DNA of 63,965 bases, counting the filler, from an uncultured bacterium (GTDB lineage Bacteria > CAZSTA01), in assembly GCA_964609495.1 (NCBI GenBank). It is 11 parts of 11 records of this genome, joined end to end, with 100 filler letters (N's around TTAATTAATTAA, not from the genome) between each part and the next. Parts side by side here need not be neighbours in the genome. Positions count along the whole stretch, not along the records: positions 6,247 to 12,377 come from CAZSTA010000213.1; 10 more parts are not named here. One strand, given 5' to 3'. Below, one piece after another: positions 1-63,965 of the stretch. The notes under the pieces were generated by a model. The model worked only from the letters and a program-made list of their open reading frames with translations. It ran no database searches and had not been told where the DNA came from. Within the stretch, counting starts at the first letter, position 1, and the number at the start of each line of letters is the position of its first letter. Made by a program: the position numbers and the translations under genes.

Positions 1-402
1 CAAAGTACGAGCTTCTAACTTTTGTCCTAGCTGGAGTTTTGCTTTAGCTTCTCCAAATCCAGCTCTGTCTCTGAATTCCATAATAGGAATAATATAACCA
101 TAGTATTTACCAGTTTGTCTCTCATCATAATCTCGGTCATCTTGGGCTTCCACAATATCATTATAGATCTTACCAGCACTAGCATAATAATCAGCAGCAG
201 AAGCCCAATCCTCCTCAGCTTCTCTATCCTGAGCTAAAATATAGAAGGCATCTCCATATTTTTTAAGTGATAAAGGTTGTGGATCGCTTTCATACTCTTC
301 AACCAATTTCTTGGCTTCTGCTATTTTCTCCGGATCTATTTCCGCTGATGCTATTAAAGGTAAAAAACAAATCACTAATATTACAACTACAACCCTTTTC
401 AT
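1..402 (-). CDS. Secreted hypothetical protein, helical/TPR-like, runs off the window start
   Basis: Not in the ORF track. ATG at 402 after an AAGGAGG SD; reads MKRVVVVILVICFLPLIASA-EIDPEKIAEAKK... with a signal peptide and stays open to position 1. Confidence 0.7.
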   Translation of the reverse strand, partial: MKRVVVVILVICFLPLIASAEIDPEKIAEAKKLVEEYESDPQPLSLKKYGDAFYILAQDREAEEDWASAADYYASAGKIYNDIVEAQDDRDYDERQTGKYYGYIIPIMEFRDRAGFGEAKAKLQLGQKLEARTL

Positions 403-442
403 TTTAACATCCTCCTTCTAATCTCAATTACTCTTTATTTGT

Positions 443-471
443 ATATTATCAGAAATATGTGAAATTGTCAA
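443..471 (-). promoter_or_regulatory. sigma70-type promoter
   Basis: TTGACA-17 nt-TAATAT with TGn extension, upstream of the 402 start. Confidence 0.55.
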
Positions 472-609
472 GTGTTTTTGCTTTTCATAATATTAGAAGG
501 ATTAATGGATATGTCAAGGATTAGAAGAAAATTAATTGAAGCTCCTTAATCTCTTCAACTTTACCTAGGGTTGATCTTATAACGATGCTGATCAAAAGTT
601 TTGAGGTGA

Positions 610-638
610 TGGACAAAACCCCAAACTTATGTTATACT
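610..638 (+). promoter_or_regulatory. sigma70-type promoter
   Basis: TGGACA-17 nt-TATACT with TGn extension, directly before AGGAGGTGA SD. Confidence 0.55.
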
Positions 639-658
639 TTAGAAGGAGGTGACAAAAT

Positions 659-1720
659 GTGGATTCGAGAGAACGTTTTTTAACTGCCCTGACTGGAGGA
701 GTTCCAGATAGAGTTCCTGTATTCGATTTCCTCTTTAGCCAGACTATATATGAGGAGGTTTTAGGACACCGTCCCGAATTTTATAATGTGATCGATGCTA
801 TCGAATGTAGCTTGGGATTAGGATTAGACGCGGTTTGGATCCCAGCAGGAGGTCCCCTTGGCTTCGAGGTGAAGATATTGGGGGATGATATGTATATCGG
901 TGAATGGGGAACCACTTGGAAGAAGAATGAATATGCTTGGCCTATTGACGCTCCTTGGGACTATCCGCTCAAGAGCAGAGAGGATTTAAAGAATTATACT
1001 CCTCCTCAAGCCTCTGCCCCAGGAAGGATGAGACCGATCGAGGAAGCTATGAAATTGAACGCAGGTAGGTTGGCTATCCTAGGAGGGGTTTCAGGACCTT
1101 ATACCCAAGCTTGGATTTTAACCGGTTTAGATACCTTCGGGATCAACCTCTATGATGATCCTCAGTTTATCGAAGATATTCTGGATATAGTTACCGAATT
1201 TAATATAGAGCTTGGGCTGATGATGCTCGATATGGGCGTCGATGCAATCATAATCGCTGATGATTTCGGAATGGATACCGGACCTCTCATCTCTCCTAGA
1301 CACTTCCGAGAGATGATCTTACCTCGCTTTAACAAGATGGTTAAGATCTTCAAAGAAAGGGGAGTGCCAGTTCTTCTCCACTGTTGTGGCAATATTAACC
1401 TCTTGATAGCAGATATAGTCGAGAGCGGAATCGATGGTTATCATCCTCTCCAACGCACCGCTCAGATGGATCTTAAGGAGTGTAAGGAGAAGTACGGCGA
1501 GCGGATAAGCTTAGTTGGGAATGTCGATTCGAGTAGGACTTTGCCTTTTGGGACTTACGAGGATGTAGAAGAGGAGACCAGGGAATGCATACGGATAGCC
1601 GGCCCTGGAGGGGGATATATCTGCGCCTCCGATCATTCCCTACATGATGGGATTCCTATGCGAAATATCTGGGCAATGATCGAGACTGTGAAAAAATACG
1701 GGCATTATCCTCTATCCTGA
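659..1720 (+). CDS. Uroporphyrinogen decarboxylase (URO-D)/MtaA-CmuA superfamily protein
   Basis: N-terminal RERF..AL.G..PDRVP, ADDFG, LHCCG, GNVD, GGGYI motifs; GTG start with strong SD. Confidence 0.85.
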   Translation: MDSRERFLTALTGGVPDRVPVFDFLFSQTIYEEVLGHRPEFYNVIDAIECSLGLGLDAVWIPAGGPLGFEVKILGDDMYIGEWGTTWKKNEYAWPIDAPWDYPLKSREDLKNYTPPQASAPGRMRPIEEAMKLNAGRLAILGGVSGPYTQAWILTGLDTFGINLYDDPQFIEDILDIVTEFNIELGLMMLDMGVDAIIIADDFGMDTGPLISPRHFREMILPRFNKMVKIFKERGVPVLLHCCGNINLLIADIVESGIDGYHPLQRTAQMDLKECKEKYGERISLVGNVDSSRTLPFGTYEDVEEETRECIRIAGPGGGYICASDHSLHDGIPMRNIWAMIETVKKYGHYPLS

Positions 1721-1766
1721 TTAATTATTCAAAAATAATTCCTATTGATAGGAGGGAAAATCTATT

Positions 1767-2867
1767 ATGCAATATAGAAAACTTGGGAAGACCGATCTTG
1801 AGGTCTCAGTAGTCGGGTTTGGAGCTATCAAGCTACCCGAGGTTCGTTATGAGGAGGCGGAGCTAGCTTTAAATAGAGCTTTAGATCTCGGTATAAATTT
1901 TGTGGATACTGCTCGCGCTTATCATGATAGCGAGCGGAAGATAGGAAAAGCTCTTAAATCCAGAAGAGATGAATACTATCTCGCTACTAAGACCGTCGCC
2001 CGTGATTATGAAGGGGCGATGATGGATCTGGAGACGAGTTTGAGAGAGCTTCAGACTGATAGGGTGGACATATTGCAATTGCATGCCGTAGGCGATATGG
2101 GCAATTACAATCGGGCGACGGGCTCGAGAGGAGCGTTAGAGGCCGCGAAGAAAGCTTTAGAGCAGGGCAAGATTCGCCATATCGGGATCTCTATCCATCG
2201 CGCTCTACCAGTTATGAGGAAAGCGATCGAGTCGGGAGAGTTCGAAACGATAATGCTCGCTTATAGCATCCTCGATCAGGAAAATGTTGGGCTAGAGATC
2301 ATACCTTTAGCTAAGAAACATGAGGTAGGCGTTATCATTATGAAGTCGCTCTCTGGCGGATTATTAGCTTCTCCTCTAACCTCCGAGGAGAGAAAGAAGA
2401 TCGACTTCGATCCCATCGTTAGGGGATCGCTTAGATATGTGGTATCTAATGAGAATATTTCAGTTGTTATTCCGGGGATGAGGAATGTTAAAGAAGTCGA
2501 GGAGAATGTCGCGGTTGGTTCGATGGAGAAGATATCCGAAACGGAGTTAAGAGAGCTGAGAGAGAAGATCGGAAAGTTAGGGATAAGCTTCAGATATGGC
2601 CAGGTCTGTCAAAGATGTGGATATTGTCAGCCTTGTGAACAAGGGGTCAATATCCCAGTTATATTTATGGCTTATGATATGTATAAGAGCTATCCCGCTA
2701 ACTTGAAATATCTTGGTTTGGAGAAGTATAATAGCCTTGAGGTAAAACCAGATGCTTGTATCGAATGTGGGGAGTGTGAGAGTAAGTGTCCGGCTGGCAT
2801 ACCTATAATGGAGAAGCTAAAGGAAGTAGCCTCATTCTTTGTAGAAGTTCAACAACCAATAGGATAA
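1767..2867 (+). CDS. Aldo/keto reductase with C-terminal 4Fe-4S dicluster
   Basis: YRKLGKTDLEVSVVGFG, DTARAY, LQLH; C-terminal CQRCGYCQPC and CIECGECESKCP. Confidence 0.9.
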   Translation: MQYRKLGKTDLEVSVVGFGAIKLPEVRYEEAELALNRALDLGINFVDTARAYHDSERKIGKALKSRRDEYYLATKTVARDYEGAMMDLETSLRELQTDRVDILQLHAVGDMGNYNRATGSRGALEAAKKALEQGKIRHIGISIHRALPVMRKAIESGEFETIMLAYSILDQENVGLEIIPLAKKHEVGVIIMKSLSGGLLASPLTSEERKKIDFDPIVRGSLRYVVSNENISVVIPGMRNVKEVEENVAVGSMEKISETELRELREKIGKLGISFRYGQVCQRCGYCQPCEQGVNIPVIFMAYDMYKSYPANLKYLGLEKYNSLEVKPDACIECGECESKCPAGIPIMEKLKEVASFFVEVQQPIG

Positions 2868-2883
2868 CGGAGGATATGCGTCT

Positions 2884-4893
2884 ATGAAGCTTGCTTTAGG
2901 CATCGATAGCGGTGGAACTTACACCGATGCGGTAATAATAGATTTCGATAGCGGCGCTGTCTTGGACAGCGCCAAATCTCTGACCACTAGATATGATCTA
3001 TCGGTAGGGATTATCAATTCAATAAACAAGTTACATAAGGTAGATTTAACGAAGGTAAAGTTCGTCTCTATATCTACTACCCTAGCCACGAACTCCATCG
3101 TTGAAGGGAAGGGTGGAAGAGTATGTCTTATCCTTATAGGATACGATCCTGAGCTAATCCGCGCTTTCAACCTAGATTCCAAGATCCCGATCAAGGATTA
3201 TCATATAATCGCGGGGAAGCATAACTTGAATGGGGAAGAGGTTGTGCCACTCGATATGGAGCAGGCTAGGAAGTTAATAGCTGAGAACAAAGATAGGGTC
3301 GAGGCTTTTGCGGTCTCCAGCTTCCTAAGTGTTATGAATCCGGAGCATGAGATCGCGGTCAAAGGGCTTATCGAGTCTCTAACGGATCTCCCAGTTGTTT
3401 GTGGGCATGATCTAACGAGCGAGTTGAACTCGATAAAGAGGGCGGCTACAGTTGCTTTAAACGCTCGTCTGATCCCCGTTATCGAGGAATTGATCCTCTC
3501 AGTTGAACAGGCTCTAGTGGAGAAAAAGATCGAAGCACCCTTAGCGGTCGTTAAAGGAGATGGTTCCCTGATGAGCGCGGAGATGGCTAGGGAGAGACCG
3601 ATCGAGACGATCCTCTCCGGTCCCGCGGCTAGCTCCATCGGGGCTTGGTTTCTCTCTGGGAGAAATGACGGGATGGTTGTCGATATGGGAGGCACTACGA
3701 CTGATATAGCGGTATTAAAAGGAGGGAAGCCGCGGGTTAATCCGAAGGGGGCGACAGTTGGGGAATGGATAACCGCAGTTAGAGCCGCCGATATGAGGAC
3801 CTGCGGGATTGGAGGAGATAGCTATATCAGAATCGATAGGGAGGGAGTTCTAAGGATAGGACCTCGTCGAGTTATCCCCTTATGTCTTGCTAGTGTGGAT
3901 TATCCCCAGATAATAGAGGAGTTAGAGATAGTGGAGAGGGAAGGCAAGAACGATTCGTTAGTCCCTTATAGTGATTTCTTCATCCTGATGAGAAAGCCCG
4001 ATAGATTCGATCTGAATGATAGAGAGAGAAGTATAGTGAAAGTTCTCCAAGATGGACCCAAATCTTTACATAATATATCTAAGGAGTTGGGGATTATTCA
4101 TCCCTATCTAATGGGAGCAGAGAGGCTGGAGGAATTAGGAATTGTAAGCCGAATAGCTCCTACTCCCACGGATGTTCTACATGCTGAGGGATCTTATTTG
4201 GAGTGGAATAGCGAAGCCTCTCAGATCGCAGTTCGCCTCCTAGCTAGAAGATTAAGGATCAGAGTGGAGGATTTCATCATAAGGGTTAAGGAGGAAACAA
4301 CCTCGAAGATCGCCTTAGAGGTGTTGACTAAGCTAACTCAAGACGAGATCGGGGATAAGGATATTCCCGGATGTGATGTTTGTTCGCTGTTCTTAAATAA
4401 GTCCTTAAACGGAAGGGCCCAAGATGACACCATATTGCAATGTGATCTAATCGTGAAACAACCAATAATAGCTATAGGTGCTCCCGTTGCGGCTTATTTC
4501 CCCTATGTTGTCACTAAATTGAAGACCAATCTGGTGATTCCACCCTATGCCGAGGTGGCTAACGCGGTGGGAGCAGTAACAGGGAGCGTGGTAATAGATA
4601 CTCACCTGGAGATCGATCCGATCTATAACGTAGCTGGAATAACTGGATATGTCCTCCACTCTCCTGAGGAGAAGAAGGATTTTGATAGTTTGGAGGAAGC
4701 GATCGATTATGGAATGAAAGTAGGGCTCCAGATCGCTAGAAGAGAAGCTAAGAAGTCGGGAGCAGAGGATATAGAGATAAGAACCGAGAGGATAGATGAA
4801 GGCGGAGATGTGGGAGGGAATGTTAGTTCCAGCTTATATCTGGGGACGATCTTGAAATTTACCGCTATCGGAAGACCACGAATGGCGAATTAA
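2884..4893 (+). CDS. Hydantoinase A/oxoprolinase family (ASKHA-type ATPase) protein
   Basis: GIDSGGTYTDA, STTLATN, ETILSGPAAS, VDMGGTTTD, GIGGDS. Confidence 0.85.
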   Translation: MKLALGIDSGGTYTDAVIIDFDSGAVLDSAKSLTTRYDLSVGIINSINKLHKVDLTKVKFVSISTTLATNSIVEGKGGRVCLILIGYDPELIRAFNLDSKIPIKDYHIIAGKHNLNGEEVVPLDMEQARKLIAENKDRVEAFAVSSFLSVMNPEHEIAVKGLIESLTDLPVVCGHDLTSELNSIKRAATVALNARLIPVIEELILSVEQALVEKKIEAPLAVVKGDGSLMSAEMARERPIETILSGPAASSIGAWFLSGRNDGMVVDMGGTTTDIAVLKGGKPRVNPKGATVGEWITAVRAADMRTCGIGGDSYIRIDREGVLRIGPRRVIPLCLASVDYPQIIEELEIVEREGKNDSLVPYSDFFILMRKPDRFDLNDRERSIVKVLQDGPKSLHNISKELGIIHPYLMGAERLEELGIVSRIAPTPTDVLHAEGSYLEWNSEASQIAVRLLARRLRIRVEDFIIRVKEETTSKIALEVLTKLTQDEIGDKDIPGCDVCSLFLNKSLNGRAQDDTILQCDLIVKQPIIAIGAPVAAYFPYVVTKLKTNLVIPPYAEVANAVGAVTGSVVIDTHLEIDPIYNVAGITGYVLHSPEEKKDFDSLEEAIDYGMKVGLQIARREAKKSGAEDIEIRTERIDEGGDVGGNVSSSLYLGTILKFTAIGRPRMAN

Positions 4894-4949
4894 TCCTTAA
4901 TTTTGTAGATCACCATCTTCAGCTTAAAATATTCTCAGCACGAAATTTT

Positions 4950-4984
4950 ATATAAGCGTCAGTGATTTTCATTGACGCTTATAT
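4950..4984. terminator. Perfect 12-bp inverted repeat (terminator or operator)
   Basis: ATATAAGCGTCA-11 nt-TGACGCTTATAT downstream of the three-gene operon, overlapping the next -35 box. Confidence 0.5.
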
Positions 4985-5000
4985 GCCCTTATGTTATAAT
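4972..5000 (+). promoter_or_regulatory. sigma70-type promoter
   Basis: TTGACG-17 nt-TATAAT with TGn extension. Confidence 0.7.
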
Positions 5001-5039
5001 GATAAAGGTGGTTTTATATCTTCAGGGAGGTGATCTCTT

Positions 5040-6146
5040 ATGCTCAAGAGAATTACTTTGTCTATTCTGATCCTGACTTTACTTCTACTAGGAGAAGCTT
5101 CAGAGACATTTGGACAGAGACAGGGAAGATCAGATTCAAGACTCCAAGAGATGTCCACTTATACTGATGAGGATGATAAATTTAAGATCGATTATCCCCA
5201 AGGTTGGCTTAAAGGATCGCCATGGGATATGACACTCTTGTTCTCTAATCCCAATGGCCCAGAGAAACTAACGGTAGCTAGAGATGATGATCTAGGAGTA
5301 GGAATTACCCCTAGGGAATACGCCAAACTTATAGGTGAATGGCTGAAGGAGAATTATAGTGGTTATCAAGAGATAGATTCTGGCGAAGATCAATTTAATG
5401 ATCAGGATGTCTTTGTTAGAATCTATGATTGGGAGGATGAACAACAAAAGCTGAGATCTATAGAGGCTTATTTTGTGAGAGGGGATACAGGCTTTTCAGT
5501 AATCTGCACAACTGAGGCAAGCAGATATGAGCAGTTCTCCGATCTCTTCGATAAGATCATAGAGAGTTTTGAATTTATCGGTGAGGCTTATAGGGTCTCA
5601 GTCTCTCGGATTACAGAGAAAGTAGAGAGGATTCCTGACTTTCAGACTCATTATGATGCAGGACTCGCTTATTACGATAAGGGAGAAATGGAGAAAGCCC
5701 TGGAGGAATTCAAGAAAGCCTCCGAGGTCAATCCCAATGACGCCTCTATTCACAACGATACAGGACGAGTATATCACTACTGGGGAGATTATGATAACGC
5801 TATAGCTGAGTATGAGAAGGCGATTGAGCTCGATCCCGACTATTTCCACGCTTATCGCAATCTGGCGCTGATCTATCACGATCGTTGGGAATTGGATAAG
5901 GCTTTAGAATATTATCAGAAGGCTTTAGAGATAAATCCTGATTATATAGCTCTCTACAACGATATAGGGTTAGTCTATCATGATAAAGGGGATTACGATA
6001 ACGCGATTATCTGGTATAAGAAAACTGTAGGTAAGGATCCGAACTACTTCCACTCTCAACGCAATCTAGGTCTTATCTATTACAATCAAGCTGAGTATGA
6101 GAAGGCTAGGGAGCAGTTCGAAAAAGCCCTGGATATCGATCCCAGC
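5040..6146 (+). CDS. Secreted PsbP/DcrB-like domain plus TPR repeat protein, 3' truncated
   Basis: Signal peptide; FKIDYPQGW...F.KIIESFEF domain; 34-aa TPRs ending in DP/NP; runs into linker. Confidence 0.8.
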
Positions 6147-6246
6147 NNNNNNNNNNNNNNNNNNNNNNNNNNNNNNNNNNNNNNNNNNNNTTAATTAATT
6201 AANNNNNNNNNNNNNNNNNNNNNNNNNNNNNNNNNNNNNNNNNNNN
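6147..6246. other. Artificial contig linker
   Basis: 44 N + TTAATTAATTAA (stops in six frames) + 44 N. Confidence 0.98.
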
Positions 6247-6247
6247 T

Positions 6248-6352
6248 ATAGCCATCTATAAGCTAGGATACTTAGAGGCCAGAAATAAAGAATTAGAGCA
6301 ATGGTCAAAGGAGCTTTTGATTAGGATTAAAGAACGGATGAAAAGCGGATAG
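6248..6352 (+). CDS. Possible 3' end of an unidentified gene
   Basis: Open from the contig start (IAIYKLGYLEARNKELEQW...KSG*), followed by a GGAGCT/AGCTCC hairpin. Confidence 0.3.
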   Translation: MAIYKLGYLEARNKELEQWSKELLIRIKERMKSG

Positions 6353-6585
6353 AGACTGGAGCTACTAAATTTTACAGCTCCAACCCCTAGTTGAGGAGAC
6401 GATTAAAGATGCGAAGTAATATCCTCTTCTCTAAGAAGGTTTTGACTAAAGGATGTTGAGAATGGTTATTGAGAGTTCTCCGAGAGGATATCTGACTCTG
6501 CCCAACACTAATATCTATTCTAAGCTCCTCCCAGAAAGCTTATCTTTATCTCCTTTCGAGGCTCAGATTTTTCCGAGAAAATGGC

Positions 6586-6614
6586 TTGACTGAATTAGAA
6601 ATTGAGGTTATAAT
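6586..6614 (+). promoter_or_regulatory. sigma70-type promoter of the glycan locus
   Basis: TTGACT-17 nt-TATAAT. Confidence 0.7.
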
Positions 6615-6676
6615 TAAGGCGTTAATTTAAACTCATTACTGCTGATATCACATTTTCAAAGAGAGGGAGAAGATTT

Positions 6677-7474
6677 ATGGAACAGGAACCAGGAATAAGA
6701 GATTATCTAGATATAATCTGGAGAAGAAGGATTATCATTATAGCAATATTTGTAATCTCGATCGCCGCCAGCTTTGCTATCAGTCTCACATTGTCTCCGG
6801 TATATCAAAGCGAAGCTATGGTGCGCTCTGCCCTGATCAATGGAGCACCAGTGGTAAGCACGGCAACTGCGCGCGAGAGTTTGTTGAGTTATAAGGTGAT
6901 GGACAAGCTCATCGAGGAACTTAATCTAGATACCAAAAATTATCAATTAAAAAATAATATAGATATACATCTACCAGCCGATATATTTATTATCGTAGCT
7001 AGAAGCAACGATCCTAAAGAGGCTAAAGCTATTTTAGATGCTCTAGTGGACGAGTATATCTTGGAATGGCAGGAACTATATAGTCAGAGGCTCGCAATCC
7101 TCCAAGATACTGTCCAAAATATGAAAAAGGATATGGAAGATCTGAGAAAGAGCATTGAATTAGAGGAAAAACTTGTAGATAAACTAAATACCTCCTCAAG
7201 TGCTGAAGAAGAAGCTAGGCTATCTCGACTATTAGAGGTGACGGATACTAATAGAAATCGATTAATACAGCTTGAAGCAGTGTATCAAAGTTTAAGGCAA
7301 CAAGTGGCCAATTCCCCAGATTTTGAAGTGATCTCTCCGGCCTTTGTTCCTGAGGATCCTATGAATAGATTTAAAAAATCGAATTTGCTTATAGCGGGAT
7401 TTTTCGGTTTATTTATTGGCGTAGGGTTAGCTTTCTTTGCCGAATACTGGAAGAGCACTGAGAAGAAGGGGTAG
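6677..7474 (+). CDS. Wzz/CapA-like polysaccharide chain-length determinant
   Basis: IRDYLDIIWRRR, N- and C-terminal TM helices, coiled coil, VISPAFVP, GLFIGVGLAF. Confidence 0.8.
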   Translation: MEQEPGIRDYLDIIWRRRIIIIAIFVISIAASFAISLTLSPVYQSEAMVRSALINGAPVVSTATARESLLSYKVMDKLIEELNLDTKNYQLKNNIDIHLPADIFIIVARSNDPKEAKAILDALVDEYILEWQELYSQRLAILQDTVQNMKKDMEDLRKSIELEEKLVDKLNTSSSAEEEARLSRLLEVTDTNRNRLIQLEAVYQSLRQQVANSPDFEVISPAFVPEDPMNRFKKSNLLIAGFFGLFIGVGLAFFAEYWKSTEKKG

Positions 7475-7511
7475 TCGGATTAATTTTTAAATTAGAAGGA
7501 GTAGATTAAAT

Positions 7512-8840
7512 ATGACTCTAGAGGGTAAGATAAGGAATAAAACAGCTCATCTGGGGATCGCAGGATTGGGATATGTAGGACTTCCCCTAGCCGTTGAATT
7601 CGGGAAAAGTGGTTTTTCAGTAGTTGGCGTAGATCCAGATGAACGGAAAGTAGAGATGATAAATAAAGGAGAAAGTTATGTAGTTGATATAGATAGCAAA
7701 GAGGTAAAATTTTTAAGAGATAAAGGAATATTAAGAGCGGATTCGGACTATAGTGAGGCTGAAGAGCTAGATGTAATCTTAATCGCAGTTCCAACTCCTT
7801 TGAGCGACACTAAGCAATTAGATCTATCCTGTGTGATCAGTGCTAGCCAAGATATAGCCAAATATCTTCATAAAGATCAGTTGATCATCTTGGAGAGCAC
7901 CACCTATCCTGGGACGACTGAAGAGGTAGTTCTTCCTATCCTTCAGAGATCTGGCCTTAAAGCTGGGGTTGATTTCCATCTAGCTTTTTCTCCCGAGAGG
8001 ATAGATCCGGGTAATAAGAAATTCACTTTGACTAACACCCCGAAGGTAGTGGGAGGATTGACTAAGAGATGTGGGGAATTAGCTCAACTTCTATATAGCC
8101 AGATTATAGAGAGAGTTGTCCCGGTATCATCCTTGAAGGTTGCCGAGATGTCTAAGTTGCTTGAGAATACCTTCCGGAGCGTAAATATCGCTTTAGCTAA
8201 TGAGATGGCTCTTCTTTGCGATCGGATGGGGATAGATATCTGGGAGGTAGTAGATGCCGCTTCAACTAAGCCCTTTGGCTTTATGCCCTTCTATCCTGGG
8301 CCGGGAGTAGGAGGTCATTGTATCCCAGTTGATCCCTATTACCTGCTATGGAAGGCTCGAGAATACAATTTCCATACCAGATTCATCGAGCTTGCTGAGG
8401 ATATAAATTCAAATATGCCCTTCTACGTGGTGTCCAAGATATCACAAGCTCTTAATTCAAAGGGTAAAAGTGTTAAAAAGGCTCGGATTTTAATCTTAGG
8501 AGCCACCTTTAAGAAAGATGTAAATGATCTTAGAAACTCCCCTTCGCTAAGGGTTATGGAATTACTCTATGAGCAGGGCGCTGAGGTTCTATACAATGAT
8601 CCCTACACCCCCAAACTTGAGATCAATAATGTCAAGATAGTAGGGGATAGAGGACCTCTGTGGCTGAAATCTACCGATCTAAACGAAGATATCCTGAGGG
8701 ATGTTGATTGCGTAGTGATCGCTGTTGATCATAGTCGCTATGATTTCGCTCAGATCGTTCAACATTCCAAATTAATCGTGGATACTAAGAACGCTACTAA
8801 AGAAGTTAAAAATAGTAGGGAGAAGATAATTAAGATATGA
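7512..8840 (+). CDS. Nucleotide-sugar 6-dehydrogenase (WbpA/WecC type)
   Basis: GLGYVGLP, ESTTYPG, FSPERIDPG, KLLENTFR, GGHCIP. Confidence 0.92.
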   Translation: MTLEGKIRNKTAHLGIAGLGYVGLPLAVEFGKSGFSVVGVDPDERKVEMINKGESYVVDIDSKEVKFLRDKGILRADSDYSEAEELDVILIAVPTPLSDTKQLDLSCVISASQDIAKYLHKDQLIILESTTYPGTTEEVVLPILQRSGLKAGVDFHLAFSPERIDPGNKKFTLTNTPKVVGGLTKRCGELAQLLYSQIIERVVPVSSLKVAEMSKLLENTFRSVNIALANEMALLCDRMGIDIWEVVDAASTKPFGFMPFYPGPGVGGHCIPVDPYYLLWKAREYNFHTRFIELAEDINSNMPFYVVSKISQALNSKGKSVKKARILILGATFKKDVNDLRNSPSLRVMELLYEQGAEVLYNDPYTPKLEINNVKIVGDRGPLWLKSTDLNEDILRDVDCVVIAVDHSRYDFAQIVQHSKLIVDTKNATKEVKNSREKIIKI

Positions 8841-10369
8841 AAGTGATGCTATTAGTTCCTCCGGGAGGATACTACGCGGAGCGATGGAGTAAAGGCTCGC
8901 TTATGCCTCCTCTAGGACTAGGATATTTAGCGGCAGTATTGGAGGAAAACGATATACCTGTCGAGGTAATAGATGCTTATGTCGAGGGGTATTCCCTGGA
9001 GGAATTGGGTGAGAGATTAGAGAAGAGCAAACCCGATATAGTAGGAATAACTATAACTACTGAGAACCGCTTTGAGGGATTCGATACCGCAGTTATGGTT
9101 AAGGAGACTTTGCCTCGAGCTATCGTAGTAGCAGGAGGCCCCCATATATCCTTAGCTGCCGAGGATACTTTGAGAGGCATACCTCAGATCGATCTAGCCG
9201 TTAGAGGAGAGGGAGAATACACCCTCTTAGATATAGTGAGAGCTATTGAGGCCGAGGGGGGAATCCTCCCCTCTACCTCTCCTATATTTAGGGGGAGGAA
9301 TCCTCCTCTCCACTCCTCCTATATTAAAGGAAGTGGATTCGAGAATATAGCTGGCCTTTCGTTCCGAAGAGGGAATGATATCATTCATAATCCTCCCCGA
9401 CCTCCCATTAGAGATTTAGATTCCATACCCTTTCCTGCCAGACACCTATTCCCCTGGGATAAATACAACTTCTACCTAGATGTTCCTGGAAAGGGAAGGT
9501 TGCCAGCGGCTAATATCATAACCAGCAGAGGTTGTCCGTTCTCCTGCAATTTCTGTGCTTCTAGCTCGATGTGGGGAAGAAGATATCGCACCGCTTCTCC
9601 AGAGAGGGTCATCGAGGAGATCGAGCTGTTGAAGAGGGATTATAAAGCCAAGGCGATCTGGTTCTTCGATGATACCTTTAACCTAGAGAAGAGGCGCACG
9701 GAGAAGATATGCGATCTAATGATCGAGCGTTCGCTAAATTTATACTGGTACTGTGAGATTCGCGTTGATATCCTGACCAAAGATCTACTAGCTAAGATGA
9801 AGGAGGCGGGATGTTACTGCGTAGCCTTCGGGGTAGAATCGGGATCGCAGAGGATATTAGATGAAGTTATCGGAAAGGGAATCAATATTGAACAGGCAAG
9901 AAGAACTGTTAAGTGGTGTCGGGAATTAGGCCTCTTAGCTAATCCCTTCTTTATCCTCAGCCATCCGAGTGAGACCATTAAGGAGGCTGAAAAGACGATG
10001 AGTCTAATAAGGGAGTTCTCCCCAAATAGTCAAGTCAGCCTCTCCTTATTACACGTCTATCCGGGCACTAAGCTGGAGGAGACCGCTAAGGAGAAGGGGA
10101 TCATCCCCCCTGGTTTCTCCTGGACTGACAGAAATATGTCCGGAGTGATAACCCTTCCCTCCTCTCAAGGAAATGTTCCCCTCTTTATCGACCAGTTGAC
10201 TTGGGAAGATATCAGTCATTACCTCTTCAAATGGGCTAGCTTGCAAAATTACTCCGTTCTTAAGCGAATACCCCAAGCCTTGAAGTCTATTCGCAATTGG
10301 GATGACTTTAGGCGCTATTGGACTATGTTCAGAGCTTATGTTAGACATAGACTTGGAGGCGTCGCTTGA
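8837..10369 (+). CDS. Cobalamin-binding radical SAM protein
   Basis: PPLGLGYLAA and GGPH B12-binding motifs, SRGCPFSCNFC, GVESGS; carries a 24-aa repeat-derived insert. Confidence 0.9.
   Translation: MKVMLLVPPGGYYAERWSKGSLMPPLGLGYLAAVLEENDIPVEVIDAYVEGYSLEELGERLEKSKPDIVGITITTENRFEGFDTAVMVKETLPRAIVVAGGPHISLAAEDTLRGIPQIDLAVRGEGEYTLLDIVRAIEAEGGILPSTSPIFRGRNPPLHSSYIKGSGFENIAGLSFRRGNDIIHNPPRPPIRDLDSIPFPARHLFPWDKYNFYLDVPGKGRLPAANIITSRGCPFSCNFCASSSMWGRRYRTASPERVIEEIELLKRDYKAKAIWFFDDTFNLEKRRTEKICDLMIERSLNLYWYCEIRVDILTKDLLAKMKEAGCYCVAFGVESGSQRILDEVIGKGINIEQARRTVKWCRELGLLANPFFILSHPSETIKEAEKTMSLIREFSPNSQVSLSLLHVYPGTKLEETAKEKGIIPPGFSWTDRNMSGVITLPSSQGNVPLFIDQLTWEDISHYLFKWASLQNYSVLKRIPQALKSIRNWDDFRRYWTMFRAYVRHRLGGVA
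9254..9325 (+). repeat. Two tandem B repeats (35 nt each) in frame within the radical SAM CDS
   Basis: GAGGGGGGAATCCTCCCCTCTACCTCTCCTATATT (9254-9288) and GGGGGAGGAATCCTCCTCTCCACTCCTCCTATATT (9291-9325). Confidence 0.85.
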
Positions 10370-11256
10370 AATCTAGTTGGCAACTTCAGATATTCAATAG
10401 ATCACTCAAGAAGAGGCAGAAATTTGAGGTTGTTACGAGTCTTATGAACTCCACCGAAGATAAAGGGGAAGGAATCCTCCCCTCTATAAAGGAAACTTTT
10501 GCTTCAAACAAAACTCAAGGTTCAAAAGTTTCCTTTATCCCTTCTATATTCGGGAAGTGCTTGGATATCGGATGTGCTACTGGAGTTCTAAGCTATTATC
10601 TGAGACATAAGGGCGGCTATTGGATCAGCGCAGATATAGACGAGGAGAATCTATCGGAGACCAAGAGTCTGGTGAAGGAAAATGTAATTCGGATAGATGA
10701 GAGGAATTTGAGCTTTAAGGATGAGATATTCGATTGTGTTGTAGTTTTGGACTTTCTGGAGCATATCGAGGATGACGATGCTCTCCTCTCCGAGATCAGG
10801 CGAGTGTTGAAGCCGAAGGGCAAAGTCTATATAAGCGTCCCACGTATAGAGGGCTTACTCCTAATAAATAAACTAAAGAGACTTATCGGCATAACCCAGG
10901 AATACTATGGTCATAAGCGCCCCGGATATAGCTTTGCGGGACTACGAGATAAGCTTAAAAAGAACGGCTTTGAGATCTTAGCTCAAAGAACCTTCTCCAA
11001 GTTCTTCACCGAAGCGATAGAGCTGGTTATAAATTCGATATATATCCTTCTAGGCAAGAGAAAAGGAGAGGCCTTTAGACGAGAAGGACAACATATCTCT
11101 ATATCCTCAGCCTCCGAGTTTGAAACTCATAAAGCCTCATTTAAGCTATATTCTCTGTTATATCCTCTCTTGGAACTAATCTCCAAATTAGATAAGCTCC
11201 TATTCTTTGCTCCCGGCTATGTGCTAGTGATCAAAGCGCGTAAAGATGGAAATTGA
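10366..11256 (+). CDS. Class I SAM-dependent methyltransferase
   Basis: CLDIGCATG motif I, FDCVVVLDFLEHI, RRVLKPKG; TTG start overlapping the upstream stop. Confidence 0.85.
   Translation: MKSSWQLQIFNRSLKKRQKFEVVTSLMNSTEDKGEGILPSIKETFASNKTQGSKVSFIPSIFGKCLDIGCATGVLSYYLRHKGGYWISADIDEENLSETKSLVKENVIRIDERNLSFKDEIFDCVVVLDFLEHIEDDDALLSEIRRVLKPKGKVYISVPRIEGLLLINKLKRLIGITQEYYGHKRPGYSFAGLRDKLKKNGFEILAQRTFSKFFTEAIELVINSIYILLGKRKGEAFRREGQHISISSASEFETHKASFKLYSLLYPLLELISKLDKLLFFAPGYVLVIKARKDGN
10465..10550 (+). repeat. B repeat interrupted by an A hairpin (10486-10538), in frame within the methyltransferase
   Basis: GGGGAAGGAATCCTCCCCTCT[A element]ATCCCTTCTATATT; A arms ATAAAGGAAACTTTTG/CAAAAGTTTCCTTTAT form a perfect 16-bp IR. 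Confidence 0.88.
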
Positions 11257-11273
11257 GGGAGGAATCCCCTTCG
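11255..11273 (+). repeat. Truncated B repeat at a gene junction
   Basis: GAGGGAGGAATCCCCTTCG overlaps the TGA stop and provides GGAGG before ATG 11274. Confidence 0.55.
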
Positions 11274-12257
11274 ATGAGAATCTTAGTTACTGGTGGAACA
11301 GGATTTATCGGAAGCCATCTAGTAGAATCCCTTCTCAAAGAAGGGCATCAAGTTAAAGCTCTTATAAGGCGAACTAGCAACACCGAATACCTGGACAACT
11401 TAAACATCGAGTTAGTATATGGGGATATAACCGACGAAACCTCGTTAAGACCAGCGGTAAAAGATGTCCAAATCGTCTATCACCTAGCTAGCCTCTTAAA
11501 CCCGCTCAGAGTCCCAGATGATAGATATCGAGAGGTAAACGTCAAAGGGACTGAGAATCTCCTCGAAGCTTGCCTATCTGCCGATAAGATCGAGCGCTTC
11601 ATCTACTGTAGCAGTGTAGCAGTATATGGAAAATTAGAGCATATACCCACTAGCGAAGAATGTTTGTGTTCGCCAGATAATATTTATGGTTCGACTAAAT
11701 ATGAAGGGGAGAAGCTTGCTTTAGAGTTCTATCATCAACATGGCTTGCCAGTGGCGGTAGCTCAACCCGCCTGGGTTTATGGACCTCGAGATGATAAGCT
11801 TCTCAAACTCTGTCGAGCGATCATAAATAATTCCTTCGTGATGATCGGAAAAGGGGATACCCTTCGTCATCCAGTTTATGTGACGGATGTGGTTCAGGGG
11901 TTAAAATTGTGTGCCAAAAGGGAGTCTGCGATAGGGGAGGTGTATATTATAGCTGGCAAGGAAGCGCTCCCTATTAGAAAGATAATTGAGACCCTCGCTG
12001 ATATATTGGGGAAGAAAATTCCTCCTTTCTATATCCCGGCGTTTCTTGCGGAAGCGATCGCTTGGGTTTTCGAAAGGACTTTGCCCAAGATAGGAGTAGA
12101 ACCTATCCTATCCCAAAGGCGATTGGAATTTTTCACCAAAAGGCAAGCTTTCTCCATAGCTAAGGCTCAATTGAAATTGGGGTATTCCCCTCAGATAGAT
12201 TTAAAAGACGGCTTAGAGAGAACAGTCGAGTGGTACCGCGAGGAAGGATGTATCTAA
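11274..12257 (+). CDS. NAD-dependent epimerase/dehydratase (extended SDR)
   Basis: MRILVTGGTGFIG, YHLAS, YGSTK; ATG 11274 preferred over TTG 11253. Confidence 0.9.
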   Translation: MRILVTGGTGFIGSHLVESLLKEGHQVKALIRRTSNTEYLDNLNIELVYGDITDETSLRPAVKDVQIVYHLASLLNPLRVPDDRYREVNVKGTENLLEACLSADKIERFIYCSSVAVYGKLEHIPTSEECLCSPDNIYGSTKYEGEKLALEFYHQHGLPVAVAQPAWVYGPRDDKLLKLCRAIINNSFVMIGKGDTLRHPVYVTDVVQGLKLCAKRESAIGEVYIIAGKEALPIRKIIETLADILGKKIPPFYIPAFLAEAIAWVFERTLPKIGVEPILSQRRLEFFTKRQAFSIAKAQLKLGYSPQIDLKDGLERTVEWYREEGCI

Positions 12258-12312
12258 ATTCTAGATGGAGTTTAGATGTATAAATATTTAAAATTTAAAG
12301 GAGGCATGAAGA

Positions 12313-12377
12313 ATGAGAAGATTAGCTGTATCACTGGTGATCTTAGGGATGATCTTCTTAGTAGTAGCAGTAGGCTG
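12313..12377 (+). CDS. 5' end of a probable lipoprotein
   Basis: AAGGAGG SD, MRRLAVSLVILGMIFLVVAVG then TG cut by linker (lipobox if Cys). Confidence 0.55.
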
Positions 12378-12477
12378 NNNNNNNNNNNNNNNNNNNNNNN
12401 NNNNNNNNNNNNNNNNNNNNNTTAATTAATTAANNNNNNNNNNNNNNNNNNNNNNNNNNNNNNNNNNNNNNNNNNNN
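12378..12477. other. Artificial contig linker
   Basis: Same 100-nt linker. Confidence 0.98.
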
Positions 12478-12482
12478 AAGCT

Positions 12483-12517
12483 TATCTCAATGTTCCCTCT
12501 CCCCTTGCGGGAGAGGG
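12483..12517 (+). repeat. C repeat (BoxC-like) at contig start
   Basis: TATCTCAATGTTCCCTCTCCCCTTGCGGGAGAGGG, homologous to 43109-43143. Confidence 0.7.
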
Positions 12518-12590
12518 TAATAAGAAGTATAGACTAGTTATATCTTGAACTCACCTTTTATATTATGTAAACTTAAAGGAGATAATACCG

Positions 12591-13499
12591 ATGCTTAAAA
12601 TAAAGGGCTTGATATCCTTGATTCTAATCACTTTGGCTCTGATCAGTTGCGAAGGGGGAGTTTCCGTTGATGATTGGGGAGAGGTAGGCTTAAATTCCGT
12701 CTATATGTTAAGCTCCAATGAAGGTTGGGCGGTAGGAACTGGTGGTAGGATCTTACGTTATAATGGAAGTGCTTGGAATGAGGTTGAGAGTCGAGTTACT
12801 GACAACCTTTGGGAGGTGTGGATGACGAGTCCGAATGAAGGCTGGGCTATAGGAGGTTGGCCTAGTAGTGGGGTGATCTTGCGCTATCAGGATGGATTAT
12901 GGAATAAGGTATCGAGTCCTGCCGAAGGTTATCTCCTCTCATTATATATGCTCAACCCCAACGAGGGCTGGGCGGTAGGGAAGGATGGACTTATACTATA
13001 TTGGGATGGGGAGAGCTGGAGTAAGGAGAACAGTCCTGTCTCCTACGATCTTACCTCGATCTATATGCTCAGTTCCTCTGAAGGTTGGGCAGTTGGTAAG
13101 GGTGGTATTATCTATTATGATGGAAGCAGGTGGAATAAGTACGTGGGGTCTTCTGCTTTCCTGAACGATATCTTTATGTTAAGTAGTGATAATGGTTGGG
13201 CAGTTGGAGTCGGAGGGGTGATTCTTCACTACAACGGTAGTGGATGGAATGATGTGACCAGCCCTTCCCTCTATGATCTTAATTCGATCTATATGCTCAA
13301 TGCTACCGAGGGTTGGATGGTGGGAGAAGGAGGGATGATCTTCTATTATGATGGGGTGAATTGGTCGGAGAGAATTTCCCCTACCGATAAGAGCTTATTG
13401 GATGTATATATGATAAACAAGAACGATGGTTGGGCAGTAGGACGAGACGATGTTATACTCCATTATGATGGGACGAAGTGGGAATTGGAAAGTGGATAA
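12591..13499 (+). CDS. Lipoprotein with seven beta-propeller-type repeats (YCF48/BNR-like)
   Basis: LISC lipobox; repeated L.S.YM....GWAVG..G.IL.YDG..W units of about 39 aa. Confidence 0.8.
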   Translation: MLKIKGLISLILITLALISCEGGVSVDDWGEVGLNSVYMLSSNEGWAVGTGGRILRYNGSAWNEVESRVTDNLWEVWMTSPNEGWAIGGWPSSGVILRYQDGLWNKVSSPAEGYLLSLYMLNPNEGWAVGKDGLILYWDGESWSKENSPVSYDLTSIYMLSSSEGWAVGKGGIIYYDGSRWNKYVGSSAFLNDIFMLSSDNGWAVGVGGVILHYNGSGWNDVTSPSLYDLNSIYMLNATEGWMVGEGGMIFYYDGVNWSERISPTDKSLLDVYMINKNDGWAVGRDDVILHYDGTKWELESG

Positions 13500-13547
13500 A
13501 GAAAACTTTTGCTTCCAATAGAGTTCAAGGTAAAAAAGTTTTCTTTA
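13497..13547 (+). repeat. A hairpin
   Basis: TAAAGAAAACTTTT...AAAAGTTTTCTTTA, perfect 14-bp IR; its first three bases are the upstream stop codon. Confidence 0.85.
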
Positions 13548-13629
13548 AATAGAGAATGAGGATCGAGGGACTCTAGCGAGTTCTCTCTCCTATATCTATT
13601 TTTAAATCAACGAAAGGTGGTGCAGATTT

Positions 13630-15780
13630 ATGTTCAGCCAAAAAGGATCGATATTGCTTCTAATAGGGTTGATTTGCTACCTCATAGGCGCTTGTCTTCC
13701 TACTTTTGCCGAGGAGGAAGAGATTGTGCCTAAGGCAGCGGAGGAGAAAATCCTTGCGGAAGCCAAAAAGGTGCGTTTAACGGAGAAAGCTCAAGAGAAG
13801 CTTTTAAGGAATGGTTTTGTAGTTGTTCCAGAGGATAAATATAAGGATATATATGAGCTTTACAAGAATTGTAAGGAGAAAAATATACCGATATTTGTGA
13901 CGACAGATTCCATCCTTCATACCTCGCATATCCTCTTCGATTATGCGCTTCGTATCTTGGAGATCGAGAAATTATATGAAGCCGCGATCCTTCTCACCGA
14001 AGAGCTGTTTAAGGCCTCCATAGAGCAGTATGAGAAGTTCGATGATGAGAAGTTGAAGGAGGCCGCTAGGCTAAACGTTGCCTTCTTCGGAGTGGCTCGA
14101 AAACTCCTTGATTCAGAGGCTGATATACCTGATTATGTGAAGAAGGAGGTTGAAGCAGACCTTGTCTTCATCGAGAATCACAAGGGATTCGAATTCTCCT
14201 ATACTCTCGATAATAAAGAGGATTTCAGCCAATATGTGCCTAGAGGTCACTACACGAGAAACGATAAATTTAAGCGATATTTCAAGATGATGATGTGGTA
14301 TGGGCGGAGGATGTTCCGCGTTGACGAGAAAGACCCCTTTGGGGCTGGTAGCCCTCCCGATCATCCTCCGATAGAGAGTGGTTGGTTAAATAAAGAGGTC
14401 TATCCCCCCGAGGGGATCGCTGAGACCAGAAGAGCGCTTCTGATCTTGGGAATTTTGAAGGGAACTCAAGTGAAGGGAGAGATGGCGATCGATGTCTGGG
14501 GGAGATTATATGATCCCATCACTCTATTCGTGGGGGAATCGGATGATCTGAACGTCAATGATTATCTGGAGATAGCCAAGGAGATATACGGAGGAGTCCC
14601 CTCAGCCGAGGATCTCGTGGCGGATGATAAGATAGTCCAATTCGCCAAATCAGCGGCAGATAAGAGAGCGCCTAAGATCGACTCGACTGGAATGGGAAGG
14701 AAGGGATTCTCCTTACTTGGTCAGAGATTCACCCCCGATGCTTATATCCTCCAGAATCTAGTCTATCACGATGGTTCATTGCTCTATACTGGTAGGGATG
14801 TTGCTCCCTTCCCCTTCACCTATGTTATGACTATGGGGGGGCCAATTAGAGGTTTTCCGAGAGGGCTGGACGTTATGGCGGTCCTCGGCTCTGATCCGGC
14901 TTATGATATCCTGAAGGATCTAGGGGATACGCAATACAGTGATTATGAGAAGGAGTTAGCCGCCCTCAAACAGGAGTTCGGAAGCGACGAGGTTGACATC
15001 TGGGGAAGGACCCTCTATTACAGTTGGATAAGTTGCTTGAGACCGTTATTGGATAAGAATGGGGACGAGTATCCAGCATTTATGAGAACGAGGGCTTGGC
15101 GAGTTAAGGAGTTGACGACTGCTTTAGCCTCCTGGGCTGAGCTTAGGCACGATACGATCCTCTATGCTAAGCAGAGCTATACAGGGATGTTAAGGGCTAT
15201 ATCCCTCCCTCCACAGATGACCAAAGGATATGTAGCACCTAATCCTACTTTCTGCGAGCGAGTCGCAGATATGATGAAGCAGATGCGAGAGGGACTGAAG
15301 GAAAGGGGAATCTTACCAGAGGAGTTAGAGGATAAGATGGCCCAACTGGAGGATTTAGCAACGACCTTTAAGGTCATCTCCGATAAAGAGTTGAAGGGCA
15401 AATCCTTAACTGAGGAGGAGTACCGGAGGATTTGGGAGATAGGTGATGAATTGGAGAGTATTATCTCCTTCTCCGATGAGATCAAAGCTAAAGTAAGTTC
15501 AGAAGCGGATACTAGAATGGCTATAATCGCTGATGTCCACACCGAGAATAACACCAAGCAGGTGTTAGAGGAGGGAGTGGGAGATCCCTTCTCGCTCTAC
15601 GCCGTAGTAGAGATCGAGGGAGGGTATCAGTTGTTAAAAGGAGCGATTTTCTCCTATTATGAGTTCAAGCATCCTATGAAGGATAGACTGACCGATGAGA
15701 AGTGGCAGAAGATGTTGGAGGAGGAGAAAGCTCCCGAGCTACCCGAATGGACCACGATATATATGGAAAATGGAGAATAG
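13630..15780 (+). CDS. DUF3160 domain-containing secreted protein
   Basis: EDFSQYVPRGHYT, WAELRHDTILYAKQSY, IADVHT, FSYYEF, RLTDEKW; signal peptide. Confidence 0.85.
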   Translation: MFSQKGSILLLIGLICYLIGACLPTFAEEEEIVPKAAEEKILAEAKKVRLTEKAQEKLLRNGFVVVPEDKYKDIYELYKNCKEKNIPIFVTTDSILHTSHILFDYALRILEIEKLYEAAILLTEELFKASIEQYEKFDDEKLKEAARLNVAFFGVARKLLDSEADIPDYVKKEVEADLVFIENHKGFEFSYTLDNKEDFSQYVPRGHYTRNDKFKRYFKMMMWYGRRMFRVDEKDPFGAGSPPDHPPIESGWLNKEVYPPEGIAETRRALLILGILKGTQVKGEMAIDVWGRLYDPITLFVGESDDLNVNDYLEIAKEIYGGVPSAEDLVADDKIVQFAKSAADKRAPKIDSTGMGRKGFSLLGQRFTPDAYILQNLVYHDGSLLYTGRDVAPFPFTYVMTMGGPIRGFPRGLDVMAVLGSDPAYDILKDLGDTQYSDYEKELAALKQEFGSDEVDIWGRTLYYSWISCLRPLLDKNGDEYPAFMRTRAWRVKELTTALASWAELRHDTILYAKQSYTGMLRAISLPPQMTKGYVAPNPTFCERVADMMKQMREGLKERGILPEELEDKMAQLEDLATTFKVISDKELKGKSLTEEEYRRIWEIGDELESIISFSDEIKAKVSSEADTRMAIIADVHTENNTKQVLEEGVGDPFSLYAVVEIEGGYQLLKGAIFSYYEFKHPMKDRLTDEKWQKMLEEEKAPELPEWTTIYMENGE

Positions 15781-15788
15781 GATGTAAT

Positions 15789-15946
15789 TTCCCCCTCACC
15801 CTTAAAAGGTAACTTTTGCTTCAAATAGGACTCAAGGTTAAAAAGTTACCTTTTATCCCTCTCCCACGGGGGAAGAGGGGATTCTTAAGACCTGCGATCC
15901 CTTTTATTTCCCCCTCCCTTGACGGGAGGGGTTAGGGGAGGGTGAT
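15789..15946. repeat. Inverted pair of C repeats, the first interrupted by an A hairpin (15803-15855)
   Basis: CCCCCTCACCCT[TAAAAGGTAACTTTT...AAAAGTTACCTTTT]ATCCCTCTCCCACGGGGG and CCCCTCCCTTGACGGGAGGGGTTAGGGGAGGGTGA. Confidence 0.82.
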
Positions 15947-15997
15947 TTGAACAACTCTTCCCAACCTCCGATCTCAAGATGAGAGGGTGAGAGTATA

Positions 15998-16417
15998 GTG
16001 ACTCTTAATTCGCATCTTCCGAAGATCTCGCTATTCATCCTTTTGCTTGTCTTATTGACTATCTTGAATAGTTGTTCGTTCTCTCCAGTTAAAGCGGAAG
16101 AGAAAGCTCAAGTGGGAATGGTTGAGATCGGTATTGCCTCCTGGTATGGAGCTGAATTTCACAGAACGAGAACCTCTAACGGCGAGATATACGATATGTA
16201 TCAACTGACCGCGGCTCATCGTTCCTTCCCCTTCGGGACTATAGTGCGAGTCACTAATTTAGGCAATGGGAAAATCGTTATGGTTCGGATAAATAATCGA
16301 GGGCCTTTCATCAAGAGGCGAATAATAGATCTATCCTACGCCGCGGCGGTTCAGCTCGATATGGTGGAGCAGGGGATCGCCGAGGTGGGGATAGAGGTAG
16401 TTCAGACGAAGGATTGA
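15998..16417 (+). CDS. rlpA: RlpA-family (DPBB) lytic transglycosylase-like lipoprotein, no SPOR domain
   Basis: GIASWYG, LTAAHRSFPFGT.VRVTNL, RIIDLSYAAA; LNSC lipobox. Confidence 0.85.
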   Translation: MTLNSHLPKISLFILLLVLLTILNSCSFSPVKAEEKAQVGMVEIGIASWYGAEFHRTRTSNGEIYDMYQLTAAHRSFPFGTIVRVTNLGNGKIVMVRINNRGPFIKRRIIDLSYAAAVQLDMVEQGIAEVGIEVVQTKD

Positions 16418-16437
16418 GGGCAATCAAGGGGGAGTAG

Positions 16438-18582
16438 ATGTCCGATTCGAGTGATATAAGAGGGATGGAGGGAGAAATCCCTTCCTCTATAGCATGGTAT
16501 TCCCTCTCAATAGAGAAGATCATCGAAAAATTTAATACCGATGTAGAAAATGGTCTGTCATCTCCAGAAGCTTCCTCTCGATTGAGGAGGTATGGTCCTA
16601 ATAAGTTAAGAGAGGTTAAGGGAGTCCCTACCTGGATTATACTTCTTAACCAATTTAAGAGCTTGATCGTGGTGCTTCTTCTGATAGCCACGGGGATAGC
16701 CCTCTTCTTGGGAGATAATATCGAGGCGCTTGCTGTATTTATGGTTATAATCTTGAACGCGGCTTTTGGCTTCTTCACGGAGTGGAGAGCCGAGAAATCT
16801 ATGCAGTCCTTGAAAAATTTGGTCGTTCCTAAAGCCAGGGTGGTCCGAGATGGTGATGTTGATGAGATTCTCGCCACAGACCTAGTTCCAGGTGATATTA
16901 TCCTCCTCGAGGCGGGAGATCGAGTCCCAGCCGACGGCCGATTGGTGGAGGCAGTGGATCTATCCCTACAGGAGGCGGCCTTGACCGGGGAATCGCTCAG
17001 CGTTCGCAAGGATCCCGAGGTGGTTGTTGGGGAGAATACCCCCTTGGGGGACCGAGTCAATATGGTATATATGAGTATGATCGTCACTGAAGGACGAGGG
17101 AAGGCTATTGTAGTCAAGACTGGAATGAAGACCGAGGTGGGGCAGATAAGTGGGATGATCGAAGGTGCTGGGGAGGAGATGACCCCTTTAGAACGCAGAT
17201 TAGAGAGGTTGGGGCGCTACCTCGTGATCTTATGCTTTGGGATCTCAGTCATCATAATTATAGCTGGAATCCTTCGTGGACTGCCCTCTATAGACATGCT
17301 CAGAACTGGCTTGAGCTTAGCGATAGCTGCCGTGCCTGAGGGTTTGCCAGTGGTGGCAACGATTACTCTGGCGATAGGGATGCGTCGGATGGCTCGTCGC
17401 AACGCTATAATCCGCAGACTCCCTGCGGTGGAGACGCTGGGATGCACCACTACTATATGTACCGATAAGACTGGGACGCTCACCGAAAATGAGCTTATGG
17501 TCCGAGAGATATATCTTCATCCTGATACGATTAAAGTCACTGGGGAGGGCTATGTTCCTGAAGGGACCTTCGATCTCGAGGGAAAGAAGGCGAGGAAGGA
17601 TGAGCGCTTGAGGATGGCGCTCAAGATAGCGGCTCTCTGTAATAACGCCGCTCTTGATGAGGAGGTCGAGACTGGTGGAGTCTCGTGGGATGTGATCGGG
17701 GATCCGACGGAGGGCGCTCTCTTGGTAGCCGCGGAGAAGATCGGCTATCAACCGAAGGAGTTGAGGAAGGAGTATCCTCGCTTGGACGAGCTTCCCTTTG
17801 ATTCCGATAAGAAGATTATGGCTACCCTCCACGAGGTTAGGGATGGAGAAAATCCTTCTTCCTCTACACATCGGCTATTAGGGGTTAAAGGAGCTTTAGA
17901 GGTCATATTGGATAGTTGTGATTATGTATATAAAGGAACAGAAATAATTCTGCTTACTGACGAGGATAGGGAAGCGATCTCCGTCCAAGCTGATGAGATG
18001 GCAAAGAGGGCTTTGCGTGTTCTTACCGTGGCTTATAAAGAGCTTCCGGTCTCTCAAGATAGTGTAGAGGATAACGATATACAAGGTCTAACTTTCTTGG
18101 GGTTAATGGGGATGACCGATTCACCTCGACCAGAGGCGGAGGGAGCTATAGAGGAGTGCCAAACTGCTGGGATCAAAGTGATTATGATCACTGGCGATAA
18201 CAAGATTACCGCTGAGGTTATAGCTAAGGAATTGGGTCTAGCCTCTGATGATTCGCTTATCTTGGACTACTCTGAGATCGATTTCAAAGATAGGGAAGAG
18301 CTAAAGGAGATAGTAAAGAAGGTTACCGTTTATTCTCGGGTCTCTCCAGCCGATAAGCTCAATATCGTTGATGCTCTTCAGGAGAATGGTGAGATCGTAG
18401 CGATGACTGGGGATGGAGTTAACGATGCGCCAGCTCTGAAGACCGCGGATATAGGGATCTCGATGGGGCAGACAGGAACGGATGTTGCGCAGGAAGCCTC
18501 CGATATGGTGTTGGCGGATGATAACTTCGCAACGATTGTGGCCGCGGTTGAGGAGGGAAGGGTAATCTATGCAAATATCTAG
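16438..18582 (+). CDS. Cation-transporting P-type ATPase (P2A, Ca2+-type), C-terminal TM region missing
   Basis: LTGES, PEGL, DKTGT, GDPTE, TGDN, GDGVND; ends in TAG 7 nt before the contig end. Confidence 0.88.
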   Translation: MSDSSDIRGMEGEIPSSIAWYSLSIEKIIEKFNTDVENGLSSPEASSRLRRYGPNKLREVKGVPTWIILLNQFKSLIVVLLLIATGIALFLGDNIEALAVFMVIILNAAFGFFTEWRAEKSMQSLKNLVVPKARVVRDGDVDEILATDLVPGDIILLEAGDRVPADGRLVEAVDLSLQEAALTGESLSVRKDPEVVVGENTPLGDRVNMVYMSMIVTEGRGKAIVVKTGMKTEVGQISGMIEGAGEEMTPLERRLERLGRYLVILCFGISVIIIIAGILRGLPSIDMLRTGLSLAIAAVPEGLPVVATITLAIGMRRMARRNAIIRRLPAVETLGCTTTICTDKTGTLTENELMVREIYLHPDTIKVTGEGYVPEGTFDLEGKKARKDERLRMALKIAALCNNAALDEEVETGGVSWDVIGDPTEGALLVAAEKIGYQPKELRKEYPRLDELPFDSDKKIMATLHEVRDGENPSSSTHRLLGVKGALEVILDSCDYVYKGTEIILLTDEDREAISVQADEMAKRALRVLTVAYKELPVSQDSVEDNDIQGLTFLGLMGMTDSPRPEAEGAIEECQTAGIKVIMITGDNKITAEVIAKELGLASDDSLILDYSEIDFKDREELKEIVKKVTVYSRVSPADKLNIVDALQENGEIVAMTGDGVNDAPALKTADIGISMGQTGTDVAQEASDMVLADDNFATIVAAVEEGRVIYANI
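16453..16487 (-). repeat. Diverged B repeat in frame in the ATPase N-terminus
   Basis: Reverse complement GAGGAAGGGATTTCTCCCTCCATCCCTCTTATATC matches the B consensus at 24/35; all mismatches are transitions. Confidence 0.65.
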
Positions 18583-18589
18583 AAGTTTA

Positions 18590-18689
18590 NNNNNNNNNNN
18601 NNNNNNNNNNNNNNNNNNNNNNNNNNNNNNNNNTTAATTAATTAANNNNNNNNNNNNNNNNNNNNNNNNNNNNNNNNNNNNNNNNNNNN
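18590..18689. other. Artificial contig linker
   Basis: Same 100-nt linker. Confidence 0.98.
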
Positions 18690-20945
18690 CTTCGAGGGTT
18701 TATCAGTGCGGTAGGTGCAACCATAGCTTATGTAACTTCCCGCAGGTAATTTCTTCACTTGAGCCACTTGGGTCTTAAACGAAAGAGCAGGTTTAAAATC
18801 AGGAGGACACTTGACCTCATCGGAAGGGTTAAGTCCATAGATGGCAATCCCCGGTCGCACTAGATTGAAGTGGGTCTCTGGCATCTCTAATACAGCCGCG
18901 CTATTAGCCGTATGTATATAGGGAATATGAATAGAATGAGCAGAAAGCTCTCTCAGGACCCTCTTGAATAAACTTAATTGGTAGATAGTATAACTCTTAT
19001 CTCTACAGTCGGACTTAGCGAAATGGGTGAAGATCCCCTCGATTATCAGATTGGGAAGTTTTCTCAATCTCTGGATAAAGCCTAATACCTCCTCCGGTAA
19101 CAATCCTAATCTTCCCATTCCCGTATCGACTTTGATATGAACTTTGGCTTGGGTGTTAAGTGAAGTAGCCGCCCTGGATAAGGCTTCTGCTACATCCATA
19201 GAATAGAGGGTAGCGGTTATATTGTACTTGACAACATCTCTTGCCTGCCAAGCAGGGGTATAGCCAAGAATCAGTATCTCTGCGATTATCCCTGCTTGAC
19301 GTAAGGTTATCCCTTCATTTAAACAAGCCACTCCTAACTGGGAGGCAGAATTGTTTAGGGCGGTTCGTCCCACCTTCACCGCTCCATGTCCATATCCATC
19401 AGCTTTTAAGACCGCCATTAGCTCTACCCTATTCCCGATTATCTCCTTGAGCCTTCGGACATTATAAGCGATCGCATTTAGATCGACCTCGATCCAGGTG
19501 GGTCTCTCTCTAGGGCTCGTGGTCTTGATCTGCTTCCAAGCGGAGTTTTGACGAACTAGCACTTTTTTAGCCTCAGTTCGATCTGCTAATAAGCTTTCCG
19601 AAATTATCTCCATACGCGATGCTGGAGAACCCTTCACCAGGATCACATCACCTGAAGATATTATATCGACTGCTCTTTTAGAGGCTTCATCTGGAGTATA
19701 AGTGATAAAGACCCTATTCTCGGGCAAGCCCCATCTCTTTGCCTCCTCAGCTATAAGCTCGGCTTTATCCCCCTTAGTTATCAGATAATCCACTATCCGA
19801 GAAGCCCTTCTTCCAACTTGTCTATGGGCTGTTTCCTCGAAGCTACCAAGCTCTAGCATATCTCCTAAGATAGCTATCTTGCGTCTGTTATGCATTTGAG
19901 CTAAGACATCTAGCGCCGCCAGAGTTGAGAGCGGATTCGCGTTGTAGCTATCATCAATAAGGAGACTATTATTTATCCCCCTCAAGGGATTTAGGCGCCC
20001 TTTGAAAGCGACAAGCTCGCTCAATCTTTTGAGGATCTCCTCTATGGATAAACCACAGACGATCCCCACCGAGGTCGCCGCAAGAGCAGTATAGATGTTA
20101 TGTCTGCCCAGAAGAGAGAGCGTAACTTGTTCCACCCTCCCGTTATAGTGGAGCTTGAAAGCGATCCCCTCTTCACTCGAAACGATATCATCAGCGAAGA
20201 TATCGGCTTTACTATTTGTGCCATAGAAGATGACGTTCGCCTGAGTCCTCCTTGACATCGCACGAACTAACTCATCGTCATAGTTGAGAATAGCGAATCC
20301 CTCTTTCGGAAGGGATTCTATCAATCTTCCCTTCTCCCTAGCGATATTCTCGATAGAGCCGAGGTATTCCAGATGAGCAGGACCTATCTGAGTTATCAAC
20401 CCGATAGTAGGAGGGGCGATCTGACATAGTTCCTCGATCTCGTTGAAGCTATCGCAAGCCATCTCCAAGACCGCCTTCTGGTGTTCAGGAAGTAGTTTAC
20501 CTAAGGATATCGGCAGACCGTAGAGATCGTTATAATTACCATGGCTCTTGAAGACTTTGAACGAGGCATCTAAAACTTCGGCGATGGCTTCTTTGGTGCT
20601 GGTCTTTCCTACACTACCAGTGACTCCAATAACTTCGGGTTTATATTTCTTTAGGATAAAACTGGCCCATTGCTTTATCGCTTCCTTAGTGTTATTCACG
20701 ACAATACAGGTGGACTTATGTCTGCTTAGATCGAGCTCCTCCTCGCATAATATTCCCCCAGCCCTGGCTTGACAGGCGCTTTCTATATAATCATGCCCAT
20801 CAGCCCTCTCAGTTCTCACTGCTAAAAAAAGCTCGCCTGGGTTTAGAAGGCGAGAGTCATAACAGAAATCGCTAAATTCTCTTTTATATATATCACCGAA
20901 GATCCTACCCCTAGTTGCCTCTAAGATATCATTTAGAAAGATCAT
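18690..20945 (-). CDS. murF-alr: Bifunctional MurF / alanine racemase fusion, 3' truncated
   Basis: GVTGSVGKTSTKE, DDSYNANP, LGDMLELG, then AVLKADGYGHG, KVDTGMGRLG, VRPGIAIYG. Confidence 0.92.
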
Positions 20946-20964
20946 TTTTTATTCACCGAAAACT

Positions 20965-22452
20965 TTAAACAGCCGTTATCTCAATTGGATAAGTTCTTCT
21001 TATAGGCGGTGCTGTATCCTCGGGATGAAGCTTCTCTAATATCTGAGTCCCGACTTTCCAGATATCACCGGCGCCCATAGTGATCAATACATTTCCCGCC
21101 TCGAGGTTATCACAGAGGTGATCAGCTATATCCGTGGACTTACCTATGTAATTGGCATCAGGATGAGACATCAACTCCAGGATATTCTTACTGCTGATTC
21201 CAAGATCATCCTTTTCCCTGGCAGAGGCATATATATCAGCGATTATAACCTTATCAGCGGAATAGAAAGCCTGGGCGAAATCACTTAAAAAGAATTTAGT
21301 TCGACTATAAGTATGAGGCTGAAACACACAGCAGATCTTCTTGTCCGGGAATCGCTGGCGGGCTGCCTCTAAGGTAACTCTTATCTCCGTAGGATGATGA
21401 GCATAATCATCGATAACTATTATACCTCGAACCGTTCCTATATGCTCAAAACGGCGACGAGCACCATGAAAACAAGCCAAAGTCCCTCTGACACTATCCA
21501 TATCTACCCCCAAGACGGAAGCCACCGCGATAGCTGCTAAGGCGTTACTGACATTGTGCATACCGGGTAAGCGCAGAGTGAATTCTCCTATATTTTTATC
21601 ATAGTTCAAAGCGGTAAAGTGAGTTTTACCAAACGAATCGAGGCTTATATCTTCTGCTCTCCATTGAGAATCGCTGTTCAGTCCATAAGTTATCGTGTGG
21701 CGATCTAGGTCAGCGATAACCTCTCTAACTTGAGGATCATCCATACAAGCTACTATTGAACCATTATGTCTAACTTGGCTGAGAAATTTATGAAAAGCCT
21801 CCTTTATAGCTTCGAGATCGCGATAGTAATCTAGATGTTCAGGCTCGATATTGGTCACCACCCCTATGTATGGCGCAAGCGTAAGGAAGGAGCTATCGAA
21901 CTCGTCTGCCTCAGCGACTAGATAGGAACTATATCCCAGTTTAGCATTGGTATCTAAATCGATCAATTCACCTCCTATGAGGATAGTGGGGTCGAGTCCA
22001 GCCCTCTCTAGTATAAGAGATATCATAGAGGAGGTGGTAGTTTTGCCATGGGTCCCACTTATAGCTATTCCTTGCTTCTTATTCATCAAAATTCCAAGCA
22101 TCTGAGATCTTTTAAGGATCGGGATACCTAGGTTATGAGCCTCCTGAAGCTCAAGGTGATCCTCTCCGTAAGCAGAAGAGGTTATTATAAGGTCGGCTCC
22201 ATTAATGTTATCTCTTTTAAATCCTATATATACCTTAGCTCCTCTCTCTTCCAACTTGGTCGCCAATCTCCATTTACCGTTTTCCGAGCCAGAGATTTTA
22301 TATCCCAGTTCTAGGAAAACCTTAGCGATGGCGCTATTTCCAACCCCGCCGATCCCCACGAAGTGAATATGAAGATTATTATCATTAGTCCATATCCTCT
22401 CTTCTAAATTGGACAAAGCTGTGCTATTGATCATTACCATTCCTTTCTCCAA
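20965..22452 (-). CDS. murC: UDP-N-acetylmuramate--L-alanine ligase
   Basis: HFVGIGGVG, GTHGKTTT, EADE, DDYAHHPTEI, FQPHTYSRT; start may be a few codons downstream. Confidence 0.93.
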   Translation of the reverse strand: MEKGMVMINSTALSNLEERIWTNDNNLHIHFVGIGGVGNSAIAKVFLELGYKISGSENGKWRLATKLEERGAKVYIGFKRDNINGADLIITSSAYGEDHLELQEAHNLGIPILKRSQMLGILMNKKQGIAISGTHGKTTTSSMISLILERAGLDPTILIGGELIDLDTNAKLGYSSYLVAEADEFDSSFLTLAPYIGVVTNIEPEHLDYYRDLEAIKEAFHKFLSQVRHNGSIVACMDDPQVREVIADLDRHTITYGLNSDSQWRAEDISLDSFGKTHFTALNYDKNIGEFTLRLPGMHNVSNALAAIAVASVLGVDMDSVRGTLACFHGARRRFEHIGTVRGIIVIDDYAHHPTEIRVTLEAARQRFPDKKICCVFQPHTYSRTKFFLSDFAQAFYSADKVIIADIYASAREKDDLGISSKNILELMSHPDANYIGKSTDIADHLCDNLEAGNVLITMGAGDIWKVGTQILEKLHPEDTAPPIRRTYPIEITAV

Positions 22453-22474
22453 GCAATTTTTATAGAATAGGTCA

Positions 22475-23431
22475 TCACCAAGGTATCAAAGCTAACATTC
22501 CGATCAAGGCTAAGATCAGGCTTCCCGCCCAAAACCACCGAACGATCTCGACCTCACCCCATCCCAATAACTCCAGATGGTGATGATAGGGACTCATCTT
22601 AAAGATCCTCTTGCCTCTCAATTTGAAGGAGGCGACTTGTAGGACCACCGATAGGGTTTCCCACAAGAATAATCCTCCTATTATAATCAATAATAATTCC
22701 GCTTTAGCTAAAATGGCAATGGAAGCTAAAGATGCTCCTAAAGCTAGAGAGCCAGTATCACCCATAAATATTTTAGCTGGATGTCTGTTAAAGTAGAGAA
22801 ATCCTAGACAAGCACCGCATAAAGCCGCACAGGTGATACCGAGTAGTTGCTGGCCACTCTGAATAGCGATGATCAGATAGGCTAGAGATACTATAGCGGC
22901 GCTACCTCCGGCTAATCCATCTAAACCGTCAGTTATATTAACCGCATTTGAAGAAGCTACTATCACCAAAGTAGCAAAGGGCAGATAGAACCACCCCAAC
23001 TCGATCTTGGAATCACTGAAGGGGATATTTATCTCGGAATTTCCATATCCCATCCGGAGGATTAAATAAGTGAATAAAGCTCCGAATAATATCTGAAGAA
23101 CGAATTTATATCTGGCTTTAACCCCCAGCGATCTCCCCTTTTTCACAGAAATATAATCGTCAATAAAGCCAAGTAACCCGAAGCTCATCACTGGAAATAG
23201 CATCAGCAAGGTATAAACAGAAGGATTTAATAATGTATTGGTGAGGATAAAGGAGGAGATAATGGCTATCCCTCCCATAGTAGGGATCCCTGCTTTGCTG
23301 AAATGAGAAGAGGGACCATCTTCCCTTATATTCTGTCCTATACTTTTCTTTCTTAAGAGACCTATCAAGGCGAAGCTGAATATTAAGGACATAGCGAAAG
23401 AAAAGAGAAGGGTTAAGATCAGCTTATTCAT
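22475..23431 (-). CDS. mraY: Phospho-N-acetylmuramoyl-pentapeptide transferase
   Basis: PTMGG, GFIDD, NAVNITDGLDGL, FMGDTGS, HHH. Confidence 0.95.
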   Translation of the reverse strand: MNKLILTLLFSFAMSLIFSFALIGLLRKKSIGQNIREDGPSSHFSKAGIPTMGGIAIISSFILTNTLLNPSVYTLLMLFPVMSFGLLGFIDDYISVKKGRSLGVKARYKFVLQILFGALFTYLILRMGYGNSEINIPFSDSKIELGWFYLPFATLVIVASSNAVNITDGLDGLAGGSAAIVSLAYLIIAIQSGQQLLGITCAALCGACLGFLYFNRHPAKIFMGDTGSLALGASLASIAILAKAELLLIIIGGLFLWETLSVVLQVASFKLRGKRIFKMSPYHHHLELLGWGEVEIVRWFWAGSLILALIGMLALIPW

Positions 23432-23448
23432 ATCGACACTCGCTTTCT

Positions 23449-24402
23449 CTATATCTTAGGGGCAAAGGCAGTGAATAATAACTCCGAAACTAATTCGTCA
23501 AAGGATATACCATCGGCCTCAGCGGCTAGAGGAAGATCGCTCGTCTCCGTCATACCCGGTATAGTGTTTACATCTAATACGTAAGGTGTTCCCTCATCGC
23601 TTAGGATCATATCGACCCTAGATACTCCCTGGCATCCTAAAGTGTTATGAGCGGCAAGGGCTATTCTTTGTGACTCTCGGTATAGATCAGGAGGAATATG
23701 AGCTGGGATGAAAAATTCCGTCATACCTTTGGTATATTTAGCTTCATAATCATAGAAATCCTTTTTGGGAACTAACTCTATCACCGGCAAAGCTCTCTGC
23801 TTCTCTCCTACACCTAGGATGCCCACAGTAAGCTCTCGACCTGGGATGTAATTCTCTATAAATACATATCGAAAATGAGTGGAAACTTCCCCGTAAGCTT
23901 TCCCTAACTCGTCTCTCCTTCTGACTAAGTGAACGCCTACACTCGAACCCTCAGCTACGGGTTTTACCATCATCGGGAAATCGAATATTTCTTCGCATCT
24001 TTTTAGGAAATCCTCATCGCTCTCGTCCCTCTCTTTAATCAGATATGGAGGAGTCGGGATGTGATTGCTAATAAATAATTTTTTAGCCATAATTTTATTC
24101 ATAGCTAAGGCGCTGGATAAAACTCCCGATCCAGTATAAGGTATATCTAAAGTCTCTAGTAGCCCTTGAACCGTCCCATCTTCCCCATATTTACCGTGCA
24201 GAGCTATGAAGACCAGATCGATCTTCTCCTTCTTTAAATCGGAGAGGATATTACCATTGACCATATCCACAGCAATAGCATTAAAGCCCTGCCTGATCAG
24301 AGAACCATATATGTTCTTACCGGTGCGAAGGGAAACTTCCCTCTCCGCCGAGCGTCCACCCATAATAACCGCTATCTTTTTACCTATTAACTTATCCTTC
24401 AT
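23449..24402 (-). CDS. ddl: D-alanine--D-alanine ligase
   Basis: GGRSAEREVS, LHGKYGEDG, EGSSVG, YDYEAKY, VNTIPG; ATG 24402 has an SD. Confidence 0.93.
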   Translation of the reverse strand: MKDKLIGKKIAVIMGGRSAEREVSLRTGKNIYGSLIRQGFNAIAVDMVNGNILSDLKKEKIDLVFIALHGKYGEDGTVQGLLETLDIPYTGSGVLSSALAMNKIMAKKLFISNHIPTPPYLIKERDESDEDFLKRCEEIFDFPMMVKPVAEGSSVGVHLVRRRDELGKAYGEVSTHFRYVFIENYIPGRELTVGILGVGEKQRALPVIELVPKKDFYDYEAKYTKGMTEFFIPAHIPPDLYRESQRIALAAHNTLGCQGVSRVDMILSDEGTPYVLDVNTIPGMTETSDLPLAAEADGISFDELVSELLFTAFAPKI

Positions 24403-24535
24403 CGCTCCGCTTCCTCCCCGAGAGTAAATATCATCTATAAGGTCAGCAATTTTTATTCCACATCCTTTAGAAAGCAAAATATCGTCTCATAGAGGGATTA
24501 TTTGATTAATTGATATATATCATATCGAGGGTTAG

Positions 24536-24775
24536 GTGATCTCTTATGTATCCTTTTCAACACAGTTATGTGTCAAATTTGAGACAATTTTGAGGGTAAA
24601 GGAGGCTAAGAAACAAGCCGAGGAGGGGCTTGAGATATTAGAGAGCAAGTTAGGTGAGAGATATTTGAAGGAGGGAGAATCGATAAAGTCGAGAGTAAGA
24701 GCGACTTCGGCTAAGCATAAAGTTGAGGGGTATCTTCTGGTTCTGCTTAATAGATTTCATCGATCCTACTTATAG
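24536..24775 (+). pseudogene. Possible transposase remnant (IS1634-like)
   Basis: Weak resemblance by eye of LEILESKLGERYLK...IKSRV....KHKVEGYL to an IS1634 internal segment; no DDE motifs or ends seen. Confidence 0.3.
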
Positions 24776-24796
24776 TATATCCAAGCTTTATCTTTA

Positions 24797-24896
24797 NNNN
24801 NNNNNNNNNNNNNNNNNNNNNNNNNNNNNNNNNNNNNNNNTTAATTAATTAANNNNNNNNNNNNNNNNNNNNNNNNNNNNNNNNNNNNNNNNNNNN
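24797..24896. other. Artificial contig linker
   Basis: Same 100-nt linker. Confidence 0.98.
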
Positions 24897-24908
24897 AAAG
24901 TTACCTTT
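24897..24908. repeat. One arm of an A hairpin at the contig edge
   Basis: AAAGTTACCTTT; contains the atpA stop codon. Confidence 0.6.
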
Positions 24909-26502
24909 CCTCGGTGCTAAAGATCTTCTTAAATTCCTGAACTCTCTTTTCTAATTCCATTTGGATCTCCTCGGTGAACTCATCGCTGCGGATCTTTCTC
25001 AGAATATCAAAAGCTTCCTCTCTCAAATACCGGAGAAGCTCATTTTCAAAACGCTTGACCTGATCCAGGGGCAGATCATCAAGATATCCCTGATTGGCGA
25101 TAGAGATTATAGCTACCTGTTCTTCAACAGACATCGGGGAATACTGAGGTTGCTTCAGAATCTCCATAATATGTTCACCACGAATAAGCTGACGACGAGC
25201 GGCTTCATTCAGCTCTGTTCCCAATTTAGAGAAGGAAGCTAGCTCTTGATATTGAGCGACATCCAACCTCAAATGTCCAGAGGCAGATTTCATAGCTTTA
25301 GTCTGAGCTCCACTCACTCTGGAGACCGATAGACCAATATCTATCGCTGGTCTAAAACCTTCGTTGAAGAGATCAAGATCCAAATATATTTGACCATCGG
25401 TGATCGATATTATATTGGTGGGGATATAGGCGGAGATATTTCCTGCCTTAGTCTCCACAATCGGCAAAGCGGTCATCGAGCCTCCTCCTAACTCGCTATT
25501 CAGTTTACCAGCTCGCTCCAATAAACGAGAATGGAGATAGAAGATATCGGCAGGGTAAGCCTCTCTACCAGGAGGACGTCTTAGAAGAAGAGAGATCTCT
25601 CGATAGGCATCAGCATGCTTTGTGAGATCGTCATAGACGATTAGGACATCCCGACCATTGAACATAAACTCCTCAGCCATAGCACATCCGGCGTAAGGAG
25701 CTAGATATAGCATAGCAGGTGGGTCATCAGCATCGGCCATAATAACTATAGTATGTTCCATAGCTTTGTACTCCTCTAGTACCGATATAAGGCGAGCCAT
25801 AGCGGCCTTCCTCTGCCCTATGCCCACATAGATACAAATCATTCCAGTATCGCGTTGATTTATTATGGCATCTATCGCAATAGCGGTTTTCCCTATATCC
25901 CTATCTCCGATAATCAATTCTCTCTGACCTCTTCCCAGAGAGAGTATCGCATCTATGATCTTGATCCCGGTCTGCATCGGTTCATTAACTATATCCCGAT
26001 CTATCACACTTGGGGCCTCACCTTCGATGAAACGATGACGCTCGGTCCTAATCGGTCCCTTCTCATCCAGAGGCTCTCCCAAAGGATTAACTACCCTTCC
26101 TAGGAGAGCCTCTCCCACCGGAACCTCGACCATCCTCCCGGTTCGTCGAACGCGATCACCCGCTTCCACACTGACTTCTGAGCCGACTAGGAGACATCCC
26201 ACCTCATTCCTCTCCAGGTTCAGAGTGAGTCCATATACCTTATCGGGAAACTCTAAAAGCTCATCGAGCATAGCTTGGGGCAAGCCCGATACCAGGACAA
26301 CCTCATTACCCACATAGGTTACAATACCTAGATCATCTATCTCTAAGTGGTATTTATAATTCTCCGCCCTGGATTTTAGCTCAGTTATCGTCTCTCTTGC
26401 CGCTACCTCCATATCATTCGTCATCAACTCACTGATGGGCTCTGCTTCCTCGCTCTTCGCTTCTCCATTTACCGCTCTCTTCGTATCGTCCATACCTGTC
26501 AA
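24901..26502 (-). CDS. atpA: F1 ATPase alpha subunit (N-ATPase type)
   Basis: GRGQRELIIGDRDIGKT, YDDLTKHA, RRPPGREAYP, SRLLERA, SITDGQI. Confidence 0.95.
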   Translation of the reverse strand: MTGMDDTKRAVNGEAKSEEAEPISELMTNDMEVAARETITELKSRAENYKYHLEIDDLGIVTYVGNEVVLVSGLPQAMLDELLEFPDKVYGLTLNLERNEVGCLLVGSEVSVEAGDRVRRTGRMVEVPVGEALLGRVVNPLGEPLDEKGPIRTERHRFIEGEAPSVIDRDIVNEPMQTGIKIIDAILSLGRGQRELIIGDRDIGKTAIAIDAIINQRDTGMICIYVGIGQRKAAMARLISVLEEYKAMEHTIVIMADADDPPAMLYLAPYAGCAMAEEFMFNGRDVLIVYDDLTKHADAYREISLLLRRPPGREAYPADIFYLHSRLLERAGKLNSELGGGSMTALPIVETKAGNISAYIPTNIISITDGQIYLDLDLFNEGFRPAIDIGLSVSRVSGAQTKAMKSASGHLRLDVAQYQELASFSKLGTELNEAARRQLIRGEHIMEILKQPQYSPMSVEEQVAIISIANQGYLDDLPLDQVKRFENELLRYLREEAFDILRKIRSDEFTEEIQMELEKRVQEFKKIFSTEER

Positions 26503-26506
26503 CTCC

Positions 26507-27253
26507 CTAAACCGTCTCCTTACTCAGCTCGTCCCGAATCATTCCGAGTTGAGCTTGAATACTTCCATCGATCACTTTATCACCTAGCTCTATCTTTATC
26601 CCTCCGATGAGAGAAGAATCCTCGGCGAATCTAAGCTCGATATCCCTTCTAGTTATGCTCAATAGCCCATCCCTTATCTTCCACTTATCCTCGGCAGGCA
26701 GAGGAATAACAGAATAAACAGTTGCGCTGGTATCTCCTCTTCCCATTCCCTCTCTCAACTGATCCTCATTTAACTCGCTCAGATGGGAGGCGAATTCCTC
26801 CACGAAACGGCGATGCATCTTCTCATCTATAAATCTCTTGATTATCTCTCCAGCCAAAGATATAGCGGTATTAGTTATCTCCTCCTGAAGCGAGGCTTTA
26901 GCTCTCTCCCTTTCTAATTCAAGCTCCTCTCTTAACCTTTCTCTCTCCTGACGAGCCTCTGCTCTAGCCTTCTCCACTATCTCACTATGAGCTTTTCTAG
27001 TCTCCTCCTCCATTCTCTCCTTAGCCTGCTGTATCTCCCTTCTAATGTTAAGCAATTCCTGTTCATGCTTTTCTTTGAATGCTTGAGCCTCTTGTTCAAC
27101 TTTCTTAGCTTTATCTAGCTGCTCCTCTATCTTCTTACTCCTCCCCTGAAGGAATCTAAGCACCGGTCGAAATAAAAAACGGGCTAGGATGGCTGTTAAG
27201 ATAAGGAAGTTGATTATTTGAAAGATCAGTGTAGCTATATTTGGTGAGATCAT
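26507..27253 (-). CDS. atpF: Fo subunit b with C-terminal delta-like domain
   Basis: FQIINFLIL TM helix, coiled coil, then ATVYS..PL...DSSLIGGIKIELGDKVIDGS. Confidence 0.88.
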   Translation of the reverse strand: MISPNIATLIFQIINFLILTAILARFLFRPVLRFLQGRSKKIEEQLDKAKKVEQEAQAFKEKHEQELLNIRREIQQAKERMEEETRKAHSEIVEKARAEARQERERLREELELERERAKASLQEEITNTAISLAGEIIKRFIDEKMHRRFVEEFASHLSELNEDQLREGMGRGDTSATVYSVIPLPAEDKWKIRDGLLSITRRDIELRFAEDSSLIGGIKIELGDKVIDGSIQAQLGMIRDELSKETV

Positions 27254-27266
27254 TCAAAATCCTCCA

Positions 27267-27322
27267 TAAAAGGTAACTTTTTGCTTCCAATAAAACTCAA
27301 GGTTAAAAAAGTTATCTTTTTA
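27267..27322 (+). repeat. A hairpin between atpE and atpF
   Basis: TAAAAGGTAACTTTTT-GCTTCCAATAAAACTCAAGGTT-AAAAAAGTTATCTTTTTA. Confidence 0.85.
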
Positions 27323-27324
27323 GT

Positions 27325-27351
27325 GAGAGCGAAATTGGCGCTTTCGCTCTC
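27325..27351 (-). terminator. 10-bp hairpin downstream of atpE
   Basis: GAGAGCGAAA-7 nt-TTTCGCTCTC. Confidence 0.55.
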
Positions 27352-27366
27352 CCAAATTCCAATCTT

Positions 27367-27630
27367 TTATTGAATATATCTAATTAAGGGATTAGCAAAG
27401 AGCAGAATAAGGGAGATAGCCAAGACATAGATAGCTAAGGACTCGATCATAGCTAATCCTACGAAGAGGGTTCGGCTGATATCTCCCGAAGATTCTGGTT
27501 GTTTTGCTATGCTCTCTAAAGCCGCCGCGGTAGCTTTACCCTGAGCCAAGGCTGGCATTATCACTCCTAAAGCGATACCAAATCCTGAGGTGATAACGGA
27601 AATGATGAGAAATAAGATTTTTGGGTCCAA
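27367..27630 (-). CDS. atpE: Fo subunit c
   Basis: Helical hairpin with PALAQG, AKQPE loop and MIESLAIY; TTG start. Confidence 0.95.
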   Translation of the reverse strand: MDPKILFLIISVITSGFGIALGVIMPALAQGKATAAALESIAKQPESSGDISRTLFVGLAMIESLAIYVLAISLILLFANPLIRYIQ

Positions 27631-27666
27631 TTAACGAAGCACTCCTTTCATTTCTTTATTCTAAAT

Positions 27667-27693
27667 GAGGGAAGAATCTACCCCTTCTATATT
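27667..27693 (+). repeat. Internally deleted B repeat between atpB and atpE
   Basis: GAGGGAAGAAT-CTACCCCTTCTATATT equals the B consensus lacking 8 central nt. Confidence 0.65.
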
Positions 27694-27702
27694 CAATAGC
27701 GA

Positions 27703-28371
27703 TCAGACATGGCCAGCTGTAACCGCCCCCGCCAGGTATATTATCGTCAGTATCGAGAAGATAAAGGCTTGGAGAATACCCGTGAATATTGAGAAGGCCA
27801 TCATCGGAACGGGAATGATGATAGGGGCTAATATAGCGAAGATCGCGATGATTATCTCCTCTCCCATTATATTCCCAAAAAGACGTATAGTTAAAGATAA
27901 GGTCCTACTTATCTCACTAATTATATGAATCGGCAGAAGAATAGGGGTAGGACTCACATAGTGTTTAAGATATTTCAACCCTTGCTTAGTTAAACCATAA
28001 TAGTGCACCGCAAAGAATACGATCAGAGCTAAGGCTAGGGGAGTATTAATATCCCTAGTAGGTGGAGATAAGTAGGGAACAATAGAGAGTAGATTGGCTA
28101 TTCCGATAAAGATAGCTAGGGTTCCTACTAGGGGTAGGAAGGTCTCTGCCCCAACTCCGATCATACTCTTAATTAAATTATAGATGCTCTCAACTCCGAG
28201 TTCAACTATATTTTGCCAAGTGCTTGGTCTCTCCTTCAAATTTCTTGAGATAAAATAGGCTAATACGGCGAGTACCGCCATCAACAGCCAGGTGGTAGTT
28301 ACAGTATCTGTAACTGGTACTTTAAATATATGAAACATAACCCTAGGAGCTATCTCTTCTTCTACTTCCAT
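27703..28371 (-). CDS. atpB: Fo subunit a
   Basis: PPTRDIN, SRTLSLTIRLFGN, GILQAFIF. Confidence 0.93.
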   Translation of the reverse strand: MEVEEEIAPRVMFHIFKVPVTDTVTTTWLLMAVLAVLAYFISRNLKERPSTWQNIVELGVESIYNLIKSMIGVGAETFLPLVGTLAIFIGIANLLSIVPYLSPPTRDINTPLALALIVFFAVHYYGLTKQGLKYLKHYVSPTPILLPIHIISEISRTLSLTIRLFGNIMGEEIIIAIFAILAPIIIPVPMMAFSIFTGILQAFIFSILTIIYLAGAVTAGHV

Positions 28372-28410
28372 AGTCCTTCCGCTTCCTTTCTTATATAGCT
28401 TAGTCTATAA

Positions 28411-28758
28411 TCATTTTTTCTCCTTCCCCTTTAGTAGCTCCTCCAAAAGCTTCGCCTCTAACTCTTCGAGATCATCGGGCTTCTTTTCTATCCCCTCTAT
28501 CTCCTCTCCCTTCTCCTTATTCTCCCCCATGCCAGTGTCTATATAAGTTCGATAAAGGTTATAGACTCCTATAAAAATCCCTACAACCATGAGAGAGAGC
28601 GTCCATATATATTTATACTCTTGATAACCTGCTTTATCATCTAGATATCTACCTAAAAGCACGCCAGCAATGATAGGAAGAGCTACCATCCACCCAAGGG
28701 AACTAGCTAACCCTAATATCCGCCAGAGTTTATTATCTTCTTCATCCTCCCTTTTCAC
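28411..28758 (-). CDS. atpQ: AtpQ (AtpZ/AtpI-like) membrane protein
   Basis: LGWMVALP...G.LLGRYLD...WTLSL, located between atpC and atpB. Confidence 0.8.
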   Translation of the reverse strand: MKREDEEDNKLWRILGLASSLGWMVALPIIAGVLLGRYLDDKAGYQEYKYIWTLSLMVVGIFIGVYNLYRTYIDTGMGENKEKGEEIEGIEKKPDDLEELEAKLLEELLKGKEKK

Positions 28759-28762
28759 TTCA

Positions 28763-29191
28763 TCATCCTCCCAGATGCCTCTCCACCTTCTGACGCCGTC
28801 TAACCGTCAGTCTCTCCATTGCTCTCACCAGATTGGCATGCATCTCAGTGAATTGTAGTTCGGCTTTATGGGCCGCTTCCTTCTGTTTCTGTTTGAGAGA
28901 AGCCATCTTCTTCCCAAACTTTCTTATATCATCCCCTTCTTCCGCGGCCTCGGTTAATATTATAACTTTATTCCTTTTAACCTCCATTATCCCCTCAGCA
29001 ACCACCATATATTTTCTCACTCCACCCTGCCTATAGATCAACACTCCTAGCTCCAACATAGCCACAAGTGGAGCGCGACGAGGTAGAATCCCCCTCGCTC
29101 CATCCGTTGTTCTAACGATAATACTTCCCACCTCTTCATCGAATATAACTTTTTCTGGAGTTATGATCTTAAGATTTATAACATCAGCCAT
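28763..29191 (-). CDS. atpC: F1 epsilon subunit
   Basis: LKIITPEK, DGARGILP. Confidence 0.9.
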   Translation of the reverse strand: MADVINLKIITPEKVIFDEEVGSIIVRTTDGARGILPRRAPLVAMLELGVLIYRQGGVRKYMVVAEGIMEVKRNKVIILTEAAEEGDDIRKFGKKMASLKQKQKEAAHKAELQFTEMHANLVRAMERLTVRRRQKVERHLGG

Positions 29192-29196
29192 AATAA

Positions 29197-29217
29197 AATA
29201 TAGAGGGGAGATTCTCC

Positions 29218-29220
<3 letters not shown>
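29197..29220 (-). repeat. Shortened B repeat between atpD and atpC
   Basis: Reverse complement TAGGGAGAATCTCCCCTCTATATT; begins at the atpD TAG. Confidence 0.6.
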
Positions 29221-30657
<1,437 letters not shown>

Positions 30658-30719
30658 TCACCACTATTAGATATATCGAAATCAAAAATATAATCAAACT
30701 CTAATCCCATCTACATACT

Positions 30720-30748
30720 ATTATAACAAAATTCTTCGCTAAAGTAAA
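30720..30748 (-). promoter_or_regulatory. sigma70-type promoter of the atp operon
   Basis: TTTACT-17 nt-TATAAT with TGn extension. Confidence 0.55.
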
Positions 30749-30796
30749 GAATTTTTGAGGTTACGAAGAATGTAAAAGTTTGTGCTGGGGAATATG

Positions 30797-30864
30797 ATTC
30801 CCCCCCTCACCCTATCCCTCTCCCACGAGGGGAAAAAGGTAACTTTTTTAACCATGAGTTCTAT
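30797..30864. repeat. C repeat followed directly by a partial A hairpin (30833-30864) at the contig end
   Basis: CCCCCCTCACCCTATCCCTCTCCCACGAGGGG then AAAAAGGTAACTTTTTTAACCATGAGTTCTAT. Confidence 0.82.
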
Positions 30865-30964
30865 NNNNNNNNNNNNNNNNNNNNNNNNNNNNNNNNNNNN
30901 NNNNNNNNTTAATTAATTAANNNNNNNNNNNNNNNNNNNNNNNNNNNNNNNNNNNNNNNNNNNN
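30865..30964. other. Artificial contig linker
   Basis: Same 100-nt linker. Confidence 0.98.
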
Positions 30965-31467
30965 ACCCAACGGTCTTATAGATATAACTTTGATGGACTC
31001 TTAAATTATTGCTTGCCTGAAATAGAAGGGAGATCATATTCTTATGTTCAACTCTTTAGTAATGGAATTATAGAGTCTGTTGTAGAAGGGAAATTTCTTT
31101 ATCCTTATGAAGGAGAGCCAGTCCTTAGAAGTACCTACGAAGAAATGTTAATCGAAGCGCTTAAAAATTATCTTTCTTTTCTTAAGACATTAAATGTTGA
31201 GTTACCGATCTTTCTCTTCTTAACTCTACTTGGAGTCAAAGGATACTCAATGTATTATGTTAATCGATCTGGTAAAGGAAACGTGCTTTATAACCAACAA
31301 GCAATTGATAGAGATATACTGTTACTGCAAGAAGTTGTCATCGAAAGTTATTATGACGATATACCAAAAAAGATTTTAAAATCCTGCTTCGATTCTATCT
31401 GGAATGCATGTGGACGTCCCNNNNNNNNNNGAATTATAATGAGGATGGAGAGTGGATAGGAAAGTAA
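30965..31467 (+). CDS. C-terminal part of a probable AlbA_2/Schlafen-family protein
   Basis: Open from the contig start; RYNFDG, SYVQLFSNGIIESV, FDSIWNACG; after the 10-N gap (31421-31430) continues NYNEDGEWIGK*; AT-rich. Confidence 0.55.
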
Positions 31468-31508
31468 ATGTTGTGGTTGTAACTTCAGCTAACAAAGGTT
31501 AGTGATAT

Positions 31509-32951
31509 ATGAATAAGCAGTATAAAGTTATATTTCTAGCAGTATTGATTTATATATTACTTGGAATTATACCAAGTCAGGCTTTCTCCGAAGAAATAAA
31601 TACTACCGATATCAATCCTCTGATGACAGCCCCTCCGATATCGAGATACGTTCCCGATGAGATATTAGTCAAATTCAAGCCGGGGTATAGTAGCGCTAGT
31701 ATAGAGAGCTTGAATCGAAGGCTGGGGACTGAATTGATCGAGAGATTAAAGAGGACTGGAATCTGTAAATTGCGAATAACTGGTGGAGAGTCCCCCGAGG
31801 AGATGATAGAGCGATATCGCTCAATTCCCGAGGCGGAATATGTCGGAGTAAATCGTTATTATTATGCCTTGGAGACGATCCCCAACGATCCTTTTTACTT
31901 CCCCTATCAATGGCATTTCCCTCAAATCAAACTCCCCTATGCCTGGGATATGGCGACTGGTAGCGAGGAGATCAAAGTTGCGGTGATAGACACTGGGATC
32001 GACCTCACTCATCCTGATCTTGAGGATAATATACTCAAGGACGAGAGTGGAGCGGTGGTTGGATGGGATTATGTTAATAATGATGACGATCCTAGTGATG
32101 ACTTGGGGCATGGCACTCATATCGCCGGCCTAATCGCCGCAGTAACTAACAATGACCTGGGCGTGGCCGGTGTTACTTGGAGATGCAAGCTCATTCCCTA
32201 TAAGGTATTGGATGATAAGGGAGTGGGTGAAGGAGCTCACGTGGCGGAGGCGATCGCCGAGGCGGTGAGTGAGGAAGCTCGGATCATAAATTTGAGCTTG
32301 GGCGATGTCGAGCCTGACGAGGTGATCAAGCAGGAGTTGGAAAAGGCTTATAGTAAAGGAGTTTTAATAGTCGCGGCGGCTGGAAATTCGGGCCTCGATC
32401 AGGTTCATTATCCCGCAGCCTATCCTTCCGCTATCGCGGTGGGAGCGACCGATGCTAGGGGTAAGAGAACTTATTATTCCAGCTACGGGAATAGCTTAGA
32501 ATTGATGGCGCCAGGAGGGGATGTAAGCAGGGATGATAATGGCGATAAATTTGGAGATGGGATAACTAGTACTACTCCCCTTGAAACTGGTAGTTACTAC
32601 AATGCCACTTATCAGGGAACTTCGATGTCTTCCCCTCATGTAGCAGGCGTAGCCGCCCTCTTATTCTCGCTAGACCCCTCTTTGACTAACGAGGAGGTCA
32701 GAGCGATCCTGCGAGGGACAACTGATAATATCGGGGATCCTTATGAATGCGGATATGGATTGGTAAACGCATATAAGGCTCTAGCAAGCATATACCCCTC
32801 GCCACCTCCCCCACCACCTCCTGATCCAAAACCAAAAAGTAAGAAGGGATGCGGATTAGGTTGGGAGATACTTTTCGCTTATGCTGGGATGTCTGCTTTA
32901 GGGGTTAAAAATTTATTTAGGAGTCTAACTAGAAGTAGGGAAAATCTCTAG
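31509..32951 (+). CDS. Secreted subtilisin-like S8 serine protease
   Basis: VAVIDTG, GHGTHIAG, AAAGN, GTSMSSPHVAG; signal peptide, prodomain, Pro-rich linker and hydrophobic tail. Confidence 0.93.
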   Translation: MNKQYKVIFLAVLIYILLGIIPSQAFSEEINTTDINPLMTAPPISRYVPDEILVKFKPGYSSASIESLNRRLGTELIERLKRTGICKLRITGGESPEEMIERYRSIPEAEYVGVNRYYYALETIPNDPFYFPYQWHFPQIKLPYAWDMATGSEEIKVAVIDTGIDLTHPDLEDNILKDESGAVVGWDYVNNDDDPSDDLGHGTHIAGLIAAVTNNDLGVAGVTWRCKLIPYKVLDDKGVGEGAHVAEAIAEAVSEEARIINLSLGDVEPDEVIKQELEKAYSKGVLIVAAAGNSGLDQVHYPAAYPSAIAVGATDARGKRTYYSSYGNSLELMAPGGDVSRDDNGDKFGDGITSTTPLETGSYYNATYQGTSMSSPHVAGVAALLFSLDPSLTNEEVRAILRGTTDNIGDPYECGYGLVNAYKALASIYPSPPPPPPPDPKPKSKKGCGLGWEILFAYAGMSALGVKNLFRSLTRSRENL

Positions 32952-33163
32952 CGGACAGATAAGATTGGTAATTGGAACACAAGGATGTTTTTGTGACTAT
33001 TGTAGGAGGAAGTTCGATTCCTGTGAGGTTACTCTGAGACAACTCGACAGACTTGAAGTCCGAATATCATAATTATGTAAACTTAGCGGATTAAAACGAT
33101 ATATCGAGATCAAAGTTACGAAGTTCCTTCTGGAGCAAGTTATCCTTGACAGAGGTGATAATA

Positions 33164-34675
33164 GTGGATAGCGTGGAAGCTCTTATAAAAAAAGCTCTTA
33201 GTGGTGATAGTTTGCCGATTCGCAGAGAAGCGGTGGAGGATTTGGGAGATTCGAACGATCCTCGGGCGGTTGAACCACTCATCGAGATACTCCAAAGGGA
33301 TGATGAAACGAGTATATCTGCAATAGCATCTTTAGGTTCGTTGGGTGATAAGAGAGCGGTAGAGCCACTTATCGAGGCGCTTGAAAGCGGAGATCCTGTT
33401 ATGCGGAGAATGGCTGCTGATGCTTTGAGCAAGATAGGTGATGAGAGAGCGATAGAGCCTCTCATTGAGGCTGTAGAAGATAGAAGCAGAGATGTGCGCC
33501 GCACAGCCGCAGAAGCGTTAGGAGTGCTAAGAGATGCTAGAGCTATTGAACCTCTCATTAAGCTTCTAAATGACGATGATTGGTATACGCGGAGGATGGC
33601 TGTCGAGGCTTTGAGCAAAATAGGGGATATTTGTGTTAAGCCTCTTATTCAAACGCTCAAAGAAGGGAATGGTGAGATGCGCCTTCTATCGGCTGAGATT
33701 CTGGGGAATATAGGAGATCCTCGAGCGGTAGAGCCACTTATTGAATCTCTTAAAGATGAGGAATTGAAGAGTATGGCTTTGCAAGCTTTAGGTAAAATAC
33801 GAGATCCTAGGGCGCTTGGCCCTCTGTTAGAGGCGCTGGGTGATAAGAGTAGCGAAACACGTAGGATCGCGGTAGAAGCGTTAGGAGACCTGGGCGATAA
33901 TAAAGCTCTGATGACCTTACTCGCCGCTCTTGATAGAGATGAGGATAGGAATGTGCGTAGATCGATAATAGAGGCTTTAGGTAAATTAGGTGATACCAGG
34001 GCTTACGATTCTCTTATCAATGTCCTCGATGATGAGAATAGAGATGTGGCTAGAACCGCCGTAGTGGCTTTGGCAAAATTAGGTGATAGAAGAGCCGTTC
34101 CTCCTCTTATCACCTCTTTAAAGAGAGGTAATCCGCTTCGCTGGCAGGCGATCTTGGCTTTGGGTGAGCTAGGCGATAAGTCTGCTATTGAGCCTCTAAC
34201 CCAGGCTCTTAAAGATGAGAATAGTGATATTCGCAAGGGAGCCGCCGAGGCCTTGAGTAAGCTTGCTAATACGAGAGTGATAGATCCTCTCCTTGAGGCT
34301 CTTAGAGATGAGAACAGCGATATTCGCCGGGGAGCGGTGGAAACCTTAGGAGAGTTAGGGAATGAGGGAGCAGTAGCCCCCGTAATCGAGCTTTTGAAGG
34401 ATAGAGATAGTCGAGTTCGGAGTACCGCCGCTGAGGCTTTAGGAAAGCTAGGTGATACTAGAGCGATTGACCCTCTCATCAATGCTTTAAGGGATGAGGA
34501 TGAGGAAGTTCGTCAGAAGATTAAAGAGGCTTTAGATAGGTTAGGAGAACCTGTAGTTGAAACTCTCATTCAAGCATATAAGAAGGAGAAGGATAGGGAA
34601 GTGCGTAGAATAATGGGCGATATTCTGGGGGATAATAGACCTCGGAGTTTTTGGGAGAAGTTGATCGGAGTTTAA
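33164..34675 (+). CDS. HEAT (PBS lyase-type) repeat protein
   Basis: Many ~31-aa units R..A.EALG.LGD.RA.EPL...L.D; GTG 33164 follows a GAGGTGA SD. Confidence 0.9.
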   Translation: MDSVEALIKKALSGDSLPIRREAVEDLGDSNDPRAVEPLIEILQRDDETSISAIASLGSLGDKRAVEPLIEALESGDPVMRRMAADALSKIGDERAIEPLIEAVEDRSRDVRRTAAEALGVLRDARAIEPLIKLLNDDDWYTRRMAVEALSKIGDICVKPLIQTLKEGNGEMRLLSAEILGNIGDPRAVEPLIESLKDEELKSMALQALGKIRDPRALGPLLEALGDKSSETRRIAVEALGDLGDNKALMTLLAALDRDEDRNVRRSIIEALGKLGDTRAYDSLINVLDDENRDVARTAVVALAKLGDRRAVPPLITSLKRGNPLRWQAILALGELGDKSAIEPLTQALKDENSDIRKGAAEALSKLANTRVIDPLLEALRDENSDIRRGAVETLGELGNEGAVAPVIELLKDRDSRVRSTAAEALGKLGDTRAIDPLINALRDEDEEVRQKIKEALDRLGEPVVETLIQAYKKEKDREVRRIMGDILGDNRPRSFWEKLIGV

Positions 34676-34684
34676 ATCTCTATA

Positions 34685-34765
34685 GGGGGAGGAATTCTCC
34701 CCTAATAAGGTAACTTTTTTGCAGTCAATAGAACTCATGGTTAAAAAAGTTACCTTTTCTATATT
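34685..34765 (+). repeat. B repeat interrupted by an A hairpin (34706-34758)
   Basis: GGGGGAGGAATTCTCCCCT...AAGGTAACTTTTTT-GCAGTCAATAGAACTCATGGTT-AAAAAAGTTACCTT-TTCTATATT. Confidence 0.85.
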
Positions 34766-34818
34766 AAATTAAGTTTGCAAATTATTAATCGTGAACTAGG
34801 AAAGGAGTCTTGTGATTT

Positions 34819-36177
34819 ATGATAGTTACTCAAGAGTGGAGTAAAATAGACTTGAATAAAGTCCCTAAGATAGTGGTTACTCCTCCTGGACCTAAATCTC
34901 AGGAGATGCATTCCCGAGCGAGTCAGTATATGAAGGGCTATTCCTCCCAGGTCAGGTTGTTTCCAGTAGCCTTTGCCTCTGGAAAAGGTGTAACCTTAAC
35001 CGATGTGGATAGGAATGTCTATATAGATTTCTCCTCGGGTATATATGTGGCGAGCTTAGGGCATTGTCATCCTAAGATAACGGAGGCTGTTCAGAAATAT
35101 GCCGGGACTTTGATGAATTGTCATGATTTTACCACTCCGATAAAGATGCGACTACTGGAGAAGTTAGCGGAGATCTCGATGGGAGACCTTAATGGAATTC
35201 AGTTATACGATAGCGGAACGACCGCGGTTGAGGCTGGATTGAGAGTTATGCGAGCCGCGACCGGTCAATTTGAGTTCATCTCCTTTCATCGCGATTTCCA
35301 CGGTAAGACGATGGGGGCGGTAAGCTGTGCTAGAATGGATGCGAGTCAGGGGTTGCGCGCTCCCGGTTTCTTCTTAGTGCCTCGTTCTTACTGTTACCGC
35401 TGCGATTTCAAGTTGACCTATCCTGAGTGCGATCTTCATTGTGTCGATTATATTCGCACGGTCATAAAGGAGGAGACCTCGGGAAGAGTTGCGGGGATTG
35501 TCATCGAGCCGATTCAGGGTTGGGCTGGAACCGTTGTTCCTCCCGAGGGCTATATGCAGAAGCTGAGAGAACTATGTGATGAATATGGCATCCTCCTTAT
35601 GGCCGATGAGGTGTTGGCTGGAATGGCTCGAACTGGGAAGATGTTCTGTATGGAGCATTGGAATGTTATCCCCGATGTGATGACTTTGGGGAAGGGGTTG
35701 GGAAATGGATTCCCGGTCACCGCGATGTTGGTGAGTGACAAATATAAGGACAGTGTGGAGAAGATAAGTGCCTCTACTAGCTATGGTGGAAACCCGATGG
35801 CTTGCGCTGCCGCCTTAGCTTGCATCGAAGTTATAGAGGAGGAGAATATCTGCGAACGATCTGCTAAGCTGGGCGAATTCTGTATGAAGCGGATGAGGAA
35901 GATGGAAGAAGAGCATCCGATCGTCGGCGAGGTCAGAGGCAAGGGATGTCTGTTAGGTATGGAGTTAGTTAAGGATAAGACAACGAAAGAGCCTTATGAG
36001 GAAGCAGGAATCGCGGTATATCAAAAGGCTTTTCAGAGGGGTGTAGCTTGGATCCCCGCTCATCATATCTTGCGAATGTCCCCACCCCTTATTATGGAGG
36101 AAGAGGTGGCCGCAAAGGCGCTCGATATTATTGATGAGTCGATCGGGGAGGTAGAGAGGGAGTTTGGGTATAGATAG
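34819..36177 (+). CDS. Class III PLP-dependent aminotransferase
   Basis: YIDFSSG, FHGKT, EPIQG, ADEV, TLGKGLGNG, SYGGNP. Confidence 0.92.
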   Translation: MIVTQEWSKIDLNKVPKIVVTPPGPKSQEMHSRASQYMKGYSSQVRLFPVAFASGKGVTLTDVDRNVYIDFSSGIYVASLGHCHPKITEAVQKYAGTLMNCHDFTTPIKMRLLEKLAEISMGDLNGIQLYDSGTTAVEAGLRVMRAATGQFEFISFHRDFHGKTMGAVSCARMDASQGLRAPGFFLVPRSYCYRCDFKLTYPECDLHCVDYIRTVIKEETSGRVAGIVIEPIQGWAGTVVPPEGYMQKLRELCDEYGILLMADEVLAGMARTGKMFCMEHWNVIPDVMTLGKGLGNGFPVTAMLVSDKYKDSVEKISASTSYGGNPMACAAALACIEVIEEENICERSAKLGEFCMKRMRKMEEEHPIVGEVRGKGCLLGMELVKDKTTKEPYEEAGIAVYQKAFQRGVAWIPAHHILRMSPPLIMEEEVAAKALDIIDESIGEVEREFGYR

Positions 36178-36320
36178 AGATCGAGGAAGGAGGATATTAG
36201 ATAGCCAAAACCTATGGTCTTTAACTTGCGATAATCACCGTTACCACAAGTAAAACAAGAGAAGAGGTGATATAAATGCCAGAAAGCGAGCTTTCCAAAG
36301 ACAAAACTCTAATTTGATAT

Positions 36321-36348
36321 TTGATTTACCTTCTTCTTCTGTTATAAT
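36321..36348 (+). promoter_or_regulatory. sigma70-type promoter
   Basis: TTGATT-16 nt-TATAAT with TGn extension. Confidence 0.5.
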
Positions 36349-36411
36349 AATAGCAGATACCAGGTAGCTGTTTAGGTGATCTTGGGAAGTTTTATTCTAA
36401 TAGGAGGTTAT

Positions 36412-36926
36412 ATGATGATTAAAACCAGATTTCTATTTTTGTTGACTTTTGTATTCTGCTTTATATTCATCTCCCCAATATGTTGGTGTTTGGAAGATAG
36501 TGATGATTGGGGTTGGGAAGTTATCGATGATTGGAATGAGAAATTTTTTGGTAATTGGAGTCGGGAGTATGTTGGTTATTTAATAGAGGAGGGATTAGAG
36601 TCCTACGATAGTGGGTATTTGAGGTTAGCTTTGATGTATTGGGAGAGAGCTTTGATGATAAGTCGAGAGATAAAATATAGAATAGGAGAAGGTGATGCTC
36701 TTAATAGTATAGGGGTAGTATATAAGGATTTAGGAGAATACGAGAAGGCTTTAGGGTATTACCAGCAAGCATTAGCAATAAGTCGAGAGATAAAATATAG
36801 GATAGGAGAAGGTGATGCTCTTAACAGTATAGGATTGGTATATTGGGAATTAGGTAAATATGAGAATGCCTTAGTATATGATAAGCAAGTGTTAGCTGTA
36901 AAGAGAGATATGAGAGATAAATTAGG
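36412..36926 (+). CDS. Secreted TPR protein with 40-aa repeats, 3' truncated
   Basis: AGGAGG SD, signal peptide, repeated ISREIKYRIGEGDALNSIG. Confidence 0.8.
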
Positions 36927-37026
36927 NNNNNNNNNNNNNNNNNNNNNNNNNNNNNNNNNNNNNNNNNNNNTTAATTAATTAANNNNNNNNNNNNNNNNNN
37001 NNNNNNNNNNNNNNNNNNNNNNNNNN
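36927..37026. other. Artificial contig linker
   Basis: Same 100-nt linker. Confidence 0.98.
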
Positions 37027-37065
37027 TACTTACCTCGCGTCTGTCAAATCTAGGTGGTTTTAAAA

Positions 37066-37107
37066 TATAATTTCCCCCTCACCCTATCCCACCGGGGGAG
37101 AGGGAAT
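37066..37107 (+). repeat. C repeat (shortened)
   Basis: TATAATTCCCCCTCACCCTATCCCACCGGGGGAGAGGGAAT. Confidence 0.7.
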
Positions 37108-37133
37108 ATAATTAAGCCCTTCTCTTGATGATG

Positions 37134-39146
37134 TTAGTTTCCTCCTCCCTTGATGGGAACAGAATCTTCTAACTTCTTACTCCTCACAAAATCCCAATTT
37201 CTCAGCAGGTAATATATACCATAAGCCGCGAATATTATTATATAAGGTTGAATAGGAGCTCTATGCCTCGTGGAAACATAGATAACAATATGAAATATCA
37301 CATAATAAGCGATTAAAAGATAGAGCAGTAACTTCTCCTGCCAATTGTGTCTCCACTCCTTCAAGGATAAGATCAAGCCATAGATAGCGAATGCATAGAA
37401 GTAAAGCCGCATAGCATAGGAATACTTGCTCCCGGTATATAGAAAGATATGATCAAAGTTGACAACATCATACCCCATCCAGAAGTTGACGAACCTCTTC
37501 CAGTAAGCTCTTCCAAAGCTATATGCATTATGAAAGATATAACTGATAAAAGCCTTTATCACCCGAATATCACTAGCCCGAAGTTCCTCTATATTCTGGG
37601 GATCTCCCTCACTAGGCCTATAATATTTGCCTACTTCTTCAGGGTCATAAAGTCGCCAGAAGAAATCCTCCGATTCATAAAAACTGGTGAAGAGAGTGAA
37701 ACGATTTAGATATATATAATTCCTTATAGTTAAAGGCAACATAGCTAGAAATATCATTAATAACAGCACTAAGGAATATTTTATACCTGGTAACACCTTC
37801 TTTCTACTGGCGGATGATATCAACACCCAGAGAATTATAACTGGTATGAAGTAGAAAATTACCGGTCTTGTAATAATGGCTAACCCTAAAGCCAAACCCA
37901 CCAGAATATAATTTAGGAATTTGCGTTTCTCCATTGGTCTTATCAGAAGAACAAGAGCCAGGGATAATAGAGGTATATAGATACCTTCCGAGGCTACATA
38001 GATCGCATAGTTGGTCAGCATCCCAGAGAGGGCTGTCATCAGAGCGGCGATCCTCCCTACTGTCTCCCCAAAGATCTTTGAACCGATATAATATACCCCA
38101 AGGCAGACTAACCCTCCCCAGAAAGCTTGTATTAGCTCCACTACAAGGAAGTTTGGTCCAAATATCTTAAAGACTAGGGAGAGATAATAGTAATATCCGG
38201 GAGCTGGCCAGGGTATCACCTCCTTCTTCGCCAGGGTATTATATACCCTTCTAGCTCCCTCATCCACTGGTCTAAGTTCATCTATATTACGGTCGGCTTT
38301 TCTCATAGCTATTCCCACATAGGTTTGGCAATCCGTTCCTCCATATCCTAAGGGAGTAGAACTGGATTTAAAAGCGAAAAATCCCCTTAATAAAAGGCTG
38401 ATCAGGAGAACTACGAGAAGGAAGTTTCTCCTTATTCGGAGAAAGGAATATATCTTTCGATATAAGGATCGAGCATATCCGAATATAGCTTCACCGATCG
38501 AACCTCCTCTAAGCCGATCATAAAATATCGCAGAGGAGAGAAGGAAGATGAATAACATCCAAACTGGAAATATCAAACGTTGCTTGAACAGATATAGGAT
38601 GAGGATTAATATCCAGAGAACAGGAATAGGATAGTAAAAAGCTGAATTTAAGCGAAGAGGATTCAGAATAAGAGATGAATCGTCTCTCCTCAGCCCGATC
38701 CAGGTGGAGACAGCAACCCAACTTGCCCCTAGACTTAGCAAAGCCAGGCTTACGAAGTAGAAGAGGAAAAAGTATAATCTGTAGATGGATTGCGTCTCAT
38801 AGCTTTCAAATCTCTCGATCAGTTCAAGCTCCAAGAGAAATAGATATATATTAACGATCAATCCTACGATTAAACCTGTTGCTAACTGCCTTAGAAACCC
38901 CTTGCGATTCAGATGAGAGATAAAATAGGTATAGACTAAAACTCCTACCCAATAGAGAAAAAGATAAAGGAAGAATCTCTTGACTATATCTTGAGAGATA
39001 GCGGTAAAACCTAGTCTCCAATGTTCTCGTGGACGAGGAAAAAACATCGCTGAGGTAACATAACGAGAGTATAGGATGAATAGAATTGATATTATCAGGG
39101 ATATAATGATAGGGTTCAAACTTCCTCGCTCGATGCTTCTCTGCAT
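37134..39146 (-). CDS. Multi-TM GT-C fold glycosyltransferase (GT39/ArnT-like)
   Basis: Many TM helices; D...Y, PAPGY, SEG, ITRP, TIRNY and RHRAP motifs. Confidence 0.75.
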   Translation of the reverse strand: MQRSIERGSLNPIIISLIISILFILYSRYVTSAMFFPRPREHWRLGFTAISQDIVKRFFLYLFLYWVGVLVYTYFISHLNRKGFLRQLATGLIVGLIVNIYLFLLELELIERFESYETQSIYRLYFFLFYFVSLALLSLGASWVAVSTWIGLRRDDSSLILNPLRLNSAFYYPIPVLWILILILYLFKQRLIFPVWMLFIFLLSSAIFYDRLRGGSIGEAIFGYARSLYRKIYSFLRIRRNFLLVVLLISLLLRGFFAFKSSSTPLGYGGTDCQTYVGIAMRKADRNIDELRPVDEGARRVYNTLAKKEVIPWPAPGYYYYLSLVFKIFGPNFLVVELIQAFWGGLVCLGVYYIGSKIFGETVGRIAALMTALSGMLTNYAIYVASEGIYIPLLSLALVLLIRPMEKRKFLNYILVGLALGLAIITRPVIFYFIPVIILWVLISSASRKKVLPGIKYSLVLLLMIFLAMLPLTIRNYIYLNRFTLFTSFYESEDFFWRLYDPEEVGKYYRPSEGDPQNIEELRASDIRVIKAFISYIFHNAYSFGRAYWKRFVNFWMGYDVVNFDHIFLYTGSKYSYAMRLYFYAFAIYGLILSLKEWRHNWQEKLLLYLLIAYYVIFHIVIYVSTRHRAPIQPYIIIFAAYGIYYLLRNWDFVRSKKLEDSVPIKGGGN

Positions 39147-39158
39147 TATCGCTCCTCC

Positions 39159-41018
39159 TTAGGTTATGTCTTTCGCTAACAGATTCTCAACATCTAATAC
39201 ATCTCTGATCCCACATCCCACACATTGCTCAAATCGGCAATCAGGGGTCATAATACCCTCTTTGGCTCTCCTTCTCTCCATCAATAAATATCTCTTATCG
39301 ACTCCGGTAGAGATCATATCCCAAGGCAATACCTCATCCTCTCCTCGCTCTCGGCGGGTGTAGAAGTTGGGATCAATGCCAGTATCCCTAAAAGCTCTCT
39401 CCCATAGATCGGGATCGAAATGCTCCCTCCAACTATCGAATCTAGCTCCTAACTGCCAAGCTCGATACAGAACTTTCCCCACTCTCCTATCCCCTCTAGC
39501 GAATACCCCTTCTAAAATACTGGTATCACTATCAGTCAGGTTAAGCTTGACATTTCTCTCCCTTATATGAGATCTCAAATATTTATGCTTTTCCTCTATC
39601 ATCCCCTTGCTTATCTGAGCCTCCCACTGAAAGGGAGTATGAGCTTTAGGAACGAAGGAGGAGACGGTAACATTGACTCGAGCCGCTCCTTTATGTATTC
39701 TCTTTCCCATACGGGCGGCCTCTCGAACTAGATCGCTTATTCCCTGAAGATCCTCTTCCTCCTCGGTGGGGAGACCAATCATAAAGTAGAGCTTAATCGT
39801 TCTCCATCCCAGAGAGAAAGTCCCTTCGATGGTCTCCAATAGATTCTCATCGGATATGTTCTTATTTATAACCCGACGCAATCGCGAAGTAGCCGCTTCG
39901 GGAGCGAAGGTGAGTCCTGTTTTCCTAACCTGTTGAACCTCTCGCGCTAATTTCAGAGAGAAGCTGTCCACCCTCAAAGATGGCAGGGAGATAGATACTC
40001 TCCTATCAGCATATTTATTCATCAAGGCTGAGATTAGATCAGCGATGCGAGTGTAGTCGCTGGTGCTTAGGGACATCAAGGATATCTCCTCATAACCGGT
40101 ATTAGCGAGGAGTTCATCAGCTATATTCAAGAGATTAGCGAGCGATCTTTCTCGAACTGGACGATATATCATTCCTGCTTGGCAGAAGCGACATCCTCTA
40201 GTGCATCCTCGCATAACCTCCAATACCGCTCTATCGTGCACCGCTTGAACGAAGGGAATTACTGGCTTGGCGGGATGGAAAGCGGAATTTAGATCCGCGA
40301 CTACTCGCTTAATGACCTTGGAGGGAATGTTATCATCGAGAGGAGTTATACTTCTGATCGGTCCCCGCGGCTCATAATCCACCTTATATAGAGAGGGGAT
40401 ATAGATTCCCCCTAAGTTCGCTGATTCTCTCAGGAACTCCCTTTTACCCTTTCCTCGCTGGCGACATTCCCTATATAGATCGATCAATTCTAAGATTATG
40501 TCTTCTCCATCGCCAACGACGAATAGATCGATAAAATCCGCTAGAGGCTCGGGATTGAAGGCGCAGGGACCACCAGCTATGATCAAGGGATCCTCCTCTC
40601 CTCTATCCTCGGAGAGAAGAGGTATCCCTGCCAGATCAAGTATATTGAGGACGTTGGTATAAGTCAATTCATACTGAAGGGAGAAGCCTACGATATCGAA
40701 AGAGCTTAGGGGAGAATTAGACTCTGAGCTGAGAAGCGAAATTTTATATTCCCTGAGCTTCTCCTCCATATCGACCCAAGGAGAATAGACCCGCTCAGCT
40801 ATAACATCATCCCGCTCGTTCAAGATCCCATAGATTATCTGAAGACCAAGGTGGGACATCCCCACCTCATAAGTATCGGGAAAGGCTAAGGCGATCTTAA
40901 CCATTCCCGCTCTATATTCCTTATGGACTGAGTTCCACTCATCTCCTATATATCTGGCTGGTTTTTGAACATAGGGTAGTATCCTCTGATTATAAATTTC
41001 TCGAAAGTGATCTGACAC
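39159..41018 (-). CDS. TIGR03960-type B12-binding radical SAM protein
   Basis: VQKPARYIGDEWN, FPDTYEVGMSHLG, RGCTRGCRFCQAG, C-terminal DCRFEQCVGCG. Confidence 0.9.
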   Translation of the reverse strand: MSDHFREIYNQRILPYVQKPARYIGDEWNSVHKEYRAGMVKIALAFPDTYEVGMSHLGLQIIYGILNERDDVIAERVYSPWVDMEEKLREYKISLLSSESNSPLSSFDIVGFSLQYELTYTNVLNILDLAGIPLLSEDRGEEDPLIIAGGPCAFNPEPLADFIDLFVVGDGEDIILELIDLYRECRQRGKGKREFLRESANLGGIYIPSLYKVDYEPRGPIRSITPLDDNIPSKVIKRVVADLNSAFHPAKPVIPFVQAVHDRAVLEVMRGCTRGCRFCQAGMIYRPVRERSLANLLNIADELLANTGYEEISLMSLSTSDYTRIADLISALMNKYADRRVSISLPSLRVDSFSLKLAREVQQVRKTGLTFAPEAATSRLRRVINKNISDENLLETIEGTFSLGWRTIKLYFMIGLPTEEEEDLQGISDLVREAARMGKRIHKGAARVNVTVSSFVPKAHTPFQWEAQISKGMIEEKHKYLRSHIRERNVKLNLTDSDTSILEGVFARGDRRVGKVLYRAWQLGARFDSWREHFDPDLWERAFRDTGIDPNFYTRRERGEDEVLPWDMISTGVDKRYLLMERRRAKEGIMTPDCRFEQCVGCGIRDVLDVENLLAKDIT

Positions 41019-41047
41019 TAGCTGGTAGCCCCCGATACTATTATGCT

Positions 41048-42055
41048 CTACTGATTCTGAACAGTCTCGATCAAGGCTAAAAGGTTCTCCAGAGGAACAT
41101 CCTTGGGAACAGCATGGGCAGGAGATAGAATGTAACCTCCTTCTTTTCCGATCTCCTTCATCATCTTACGGGCAGTCCTCTTCACATCATCGACAGTTCC
41201 GTAGGGCAGGGTCTTTTGAATACTTATCCCTCCGTAGAAAGTGAGCCTATCACCATATCTTCTCTTCATCTCGAAGACATCCATCACCTCTGGCTGGAAG
41301 GGATTGAAGATATCTACCCCAATCTCTATTAGATCGGGGAATATCTCCTCGACATCTCCACAGGAGTGAATTAATACAACCTTCCCAGCCTCCTTGACCT
41401 TGGCATAGGTCTTTGCCAAGCGAGGTTTGAAGTATTTTTTCCAGAGGATCGGACCCATCAGCATACCTCGCTGTTGTCCCCAATCATCCCCGAAATACAT
41501 AGCATCTATATCGTATTTGACCGCTTGTTCTACGATCCCCAAGTTGTATTCCACGATCCTATCCAGAAAATCATCAACGAAGGAGGGATGCTCGATCATA
41601 TCCACGAATAAGTTCTCCATTCCCCTTAGCGTCCAAGCTCTCTCGAAGAGGGAGAATCCGATCTCAACCACTCTGAATTTATCCTTATTCTTCTCTATAA
41701 ATTCTCCGAAGTGATCGAATCTGCCCGAAGAATAGGGATCGGGAAACTCATAATCCTTGAGCGAAGGTTTTGAGAGGAGATAACGATCGACTATTCCGAT
41801 ATCCTTATCTACAGTTCTGTTCCAGACAACTCCGAACTCATCGCGCCAGAAATTGGGTTTGATCTCCTGCCAAGCGTCAGGTGGCTTAGCCACAGTTACT
41901 GCTAGATGATTACCTATTATATCATTTAGGTTTTCATCGCCATAATATTCCACCAGCTTTTGGCGAATTGGCACCGTAAAGCTGAGGTGGTAGGGAGTAA
42001 ACTCCGGTTGGCGATGAGCGACAGCATCAACAACTCTCTCTTTAGCAGTGGCCAT
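41048..42055 (-). CDS. URO-D/MtaA-CmuA superfamily protein
   Basis: DEFGVVW, LFERAWTLRG, GDDWG, HSCG, GGYILSPAH. Confidence 0.85.
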   Translation of the reverse strand: MATAKERVVDAVAHRQPEFTPYHLSFTVPIRQKLVEYYGDENLNDIIGNHLAVTVAKPPDAWQEIKPNFWRDEFGVVWNRTVDKDIGIVDRYLLSKPSLKDYEFPDPYSSGRFDHFGEFIEKNKDKFRVVEIGFSLFERAWTLRGMENLFVDMIEHPSFVDDFLDRIVEYNLGIVEQAVKYDIDAMYFGDDWGQQRGMLMGPILWKKYFKPRLAKTYAKVKEAGKVVLIHSCGDVEEIFPDLIEIGVDIFNPFQPEVMDVFEMKRRYGDRLTFYGGISIQKTLPYGTVDDVKRTARKMMKEIGKEGGYILSPAHAVPKDVPLENLLALIETVQNQ

Positions 42056-42107
42056 ATACTTCCCTAGTTACATCGGAGGTAACCAGGTTTATCACCATCC
42101 TTTCTTA

Positions 42108-42916
42108 TTATATTTCTGCTGTATCAAACAAATCTCCAGTATTTTCTAATGTTATCCTTCTATATTCTATCTCCTTTCTGGGTTTTGGAACATAAAAATA
42201 TTCTCTTAGCTCCTCCCAATCTTTATCACGTATTGTAATAACCTCACCCAAATAAAAGCTTACCCAAATATTACCAATTTCGGAATTTGACTTCTCATTT
42301 TCTAATTTATGTTTAGCTATACTTACATACTTGGCATCAATATCTATCCCTATATACTTCCTTCCTAATCTCTTAGCTGCAATTGCAGTTGTCCCTGTGC
42401 CAACAAATGGGTCCAAAACAATATCGTTTTCATCAGTTACCATCAATATAAGCCTTTCAAGTAAGTGAATAGGCAATTGGCAGGGATGCTCATCTCTCCG
42501 TTTACTATGTTTTATCCGGTGAATATCAGTCCAGACATCGGAAACTAAGGGTCCAAATGGGTGAAGGCTCCCTTTCTTACCACCGTAATCCTTCAACAAG
42601 ATATTACAATCTCTGCATCTCTTATGGGGATAACGGATATCATAAAATTTATTTTCTTTTCTGTTCTTGGCATAATATAGAATTCCATAATGAGTCGGCA
42701 GCAGGCTTTTGCCAAGCGGTGTACTTATCGCATCCCAAGCAATCCAATGCATAAAGTCAGCAATCTCATTTAAAAAGGTTGAGTAATAGGTGAGCCATTT
42801 AGGTATATTATGCACGAAAATGCTACCTGATGGTTTTGTAACTCTAACCATCTCTGAAATCCACTTTTTGCACCAATTCAAATAGTCTATAAATATCTTG
42901 TTATCCTTATACTTCT
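42108..42916 (-). CDS. N4/N6 DNA methyltransferase (beta class), 5' truncated
   Basis: HPCQLP..LLERLI, VLDPFVGTGTT; frame open to the contig edge; AT-rich. Confidence 0.85.
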
Positions 42917-43016
42917 NNNNNNNNNNNNNNNNNNNNNNNNNNNNNNNNNNNNNNNNNNNNTTAATTAATTAANNNNNNNNNNNNNNNNNNNNNNNNNNNN
43001 NNNNNNNNNNNNNNNN
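42917..43016. other. Artificial contig linker
   Basis: Same 100-nt linker. Confidence 0.98.
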
Positions 43017-43207
43017 AATCTGGGATCTGAGATCTAATTTACTTTGTATTACACCCTCCCCCTATCCCCCTTCCATCGAGGGAGGGGGGGAACTAAAGAG
43101 ATCAGCTCTATCTCGATGTCCCCTCTCCCCTCGTGGGAGAGGGCCAGGGTGAGGGGGAATTATAATTCGATCTGAAATCATTTTGATCCCCGATTCTATA
43201 TGCATCC
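43017..43207. mobile_element. Putative MITE containing two inverted C repeats
   Basis: Right end GATCCCCGATTCTATATGCATCC; truncated left end AATCTGGGATC is its inverse; 43021-43075 recurs inverted at 60650-60704. Confidence 0.6.
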
Positions 43208-43223
43208 ATCATCTTAATTGGCC

Positions 43224-43252
43224 TTGACAAAAAATCTGTTGTATGATATTAT
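43224..43252 (+). promoter_or_regulatory. sigma70-type promoter of vapBC
   Basis: TTGACA-17 nt-TATTAT with TGn extension. Confidence 0.65.
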
Positions 43253-43310
43253 GTAAAGGCGAGATAAATTCTCGCTTTTTGAAATTATAATCTATTTGGA
43301 GGGGAAAGAG

Positions 43311-43568
43311 ATGTTAGCTATAAAAGGTATTTATGATGGCAAAACTATCAGGCCGTTAGAACCTATAAATATAAAGACACCCTACATCGTAGTTATTACC
43401 TTTATCGAACCTGCTCAAAAAGAAATTGGAATAGAAGATGGGAAAGAAGCTACTGAGGATTTTCTGAAATTATGTGGCAAGTGGAAAGATGAGAGAAGTG
43501 CCGAAGAGATAATCGAGGATATATATTCCTCTCGCCGAAGCTCTTATAGATTAAAGGAAGGATTATGA
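43311..43568 (+). CDS. Putative antitoxin (AF2212/DUF104-like N-terminus)
   Basis: MLAIKGIYDGKTIRPLEP; ATGA overlap with the PIN gene. Confidence 0.7.
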   Translation: MLAIKGIYDGKTIRPLEPINIKTPYIVVITFIEPAQKEIGIEDGKEATEDFLKLCGKWKDERSAEEIIEDIYSSRRSSYRLKEGL

Positions 43569-43963
43569 GATATATTCTTGATACAGATGTTCTCATCTAT
43601 TTGCTAAAGGGTAATAAGATTCTGCAGGATAAGGTTAGAGAAGTAGGTATCTATTCAATAGGTATATCGGTAATCTCTCTAGCTGAGCTTTATTTCGGAG
43701 CTTATAATTCCAGTAAAGTCGATGATAATCTTAAGTTAGTCGAGAGATTCTGTCAAAAATTAAATATATATACTGATGATGAGAGGATGGCTAAAATATT
43801 TGGAAAAGTAAAAGCAAATCTGAAATCATCTGGACAGATGATAGAAGATTTTGATATCTTAATAGCTGGCATAGCTATTGTAAATGATTGTACTCTAATA
43901 ACTAACAATGAAAGACACTTCAGCAGAATACCAGATTTAAAGATAGAGAACTGGCTAAGATAG
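43565..43963 (+). CDS. vapC: VapC PIN-domain toxin
   Basis: YILDTD, AELYFG, DFDILIA, LITNNERHF. Confidence 0.92.
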   Translation: MRYILDTDVLIYLLKGNKILQDKVREVGIYSIGISVISLAELYFGAYNSSKVDDNLKLVERFCQKLNIYTDDERMAKIFGKVKANLKSSGQMIEDFDILIAGIAIVNDCTLITNNERHFSRIPDLKIENWLR

Positions 43964-44085
43964 ATATCTTTGATATATATGATTTCTGGCAAATTAGATA
44001 AAATATCTCACCGAATATGCCGGTTTATAAACCGTTAAGCAATTTATTATTGTTAACTACTATGAAGTTGAGATAAATATCAACC

Positions 44086-46440
44086 TCAACTCAGGATAAC
44101 ATCTATCTCCTTCACCTCATTAGGCTTGAACTCGATATCGAAGAAAGCTTTCCCATCCTCCACCTCGATCGTCTTATCCCCCCAAGTTACCTTCCCTTTG
44201 GGTATATCGAGCAACCCAAGACGATAGCTTGCCTTAGACTTCAATATATTACGAGCCTTAATCATCAGCTTATTACCACTTTCTCTGGCGTCTAATAGCT
44301 CAAGGGAGTCTAAAGCCTCCCCATTCTTCCACTTGAAGCTATAGCAGAAGCTCCCGATCTCATCCAAGATGAAGATGAGCTCTAAGGGCATCACCAGACC
44401 AAAGACCGAGTAGAAAGGAGCGCGACGAATCTGGATATCGCCCTTTCTGGTATTATAGATCGTCGCTCGCGAGGGATAACAAGCGGAGGTATTCATAACA
44501 TCCTCAACTTGCGCTCCAACGAAATCCTCATCCTCAATCTTGACCTCCATATAATTCTCATTCAACCATTTGATTAGCTCAGGAGTGAAGAGCAACTGAG
44601 TCCCTTGATGAAGCACTGTCCTTGCTCTTTGGAGATAACGTTTATTCCCCGTCCACTGCCATAGCTTGCACCAATCATAGGCCGCAGGAGAGAAAGCGTA
44701 TTGAAGTCCATTGAACTCAACACTGATCTGAGTTCCGCCGATCGTCCTATACCTATAATGTCCTAAAGGCATATCCTCGGGGAAACAAACGTTATAGTGC
44801 CACTGCCAAGTAGCGAGCCAACCACTAGCTCTGATCGCTGCAGCCAGCCACTTCTTATCCTCGGTTGCCTCATATAGCATATTGAATCCCCTCAAAGCTC
44901 CCTGACCAGCCCTCTTATCGAGGCAATGCGTGTCCTGTTCCGATTTCCAATAGGCTTCATTGCGTAAGGCGAAGTTCAATATATCCGTTCCGATCCTCTC
45001 CGCGTATCTCAGATAGTTTGGCTCCTTCGTAATATTGTAAAGCTCGATATAAGCCCAGATCAGATATGAGGTAGAGGTAAAGCCATTTTCAGAGGGGCTT
45101 CCATAGACAGGAGAGGCGTCGAGTCCTCTAACTCTTCCAGGGATATCACCATCAGGCCATAACTGAATTATCCTCCCACAAACACCCCTAACTTGCTCAA
45201 GCCAAGGGGCTACCTCATCACCTAATAGCTCGTAGCCCTTCAAGATCCAATACAGCTCCTCGCCCAGCGGATTCATATCGATATTGCCATGATCTGAGCA
45301 ATAGGTCCCCCAGCGCCAATTCTCCTCTTGCTCCTCAAAGGTCCAATTAAACTCTTTAAAATAGACAACTGGATAGAACAATCCACACTCCGCCCTTCCA
45401 TTATCTAAGAAGAAGTCGATTGCACTCTTACCGTATTGATGTGCTTTCTCATCCTCCTCTCTCACATAGCGAAGCAAAGAGTGATAGGAAGCTACCCCTT
45501 GATATCCACTCCAAGAGAAGCCAGCATAAGGATGCAACTTATCCCCAGAGCTTTTAGCTACATACCACACGGTATATTTCTTTTCCCCCACCTCTCGTTC
45601 TCTCAATAGCCCCTTACCCGGCTCTTGGAGCAGATTTTTCATCTTGGCGGAATATAACTCGGAGAGCGACATCCCTAGTCTGGTGGGATTATCGGGATAG
45701 AGGATATCCCAGGCTGTATCTATCACCTGGGCGTAACCATTCTTCACCGTTGGTACATCTTCGGTCTCTGGAGCGATCTTTCCCAGATAGACATATATAA
45801 ACTTCTCCGCTAGCAAGCCATTATCCACCGTAATCCTCTTGTCCTCATAGACTCCGCGGCTGGAGATTATATCGGTATAAGGAAAGGAGATTATAAGGCG
45901 ATGGGTTTTATTCCTCTCATCCACTTTTATACAGGCGCTGGTAAGAGGATCTTCCAGAGAATATTGAGGAGCAACCCAGAGCCCAAGCACATAATCTTTA
46001 TTCTCCAAAGTTAAGCAACTAGGCACTGAGAATCTATCCTCACGTAGCTCGTCTCCTAGTTTATGGGGACTCCGTCCGAATTGATTTCCATTCCAGATGC
46101 GTCCGCAATAGGTATAATACTCCAAGTCCTCGAAAAAGAGGGAGGATACGAACTCATTTATGATCTTTACATCTTCCAACTTCTCCCCCTCATATCTCCA
46201 AATCTGCCTTAAACATAAAGTATCATCGTTGACTTCATTGATATCCTCGACGAGGATAAACTTTCCCTCCTCTAAATCAGCTTCATATTGAAGCTTCGGA
46301 CTTCCGTTCCTTTGAAAGGACCGAAGGGTGAAGTTAAAGCGTCTCTTTCCCACTAAAACCGTGGGAAGGTGAGATAAGACGACATCTCCCTTATGAGCTA
46401 ATTCTAACTCTGGGAAAAATAGACCTTTTATTAATTCCAT
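44086..46440 (-). CDS. Large hypothetical protein, probable (alpha/alpha)6 glycoside hydrolase-like fold
   Basis: Repeated LYNITKEPNYL / LYEATEDKKWL / LWQWTGNKRYL helical hairpin motifs; no family recognised. Confidence 0.55.
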   Translation of the reverse strand: MELIKGLFFPELELAHKGDVVLSHLPTVLVGKRRFNFTLRSFQRNGSPKLQYEADLEEGKFILVEDINEVNDDTLCLRQIWRYEGEKLEDVKIINEFVSSLFFEDLEYYTYCGRIWNGNQFGRSPHKLGDELREDRFSVPSCLTLENKDYVLGLWVAPQYSLEDPLTSACIKVDERNKTHRLIISFPYTDIISSRGVYEDKRITVDNGLLAEKFIYVYLGKIAPETEDVPTVKNGYAQVIDTAWDILYPDNPTRLGMSLSELYSAKMKNLLQEPGKGLLREREVGEKKYTVWYVAKSSGDKLHPYAGFSWSGYQGVASYHSLLRYVREEDEKAHQYGKSAIDFFLDNGRAECGLFYPVVYFKEFNWTFEEQEENWRWGTYCSDHGNIDMNPLGEELYWILKGYELLGDEVAPWLEQVRGVCGRIIQLWPDGDIPGRVRGLDASPVYGSPSENGFTSTSYLIWAYIELYNITKEPNYLRYAERIGTDILNFALRNEAYWKSEQDTHCLDKRAGQGALRGFNMLYEATEDKKWLAAAIRASGWLATWQWHYNVCFPEDMPLGHYRYRTIGGTQISVEFNGLQYAFSPAAYDWCKLWQWTGNKRYLQRARTVLHQGTQLLFTPELIKWLNENYMEVKIEDEDFVGAQVEDVMNTSACYPSRATIYNTRKGDIQIRRAPFYSVFGLVMPLELIFILDEIGSFCYSFKWKNGEALDSLELLDARESGNKLMIKARNILKSKASYRLGLLDIPKGKVTWGDKTIEVEDGKAFFDIEFKPNEVKEIDVILS

Positions 46441-46473
46441 CGCTTTATCACCTCGTTAATTATAGCTGGCTCT

Positions 46474-46501
46474 TCCCCTCTTTTAGTAAGGAGAGGGGGG
46501 A
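46474..46501. repeat. C-like palindrome between the two hydrolase genes
   Basis: TCCCCTCTTTTAGTAAGGAGAGGGGGA. Confidence 0.45.
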
Positions 46502-46507
46502 CAGAGT

Positions 46508-48772
46508 CTAAAGTTCTAATTCTAATCTGCCTAATTTCTTACTTTCCCCCCTCAATTCGCTATCGATATATACCTTTAATCCTTCCTCTTTATCCCAGGT
46601 GACCTTCACCCAATGTCCGTTATACCTAACCTTATCTAAGCAGAAATTATCAAGCTCGAAGGGTAAAGGCTCCACCCTGAACTTGTTATTAGTAAGAGGC
46701 TGTAAACCAGCTACATATTTGATTATCAGATCCACTACCCAAGAGTGCTGATAATCATTGACACCGCGATAGGTGCAAGCCTTTCCGTTGAAGGGGTTAT
46801 AATGCTCATAGCAATTCGGACGCTCTATATTCTGATCGTAGAACATCATCTTAATGAACTTGCGGATCAACTCTGCTGCCTTCGACCTCAGAGCTGGATC
46901 TAAGGAGAGCGAAGCTCGAGCTAAAGCCTCAGCCACATGGCTATTAGTCATAGGCCATACCCGACCGTTCCAGGGACAATCGTGACGCTTATCCTTCCAC
47001 TCCGCCCAAGAGCTAAAGTAGGGATCATCAATACTGGTGGAGGGAACTGGCCACTCGGTCCAGAACTCATCTGGGTTAAGCAGATGTTTTCTTATCGCAG
47101 ATAGATGGACCTCAGAGGCAAGATCGGTCATAAAGGGATAGAAACATACCGCCGCCTTATAGGGAGATTTCTCCCAAGTTTTAGGGGCAACATCACAGAA
47201 GATATTTCGCTCTCCATCCCACATCTTCGTTAATATCGCCTCTTTAGTGGTCTTGGCTCGCTCATCCCAAACCTCAGCTTCGTCCTTCTTGCCCAATTGC
47301 CGCGCCATCTCGGCTAAACTTCGCTGTAATTCATACATATACACTGTGGCATCTATCCCCTTGAGTTGAATTGGTCCCCACTCATCCGCTTTCTCATCGA
47401 CAAAGAGATAGCGACTCATATACTCCTGTCCGGTCTCCCCTTGATCCACCACATCATAAAGGGAACTATTCTCTTTATCTCGTTCGGTATCAAAATATTC
47501 CATATATAACTTCAGAGGCTCATAAACTTTGCGTAGAAACTCGAGATCGGGGTGAACTTTGTCCAATTCTAAAACCCCATATCCCCAGTTAGCATGATAC
47601 ATATTAGGAGTGTTATAGTGCGCTCCCACTCCCCCAGGGATATAGCCATTATCCAATTGATTCTCGATGAAGTTTAGGATACTCCCCTGCGCCAGGTCAG
47701 GATTATGCATCCATCGGGCTTCTAACATATGACATTGAGCGCTGTAGCTGATGTGATTGCGAAACCAATCCTCATTTGGTCCCTCAAAGACGCAGGGATA
47801 TTCGAGATTGAACTTCTTTACATTTATAGAATTAAGTTTCAATCCATACCAACGATACCAATAATACTTTTGAATATAGGGATCACTGCACCCGAAATGA
47901 GGAACGTTGGAGAAGAAGTTATGCCATTTATCGATACTTATCTGGACCGGATCTCCCTGTAAGGTATCATCTAGATTCTTCCTAGCTTCCTCTCTATCGG
48001 TTGAGATGCTACAAGAGGAGGTAAACGAGAATGGACTTTTAGCAGGAACTTCGATCTCATAGTGCAATCCCATATACATAAAGTTGGCTCGATGCATATC
48101 CAAGCTACTCGTCTTTATCTCATCCTTCAAGCGATCACCTGTTATCTTCTCGTAGAAAGGAGTTAGATGCCAGAATGGATAGTTAGGCGAAACCCCAGCA
48201 GGAATCTCGGAAATATTGATGCTATAGGAGGTCAGGGGTAAATCGATTCCAAGCGCATAAAATAAATTAATCGGTGTTGGAGCAGAACTTCGCTTGCTCT
48301 CTTGTTCAAAGGTTAAGCGCTCATCTTCGATATTGGGATCGATTATCTTCCCCGTTTCATCCATTCGTTGGCACGTCCAAAGCACCAGCTCTAACTTCTT
48401 ATCATCCTCTCCTTCATTATCTATCTCTATCACCGAGACAAAGCTATCATTGGCAAGAACAACCTTGCGCTCTCTGAAGCTCAATTCTCCAGCCTTATAA
48501 TTCGTGGTCAACTCGCTTGGTCTCCACCTCCTGCTCTCGACCTTTAGCGCCAGAGGTTGGAGATCCTCATCGAGGAAAGTCATAGTATAGATCGGTTGCA
48601 AGCGATATCCCAAATAGTAGCCGAGATCCCAAAAGCCAGGGTAGTCGAGAAATAGAGGGAAGCCCGCTGACCAGATAGTCGCTCCTCCTCCGCCTAAGAA
48701 CCACTTATCAGTCCTGCTTAAATAATCTAATATGTCCTGTCCTCCAACTTCGACCGCTTCTATCTGTGACAT
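46508..48772 (-). CDS. MGH1/GH63-like glycoside hydrolase (trehalase-like toroid)
   Basis: GETGQE, ID...Y, LLNPDEFWT..PVPS, WNGRVWPMTN, YEHYNP. Confidence 0.72.
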   Translation of the reverse strand: MSQIEAVEVGGQDILDYLSRTDKWFLGGGGATIWSAGFPLFLDYPGFWDLGYYLGYRLQPIYTMTFLDEDLQPLALKVESRRWRPSELTTNYKAGELSFRERKVVLANDSFVSVIEIDNEGEDDKKLELVLWTCQRMDETGKIIDPNIEDERLTFEQESKRSSAPTPINLFYALGIDLPLTSYSINISEIPAGVSPNYPFWHLTPFYEKITGDRLKDEIKTSSLDMHRANFMYMGLHYEIEVPAKSPFSFTSSCSISTDREEARKNLDDTLQGDPVQISIDKWHNFFSNVPHFGCSDPYIQKYYWYRWYGLKLNSINVKKFNLEYPCVFEGPNEDWFRNHISYSAQCHMLEARWMHNPDLAQGSILNFIENQLDNGYIPGGVGAHYNTPNMYHANWGYGVLELDKVHPDLEFLRKVYEPLKLYMEYFDTERDKENSSLYDVVDQGETGQEYMSRYLFVDEKADEWGPIQLKGIDATVYMYELQRSLAEMARQLGKKDEAEVWDERAKTTKEAILTKMWDGERNIFCDVAPKTWEKSPYKAAVCFYPFMTDLASEVHLSAIRKHLLNPDEFWTEWPVPSTSIDDPYFSSWAEWKDKRHDCPWNGRVWPMTNSHVAEALARASLSLDPALRSKAAELIRKFIKMMFYDQNIERPNCYEHYNPFNGKACTYRGVNDYQHSWVVDLIIKYVAGLQPLTNNKFRVEPLPFELDNFCLDKVRYNGHWVKVTWDKEEGLKVYIDSELRGESKKLGRLELEL

Positions 48773-48805
48773 AATGATAACTTCCTCCTTAAATTATGAT
48801 ATAAA

Positions 48806-48859
48806 TCCCCCTCCCCCTAACCCCCTCCCATCAAGAGAGGGGGGACTAAAGGGCTTTAG
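48806..48859 (+). repeat. C repeat at contig end
   Basis: CCCCCTCCCCCTAACCCCCTCCCATCAAGAGAGGGGGGACTAAAG. Confidence 0.7.
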
Positions 48860-48959
48860 NNNNNNNNNNNNNNNNNNNNNNNNNNNNNNNNNNNNNNNNN
48901 NNNTTAATTAATTAANNNNNNNNNNNNNNNNNNNNNNNNNNNNNNNNNNNNNNNNNNNN
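48860..48959. other. Artificial contig linker
   Basis: Same 100-nt linker. Confidence 0.98.
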
Positions 48960-49478
48960 GAAGGTAATCTCAACGTGCTGAGGATCTCCAGTATGCCTCT
49001 CCAGGGTAGTAGAGGCGATAGGAACTCCGTCCTCCTTTAAGGTAAAGTCCACCACGTATTCATCGTTAGGCGTTCCTGTTAGGTAGAAGGTGAGATCGAC
49101 ATAGTTGGCGAATTCAGCTCCAAAGGTCAAATCGTAAGTTCCATCCCCAAAATTTGTTTGTCCCGTGTCTATTCCATTTCCATCCTCCGGGAAATCTTGA
49201 GAATCGATCTTACCATCACCATTAACATCGATAGCGCCATCTAGATTCATAAGCATATATCTAGCTCTTTGGATGCCAGCCTCGGCTATGTAGAAAGCCC
49301 TCGTCCCCTCCTCGCCCAAGACGTCTATCTGTCTCTCCCTGACAGCTAAAATCACTACCCCCGCGGCGACAACAGAAAGGACCGCCATCGTCACAGCGGC
49401 TAACATCAAGGCTACTCCTTTTTCGTCTCGGAACACCGAAATTAATTCTAATTTCCTATTGTTTTTCATTTTTTCCAC
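48960..49478 (-). CDS. PilX-like minor pilin, 3' truncated
   Basis: EKG/VAL prepilin site lacking Glu5, RAFYIAEAGI motif. Confidence 0.8.
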
Positions 49479-49515
49479 TCCTTTCTTAAAGATGAGGATA
49501 GCCCACCCTTTATTC

Positions 49516-49902
49516 TTATTGACTATGGATTATGCATTTCACATCATATACCCTTTGTGTCCCTTCTTCAGTAGTCCAGCGAACGCTTACGGTAACCTCC
49601 CTAAGCTCAGCATAACCGTGGCTATCTGAAGCTACATCTATTTTATATTCGTAATTGCTATATTCAGGAAATTGTGTCCAATTAGTAGTCGCGACCTGGG
49701 GAAAAGGTTTGTTCAAGATCTCTTCCATTTTATCCTGAGCTAGAGCGACTGCCTTATTGCTTATTCCTCCTCCAGCAGTACCTAACACTCCAAGTGAGAA
49801 TACACTGACCATTCCCACCACCATTATGGCCAATATAGCTAGAGCAATTACAACTTCAATAAAGCTAAATCCGTTCTCTTCCTTAATTAAATCAACCTTC
49901 AT
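49516..49902 (-). CDS. PilV/GspI-like minor pilin
   Basis: ENG/FSFIEVVIAL, LAQDKMEE, VTVSVRW. Confidence 0.82.
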   Translation of the reverse strand: MKVDLIKEENGFSFIEVVIALAILAIMVVGMVSVFSLGVLGTAGGGISNKAVALAQDKMEEILNKPFPQVATTNWTQFPEYSNYEYKIDVASDSHGYAELREVTVSVRWTTEEGTQRVYDVKCIIHSQ

Positions 49903-49915
49903 AGCGGATCACCTC

Positions 49916-50383
49916 CTACCTGACGTGAACTTCCCCAGTATGAGCCACGATCTCTATAGTTATTGTCTCCCCACTATTATGCTTTATCACAACATCCTCG
50001 TCCACATTGAAGAAATCGAGATCTCCATCATTATCTAAATCCTTGGAAGGTATTCCTTGCCAATTAAAGGTGACATATCCGGGATTAGCATCGATACTTA
50101 CGTTATCTGGCAAATTTATATTTTCCACAGTTCCATCCGGCCAAGTTATCTGATATGAACTTGGGGGATTAAAGGTCAAGGTAGCGCTGGTCTGCCCGTT
50201 CATCGCTAAAGCTTGAGTTTTTCTCAGATCAGCGGCAACCTGACTAGTGGCGTTTTTAATCTCCATAGCTCTTTTGGATTCTAGATAGCGAGGGATAGCG
50301 TAAAGGGATATAGCAACTGCTATCAATATAACTATCATCAACTCTATAATCGTTACTCCTCTTTGATCCTTCCAGATGTTCAT
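49916..50383 (-). CDS. FimT/GspH-like minor pilin
   Basis: QRG/VTIIELMIVI, ADLRKTQALAM, VTFNWQG. Confidence 0.82.
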   Translation of the reverse strand: MNIWKDQRGVTIIELMIVILIAVAISLYAIPRYLESKRAMEIKNATSQVAADLRKTQALAMNGQTSATLTFNPPSSYQITWPDGTVENINLPDNVSIDANPGYVTFNWQGIPSKDLDNDGDLDFFNVDEDVVIKHNSGETITIEIVAHTGEVHVR

Positions 50384-50425
50384 ATAAATTCCACCACCTT
50401 TCCAAATTTACCTACCTTTTAAATC

Positions 50426-50442
50426 AGCAATTATTGTGCCAA
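50426..50442 (-). promoter_or_regulatory. sigma54 (-24/-12) promoter of the pilin genes
   Basis: TTGGCAC-AATAA-TTGCT, consensus match, about 40 nt before the fimT-like start. Confidence 0.85.
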
Positions 50443-50444
50443 GC

Positions 50445-50467
50445 AAAAAAGTCGCCTTTCAGCGACT
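50445..50467 (-). terminator. Intrinsic terminator after the two-component pair
   Basis: AGTCGC-6 nt-GCGACT followed by a T run on the minus strand. Confidence 0.6.
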
Positions 50468-50570
50468 AAGGAATGCGAAGATGTGAACGTGACAAAATGT
50501 GGATCAAAGCAAACTCGGATACCACATAATCGGGGAGAGCGAATTATATCTTTTTATAAACCCTTTATAT

Positions 50571-52271
50571 TTACTTGGAATAATATCTTGAACGGTGAGA
50601 TCGCGCGACCTCTATCGCCTCCTCCTGGGTCGCGTGGATATCTATTATCTGGGAAGCAGAGATCAGATCGAAGGTCCTTTTTACCTCGGGAGATAATCCC
50701 ACCAACCTCATATTCCCTCCTCGTTCCCGAATCGCTTTTAAGCTGGACATTATAATCCCCAAGCCAGGACTACCTATATAGGGAACATCGGAGAGATCAA
50801 TTATGAACTCGCTCCCCTCCTTGGCATAATCTCTTATCGCCTCGGTTAGCTTAGCCGATGTGTTTTCGGTAATTTCCTTTCCCAGATTTAAAATAATTAA
50901 ATCATCCTTGACATAGAGATCTTTAGTCCCCTCACCTCCTATTATCTTATAGAAAGTTCCCTGGCTTATCTGTAATTTATCCATCGCCCTCTTCCGCTCT
51001 CCATCTACTTCCTTTAACGTCTTCAAAACATAATCTCGACGAAAGATATCGGTTGCCTCTTTCAAGGACATCCAAACTTTGATATCACCCTTATCCTTAA
51101 TGATCGCGGAGCTTTGAATATTCAAGGGGAGATATTCGGGCAGTATAGTATCGCCCTCGGCTAAAGTAACTGCCCTCTCAATGGTATTCTCTAGTTCCCT
51201 GATGTTACCCGGCCAATCATAATCAAACAGCAGTTTCATAGTCTCAGAATCTATATGCTTTATCCCCTTGTTGAGCTTGGCTATGAAGTGTTCAACTAAA
51301 GCAGGTATATCTTCTTTATGCTCTCTTAGGAGAGGTATCATAATGGGAACTACATTTAAGCGATAATATAGATCCTCTCTGAAATTTCCCCTTTTAATCT
51401 CTTCCTCTAAATTCTTATTCGTAGCCGCGAGAATCCGCACATCAACCTCGATCTCTCTCTCCCCTCCTACTCGAGAGAAGGATCGATTCTCAATAGCTCT
51501 CAGCACCTTAGCTTGTGTAGAGAGACTCATATCTCCGATCTCGTCCAGAAAGAGAGTCCCGGTATCAGCTTGTTCGAATTTTCCGATCCTCCTGGAGGAG
51601 GCGCCGGTGAAAGCCCCTTTTTCATGCCCAAATAACTCGCTCTCCAAAATGGACTCCGGCAAAGCCGCACAATTTACTACTACCAGCCCCTTATCCTTCC
51701 TTAAACCGTTATAATGTATAGCTCTAGCGATCAACTCCTTACCAGTTCCACTTTCCCCCTGAATTAAAACAGTAACGTTGCTATTGAGAACTTTCCCGAC
51801 TAAATTATATACCTCCTGCATTCTACCACTCTGACCAATTATATTGGAAAAGGTATATTTCTTCCTGACCTCGGAGCGAAGGCGAGAAACCTCCTCGGTG
51901 AGAGATCTCGTCTCCAGCCCCCTTTGGACGAGAACTTGAATCTTCTCAGGATCAAAGGGTTTGATGATATAATCATAAGCACCGAGCTTCATCGCCGCTA
52001 CCGAGGTTTCCACCGTTCCGTAAGCGGTCATTATAATCACGCAGATCTGGGGATCGATCTTCTTAACCTCCCGAAGAACATCGACTCCGCTCATATCAGG
52101 AAGTTTTAGATCTAAGATCACTACTTCGGGCAATTCCGCCTGAACTTGTTCGATCGCCCCCTTGCCGTCCGCGACAGTCAATACCTCATAATCAGGCTGA
52201 AAAGTGCTGAGAAGAAATTTACGCATTCCCTCGTTATCATCAACTATTAGAAGCTTACTTTTCTTCTTCAT
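50571..52271 (-). CDS. NtrC/PilR-family sigma54 activator with extra C-terminal STAS domain
   Basis: REC (VDD, LDLKLP), GESGTGKE, GAFTGA, Fis-type HTH, then IIDLSDVPYIGSPGLG STAS. Confidence 0.9.
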   Translation of the reverse strand: MKKKSKLLIVDDNEGMRKFLLSTFQPDYEVLTVADGKGAIEQVQAELPEVVILDLKLPDMSGVDVLREVKKIDPQICVIIMTAYGTVETSVAAMKLGAYDYIIKPFDPEKIQVLVQRGLETRSLTEEVSRLRSEVRKKYTFSNIIGQSGRMQEVYNLVGKVLNSNVTVLIQGESGTGKELIARAIHYNGLRKDKGLVVVNCAALPESILESELFGHEKGAFTGASSRRIGKFEQADTGTLFLDEIGDMSLSTQAKVLRAIENRSFSRVGGEREIEVDVRILAATNKNLEEEIKRGNFREDLYYRLNVVPIMIPLLREHKEDIPALVEHFIAKLNKGIKHIDSETMKLLFDYDWPGNIRELENTIERAVTLAEGDTILPEYLPLNIQSSAIIKDKGDIKVWMSLKEATDIFRRDYVLKTLKEVDGERKRAMDKLQISQGTFYKIIGGEGTKDLYVKDDLIILNLGKEITENTSAKLTEAIRDYAKEGSEFIIDLSDVPYIGSPGLGIIMSSLKAIRERGGNMRLVGLSPEVKRTFDLISASQIIDIHATQEEAIEVARSHRSRYYSK

Positions 52272-52296
52272 TCTATTTATACCCTAAATTTATGAT

Positions 52297-54153
52297 TTAT
52301 CCTAAGATATCCCTATTCCTGTTTAAGTAGATGCGAAAGGTAGTGCCTTTACCTAACTCGCTTCTGACCTCTATCCTTCCTCCATGACTCACTATGATCT
52401 TATGAGCTATAGCCAAGCCTAATCCAGTGCCTTTACTTTTGGTGGTAAAGAAGGGGATAAGTATCTTATCTATATTCTCAGCCGCGATACCATATCCGGT
52501 ATCTTCTATCTCAACCATCACTCCCGAGGATAATCTATTATCCTCATTCACTCCGGCGGGATAATAATTACTAGTGGAGAGTTTTAATTCCCCTCCCTCC
52601 GGCATAGCCTCAAGGGAATTTATGATCAGATTGAGGAAAGCTTGTCTCAACTGATCTTCATCAGCTATGATCTGGGGAATATCGGAAGAAAAGTTACGTT
52701 CGATATGCACTCTATTATCTCCTTTGTTGAACTCCGCTATAGATAGGGCGTTATCTATGATTTCATTTAGCATAACCTTTTCTAATATCGGCTCTTTAGG
52801 TCTGGCGAAATCCAAAAATTCAGTTACCAAAGTATTTAGTCCATTTACCTCAGCGATTATGCCTTGAGCCATATCCCAGCTTGGGTCATCATTTGCAAAT
52901 TTCCTCTGAAGGAGCTTGGCAAATCCCTGAATAGCTCCCAAGGGATTACGGATCTCATGAGCTATCCCTGCGGACATCTCTCCCAGAGTAGCCAATCTTT
53001 CCTTGAGTCTAACCTGCTCCTGCAATCTCTTGAGTTCCGTTATATCGGTAAAGAGGAGGATCACTCCCATAACTCTATCCTGAGAAGCCTTGAGTAGGGA
53101 AGTCGATAATCCAACCCATATTGGTTGCCCATCCTCTCTCTCCAACTGTATCTCTACGCGAGTATGTGTCTTATCCATAGCTAGAGATTCCTTCAGCACT
53201 TCCCCCAACTTATTATCCTTCCCAAATACCTCGGAGTAGGTTTTGTTCATTACCTCCTCGCTTTTCATCCCGAAGATCTTCTCCGCAGTATCGTTAAATG
53301 TTGTTATTCTACCCTCGGTATCGAAGGTAATGACTCCACTCCTTATGCTACGAAGAATGCATTGATTATATCCCTCTAATATCTCAGCTCTTCTCTCCGC
53401 CTTCGAGTATAGCTCTTGTAGATTCTCGCCCCTTTGTCGAGAATCCTCCAGCAATTCTCCAAAGGTCTGCACCAGAAAACCGAATTCCTCTTGAGGATTA
53501 GGATAGCGATCCTCTTTAAACAATTCTTGAGAGGCAAGAGGCTTTTTGGGATGAGATAAACGATTAAAGAGCAAAATCATAGCTATAGCGAATAATAGCG
53601 TAGCTACTCCAAATATCAAGGTGTTAGCAAGAGCTTTATCCATAATCTTACTTAGGGGGATCATTTCTCTTAGCTCTAAAACCGCTAGCACCTTATCGCC
53701 ATTCTCGATCGGAAAGTAGCCACTCCTATATACTTGATTGTCCTCTCTATAAAAAGGAGAAAGCACCGTCTTGCCGTTCCAAGCGGCCCTTAGATATATA
53801 TTTTTGTCCTGTGGTTCTTCTATCCCCTCTGGGACATTATCTAACCATACTCCTTCTCTATTTAATATCTTTATCCTCTGGACACCGACTGATTCCCCTA
53901 GCTTAGCGAACGTTAAGTAGTTCTTGATATCGAAATGCTCTTTCCCTTCAGCAGTGAACTCGGAATCGCTAAGGGATAGAGAAAGGGATATCATCGTCCC
54001 CAGATGAAGCAATTTTCGGTCTATTTCCGATTTAATATCCCTCTCAGCTTTGTTATAGAAGAGAAAAGCCGCACTAAGGTCTATCATCACTAAGACGATA
54101 GCGATTAAAATTATAAATAACCTTCCGTAGATATTTCTACCTCTCCAAGACAT
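52297..54153 (-). CDS. PAS-domain membrane sensor histidine kinase (PilS/AtoS-like)
   Basis: Two TM helices, PAS, AHEIRNPL, NLIINS, DTGYGI, GTGLGL. Confidence 0.92.
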   Translation of the reverse strand: MSWRGRNIYGRLFIILIAIVLVMIDLSAAFLFYNKAERDIKSEIDRKLLHLGTMISLSLSLSDSEFTAEGKEHFDIKNYLTFAKLGESVGVQRIKILNREGVWLDNVPEGIEEPQDKNIYLRAAWNGKTVLSPFYREDNQVYRSGYFPIENGDKVLAVLELREMIPLSKIMDKALANTLIFGVATLLFAIAMILLFNRLSHPKKPLASQELFKEDRYPNPQEEFGFLVQTFGELLEDSRQRGENLQELYSKAERRAEILEGYNQCILRSIRSGVITFDTEGRITTFNDTAEKIFGMKSEEVMNKTYSEVFGKDNKLGEVLKESLAMDKTHTRVEIQLEREDGQPIWVGLSTSLLKASQDRVMGVILLFTDITELKRLQEQVRLKERLATLGEMSAGIAHEIRNPLGAIQGFAKLLQRKFANDDPSWDMAQGIIAEVNGLNTLVTEFLDFARPKEPILEKVMLNEIIDNALSIAEFNKGDNRVHIERNFSSDIPQIIADEDQLRQAFLNLIINSLEAMPEGGELKLSTSNYYPAGVNEDNRLSSGVMVEIEDTGYGIAAENIDKILIPFFTTKSKGTGLGLAIAHKIIVSHGGRIEVRSELGKGTTFRIYLNRNRDILG

Positions 54154-54218
54154 ATCGGTCTCCTGAATCGCACTTATAAAATGTCACCCTAGTTCATTTC
54201 TATGCCCGCTCTATAATA

Positions 54219-54247
54219 ATTCTATCATATTAAGAGATATTTATCAA
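54219..54247 (-). promoter_or_regulatory. sigma70-type promoter of the kinase
   Basis: TTGATA-17 nt-TAGAAT with TGn extension. Confidence 0.55.
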
Positions 54248-54275
54248 CTAATTTTGAATATGTTATCAAACAATA

Positions 54276-54711
54276 CTAGAAGCGTAAAAGTCCCACATAC
54301 CATTTAATTATAGCCTCTCCCCATATCAGCGATAGGAAACCTCCTAAAGCTATCATTGGGCCATAGGGAACAGCTTCCTTTAACCCCTTCTTATAGACTA
54401 TCATCCAGATCACTCCAACTATTCCACCTAGAAAAAAGGCTAGGAACAGAGCTAGGATAGTTCTGTTTATAAAGATAGTATAATACCATGGCACTTGGGA
54501 ATACATACCGACTAAATTGGTCTTCCACCCCAGAAAGGCACCCAACATTGCCGCTAACTTTATATCTCCTCCTCCCATCTTTCCTCTACTCACCAAAGCT
54601 ATTATAAGAAGCAAACCTCCTCCTATTAATAAGCCTCTTAGCGAATCTAGGATCGAGGGTTCCTCAGGAAGTAAACTCAATAATACACCTAATATTATCC
54701 CAGGTATAACT
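54276..54711 (-). CDS. pilD: Prepilin peptidase (A24), 5' truncated
   Basis: MGGGDIKLAAMLGAFLGW, VPYGP; open to the contig edge. Confidence 0.85.
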
Positions 54712-54811
54712 NNNNNNNNNNNNNNNNNNNNNNNNNNNNNNNNNNNNNNNNNNNNTTAATTAATTAANNNNNNNNNNNNNNNNNNNNNNNNNNNNNNNNN
54801 NNNNNNNNNNN
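54712..54811. other. Artificial contig linker
   Basis: Same 100-nt linker. Confidence 0.98.
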
Positions 54812-55093
<282 letters not shown>

Positions 55094-55184
55094 TATTGAT
55101 TAAAACACCCTCAAGAGAGAGGGAGAAAACGAAGAGTAAACCCATCAGGAGAAAAGACCATAAAAAGATCGAGGTGATGAACTT

Positions 55185-55562
55185 TTGCCGACCATAAACC
55201 AACTCGTTCGAAAGGGCCGTCGAAAGATAGGGACGAAATCGTCTGCCCCAGCTTTAATGGGATGCCCTCAAAGAAGAGGTGTCTGTCTCCAGGTGAAAAC
55301 CACTACCCCAAGAAAGCCCAACTCAGCGCTCAGGAAGATAGCCCGAGTCCGACTCACCAATGGGATAGAGGTCACAGCCTACATCCCTGGCATAGGACAC
55401 AACCTTCAAGAGCACTCAGTGGTCCTAGTTCGAGGCGGGAGAGTAAAAGACCTACCTGGCGTTCGATACCACATAATTCGAGGGACCCTGGATACCGCCG
55501 GGGTGGAGGACAGAAGAAGGGGTCGCAGTAAATACGGAGCGAAGCGGCCCAGGAAAACCTAG
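55185..55562 (+). CDS. rpsL: 30S ribosomal protein S12
   Basis: [31 protein letters not shown] start. Confidence 0.97.
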
Positions 55563-55600
55563 GAAAATAAACTAATTGTTCCCGATAAGGAGGGGCTTAA

Positions 55601-63965: not shown

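Follow-up and report, generated by a model that had tools for sequence, protein, structure and literature searches.

Can two unrelated short repeats, one lodged within the other, be carried in frame by a bacterial enzyme that is still under selection, and if so, by which steps did they arrive? The question is raised by a methyltransferase gene of an uncultured bacterium (assembly GCA_964609495.1; 3.78 Mb in 349 contigs, 44% GC, 99.45% complete), which lies in the window, meaning here the whole stretch of 63,965 nucleotides, filler included, that was analysed; it consists of contigs of about 6 kb with N spacers between them. An earlier note on this DNA had described a repeat, A, inserted into a second repeat, B, both in frame within the gene. 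The gene belongs to a run on contig C213 that encodes Wzz, a UDP-sugar dehydrogenase, a B12-binding radical SAM protein, the methyltransferase and an NAD-dependent epimerase and that, judging from these neighbours, looks like a surface-polysaccharide cluster. The 40 relatives available for comparison share only the domain rank with the host. The coordinates of the features are collected in Table 1.

Table 1. Features of the methyltransferase locus and its surroundings (positions along the window)
Feature	Position	Strand	Basis or remark
Tandem pair of B copies adding about 25 aa, in frame, to the B12-binding radical SAM protein	9254..9325	+	Homolog alignment
GGAGG, likely ribosome-binding site, 6 nt before TTG	10355..10359	+	Sequence; function inferred
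Class I SAM-dependent methyltransferase ORF, 296 aa	10366..11256	+	Methyltransf_11 (Pfam), E 1.7e-18
Whole insert, 90 nt / 30 codons, residues 34-63 (alignment register)	10465..10554	+	Absent from homologs; predicted disordered
Left part of repeat B (G tract, short loop and C tract, reaching into the 4-nt central loop)	10465..10486	+	B consensus
Repeat A, 51-nt hairpin, 15-bp perfect arms, GGAAAC subfamily	10487..10537	+	Pairing, genomic copies
Right part of repeat B, comprising the second C tract and an AT-rich tail	10538..10550	+	Exact consensus in L014
Truncated B overlapping the methyltransferase stop, with GGAGG before the epimerase ATG at 11274	11255..11272	+	Sequence; function inferred

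The methyltransferase frame opens with a TTG at 10366 that overlaps the stop of the upstream radical SAM gene. A start downstream of the insert was ruled out, since 114 of 119 homologs reach the same N-terminal region; this reach, together with the GGAGG that precedes the TTG, supports the view that the composite is coding. An AlphaFold model of the protein was obtained with a pTM of 0.80 from a 23-sequence alignment, in which pLDDT falls below 50 only at residues 32-59 and 235-244, and Foldseek matched this model to class I methyltransferases, including TleD and RebM. Through Pfam, the AlphaFold topology and Foldseek, a Rossmann-like fold with motif I after strand beta1 was recovered, and the added peptide is predicted to be disordered, beside an intact class I methyltransferase fold. 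The protein agrees with its homologs at 52 of the 54 columns that are conserved in at least 90% of them, and both deviations are also present in P0002, a relative without repeat A. A promoter and terminator scan of 10200-10800 returned nothing convincing, and an Rfam scan of 6256-18500 gave four weak matches, all far below the gathering scores.

The size of the insert was established by counting the residues between two anchors, of which the methyltransferase has 49, while its homologs have 19 in 103 of 118 cases, 18 in five, 20 in nine and 28 in one (P0002). The insert thus amounts to 30 amino acids (90 nt), of which 51 nt belong to A and 39 nt to B, junction bases counted in; the gap before motif I that had been anticipated is present, and it is 30 rather than about 29 residues long. 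The removal of 51 nt (10486-10536, for which 10485-10535 and 10487-10537 are equivalent registers) does rebuild a 35-nt B, as had been claimed, with 32 of 35 positions matching the consensus of 41 genomic B copies, and the same deletion at the orthologous locus L014 yields 35 of 35. The A hairpin at 10487-10537 has an RNA z-score of about -5, and none of 200 shuffles was as good. The predicted peptide is read in frame within the ORF, as described in the earlier note, and its position before motif I holds in the sequence; the insert ends, however, at the N-terminal end of strand beta1 in the AlphaFold model. In the established topology of class I methyltransferases the SAM-binding loop lies at the opposite end of that strand, away from the insert. 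Other parts of the first description had to be narrowed. A TA is indeed present at the junction, but it can be read either as a TA duplication or as the blunt insertion of a palindrome with T...A ends, and no duplication length is common to most copies. The GGAAAC variant is in the minority within the window (two arms against nine with AGGTAAC), but genome-wide it occurs on 160 arms, beside 88 with AGGTAAC, 69 with TGGTAAC and 70 with GGGAAC, so that its presence on both arms is an inherited subfamily trait and not a local two-arm change. An assembly artefact was ruled out by the presence of the composite in the independent records P0121, P0122 and P0123/L014.

A comparison of alleles indicates how the gene has fared with its insert. 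Of nine loci found, two are metagenome contigs closely related to the window. L014 (= P0123) has the same A-in-B composite, P0121 is a second intact allele of 296 aa that also carries it, and the more distant L013 (dS 0.28) retains only the left half of B, as 27 nt in frame (+9 aa), and lacks A. The window and L014 differ by 21.5 synonymous and 9.5 non-synonymous changes over 248 codons (dN/dS 0.11, Fisher p 3e-8), with 12 synonymous and 4 non-synonymous changes on the window branch alone. Since both alleles bear the composite, the low ratio indicates that purifying selection acted after the insertion. P0122, P0123/L014 and run X8 have all lost 1 nt near 10782-10793, some 230 nt downstream of the composite, and their protein stops at 147 aa; the frameshifted branch shows 8 synonymous against 2 non-synonymous changes, so the loss there is recent. 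The claim that two successive insertions were tolerated in one coding sequence is therefore sustained by the selection data, but not as a universal rule, because one related composite-bearing lineage is frameshifted. No joint that skips A or B at this site was present in the contigs of 8 of the 24 runs, from which rare variants are dropped, and no contig piece bridged both junctions in these 8 runs, a result that is uninformative for rare alleles. Among the metagenome loci and run contigs compared, no allele with an intact B and without A was seen. As a separate observation, one low-depth contig of run X8 shows two indels in the radical SAM gene of a relative (window positions 9489 and 9504), +1 and -1, which are separated by 15 nt and together restore the frame.

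Both repeats belong to dispersed families. In the own assembly, nhmmer gave 212 hits for A and 56 for B at E <= 0.01, and at the mismatch limits used no A-like or B-like match was found in a block-shuffled genome. With its terminal inverted repeats (15-bp arms), its multiple copies and no encoded transposase, A fits in these respects the description of a miniature inverted-repeat transposable element (MITE). The families differ in their relation to genes: taking stop-to-stop ORFs of at least 200 aa, which are not curated genes, 27 of 52 near-full B copies lie well inside long ORFs, compared with 14 of 141 for A, none of 164 short-pattern copies of a further repeat, C1, none of 57 for another, C2, and 67% of random positions. 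A sits inside B, C1, C2 or another A in 68 of 166 copies, with no such nesting in shuffles. Each arm subfamily of A favours particular insertion positions in the host repeats, and one long A subfamily occurs in a pair of host repeats that are distinct but have a CCC-TCT motif in common. About 20 of the 44 A insertions in B, C1 and C2 fall in the loop between mirror tracts, the others at a stem or edge; a targeting of A purely to triplex-motif loops is only partly supported.

The nesting also runs in the opposite direction, as B-like repeats lie inside A at five loci (C28, C45, C47, C73 and C224). Three of these carry a further A inside, with up to four layers at C224, and at C28 and C45 an apparent 3-nt duplication was seen by eye at the B-like insert. 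Among the loci L029 (C73), L032 (C7), L036, L037 and L042, A alone was observed within a DnaA-type ATPase domain and between HypF domains, and in the same set three to four B copies each occur in large secreted or membrane proteins, for example a TamB-domain protein and an M1-peptidase protein. Closer to the methyltransferase, the two tandem B copies of the radical SAM gene have a spacing of 37 nt and are each read in another frame, within an insert of about 75 nt (43 residues where 36 of 60 homologs have 18), and the second copy may have restored a frame that was broken by the first. Just after the methyltransferase stop, L013 has a longer B remnant and about 145 extra nt. The L013 epimerase carries, at a site corresponding to about window position 11508, a reverse A in frame with a net gain of 42 nt and 8-9 nt lost, while the window site is empty; the two form a filled and empty pair that shows an imprecise A junction.

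The arrangement seen in the methyltransferase is found elsewhere in the genome. A lies inside B in 13 of 166 near-full A copies (14 if a 1-nt junction loss is allowed), all cuts falling at B positions 18-23, around the 4-nt central loop, and three trials with shuffled flanks gave no such nesting. Three junction classes were distinguished: that of the methyltransferase, which is unique; a reverse class of four copies with a 51-nt A; and a forward class of 6-8 copies with a longer A of 52-53 nt. Composites with a 51-nt A lie in long ORFs in four of five cases, against none of eight with 52-53 nt (p 0.007, for copies that are not independent). The four ORFs encode the methyltransferase, the beta subunit of glycyl-tRNA synthetase (GlyS-beta), a RACo-type protein and an unassigned frame of 524 codons, and the genome accordingly holds at least four composites within ORFs, that of the methyltransferase included. 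The composites on C223 and C52 were not counted as coding, since they are situated upstream of the domains concerned, EF-G and GMP synthase.

GlyS-beta, an essential aminoacyl-tRNA synthetase subunit, offers the clearest parallel. Its gene is present in a single copy in the assembly and contains a reverse-class composite (L025, G000:C42:6549-6640), with 45 residues between anchors where all 60 homologs aligned, of 119 listed, have 15, that is, a gain of 30 aa. This composite stems from an event separate from that in the methyltransferase. The GlyS and RACo composites share an identical A (0/49 differences), while their B copies differ at 5 of 35 positions (p 0.01), which suggests later, separate A insertions; such a contrast of young A and old B was found in one of six reverse-class pairs, the other five having 3-10 of 35 differences in B and 4-6 of 49 in A. 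The RACo composite is part of a larger insert of about 77 residues in comparison with 3ZYY. For GlyS-beta and the radical SAM protein, no relative above 55% identity was present among the best 120 listed.

In view of these results, it is quite probable that the two-layer insert of 30 codons formed in two steps in a gene kept under purifying selection, and very likely that B preceded A at this locus, as judged from sequence comparison: the junction occurs once in the 3.78-Mb assembly, the A copies most similar to this one, with 2-4 differences, lie in other targets, and B alone makes up 13 whole codons. The B-first order that had been proposed is therefore the best reading for the methyltransferase, but the five loci with B-like repeats inside A show that it is not an order of the families. 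L013 alone is indecisive here, since it can be explained by B and a 12-nt deletion or, equally shortly, by a 63-nt deletion from the composite. The latter would apply if the composite had been built elsewhere and had entered the gene once as a 90-nt unit, with 63 nt lost later in L013. Such a history is improbable, yet it has some points in its favour: identical junctions do recur elsewhere (12 A-in-C1, 6-8 forward and four reverse A-in-B copies), some composites, among them the 12 A-in-C1 copies that share one junction, appear to have spread as units, an intact allele with B only was not seen, and one deletion is needed for L013 under either history. It is opposed by the single occurrence of the methyltransferase junction, by a B that keeps the frame on its own, by the long A subfamily in two CCC-TCT host repeats, which favours repeated targeting, and by the GlyS and RACo composites, in which an identical A lies in B copies that have diverged.

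Two further explanations are less probable still. If the gene were a decaying pseudogene, the open frame would be incidental, and the frameshifted composite-bearing alleles in three records, as well as the accessory role suggested by the polysaccharide-cluster neighbours, are consistent with this; it is nevertheless very improbable, given that the dN/dS of 0.11 accrued after the insertion, that changes on the frameshifted branch are still 8 synonymous to 2 non-synonymous, that the conserved columns are intact and that a composite of the same size lies in single-copy GlyS-beta. The removal of the hairpin at the DNA or RNA level, by excision or splicing, which would give a protein without the insert, is scarcely credible. 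A strong hairpin is predicted in the transcript, but no insert-skipping joint was present in the contigs of the 8 DNA runs, and the finding that only composites with 51-nt inserts occur within ORFs implies that these inserts are translated.

For the preferred two-step history, the following course is proposed. The 39-nt B would have landed first, at a predicted surface loop between a helix and a strand, and the 51-nt A hairpin would later have entered the central loop of B. Neither step would have broken the frame, as both lengths, 39 and 51, are divisible by three and no stop occurs in the frame that is read. For the protein, the additional peptide is probably near-neutral baggage. Those B copies that were already tolerated in protein loops would then have served as preferred landing sites for A, and selection would retain only frame-preserving junctions, by which the same extension of 13 and 17 residues would recur, GlyS-beta included. 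A itself would move as a non-autonomous hairpin, through an enzyme acting in trans that recognises short target motifs and leaves no fixed target duplication. Successive jumps of tiny repeats are thus likely to enlarge working enzymes in this bacterium.

The nature of the mover was approached by family searches of the own assembly (PF01797, PF04480, PF01541, PF13358, PF01548, PF00078 and PF12762), in which no convincing intact mobilising enzyme was found across the seven families and the 349 contigs of a fragmented assembly. PF13358, PF01548, PF00078 and PF12762 gave no match. The sole PF01797 match is a partial Y1 domain in an 80-aa frame on a 1.7-kb contig (L022:1227-1640; G000:C343), followed near the contig end by a full HEARO RNA (157 bits) and situated beside a gene that appears ParA-like by eye. 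The assembly yielded no RAYT-like gene with A or B at its flanks; a stand-alone DUF559 protein is present, with no A, B or C repeat in the 1.2 kb of its locus that was inspected, and a GIY-YIG domain was matched in a 613-aa frame. Outside this genome, the strict A pattern had no match in genome contigs, and viral contigs gave none for the A arms or for B. A pattern of the A arms only gave 14 loci with unrelated interiors, for example in Pseudanabaena and Pyrinomonadaceae. The Pseudanabaena loci (L044-L046, L052, L055) contain a longer palindromic repeat whose inner arms equal the A arms and switch between GGAAAC and GGGAAC, around a different interior.

The leading candidate for the mover of A, with a chance not far short of even, is a HUH/Y1 (RAYT-like) single-strand transposase acting in trans, which was placed ahead of enzyme-free repair and of an IS630-type MITE, in that order. 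HUH/Y1 enzymes act on hairpin substrates at motif-specific targets without target duplication, and it is on these three features that the preference is based. RAYT enzymes cleave at a CT dinucleotide; at the A junctions this dinucleotide is enriched only about 2-fold. It is unlikely, though worth keeping in mind for this step, that no dedicated enzyme is involved and that both repeats are propagated by template switching or break repair where the DNA forms hairpins and triplexes. In keeping with such a route, none of the seven families searched yielded an enzyme in the assembly, B conforms to a pattern for intrastrand triplexes, with stems as long as 8 nt, the junctions are imprecise, and the available text of PMC4666352 describes instability around triplex motifs with no link to mobile elements. 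The subfamily-specific targets and the near-constant length of 51 nt are, however, easier to explain with an enzyme, and fragmented metagenome assemblies, like the one in 349 contigs used here, often lose multi-copy transposases. Somewhat less likely again, as far as the enzyme step is concerned, is that A is a TA-duplicating MITE of the IS630/mariner type (49 nt plus TA). Its perfect terminal inverted repeats would fit, as would the matching end dinucleotides in the methyltransferase junction and in 25 of 64 GGAAAC/GGGAAC copies (14 expected, with many offsets tried) and the TA ends with target duplication that the available text of PMC2229807 gives for most bacterial MITEs. The remaining 39 of 64 copies lack matching end dinucleotides, junctions in known host repeats range from a 1-nt loss to a 1-3-nt gain, and neither PF13358 nor PF12762 was matched in the assembly, all of which speak against this type.

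More speculatively, and unlikely in this full form, A may be a gene-free mobile hairpin whose arm variants set the target and which homes to triplex-capable repeats, with B as a coding triplex repeat that seeds tolerated loops. The two would act as a two-tier, frame-preserving ratchet, adding 13 and then 17 residues even to essential enzymes, via an undescribed enzyme or DNA structure alone.

Taken alone, the methyltransferase locus is an ordinary tolerated insertion, and its weight lies in the recurrence and in the targeting. On the sequence evidence, its composite is real, coding and tolerated through most of its history, and it is an instance of a genome-wide pattern. One site provides a natural series (empty, B remnant, B with A, and B with A followed by a frameshift), which illustrates how selfish micro-repeats may add loops to proteins, with a second instance in GlyS-beta. 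The fixed positions of A in B, C1, C2 and A, in turn, supply defined donor and target substrates, by which the mover of BoxC-like and RPE-like repeats becomes testable once a candidate enzyme is found.

Among the known systems, the palindromic repeats of Rickettsia (RPE) come closest. According to the available text of two sources, these occur in frame in conserved Rickettsia proteins (Ogata 2000/2002, Abergel 2006, via PMC2229807, PMC10969869), an RPE-bearing guanylate kinase is active (PMC2229807, PMC10969869), and their length is 105-146 bp (PMC2229807). The present repeats resemble them as dispersed palindromes that lie in frame in conserved genes, are probably near-neutral and have no known cognate transposase, and they too occupy sites that are empty in homologs (methyltransferase +30, GlyS-beta +30 and radical SAM about +25 aa). 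They differ in size, with units of 39 and 51 nt against 105-146 bp, in the stacking of two unrelated families at one site, where the second targets the first, and in their host, an environmental bacterium rather than Rickettsia. In-frame palindromic repeats are also described, in the available text of the same sources, for ERIC, Correia elements and an archaeal repeat (PMC2229807, PMC10969869), the coding palindromes of Methanocaldococcus jannaschii among the examples (Suyama 2005, via PMC2229807). With bacterial MITEs (Correia, 107 bp; ERIC/RU-1) and the M. jannaschii palindromes, A shares terminal inverted repeats, a hairpin transcript, the lack of transposase coding and ORF fusions that are limited by open frames. 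A is, however, half the usual minimum size of a MITE, lacks a fixed target duplication and enters other repeats at targets that depend on its subfamily, and B has no terminal inverted repeats.

REP/REPIN elements with their RAYT enzymes are alike in being short, high-copy hairpins, in the insertion at a fixed position of another repeat and in the absence of a fixed target duplication. A RAYT gene is flanked by its own repeats. Insertion sequences can likewise target repeats, as IS1111 inserts into QMITE2 according to the available text of PMC10969869; in contrast to insertion sequences that target REP, A has only 51 nt and carries no gene. B, in turn, is reminiscent of BoxC/PIT/TMECO as presented in the available text of PMC4666352, as it combines a pair of mirror purine tracts with a complementary pyrimidine tract, joined by short loops. 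In a simplified test, its consensus conforms to the triplex stem and loop rules (mirror purine stems of 6-8 nt and a complementary stem), while the TMECO pattern (C-tract, loop, G-tract, 3-nt loop, G-tract, with 9-nt stems) matches B on neither strand, since the tract order differs. It is repeat C1 that gives 155 matches to this pattern in the genome, and 17 C1 copies carry an A. The available text of the same source places TMECO always in intergenic positions in E. coli MG1655 (Holder 2015, PMC4666352), unlike B, which has 27 of 52 copies inside long ORFs; B looks like a repeat that is capable of triplex formation and mostly tolerated. A search that covered literature outside subscription brought up no account of a bacterial gene in which two different repeat families are nested in frame. 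In-frame palindromic repeats as such are already known, and the stacking of two families of less than 60 nt in one reading frame looks like a new variant of them.
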